A stretch of 15,828 nucleotides of DNA from a virus (lineage: Duplodnaviria; Heunggongvirae; Uroviricota; Caudoviricetes), in the IMG/VR virus record IMGVR_UViG_2700989170_000009. One strand, given 5' to 3'. Positions 1-15,828 of the stretch are shown here, piece by piece; positions within the stretch are counted from its first letter, which is position 1; every line of letters starts with the position of its first letter. A model generated the notes under the pieces. It ran no database searches. It was not told the origin of the DNA and saw nothing but the letters and a program-made list of their open reading frames with translations. Position numbers and translations under genes: made by a program.

Positions 1-1461
1 ATGAAAAAATTACTGCGTCTTTTTTTCCCGCTCTCGCTGCGGGTACGTTTTCTGTTGGCAACGGCAGCGGTAGTACTGGTGCTTTCGCTTGCCTACGGAA
101 TGGTCGCGCTGATCGGTTATAGCGTCAGTTTCGATAAAACTACGTTTCGGCTGTTACGTGGCGAGAGCAATCTGTTCTATACCCTTGCGCAGTGGGAAAA
201 CAATAAGTTGCATGTCGAGTTACCCGAAAATATCGACAAGCAAAGCCCCACCATGACGCTAATTTATGATGAGAACGGGCAGCTTTTATGGGCGCAACGT
301 GACGTGCCCTGGCTGATGAAAATGATCCAGCCTGACTGGCTGAAATCGAATGGTTTTCATGAAATTGAAGCGGATGTTAACGATACCAGCCTCTTGCTGA
401 GTGGAGATCATTCGATACAGCAACAGTTGCAGGAAGTGCGGGAAGATGATGACGACGCGGAGATGACCCACTCGGTGGCGGTAAACGTCTACCCGGCAAC
501 ATCGCGGATGCCAAAATTAACCATTGTGGTGGTGGATACCATTCCGGTGGAGCTAAAAAGTTCCTATATGGTCTGGAGCTGGTTTATCTATGTGCTCTCA
601 GCCAATCTGCTGTTAGTGATCCCGCTGCTGTGGGTCGCCGCCTGGTGGAGTTTACGCCCCATCGAAGCCCTGGCAAAAGAAGTCCGCGAACTGGAAGAAC
701 ATAACCGCGAATTGCTCAATCCAGCCACAACGCGAGAACTGACCAGTCTGGTACGAAACCTGAACCGATTGTTAAAAAGTGAACGCGAACGTTACGACAA
801 ATACCGTACGACGCTCACCGACCTGACCCATAGTCTGAAAACGCCACTGGCGGTGCTGCAAAGTACGCTGCGTTCTCTGCGTAGTGAAAAGATGAGCGTC
901 AGTGATGCTGAGCCGGTAATGCTGGAGCAAATCAGCCGCATTTCACAGCAAATTGGCTACTACCTGCATCGTGCCAGTATGCGCGGCGGGACATTGCTCA
1001 GCCGCGAGCTGCATCCGGTCGCCCCACTGCTGGACAATCTCACCTCAGCGCTGAACAAAGTGTATCAACGCAAAGGGGTCAATATCTCTCTCGATATTTC
1101 GCCAGAGATCAGCTTTGTCGGTGAGCAGAACGATTTTGTCGAGGTGATGGGCAACGTGCTGGATAATGCCTGTAAATATTGCCTCGAGTTTGTCGAAATT
1201 TCTGCAAGGCAAACCGACGAGCATCTCTATATTGTGGTCGAGGATGATGGCCCCGGTATTCCATTAAGCAAGCGAGAGGTCATTTTCGACCGTGGTCAAC
1301 GGGTTGATACTTTACGCCCTGGGCAAGGTGTAGGGCTGGCGGTAGCCCGCGAAATCACCGAGCAATATGAGGGTAAAATCGTCGCCGGAGAGAGCATGCT
1401 GGGCGGTGCGCGGATGGAGGTGATTTTTGGTCGCCAGCATTCTGCGCCGAAAGATGAATAA
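1..1461 (+). CDS. phoQ: Sensor histidine kinase PhoQ of the PhoP/PhoQ two-component system, complete (486 aa)
   Basis: Full-length ORF; translation shows two N-terminal TM segments, a periplasmic sensor with acidic patch EDDDDAE, a His-box [12 protein letters not shown], and HATPase motifs ([14 protein letters not shown]). Recognised as enterobacterial PhoQ from the sequence itself. Stop TAA at 1459-1461. Confidence 0.95.
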
Positions 1462-1577
1462 ATATGTCCTTTTACCACTACATCAAGTCATTGATTCGAT
1501 CAAACAATTTTCATTGAAAAAGTGCCAAAAATCGCAAATTGACTACACCATTAACTACACCGTTCGGTGCACTGTAT

Positions 1578-1594
1578 GAAACAACGTGGAACAA
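1578..1594 (+). promoter_or_regulatory. Two GAACAA-type hexamers (GAAACAA-cgtg-GAACAA) near the left end of the island; related to the arrays at 9185-9210 and 14507-14552
   Basis: Direct reading: gaaacaacgtggaacaa, sharing about 17 nt with 9184-9200 (tgaacaacgtggaacaa). Confidence 0.3.
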
Positions 1595-1972
1595 ATAGAC
1601 ACAAGAAATATACAGGCGGGTAATCTTTCCAGGGGGAAGCGCACCAATTCATGAGGGGCGTTAATGTCGATATGGGGATCCCCATAACGGGGCTACCGGA
1701 TTTTTTTTCCGGTTAACCTTTAATCAGGCTGGTGGGTTTTACATACCCTTGATCACCGTAATGATGATCCAGATGTGCACCTTTTCCACCAATGGCGGAA
1801 AAGCTCCAACCGTAACGATGATCGCTATGGTTGCCTCGATGGTCTGCGTGGTCATTATGACCGTTCAGCCAGTGACCTTAATCAGAATTTTTCGCTAAAA
1901 AATGACGTTGGCCACGTCATCCGGAAAGCACAAAATCACGTCGATTTTTAATGAACGGTTAAACCGTCTTTT

Positions 1973-2008
1973 TGTCACGGTGTGTCACTGGTTGTCACTC
2001 TCCGTCAC
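1973..2008 (+). promoter_or_regulatory. Four 10-bp-phased (T/C)GTCAC hexamers; candidate integrase arm-type or regulator binding array near the left junction
   Basis: TGTCAC at 1973-1978, 1983-1988, 1993-1998 and CGTCAC at 2003-2008, exactly 10 bp apart, in non-coding DNA between phoQ and the last island gene. Confidence 0.4.
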
Positions 2009-2257
2009 GATTGAGGTGGTGGTCATTCTGCCCGACCGCGCATCTTTGCGCTATCGGGAATATCAAACAGTTACCTCGCCGACTTCCTCAAATTGAGGTT
2101 TCCGAAAATATCAGAGCGGGTTAGCGATTAAGCTGACGAGTAATTAAACTGCGAAAATTTCGTAGTTTCTGAATATATTCCGGCCTGCTGGTTAACAGTC
2201 CTCAGATGTGAGGGATGTAGCCAGCGCAATTTTGCGCTTTGCTTTAATCTCAGTGAG

Positions 2258-2539
2258 TTACCGCCGTAACCGCTCCGGCTTCTTCCAGTGGTACGTGATT
2301 TTCTCCTTCTCCCGATACAGTTCAACGCGGCGATTGTAGGCCAGCATTTCCAGAACGCGGATCCGTATGTCGCGCATATCCGCATCATTAAGCTGGATAC
2401 CATCACGGCGCATCACCTCAGCAACAACACGCGCATAATTTTCGGCTGTCACGCTGTCCGGCTGCGTGGTCTGTTCGTCAGCCTGCTGGCTGATTCCAGA
2501 GACGCGGCGGATTAATCGCAGTATTTCGGCTTCTGTCAT
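2258..2539 (-). CDS. Hypothetical protein (93 aa), last gene of the packaging operon, immediately downstream of TerL
   Basis: ATG at 2539-2537 preceded by GAGGT 7 nt upstream; starts 13 nt after the TerL stop; hydrophilic, Arg-rich C-terminus. No family recognised. Confidence 0.5.
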   Translation of the reverse strand: MTEAEILRLIRRVSGISQQADEQTTQPDSVTAENYARVVAEVMRRDGIQLNDADMRDIRIRVLEMLAYNRRVELYREKEKITYHWKKPERLRR

Positions 2540-2552
2540 GCTGCTGACCTCA

Positions 2553-4214
2553 TTACACCCCGCTAAATTCTTCCAGTTTCTGGCGGTGGCTGTCGCTTAT
2601 ATCAAAAGCAAAATCCTCATGCTCTGCCTGGAATGTACCAAACGCCATCAGCGCCGCTACGCTCGGGTCTATCTTGTTCGGTGATTTTTTCTTGTTCGGC
2701 TTGATATTGGCGTTCGCGTCACTCTGCATCACGACGTTACTCATCGACCAGGACAACACCGGATCGCCACGATGCACAATCACCCTGCGGTTAACAAAAA
2801 CTTCGAACGATTTCGCCGCCGGACTGAATCTGAGGTAGGTTTGCGGGAACGGCTCCACCTCAAAACCAGCCCCCTGTAATTGCGTCCTGAGATGCGTGGC
2901 GTTCCACGTATCAAAGCCCACCAGCCTGATATTAAATTTCTCCGCATCCTGCATGATGTCATCTCTGATCCGGTCGTAATCAATGCAGTCACCTGGCGTT
3001 GTGCGTATCCAGCCCGCTTTAGCCCACTGGCGATAGACAGCGCGGTTTTTATTGGCGGGGTTCTGTAGCTGGAACTCCGGCAGATAATGACGGGAAATCA
3101 GCATAATGGTTTTACCGACCGGAAAGGCATAGCATACGCTGGAAATATCGCTGGTTGATGATAAGTCCAGCCCCGCGTAACACTCCTGACCGTGTAAATC
3201 TTCCTCCGTGAACGTTCCGGCACACTCAGCCCATGCACCATTACCCATCCACGGGGTAGTCCCCTGACACCAGATATTAAATCGCTTTGTCATCATCTCC
3301 ACCCACTGCGACGGAATACCCCGCGCTTTCTGGATGGTTGAGGCCAGTTTTTCACGATCCACGGAAACATCAATATTAGGGTTCGCCTTTATCCACATCG
3401 CCGGATCATCAACCTCGTTTTCGTCGTCCAGTTCGTAAATCAGTACAAAAATTGAATCGTTAACCTCTTCGCCGTCCAGGATCTGGCAGCAATAATCATA
3501 GTGCTGTTTACAGGCTGAAACGACGTTACTGCCCGATGTGGTAATGGCAAATAACAGCCCTTCGGGACGTGCGCCCATCCCCAGCTCAAGCGCGGAATAA
3601 ACGCCGTTATCGGGGTGTAGGTGGTATTCGTCCACGATGGAAAGACTGGGGTTTGTCCCCTCGATGGTTGCCGCTTTTGCTGCCAGCGGCTTTAACAGGC
3701 TGTTGCTTTTCGGGTGTATCACCTTATGCGCCTGAATATTCACCCGCCTGCGTAACGGTCGGGATAAAAGGCACATCTGACGCGCATTATCAAACACGAT
3801 CCGCGCCTGGTCACGGCTCACCGCTGCGGTGTAGATATCCTGCTGACCGTTCTCCATAATCAGAAACCAGTTAGCCAGAATCGCGGCGGTCGTGGATTTC
3901 GCATTTTTGCGCGGCACTTCGATAAAGGCGCTCGTGTATTTGCGCCGTCCGGTGGCCTTAACCTTAAAGCCGAGGATGCACGCAAAGGCGAACTGCTGCC
4001 ACGGCTCCAGCTCAATGGGTCTGCCACGCATCGGTCCTTTTACGTGCGGGCACACCCTGGAAAAGGCAATAAACCGCTCCACAACCTCACGATCGAACGT
4101 GTAAAGGGGGCTTTTAAGGTCCGAAAAGTACCGTTTAACAGCCTGTTTTAACCGTTTACAGGCCGGAATTTTGCCCGTTTTTACGTCTTCTGCGTACTTA
4201 TTCCAGGCGGTCAA
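2553..4214 (-). CDS. Terminase large subunit (TerL), HK97-like Terminase_1 type
   Basis: 553 aa; Walker A-like PRKNAKST near the N-terminus, nuclease-domain acidic residues towards the C-terminus; typical size and position after TerS. Only in-frame start is TTG at 4214-4212, with AAGAGGA 5 nt upstream; overlaps TerS by 17 nt. Confidence 0.85.
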   Translation of the reverse strand: MTAWNKYAEDVKTGKIPACKRLKQAVKRYFSDLKSPLYTFDREVVERFIAFSRVCPHVKGPMRGRPIELEPWQQFAFACILGFKVKATGRRKYTSAFIEVPRKNAKSTTAAILANWFLIMENGQQDIYTAAVSRDQARIVFDNARQMCLLSRPLRRRVNIQAHKVIHPKSNSLLKPLAAKAATIEGTNPSLSIVDEYHLHPDNGVYSALELGMGARPEGLLFAITTSGSNVVSACKQHYDYCCQILDGEEVNDSIFVLIYELDDENEVDDPAMWIKANPNIDVSVDREKLASTIQKARGIPSQWVEMMTKRFNIWCQGTTPWMGNGAWAECAGTFTEEDLHGQECYAGLDLSSTSDISSVCYAFPVGKTIMLISRHYLPEFQLQNPANKNRAVYRQWAKAGWIRTTPGDCIDYDRIRDDIMQDAEKFNIRLVGFDTWNATHLRTQLQGAGFEVEPFPQTYLRFSPAAKSFEVFVNRRVIVHRGDPVLSWSMSNVVMQSDANANIKPNKKKSPNKIDPSVAALMAFGTFQAEHEDFAFDISDSHRQKLEEFSGV

Positions 4215-4509
4215 GCTCGTCCTCTTCTTCTGTTTCCGGTGGATTTTTACGGCGGCTTATCGGGTCAAAACCGAGCAAGGAGGCCATTTTTATCATCACT
4301 CTTTCAGCGTCGGATTTTGCGCTTAATGCGGGGTTTCTGCTCTCGCCGCCCTGACTGTTAACAATGCTGAACCCGCGCGCCGCAAGGTCTGCAACGGCTT
4401 TCCGGTAAATGGAGTAGTTGACGCAATACAGTTCCAGATTGCTCCAGTCGGCGGGGGTCAGGTCTCCCCGTTCCGCAAGCTGCCGCGATTTTTCCCGCCA
4501 CTGCTTCAC
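4198..4509 (-). CDS. Terminase small subunit (TerS), P27-family-like
   Basis: 103 aa with acidic C-terminal tail (ETEEEDELDRLE) and composition typical of P27-type small terminases; sits directly upstream of and overlapping TerL. Start is GTG at 4509-4507. Confidence 0.65.
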   Translation of the reverse strand: MKQWREKSRQLAERGDLTPADWSNLELYCVNYSIYRKAVADLAARGFSIVNSQGGESRNPALSAKSDAERVMIKMASLLGFDPISRRKNPPETEEEDELDRLE

Positions 4510-4552
4510 GGCGATATCATCCAGGTAGGCGGGGGCGGGGTTGTCCTGGAAA

Positions 4553-4595
4553 NNNNNNNNNNNNNNNNNNNNNNNNNNNNNNNNNNNNNNNNNNN
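4553..4595. other. Assembly gap (43 N)
   Basis: Run of N flanked by G-rich ggcgggggcgggg-ttgtcctggaaa on the left and gtttgtcctgaaaa-cgccccccaccccg on the right. Confidence 0.95.
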
Positions 4596-4636
4596 GTTTG
4601 TCCTGAAAACGCCCCCCACCCCGTCATACAGCCTCA

Positions 4637-4810
4637 TCAGCGATTGCGGAAACATTCCATAACCTCGCGGTCACGGTCGGTTAATCGCTTCGCTGTGATG
4701 CGTTCTGCGCGTCCTGACGCTTTATCTTTATGCCCTGTTTCCTGTGTCTTCCATGCGTCACGCTGCCTTATAAGTCCACGGATAAGGCGGTTTTGTTCCC
4801 GCTCATTCAT
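4637..4810 (-). CDS. Possible small basic protein (about 57 aa) between HNH and TerS
   Basis: ATG at 4810-4808 (alternative 4819-4817) overlapping the last HNH codons; Lys/Arg-rich product MNEREQNRLIRGLIRQRDAW...; no clear Shine-Dalgarno. Weak call. Confidence 0.25.
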   Translation of the reverse strand: MNEREQNRLIRGLIRQRDAWKTQETGHKDKASGRAERITAKRLTDRDREVMECFRNR

Positions 4811-5243
4811 CAGCGTCATACATCCAGTTATTGCGGTTAGCAGCCCGTTCTTCCTCTTCACGAAATCCACCTGCGGCACGCTTGCTTTTTGTTGCCGGAT
4901 CAAGCCATTTCGTTTTCTGGTTATGACACGCCTGGCACAATGGTTGATGGTTCCATTCGGGCCAGAAGAGAACATCATCACCGCCATTAATCGGGATAAT
5001 GTGATCCACCACCACGGCGGGCGTATATATCCCCTTCTCAAGGCATCGCACGCATAACGGGTTTTTACTCAGATACATGGCGCGGTATTTGTCCCACTGT
5101 CTGGAATATCCACGCGCGCGGCGGTGTCCTCGTCTGGCATCCTCTGCACGCCATGCCGCCCGCCTGTGCTCCTCACACTTGCCGGATTTAACGCGCCTGT
5201 TACAGCCTGGTTCTGTGCATCGTCTTAATGGTTGCCACGGCAT
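4803..5243 (-). CDS. HNH endonuclease (phage packaging-associated)
   Basis: 146 aa with paired Cys (CxxC twice) and a DH...N...H core (VVVDHIIPINGGD ... CQACHNQK), as in HNH nucleases next to cos-type terminases. ATG at 5243-5241 overlaps the upstream stop (TGATG). Confidence 0.85.
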   Translation of the reverse strand: MPWQPLRRCTEPGCNRRVKSGKCEEHRRAAWRAEDARRGHRRARGYSRQWDKYRAMYLSKNPLCVRCLEKGIYTPAVVVDHIIPINGGDDVLFWPEWNHQPLCQACHNQKTKWLDPATKSKRAAGGFREEEERAANRNNWMYDADE

Positions 5244-5539
5244 CAGTACCCCCCCACATCACGGTAAGCCGTCCAGAGTGCGCCTATCGTCATGGGTACG
5301 CGTGTTTTTGCGTTATCCGCGACAATCTGGCGATTTTCATACAGGTGAGCGATAAACATCATGCAGCCAATCTTTATGGCTGGCGTGAACGCCAGCCCGT
5401 CATCAAAGCGCCTGCCTATGTGTATCTGGCACGCCTCAAGCGATGCGGCAATGTATCCGCTGATTAACTGGTCTTCATCGTCGCCATCGATGCGGCAATG
5501 GAGTTTCACTTCTTCCAGGGTGATAAGTTCTTCTGTCAT
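5243..5539 (-). CDS. gp6-like head-tail connector protein
   Basis: 98 aa beginning MTEELITLEEVKLHCRIDGDDEDQLISGYIAAS, the characteristic N-terminal signature of gp6-like connector proteins. Confidence 0.7.
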   Translation of the reverse strand: MTEELITLEEVKLHCRIDGDDEDQLISGYIAASLEACQIHIGRRFDDGLAFTPAIKIGCMMFIAHLYENRQIVADNAKTRVPMTIGALWTAYRDVGGY

Positions 5540-5606
5540 TTTTCCGCGCCCTCACGACAAAGAATTTCAAGGCGTGTCCTGGCGGCATCCGGCAGCGGCT
5601 GGCCCG

Positions 5607-5723
5607 NNNNNNNNNNNNNNNNNNNNNNNNNNNNNNNNNNNNNNNNNNNNNNNNNNNNNNNNNNNNNNNNNNNNNNNNNNNNNNNNNNNNNNNNNNNNNN
5701 NNNNNNNNNNNNNNNNNNNNNNN
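5607..5723. other. Assembly gap (117 N) interrupting the head-closure gene
   Basis: Run of N; the reading frame across it is arbitrary. Confidence 0.95.
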
Positions 5724-5933
5724 GTTGATGTCCTTCCGGTACCGTATCCAGATCCTTACGGTACCAATCGCCAGCTCTGCGCCCGATGAAATGGCCTCCT
5801 TGCTGCTGACCATGTTCACGCTTGCCCAGAGTGTGTGACCGTCCTCCCACGTTTCGAGTATTTCGCCGGTTATATCCCTGGTCTGTTTCAGGGTCTGAAT
5901 CGTTATCCTGTCACGCAGTCGCCCTATGTTCAT
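5724..5933 (-). CDS. Head closure / head-tail joining protein (Phage_H_T_join-like), 5' portion only; 3' end lost in the gap
   Basis: ATG at 5933-5931 overlaps the portal stop (ATGA); GAGGGAG upstream. Translation MNIGRLRDRITIQ...WEDGHTLWASVN...IRYRKDIN matches the RxxITIQ ... IRYRxDI pattern of head-tail joining proteins. Confidence 0.5.
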
Positions 5934-7141
5934 TCCGGTTTTTCTCCCTCGCTGATTTTTACTTCCTGTTTCCATGCCTGGCTGAACTCATCACCACCAT
6001 CACGCGGTGACAGCCCTTCACGTTCGCGGGCTTCGTTCGGACACATAACGTCGGATTTTATGCCGCGCTCATAGGTGGCAAAGCGTTCGCCAGGTGTGGC
6101 CCGTAACAGGTCCGCGCTGTCAAACTCCACCTGATACCGGATACCAGGTACAGGCGAGGCCACCAGCAAGGCGTTTTTTATCTGCTGCTCAAAGTTCGCC
6201 AGCCACGGGCGCATCGTCATGGTGAGAAATGCGCGGCTTGCCTCGCTGAAGTTGCTGTAGGTGCTGTTGCTGTATTCCTGCAAAAAAATCGGCGAGACGT
6301 TGAACATTCGGGCGATGTCTTCAATGGTGAAGCGACGGGAGGCCAGCCATTCGGCATCCTGATTACTCATGCCCAGCTGCTGATAGCTCATCCCCCCTTC
6401 AAGGATGGGCGTTTTTCCGGCGTTTCTGGCCCCTTTGTAGCGTTCCAGTGCGGCTAATGCCTGTTTGCCCTTCACGCCGTCCAGCCATTCGCCTGACGTG
6501 ATAACCCCTGCCGCCATCATGCCATCACGCATCACGCTCGCGCCGTGGCGTTGTTGGGCCAGCCCAAGCCCCAGCGATTCGCGGCAGATGGTTACAGGTG
6601 AGCGCCCCATAAAACCGTCATCCGTGGAGTAACGAAGGTGGAGAACCTCCCACGGTAAATAGTTGCGGATGTTTCCGGTGTAGGCGTCAGTGATGCAGTA
6701 GCGCCAGTTATGATCACCTGTCTGCTCCACGTTCACCGACTGCGGCGGGTAAGGATGTAAAGCCGCCGGAAAACCATCACGCCCCCACTGAATAACCGCA
6801 TAAGCATTACCACTTAACAGGCAGTAGCGGATCATCATTCGCTTAAACTGGTAGGGTGTCTGCCACGCGTTCGGGCGCTCGTTGAGGATGTGATCGACCG
6901 GATGAGAATCAAGCCATTCGCGGGCCTCCTTCCCCTTCTCATTGCGTACCAGGTACAGGTAACACGGCATGGTAGCCACCGCGTCAGAGATGACCGTGAC
7001 GGCGTTCATGACGGCGGGGAGTGATTCCGCTGTCCCAGATGATACGTACTCACCCGCCCCCGTGTTCGATGTGCCGGCCAGCGCCATAAATTCATCAAGC
7101 GTCATGCTGCGCTGCTCTTTTTTTCGTCTGAAAGGCCACAT
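5930..7141 (-). CDS. Portal protein, HK97 family
   Basis: 403 aa, typical size and composition for HK97-type portals, acidic C-terminus; placed between protease and connector genes; GGGGG Shine-Dalgarno 6 nt upstream of ATG 7141-7139. Confidence 0.85.
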   Translation of the reverse strand: MWPFRRKKEQRSMTLDEFMALAGTSNTGAGEYVSSGTAESLPAVMNAVTVISDAVATMPCYLYLVRNEKGKEAREWLDSHPVDHILNERPNAWQTPYQFKRMMIRYCLLSGNAYAVIQWGRDGFPAALHPYPPQSVNVEQTGDHNWRYCITDAYTGNIRNYLPWEVLHLRYSTDDGFMGRSPVTICRESLGLGLAQQRHGASVMRDGMMAAGVITSGEWLDGVKGKQALAALERYKGARNAGKTPILEGGMSYQQLGMSNQDAEWLASRRFTIEDIARMFNVSPIFLQEYSNSTYSNFSEASRAFLTMTMRPWLANFEQQIKNALLVASPVPGIRYQVEFDSADLLRATPGERFATYERGIKSDVMCPNEAREREGLSPRDGGDEFSQAWKQEVKISEGEKPE

Positions 7142-7209
7142 ATCACACCCCCGCTAAATCCGCCCACCAGCGGCGATTATCCGCACGCGGCATTTTTTCG
7201 GGGTGCTGC

Positions 7210-7773
7210 TCATACAGGGAACGGCGGGGCCGCCNNNNNNNNNNNNNNNNNNNNNNNNNNNNNNNNNNNNNNNNNNNNNNNNNNNNNNNNNNNNNNNNNN
7301 NNNNNNNNNNNNNNNNNNNNNNNNGTAACGGTAATTTCGTACAGTTCCGCCACCAGCACGGTGCGCACGCATGGATCTGTTGTGGTATCCCATACATCCT
7401 TACGGGAGCGAAAGCCAAAGCTCATCCCCGAGATGTCCCCACGCTTAACCAGTTCGATAACGTCGCGCCCTGTACTGGTATCCGGTGGGGTCAGTTCAAA
7501 GCGTAACCCTGTTTCGTCCTCTTCCAGTTTCAGCGTGCCGGAACGGGTGCGCCCCAGTAACATGCTGTGGTCATGCTCATACAGGCCGCGAACGTCATTA
7601 CCCGCCGCAAGCCATTCAGTAAACGCCCCCCGCTGGAATTTTTCGTAAAACTCACCCCATAACAGTTCTGAAAGCTTATCCCAGCGAACAACGTAGCCCG
7701 TCAGCGTACCGGCTCCGCTGGTGGTGATTTCCGATGACCGGATTTCCATACTCTTCATAATTTTTTCACCCAT
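7210..7773 (-). CDS. Prohead maturation protease, HK97 family (S78 peptidase); C-terminal part spans a gap
   Basis: Translation contains the catalytic His (LYEHDH) and Ser (GMSFGF) motifs of HK97 prohead protease. ATG at 7773-7771. Residues after 7325 are uncertain because of the 90-N gap at 7235-7324. Confidence 0.75.
   Translation of the reverse strand: MGEKIMKSMEIRSSEITTSGAGTLTGYVVRWDKLSELLWGEFYEKFQRGAFTEWLAAGNDVRGLYEHDHSMLLGRTRSGTLKLEEDETGLRFELTPPDTSTGRDVIELVKRGDISGMSFGFRSRKDVWDTTTDPCVRTVLVAELYEITVXXXXXXXXXXXXXXXXXXXXXXXXXXXXXXXAAPPFPV
7235..7324. other. Assembly gap (90 N)
   Basis: Run of N with GC-rich left flank (acggcggggccgcc). Confidence 0.95.
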
Positions 7774-7782
7774 AAAACACTA

Positions 7783-7802
7783 AAGGGGCTTTTTAGCCCC
7801 TT
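7783..7802 (-). terminator. Hairpin between capsid and protease genes; possible partial terminator or attenuator
   Basis: Perfect 8-bp stem (aaggggct / agcccctt) with a 4-nt loop, followed on the minus strand by uuaguguuuu just before the protease ATG. Confidence 0.35.
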
Positions 7803-7812
7803 CTGTATGCTG

Positions 7813-15828: not shown

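Follow-up and report, generated by a model that had tools for sequence, protein, structure and literature searches.

Helically phased GAACAA arrays in both att arms, upstream of alpA and upstream of the capsid operon of a capsid-forming PICI as candidate AlpA operators

Results

Gene content of the island

The DNA analysed here, hereinafter the window, is a stretch of 15,828 nt (IMG/VR record IMGVR_UViG_2700989170_000009). The window holds a capsid-forming phage-inducible chromosomal island (cf-PICI) of the EcCIEDL933 type (bioRxiv 10.1101/2022.09.08.507074), integrated between phoQ and roxA. Specifically, it contains the features that define capsid-forming PICIs, namely an int-alpA-pri module, its own HK97-type capsid, portal, protease, HNH and terminase genes, and a PICI-specific att site. 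The same phoQ-roxA att site is also used by EcCICFT073. The gene content was read from the list of open reading frames (ORFs), from Pfam and NCBIfam matches, and from the RefSeq annotation of a 96%-identical locus (L001). The window is 99.9–100% identical to a locus of Shigella flexneri SFBU1023 (L007), except for masked N-runs and one 340-bp difference.

The host gene phoQ occupies positions 1–1461 on the plus strand, as given by the ORF list and by the RefSeq annotation of matching records. The HK97-type head and packaging module (capsid, protease, portal, connectors, HNH, small and large terminase) extends from about 8970 to 2553 on the minus strand. A D5/primase-type replication gene is located at 12062–10314 (minus strand), and a replication origin with at least 12 GGTAGAC/GTCTACC iterons in both orientations lies at 10069–10303, directly downstream of pri. 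The gene alpA (14036–14224, minus strand; Pfam PF05930, 5e-18) encodes a protein of 62 aa, which is the proposed binder of the arrays described below. The gene int (14599–15828, minus strand; Pfam PF13356 and PF00589) encodes a tyrosine integrase of the P4 type, with an arm-binding domain at its N terminus. The start codon of int is the end of the window, and the right att arm, which was read in L001 and L007, lies just beyond 15828. An Rfam scan of the whole window gave no match.

Ends of the island

The left att crossover core, AAATATGTCC, lies at 1460–1469 and overlaps the stop codon of phoQ (1459–1461). It occurs once in the window, with up to one mismatch allowed. The right-hand core is the same 10-mer and is located between int and roxA (L001 19601–19610; also in L007). 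A single copy is found in an empty site (L002), which reads gatgaataAATATGTCCatacttcac. Because AAATATGTCC flanks the island on both sides in carriers, island DNA begins at 1470.

Comparison with complete E. coli genomes gives the same boundary. phoQ was matched in 5426 of 5426 genomes and most of the matches end at window positions 1466–1469, while at least 80% of the interval 1300–2200 is carried by 47 of the 5426. An earlier note, made from the letters of the window, had drawn attention to a repeat about 115 bp after phoQ and had asked whether the DNA around it belongs to the host or to the island. The distance was correct, with the repeat starting at 1577, and the segment is island DNA; the empty site L002 contradicts the possibility that it is present unchanged in island-free strains. 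Excised circular attP junctions were sought among the fetched contigs and none was found; host DNA follows all 13 right arms.

Anatomy and statistics of the phased arrays

The repeat pair consists of tgaaacaacgtggaacaa at 1577–1594 and tgaacaacgtggaacaa at 9184–9200. The two sequences have in common an exact 15-mer, AACAACGTGGAACAA (1580–1594 and 9186–9200), and are 77% identical over 35 nt. By our own estimate, about 0.2 pairs of one repeated 15-mer are expected by chance in 15.8 kb, and the repeats listed for the window include many chance families of 13–17 nt. What sets the pair beyond chance is not the length of the 15-mer, but its internal phased structure and its recurrence. Specifically, the pattern ACAA-N6-ACAA-N6-ACAA, with at most one mismatch, has 7 matches in the window compared with 0.10 expected, and 7 matches were reached in 0 of 200 shuffles. 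The 14-mer ACAACGTGNAACAA, which opens each array, occurs three times in the window compared with 0.00 expected.

The pair is therefore real, as the earlier note had claimed, and it extends to a set of four arrays. Array A (1577–1606, plus strand), which contains the flagged repeat, has three units, TGAAACAACG, TGGAACAAAT and AGACACAAGA, in exact 10-bp phase. Array B (9183–9212, plus strand) comprises GTGAACAACG, TGGAACAACC and ACGAACAAAT, and a weak ACAA phase runs on to 9232. Array C (14505–14554, minus strand) has five units in 10-bp phase (ATACAAC, GCAACAA, GCAACAA, GGAACAA and CGAACAA) and an extra pseudo-unit at 14495–14504. The fourth array lies outside the window, between int and the right core (L001 19485–19518, L007 8308–8341), which bears out the suggestion that a further copy might be found beyond int. 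At exact 10-bp spacing the arrays thus have 3, 3(+2) and 5(+1) units in the window and 4 units in the right arm. Three or more direct repeats spaced by about one helical turn (10–11 bp) are a feature of the operators of recombination directionality factors (RDFs).

Loci of 20–30 kb including host flanks were scanned, and no arrays besides these were found. A scan of the window with a position weight matrix for a single unit gave 234 matches. One 10-bp unit is too low in information, so only the phased arrays are informative.

Two kinds of repeat in the att arms

The left arm contains a second repeat, the doubled motif ACTACACC-N4-ACTACACC with 12-bp spacing (1542–1561, plus strand), which occurs nowhere else in the window and which we consider to be candidate arm-type sites of Int. 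Its centre lies about 87 bp away from that of the core, and another copy in the same orientation is located beside int, about 140 bp from the core. Array A starts 16 nt after the doubled motif and, at 112–141 bp from the core, belongs to the P' arm of the island, the int-distal one, so the earlier placing of the repeat in an att arm holds. Together, the doubled motif and array A make up a conserved 79-bp arm module (1527–1605, plus strand) with a co-oriented homologue beside int in the right arm. Each arm thus contains a co-oriented module of about 60 bp, in which ACTACACC-N4-ACTACACC is followed by g.tcg.tgcac and then by phased ACAA units. In the right arm the four-unit array sits beside the doubled motif, between it and the core, and a second cluster, GAACAAtctGAAACAttatGAAAC, lies nearer the core.

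The P4-type geometry of arm sites (doubled, 12-bp spacing, at about −135/+80) is that of the ACTACACC pairs and not that of the GAACAA arrays. Because the geometry of the ACTACACC pairs matches the attP of P4 and of helper-embedded PICIs (HE-PICIs), we assign these pairs to Int and the arrays to another binder. The resulting map would separate the arm sites of Int from the sites of an accessory factor in a widespread integrase clade.

Array B and the late cassette

Array B lies at the upstream edge of the cf-PICI late cassette, upstream of the capsid operon. A TTTGTAAATTAT box (9211–9222, minus strand) is located directly upstream of array B in the direction of the operon and is kept across diverged cf-PICI lineages (the window type and L179–L186). 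An intrinsic terminator (9234–9251, minus strand) ends the upstream replication/accessory operon. At 9138–9165 (minus strand) lies a weak element resembling a promoter, which could serve the capsid/packaging operon; it has a −35 hexamer TTTACC at 9165–9160, a 16-nt spacer and a −10 hexamer TATTCT at 9143–9138. This element was read by eye and scores below the threshold of the promoter scanner. A diverged relative (L185) keeps both hexamers and the 16-nt spacing with a different spacer sequence. If the element is the promoter of the capsid operon, array B would be placed at about −56 to −77.

Among the relatives, the cf-PICIs L001, L003 and L004 have array B and the classical PICIs L005 and L006 lack it; from 9230 on, L005 is again homologous to the window. 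EcCICFT073 shares window positions 1–1804, 2256–2539 and everything from 9230 onward, but not 2540–9229. The late module is an exchangeable cassette, with one breakpoint at the terminator. The earlier note had raised the possibility that the head module and the int-primase module were once separate units. This possibility is not supported: the comparison with EcCICFT073 shows replacement of a cassette and is no evidence for a fusion of two integrating units.

At the capsid-upstream position of diverged cf-PICIs, the TTTGTAAATTAT box is followed by three phased repeats of lineage-specific sequence (TTACCC type), which suggests that box and repeats are a regulatory element of the late operon. 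The capsid-upstream repeats look like an element of this kind that is matched to the regulator of each lineage. Elsewhere in the diverged cf-PICI loci no TTACCC-type phased repeats were found, and these loci do not replicate the four-site system independently. An att-like duplication and its remnant, which had been suggested as another source of the repeat pair, do not fit this regulatory pattern. We also rejected array B as a vestigial att site, since it has neither the core, which occurs only at 1460–1469, nor the doubled ACTACACC motif, which occurs only at 1542–1561.

Array C and AlpA

Array C sits between the int stop (14599) and alpA, 270–330 bp upstream of the alpA start. Among eight distinct variants of array C, 0 of 20 ACAA columns vary, compared with 12 of 28 spacer columns (Fisher p = 5e-4). 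Arrays B and C have opposite orientations relative to their downstream genes, and no strong σ70 promoter is predicted beside array B or array C.

AlpA falls in the PHROG 'excisionase and transcriptional regulator'. The best fold matches of its AlphaFold model (pLDDT 86.8) are the GIsul2 excisionase 8c3t (TM 0.83–0.90), RdfS, Pukovnik Xis and TorI. Thus, the cognate small excisionase-fold factor that is expected of RDF operator systems is present in the island, as alpA. In EcCICFT073, AlpA activates its own promoter, while expression of Pint-lacZ is unchanged by AlpA (PMC6092414). AlpA alone triggers excision in close relatives. In PICMI satellites, alpA alone is sufficient for excision and transcription is unaltered by AlpA (PMC10803314). 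The AlpA antiterminator of P. aeruginosa was set aside, as it is a different, larger protein with a GGGACG element.

Conservation of the arrays across relatives

The 14-mer ACAACGTGNAACAA is present in exactly four copies in each of eight fetched contigs or records that span the whole island; the whole-island set is named as the L001, L003, L004, L140, L144, L147, L154, L158, L170 region set. The order and orientation of the copies are constant (right arm, int-alpA spacer, capsid upstream, left arm). Shorter IMG/VR contigs contain 1–3 copies, and in 153 other fetched loci in which ACAACGTGNAACAA was sought there is none. Four copies of ACAACGTGNAACAA in fixed order may thus serve as a signature that delimits complete islands and their ends.

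The arm module is conserved beyond the sequences that surround it. L006 has a different core (CACGATATT) and different flanks, and the sole left-end block that it shares with the window is 1527–1605, at 94.9% identity. The last unit of array A marks the end of this block, which can also be aligned to the L006 right arm, with 78.7% identity. Array A is kept in all relatives with AlpA allele 1. In islands with AlpA allele 2, which is about 55–68% identical, the arrays of the arms and upstream of alpA are shifted towards CGAAC(A) units and ACTACACC is kept. Specifically, L174 and L198, as well as L143, which has the same left arm, have unrelated flanks and three CGAACAA units beside an unchanged ACTACACC pair. 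TTGTTC repeats beside a pair of GTGTAGTC are still found in more distant islands, whose Int is about 54% and whose AlpA is 60–65% identical; Kosakonia, Enterobacter and Hafnia are among their sources. The L006 block, the columns of array C, and the allele-2 and distant islands all indicate that the array units themselves are under selection. Arrays A and C and the right-arm array are common to cf-PICIs and classical PICIs, which package differently. In six HE-PICI loci, which were fetched by the doubled motif (AlpA 54–60% and Int 40–45% identical), no clear arrays were found in the arms, so these loci do not help to tell Int from AlpA as the binder; alpA directly follows int in them.

The comparison suggests a weak co-variation between AlpA allele and array. 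Since int and alpA are passed on together with both arms in a single module, this co-variation cannot cleanly separate AlpA from Int. The search for AlpA homologues gave 19 proteins and the genome scan 10 loci, which is enough for conservation and not for a decisive test of co-variation.

Discussion

AlpA is the master switch of Gram-negative PICIs, and the searchable papers define no DNA target for it; likewise, neither a mapped operator of a PICI AlpA nor mapped Vis sites of P4 could be retrieved from the literature searched. We propose, with a probability of roughly 0.6, that the four arrays are operator arrays bound by the AlpA of the island. A separate motif is assigned to Int and separate iterons to Pri-Rep, and few other DNA-binding proteins are conserved, which leaves AlpA as the candidate binder. 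Because AlpA triggers excision and activates its own promoter, an AlpA site is expected upstream of alpA and at att, and these positions are occupied by array C, array A and the right-arm array. RDFs of this fold bind tandem repeats one helical turn apart in a head-to-tail manner, and those directionality factors that serve two purposes have arrays at promoters as well as at att (PMC7498355). The earlier suggestion that the repeat after phoQ binds an RDF is thus probably the best-fitting one, given the arm position, the phase and the fold of AlpA.

According to this proposal, AlpA, as a 62-aa winged-helix protein of the excisionase fold, would bind all four arrays head-to-tail and cooperatively. 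At the att arms, beside the arm-type sites of Int, it would shape the excisive intasome and so act as an RDF. At array C it would autoactivate transcription of alpA, while at array B it would turn on the late operon for packaging. Excision and late gene expression would in this way be coupled by one protein that the helper induces.

Several observations count against the AlpA reading. Array A is distal to the Int arm sites as seen from the core, unlike the position of a classic arm-bending factor. In EcCICFT073 AlpA leaves Pint unaffected, despite the location of the right-arm arrays between int and the core. The orientations of arrays B and C, the distance of array C from alpA, the weakness of the promoters, the array-less arms of HE-PICIs and the transcription result in PICMI satellites also weigh against it.

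The GAACAA arrays might instead be arm-type sites for the N-terminal domain of Int, with arrays B and C as extra Int sites for regulation or titration. The tandem arm-type sites P'1–P'3 of lambda are likewise spaced at about one helical turn. Moreover, Int has an arm-binding domain (PF13356), arrays lie beside the core in both att arms, and Int and the arrays are inherited together. We regard this alternative as unlikely, because the positions of arm repeats are filled by ACTACACC-N4-ACTACACC (−140/+87, compared with −134/+75 in P4 and 132/81 in HE-PICI), and because four ACTACACC half-sites fit an Int tetramer, whereas the at least 10 GAACAA units of the arms are too many. Int arm sites are also expected to be confined to the att region, whereas arrays B and C are internal, at a distance of 5–7 kb from any core and without a neighbouring ACTACACC. 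Finally, allele-2 islands alter the array units and keep ACTACACC. It is quite improbable that the arrays, or at least array C, are targets of an Xis/Cox-type protein of a helper phage that activates the island, at sites that AlpA may share. Helper phages do switch on the transcription of alpA, through a factor left unnamed in the published work (PMC6092414). P4 has three 10-bp-phased repeats containing TTAAAG upstream of vis, annotated as 'ori type 2 repeat'. These repeats are presumably Cox boxes, and P2 Cox activates the P4 late promoter. However, the array units track the island lineage and the AlpA allele, which is unexpected for sites read by diverse helpers, and the copies in the att arms make sense for a factor of the island itself. 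A combination of both proteins, with a helper Xis/Cox-type protein switching on alpA from array C and AlpA passing the signal on to the att arms and to the capsid operon, seems slightly more doubtful still; such a shared landing pad, if real, would identify how helper phages induce Gram-negative PICIs.

Phased short repeats are typical of PICI origins, as in L187, where GTGTTCACC iterons flank an AT-rich stretch; the phased repeats of L187 thus proved to be ori-type iterons. That the GAACAA arrays are replication iterons of Pri-Rep, or packaging sites of the cosB type, is nevertheless very unlikely. The arrays are unidirectional and lie in the att arms and upstream of genes, and we rejected them as ori iterons on the ground that the motif of the origin, GGTAGAC/GTCTACC, is different. 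Packaging sites would hardly be expected in arrays A and C and the right-arm array, which cf-PICIs share with the differently packaging classical PICIs. A chance match between 1577–1594 and 9184–9200, or a functionless piece of host sequence, can practically be dismissed. By itself, a single pair of exact 15-mers would not be an improbable find in 15.8 kb, and chance repeats of 13–17 nt are many, but the phased pattern (7 against 0.10), the copies of ACAACGTGNAACAA (3 against 0.00), their fixed number of four per whole island and their count of 0 in the 153 control loci refute chance. The segment is also absent from island-free genomes, and the columns of the units are invariant while those of the spacers vary.

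If the arrays are AlpA operators, the four-site map provides a testable model in which one small protein couples excision to the activation of alpA and of the capsid genes. Such an Apl-, Cox- or Vis-like pattern is useful to PICI specialists and unsurprising in principle.

The known systems resemble the island in different respects. P4 has a P4-type Int and doubled arm repeats with 12-bp spacing at about −134/+75 from the core, as the island has; its annotated 'attP arm sequence repeats' are doubled 12-mers. Its Vis protein is a homologue of AlpA and is annotated 'excisionase and transcriptional regulator', as is the PHROG of the island AlpA. Beside the int-proximal arm repeats, P4 has a 10-bp-phased triple, cGGACAA cctcGGAAGA cgcaGGACGA, and we infer that this GGAnnA triple may be a binding site of Vis. 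The sequences differ from those of the island (ATGCCCCCA in the arm repeats, GGAnnA in the units), and P4 has no capsid operon. The attP of HE-PICI has, like the island, a co-oriented doubled 8-mer with 12-bp spacing, 81 and 132 bp from the core compared with 87 and 140 bp here, which was proposed to provide four Int arm half-sites (Tommasini et al. 2023, PMC10111431). The sequence of that motif is TGTATTGC rather than ACTACACC, and no second helically phased array was reported (PMC10111431).

Among winged-helix factors, TorI binds five cooperative sites at KplE1 attL, and lambda Xis binds X1-X1.5-X2; the island resembles both in having multiple sites, presumably cooperative, within one att arm, and in its fold the AlpA model is a match for TorI and Xis. 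The TorI and lambda Xis sites are on one arm only, whereas the arrays of the island are on both arms and at two internal sites, and lambda Xis sites are not reported at separate promoters, unlike the island arrays. Coliphage 186 Apl and P2 Cox have helically phased direct repeats at att and in a promoter region, as the island has at att and in putative promoter regions, with 5 sites at att and 7 at pR-pL in the case of Apl, and they are small cooperative proteins that act both as excisionase and as transcription regulator, as proposed here for AlpA (PMC7498355). The promoters repressed by Apl and Cox are face-to-face lytic and lysogenic ones, whereas the published effect of AlpA is activation. 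Unlike the Apl and Cox sites, the arrays of the island occupy both att arms and a position upstream of a late structural operon, and the protein that probably binds them, AlpA, is of a different sequence family, PF05930.

Capsid gene and its leader

The capsid gene of the island (8970-7813, minus strand) contains an in-frame stop codon at 8143-8145 (minus), which falls at residue 276 of a major capsid protein that is 385 aa long. In this copy, the island is probably unable to form capsids of its own. The same stop codon is present in Shigella flexneri SFBU1023, in which the stretch is 100% identical to the window.

The leader of the capsid operon (8968-9135, minus) is strongly structured, with a minimum free energy of −65.9 kcal/mol and a z-score of −5.3. 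Specifically, a long hairpin is formed by arms at 9061-9077 and 9092-9108 (minus), and a terminator-like hairpin at 8978-9007 (minus), followed by U7, lies immediately 5’ of the capsid ATG (8970). Blocks of the leader are kept in L185, a diverged capsid-forming relative (cf-PICI), and an Rfam scan of the window returned no family match. These features of the leader suggest that the capsid operon is controlled by attenuation or antitermination.

Masked stretches and the PerC-like ORF

The late module is interrupted by three masked runs of N, at 4553-4595 (43 nt), 5607-5723 (117 nt), and 7235-7324 (90 nt); the corresponding sequence is present in S. flexneri SFBU1023. The PerC-like ORF (9274-9435) encodes 53 aa here, compared with 90 aa in relatives. 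At this point (9230-9252 and 9274-9435), S. flexneri SFBU1023 has 340 extra bp between two copies of a 23-bp terminator segment, which suggests that a deletion took place between repeated hairpins.

Left end and replication origin

In the stretch that runs from the att arm to the last late gene, four GTCAC units with exact 10-bp spacing form a phased array (1974-2008, plus strand), preceded by a terminator-like hairpin (1955-1967). The motif is unrelated to the GAACAA arrays, and its phased pattern gives two overlapping matches in the window, compared with 0.01 expected. The 96%-identical relative L001 and L198, a classical PICI, both carry the array; the cf-PICI L003 lacks it. The array could serve as a binding site, either of the cosB type or for another protein. 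The conserved left-end segment also includes a near-palindrome, CGATATGGGGATCCCCATAACG (1668-1689), a perfect 22-bp version of which occurs near the int-distal end of two unrelated helper-embedded PICIs (L058 and L051). This near-palindrome may be a packaging (cos) site or another conserved site.

The replication origin (10069-10303) is located directly downstream of the primase gene. Its AT-rich stretches are surrounded by GGTAGAC/GTCTACC iterons, which number at least 12 and occur in both orientations.

Region upstream of alpA

Two TGTGTC units 10 bp apart (14278-14293; GACACA on the minus strand) precede the alpA start by 55-70 bp and have the same orientation as array C, the minus-strand GAACAA array at 14505-14554. 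The pair overlaps a predicted promoter (−10 CACAAT) and may represent candidate weak proximal operator units. In the diverged relatives L008-L012, an additional gene, about 900 bp long, lies between int and alpA, and a GC-rich hairpin with a T-run (gccctcGAACtgtaacGAACGAgggcgttttt) containing GAAC-N6-GAAC immediately precedes alpA (in L008, just upstream of 10001).

Core specificity and comparison with other elements

Close integrase relatives that are 87-97% identical are associated with differing att cores, namely GCTGTTAT, CACGATATT, and ATAACTATCAT. The islands with other cores are integrated at tqsA (L003, L004, and others), smrA-abgR (L006), and clpS-cspD (L198). Both arms are conserved across these islands, up to ...ATAAAAT just before the crossover, making them a convenient set for studying change of core specificity.

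Downstream of the diverged cf-PICI in L184 are two further phased arrays with another motif: TTTGCCA x4 (14395-14431) and, in the opposite orientation, TGGCAA x6 (16084-16140). Both are probably part of a neighbouring element. Phage P4 has phased repeat sets at 3977-4006 and 9176-9205. Upstream of P4 vis, three annotated ‘ori type 2 repeats’, the Cox boxes, contain TTAAAG. A 10-bp-phased triple, cGGACAAcct cGGAAGAcgc aGGACGAaaa, adjoins the int-proximal arm repeats of P4, a position analogous to that of the right-arm array of the window island.

Follow-up and report, generated by a model that had tools for sequence, protein, structure and literature searches.

In phage HK97 the HNH endonuclease gene is the last of the genome and the gene for the small terminase (TerS) is the first, and therefore the genome ends fall between HNH and TerS. 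The region studied here, within a 15,828-nt stretch of viral DNA (the window), has this same HNH-TerS location, and Clostridium phage PhiS63 has the HNH/TerS layout of HK97. HK97 DNA has ends with 10-nt 3' overhangs (PMC9410871), and the site of its TerS lies at +15 to +29, with C:G at position 21 and an A-tract at 24–29 (PMC11331095). The HK97 record ends ...GGGCAGGGGGGGGGATCAAATCTTCAAAACCTTTGCCCCAAATGACCGCCGCCAAA and starts GTTTGAATTTAACGCTAACCCGATTTTTTTAG..., with the TerS ATG at base 50, and the published TerS site fits the first bases of this record.

Capsid-forming PICIs (cf-PICIs) package with their own HNH, TerS and large terminase (TerL), and their DNA has cohesive ends (bioRxiv 10.1101/2022.09.08.507074; bioRxiv 10.1101/2025.02.11.637232). 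We found neither a cf-PICI cos sequence nor mapped physical ends in the cf-PICI literature examined, which included these two reports. By definition, cf-PICIs are induced by a helper phage and move in small capsids of their own fitted with helper tails; for the window copy, loss of this function is predicted. The prototype EcCIEDL933, and likewise KpCIDSM30104, carries int, replication genes, the capsid, protease, portal and connector genes and hnh-terS-terL in the order seen in the window.

The well-known cos sites of lambda and P2 were also compared with this region. Lambda cos is ordered cosQ-cosN-cosB, with an upstream termination element, a nicking site and a downstream element by the TerS gene to which TerS binds. 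This three-part logic is like that of the cf-PICI region described below, but as an analogy only; lambda has 12-nt 5' overhangs, no HNH protein and no sequence relationship to the island region. The initial annotation of the window had proposed a candidate cos region at 4510–4636 and had likened a G-rich 13-mer there to the start of a P2-type cohesive end. The P2 string given there was correct, and we verified the 19-nt 5' cohesive end of P2 cosL as GGCGAGGCGGGGAAAGCAC, but the resemblance is spurious and amounts to a G-rich look. The 13-mer differs from it and appears to be a deletion junction with two miscalls, P2 cos adjoins portal gene Q rather than lying between HNH and TerS, and the module in the window (HNH, Terminase_4, TerL) is HK97-like. 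A P2-type identity was rejected for the different 13-mer and the HK97-like neighboring genes.

By its sequence, the element in the window is recognizable as an EcCIEDL933-like cf-PICI beside phoQ. The island lies between phoQ and roxA and every one of its genes is on the minus strand of the window. As in cf-PICIs (10–18 kb), an integrase and primase module is found in a chromosomally integrated island and hnh-terS-terL stand at the operon end (by Pfam, HNH and TerL in the window and Terminase_4 on the intact TerS of a relative, locus L001). Beyond HNH the order is head-tail connector, head closure, portal, protease, capsid, primase and integrase. Capsid, protease, portal and head-tail connectors were all located in the window by tblastn against an annotated relative (L002), and no tail or lysis genes are annotated by RefSeq in L002 or in near-identical copies. 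RefSeq-annotated relatives are 92–98% identical, and mapping them onto the window gene by gene gave the same gene order. The HNH-TerS stretch is carried by more than 500 complete E. coli genomes, and the TerS protein family also has copies in O157:H7 genomes. The features of the window that matter here are as follows, where L185 is a complete Shigella flexneri genome used as reference:

1–1461, plus strand: phoQ
2553–4214, minus strand: large terminase TerL, intact (Pfam TerL_ATPase and TerL_nuclease; full-length match to the TerL of a relative)
4198–4527, minus strand: remnant of the small terminase TerS (P27 family), codons 10–118 and stop (tblastn; Pfam of the intact homologue)
4528–4534, no strand: GGCGGGG, sole remaining copy of the 7-nt direct repeat at the deletion junction (alignment of L001 with L185)
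4535–4552, no strand: error-laden left contig end, true sequence TCGGGTTTGTCCTGAAAA, the last 14 nt repeating 4596–4609 (L185 comparison)
4553–4595, no strand: run of 43 N, read as a scaffolding artefact (L185 coordinates 3089/3102; gap arithmetic)
4596–4599, minus strand: first 4 nt of the variable spacer, AAAC on the coding strand (comparison with relatives)
4600–4622, minus strand: Block 1, an upstream cosQ-like candidate, GGGGTGGGGGGCGTTTTCAGGAC on the coding strand (MAFFT conservation; exact matches across genera)
4637–4819, minus strand: 60-aa ORF, phrog_3173 (PHROG match, E 7.5e-37; 100% identical to the L002 copy; annotated in relatives)
4803–5243, minus strand: HNH endonuclease of the packaging module, intact (PF01844; phrog_144)
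10314–12062, minus strand: primase (full-length map onto an annotated relative)
14599–15828, minus strand: integrase (full-length map onto an annotated relative)

The product of the phrog_3173 ORF is a basic 60-aa protein. The ORF always lies between HNH and the cos region and may encode an accessory packaging factor. Elsewhere, at 9019–9750, the PerC-family regulator and the SSB of relatives were matched only in fragments (SSB residues 1–25, PerC residues 54–76), and this region is replaced or degraded relative to the relatives.

Taken as a whole, it is very probable that the region is the cos region of an EcCIEDL933-type cf-PICI, that this cos is broken by a 98-nt deletion and that the N-run, the direct repeat and the G-rich 13-mer are scaffold artefacts. 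The initial annotation thus chose the right place for this family, but the elements that it named were wrong and the cos is broken in this copy. The placement of cos between HNH and TerS is borne out by the layout of HK97 and PhiS63, by the HNH-TerS-TerL module and by particle-derived records that break in the intergenic region.

The strings on which the candidate had been built are all present: ggcgggggcgggg at 4528–4540, ttgtcctggaaa at 4541–4552, 43 N at 4553–4595, gtttgtcctgaaaa at 4596–4609 and cgccccccaccccg at 4610–4623. A repeat search of the window returned the direct repeat (4541–4552 and 4598–4609, 92% identity) and reported no inverted repeat between the G-rich and C-rich blocks. 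As a reference across the gap we used the complete genome of S. flexneri SFBU1023 (CP182556.1, L185), which was obtained with the Block 1 pattern from GTDB species representatives. Its identity to the window is 99.9–100% over the three blocks aligned between 4596 and 7814 and 98%, with many small gaps, over the left window block (3–4552). At the junction L185 reads ...ATCATCCAGGTAGGCGGGGTCGGGTTTGTCCTGAAAACGCC..., the left window block ends at its base 3089 and the right one starts at 3102, and the contig ends overlap by 14 nt. By this comparison, the 43-N run appears to be a scaffold gap laid over a 14-nt contig overlap, with no hidden sequence, and the direct repeat appears to be that overlap read twice; the repeat unit is single-copy in intact relatives. 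The gap had been thought to hide the center of the site, which the overlap contradicts, and the direct repeat said to flank it is present as two strings but would be one sequence.

The arithmetic of the other gaps agrees with an overlap. The window has three N-runs (4553–4595, 5607–5723 and 7235–7324), and at the second and third the window spacing exceeds the real spacing by exactly 58 nt (117 vs 59 and 96 vs 38, in three independent genomes). With the same excess, the first gap comes to 43 minus 58, or about –15, an overlap. The shared 58-nt excess suggests a systematic scaffolder offset of a k-mer type. That the N-run masks sequence of equal length was ruled out by the differing spacings relative to relatives and by the constant +58 excess at two gaps.

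The left flanks of all three N-runs have garbled, G-biased bases right after GGC-type motifs. Published work names GGC motifs, along with inverted repeats, as causes of sequence-specific errors in Illumina data and of gaps in assemblies (PMC3141275). Positions 4528–4552 match the true L185 sequence, GGCGGGGTCGGGTTTGTCCTGAAAA, ungapped at 22 of 25 positions. The three mismatches (4535, 4540 and 4549) are all miscalls to G, with the first two inside the G-rich 13-mer and the last inside the left repeat copy. Bases 4537–4552 were absent from 5,426 complete E. coli genomes, where all 240 matches end at base 4536, as well as from 82 fetched related loci and from every GTDB species representative; the raw junction goes unmatched in the GTDB representatives because the string has miscalls. 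A low-quality scaffold at a G-rich junction would produce the N-run, the direct repeat and the G-rich 13-mer alike. As a general caution, a short N-run in a scaffold can lie over an overlap of contigs, with flanks that pass for repeats.

To describe the intact region, we used about 170 loci from E. coli genomes, IMG/VR, metagenomes and GTDB, which gave 66–74 distinct variants depending on the stretch compared. The intact intergenic space, from the small ORF after HNH to the TerS gene, is 123 nt long. On the coding strand (the minus strand of the window) it is ordered Block 1, spacer, Block 2, and then the TerS ribosome site and ATG. Block 1 in intact islands reads GGGGTGGGGGNNGTTTTCAGGAC. It is nearly invariant in a MAFFT alignment of 59 distinct sequences (with up to two mismatches allowed in the collection) and is found exactly in Escherichia, Shigella, Klebsiella, Kluyvera, Pluralibacter, Erwinia and Pectobacterium; window positions 4596–4623 are nearly invariant in about 170 related loci. 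The spacer is hypervariable, yet in 72 of the 74 distinct variants exactly 33 nt separate the end of Block 1 from CAAATTTTT. Block 2 has the form ACC..CGCC(T/C)CCTCAAATTTTT..GCACGG..ATTTTTT(T)GAAAA, in which the C-rich block ends in AAATTTTT and is followed by a T-tract. Enterobacterales copies have TTTTCAGGAC after the G-run. Conservation is 1.67 bits per position in Block 2, compared with 1.29 in the spacer and 1.45 in the neighboring coding sequence.

The C-rich block had been described as the complementary partner of the G-rich one. The string is present at 4610–4623 and, like the rest of the right-hand part of the candidate (4596–4623), is conserved, but the inverted pairing is not. We rejected a hairpin or inverted repeat of the G-run and the C-rich block; the partner differs between variants, complementarity of 8/9 is reached by only 11 of the 49 distinct variants, and the DNA folds no better than shuffled sequence (z 0.3, 0.1 and –1.6). 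The intact region has no promoter-like or terminator-like site on its coding strand and no matching Rfam family. As stand-ins for physical ends, the contig ends in metagenomes and IMG/VR showed no enriched position, and many locus ends are not contig ends. Because the cf-PICI papers examined give no cos sequence, the block architecture is a reading of our own from sequence comparison. It may be regarded as a new but unsurprising description, as the kind itself (a cf-PICI with an HK97-type, HNH-dependent cos) is known.

We compared this architecture with HK97. The window TerL is homologous to HK97 gp2 (27% identity over 506 aa, E 2e-47) and the window HNH to the core of HK97 gp74 (38% identity, E 4e-15). 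By contrast, HK97 gp1, its TerS, has no Pfam match whereas the island TerS is Terminase_4, a different family, and TerS may therefore recognize DNA differently in the two. The island also has the additional 60-aa ORF between HNH and cos. HK97 and the intact relatives of the window island have one order in common, in which a G-run is followed after about 42 nt by a C-rich cut region, after about 23 nt more by a T-tract, and then by the TerS ATG. HK97, the E. coli cf-PICI and Pasteurella phage Pmp8 all have 65 nt from G-run to T-tract, and the distance from G-run to cut is alike in HK97 and Pmp8.

Intergenic similarities were each scored against dinucleotide shuffles, and by alignment scored in this way the direct similarity of HK97 and cf-PICI intergenic regions was not significant. 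Two phages are intermediate. Acinetobacter phage AbIPP1, which has a P27-family TerS (38% identical), is significantly similar to the HK97 cut region (z 5.1, with 4 of 1000 shuffles as good) and also to a Klebsiella-type copy from IMG/VR (L087; z 4.7, 1 of 1000 shuffles as good). Pmp8 (OR544139.1; L192 760–880) is cf-PICI-like and has the same cos architecture, with no small ORF between HNH and cos. Its similarity to the Klebsiella and E. coli cf-PICI intergenic region has a z of about 16, and that to HK97 is marginal (77 of 2000 shuffles as good), the latter alignment being almost ungapped from ACCGCC through the T-tract. The proposed link between the HK97 and cf-PICI cos thus rests on the intermediates AbIPP1 and Pmp8 and on spacing. 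The architecture as a whole occurs in all seven genera named above for Block 1 and also in Pasteurella, and it is in register with the HK97 site, which is mapped. AbIPP1 has a 72-aa ORF where the island has the phrog_3173 ORF (L110 342–560). The ends of the AbIPP1 record were considered as physical ends and found uninformative, since the record is rotated to start at TerS.

Two records derived from phage particles also bear on the position of the ends. LR881103.1 ("vB_KppS-Ant", L083) is a linear record of 16,548 bp, sequenced by Nextera XT from particles that K. pneumoniae DSM 30104 had released. With its int, primase, capsid, portal, HNH, TerS and TerL, vB_KppS-Ant is the cf-PICI of K. pneumoniae DSM 30104 / ATCC 13883. 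The record ends ...GGGGTGGGGGAGGTTTTCAGGAC and starts 22 nt before the TerS ATG, where the ATCC 13883 host chromosome and other integrated copies have 69 more nt, which hold Block 2 and are centered on CCGCCCCCTC|AAATTTT. In transposase libraries the final tens of bases of a linear molecule drop out, and this would account for sequence missing from LR881103 on either side of a physical end. In PQ569648.1 (L085), the cf-PICI segment runs from about 90644 to 106503, beginning with the TerS ATG and stopping 17 nt short of Block 1. The breaks in LR881103 and PQ569648 fit ends inside the intergenic region, without mapping them.

PQ569648.1 was deposited as the 106.5-kb "Klebsiella phage P12620-1" with the cf-PICI segment appended at its right end, and probably a phage and a satellite packaged along with it were assembled into one chimera; as a chimeric record it was ruled out as an integrated reference. 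"Escherichia phage vB_KppS-Ant" was published as a filamentous ssDNA phage, and the large ORF after its TerL (2036–4333) is annotated as a tape measure protein.

From these comparisons we propose the most likely working model for intact islands. TerL and HNH would nick within or beside the C-rich part of Block 2, near ...CGCCT(C)|(C)CTCAAATTTTT, and leave short 3' cohesive ends. In the register of HK97, the top-strand cut would fall at about ...CACCGAACGCCT(C)|(C)CTCAAATTTTT in E. coli and at about ...CACCACCCGCCC(C)|(C)CTCAAATTTTTT in Klebsiella. If sequence (the AAA anchor) is used in place of spacing, the position moves by up to 7 nt. TerS would bind the element made of GC and then a T-tract, about 15–30 nt downstream of the cut, for which the candidate sequence is GCACGGNNATTTTTT. 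The G-run of Block 1, about 43 nt upstream of the cut, may act at termination in the manner of lambda cosQ. It is by register with HK97 that we infer the exact cut position and the roles of the blocks; the loss of mobility in the window copy is a prediction. If confirmed, the architecture would define the sequence that makes cf-PICI packaging exclusive, and a cos map would help to engineer or track cf-PICIs, which spread between species.

In the window this region is deleted in part. When intact L001 is aligned with L185 there is one clean 98-nt gap between GGCGGGG repeats, the other 93 nt being identical, and the comparison set for this deletion was several hundred intact islands. The junction string is CCCGACCCCGCCTACCTGG. 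Lost with the deletion are the 3' portion of the spacer and the non-coding block of highest conservation, and TerS is left without its ribosome site, its ATG and codons 1–9. On the coding strand this fuses ...GGGGTGGGGGGCGTTTTCAGGACAAACCCGACCCCGCC directly onto TACCTGGATGAT, which is TerS codon 10. The G-rich 13-mer does stand at 4528–4540 as initially annotated, but rather than a cos element it appears to be TerS codons 7–9 fused to spacer, with two miscalls within. The intact TerS of L001 has 118 aa and a Terminase_4 match (E 1e-23); the window remnant is 99% identical to it with only residues 7–118 matching (tblastn), and the first in-frame start left is a GTG at 4509.

For the source strain we infer the deletion from the near-identical S. 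flexneri genome and gap arithmetic. Across 4500–4650 this strain would read GGTAGGCGGGGTCGGGTTTG, and a PCR product would contain ...CCAGGTAGGCGGGGTCGGGTTTGTCCTGAAAACGCC... and be 98 bp shorter than that from an intact island. None of the 5,426 complete E. coli genomes has the corrected deletion junction, nor does IMG/VR, and its absence from these E. coli genomes indicates that the intact state is the norm.

Block 1 is the only conserved cos element left in the window; the Shigella allele keeps it together with 15 nt of spacer. The nicking region and the downstream TerS-binding A-tract element are missing from the window, as both lie inside the 98-nt deletion, and so are the counterparts of the HK97 cut region and TerS site. 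The likeliest cosN element has, judging from the alignment, most likely been deleted. Mechanistically, a 98-nt deletion between the GGCGGGG repeats would have removed Block 2 and the T-tract along with the TerS ribosome site, start and codons 1–9. With Block 2 and the TerS start lost, the island should be unable to cut or package its own DNA, and it is probably immobile.

The major capsid gene also has an in-frame TGA at 8143–8145 (minus strand), where 57 other loci have TGG (Trp). Because of its mid-contig position, this is probably a real nonsense mutation. The window island looks like a decaying copy with the capsid TGA as a second lesion. The window copy differs from EcCIEDL933 and KpCIDSM30104 by the 98-nt deletion and the capsid nonsense codon and for these reasons is probably immobile. 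The window itself is of little import, as a decaying satellite in a draft assembly whose striking features appear to be artefacts.

Other explanations were weighed against this reading. We regard it as extremely improbable that the cos is intact, with its center hidden by a real 43-nt gap between functional inverted G- and C-rich elements and a direct repeat. The quoted strings exist, the region is where a cos is expected and type A intact relatives have a 9/10 inverted pair (CGGGGTCGGG / CCCCACCCCG), but a near-identical complete genome shows a 14-nt contig overlap and the length of the N-run fits an overlap after the +58 correction. Moreover, none of the collections searched has the left-flank string, every relative carries the repeat unit once, and the inverted pairing is not conserved and folding equals that of shuffles. 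It is also unlikely that the source genome has an intact 123-nt region, the left contig end being chimeric via a G-rich 9-mer and the deletion being confined to the Shigella reference. An intact locus would need an N-run of about 140–160, not 43, under the excess seen at the other gaps, and the tail is the post-deletion sequence at 22 of 25 positions, ungapped. The flanking blocks are 99.9–100% identical to those of the deletion-bearing S. flexneri genome. In favor of this reading are the unreliable left flanks of all three gaps, the absence of the deletion junction from 5,426 E. coli genomes and the fact that, with a T-to-G miscall, TerS and spacer share GGCGGGGGC, which could mislead a gap filler.

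A different possibility, which we consider very unlikely, is that the conserved blocks are signals for terS-terL expression (promoter, operator or leader) and that cos is elsewhere in the island. Block 2 is 30–65 nt upstream of the TerS start with an A/T-rich 3' side, and the literature examined has no mapped cf-PICI end. Against this, the coding strand has no promoter or terminator, there is no Rfam family or significant fold, two particle-derived assemblies break exactly here and the mapped HK97 cos has matching architecture and spacing. One role need not exclude the other, and Block 2 could also serve terS expression. With regard to the origin of the deletion, we hold it to be quite unlikely that it is, rather than the product of random slippage, the repair scar of a cut by the island's HNH/TerL at the integrated cos, the survivors having lost cosN and the TerS start by microhomology joining at GGCGGGG. 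If this were true, the cos sites of chromosomal satellites would be self-inflicted fragile sites, and cos-spanning deletions would be a recurrent route of immobilization.

A further sequence was noted in the intact islands. In L001, Block 2 and TerS codons 4–8 both contain CACCGAA(C/A)GCC(T/C)CC (coding strand), the two copies (6380–6393 and 6458–6471) being 78 nt apart. This repeat could be due to chance or be a second contact for TerS or TerL; agreement is weaker in the Klebsiella copies.
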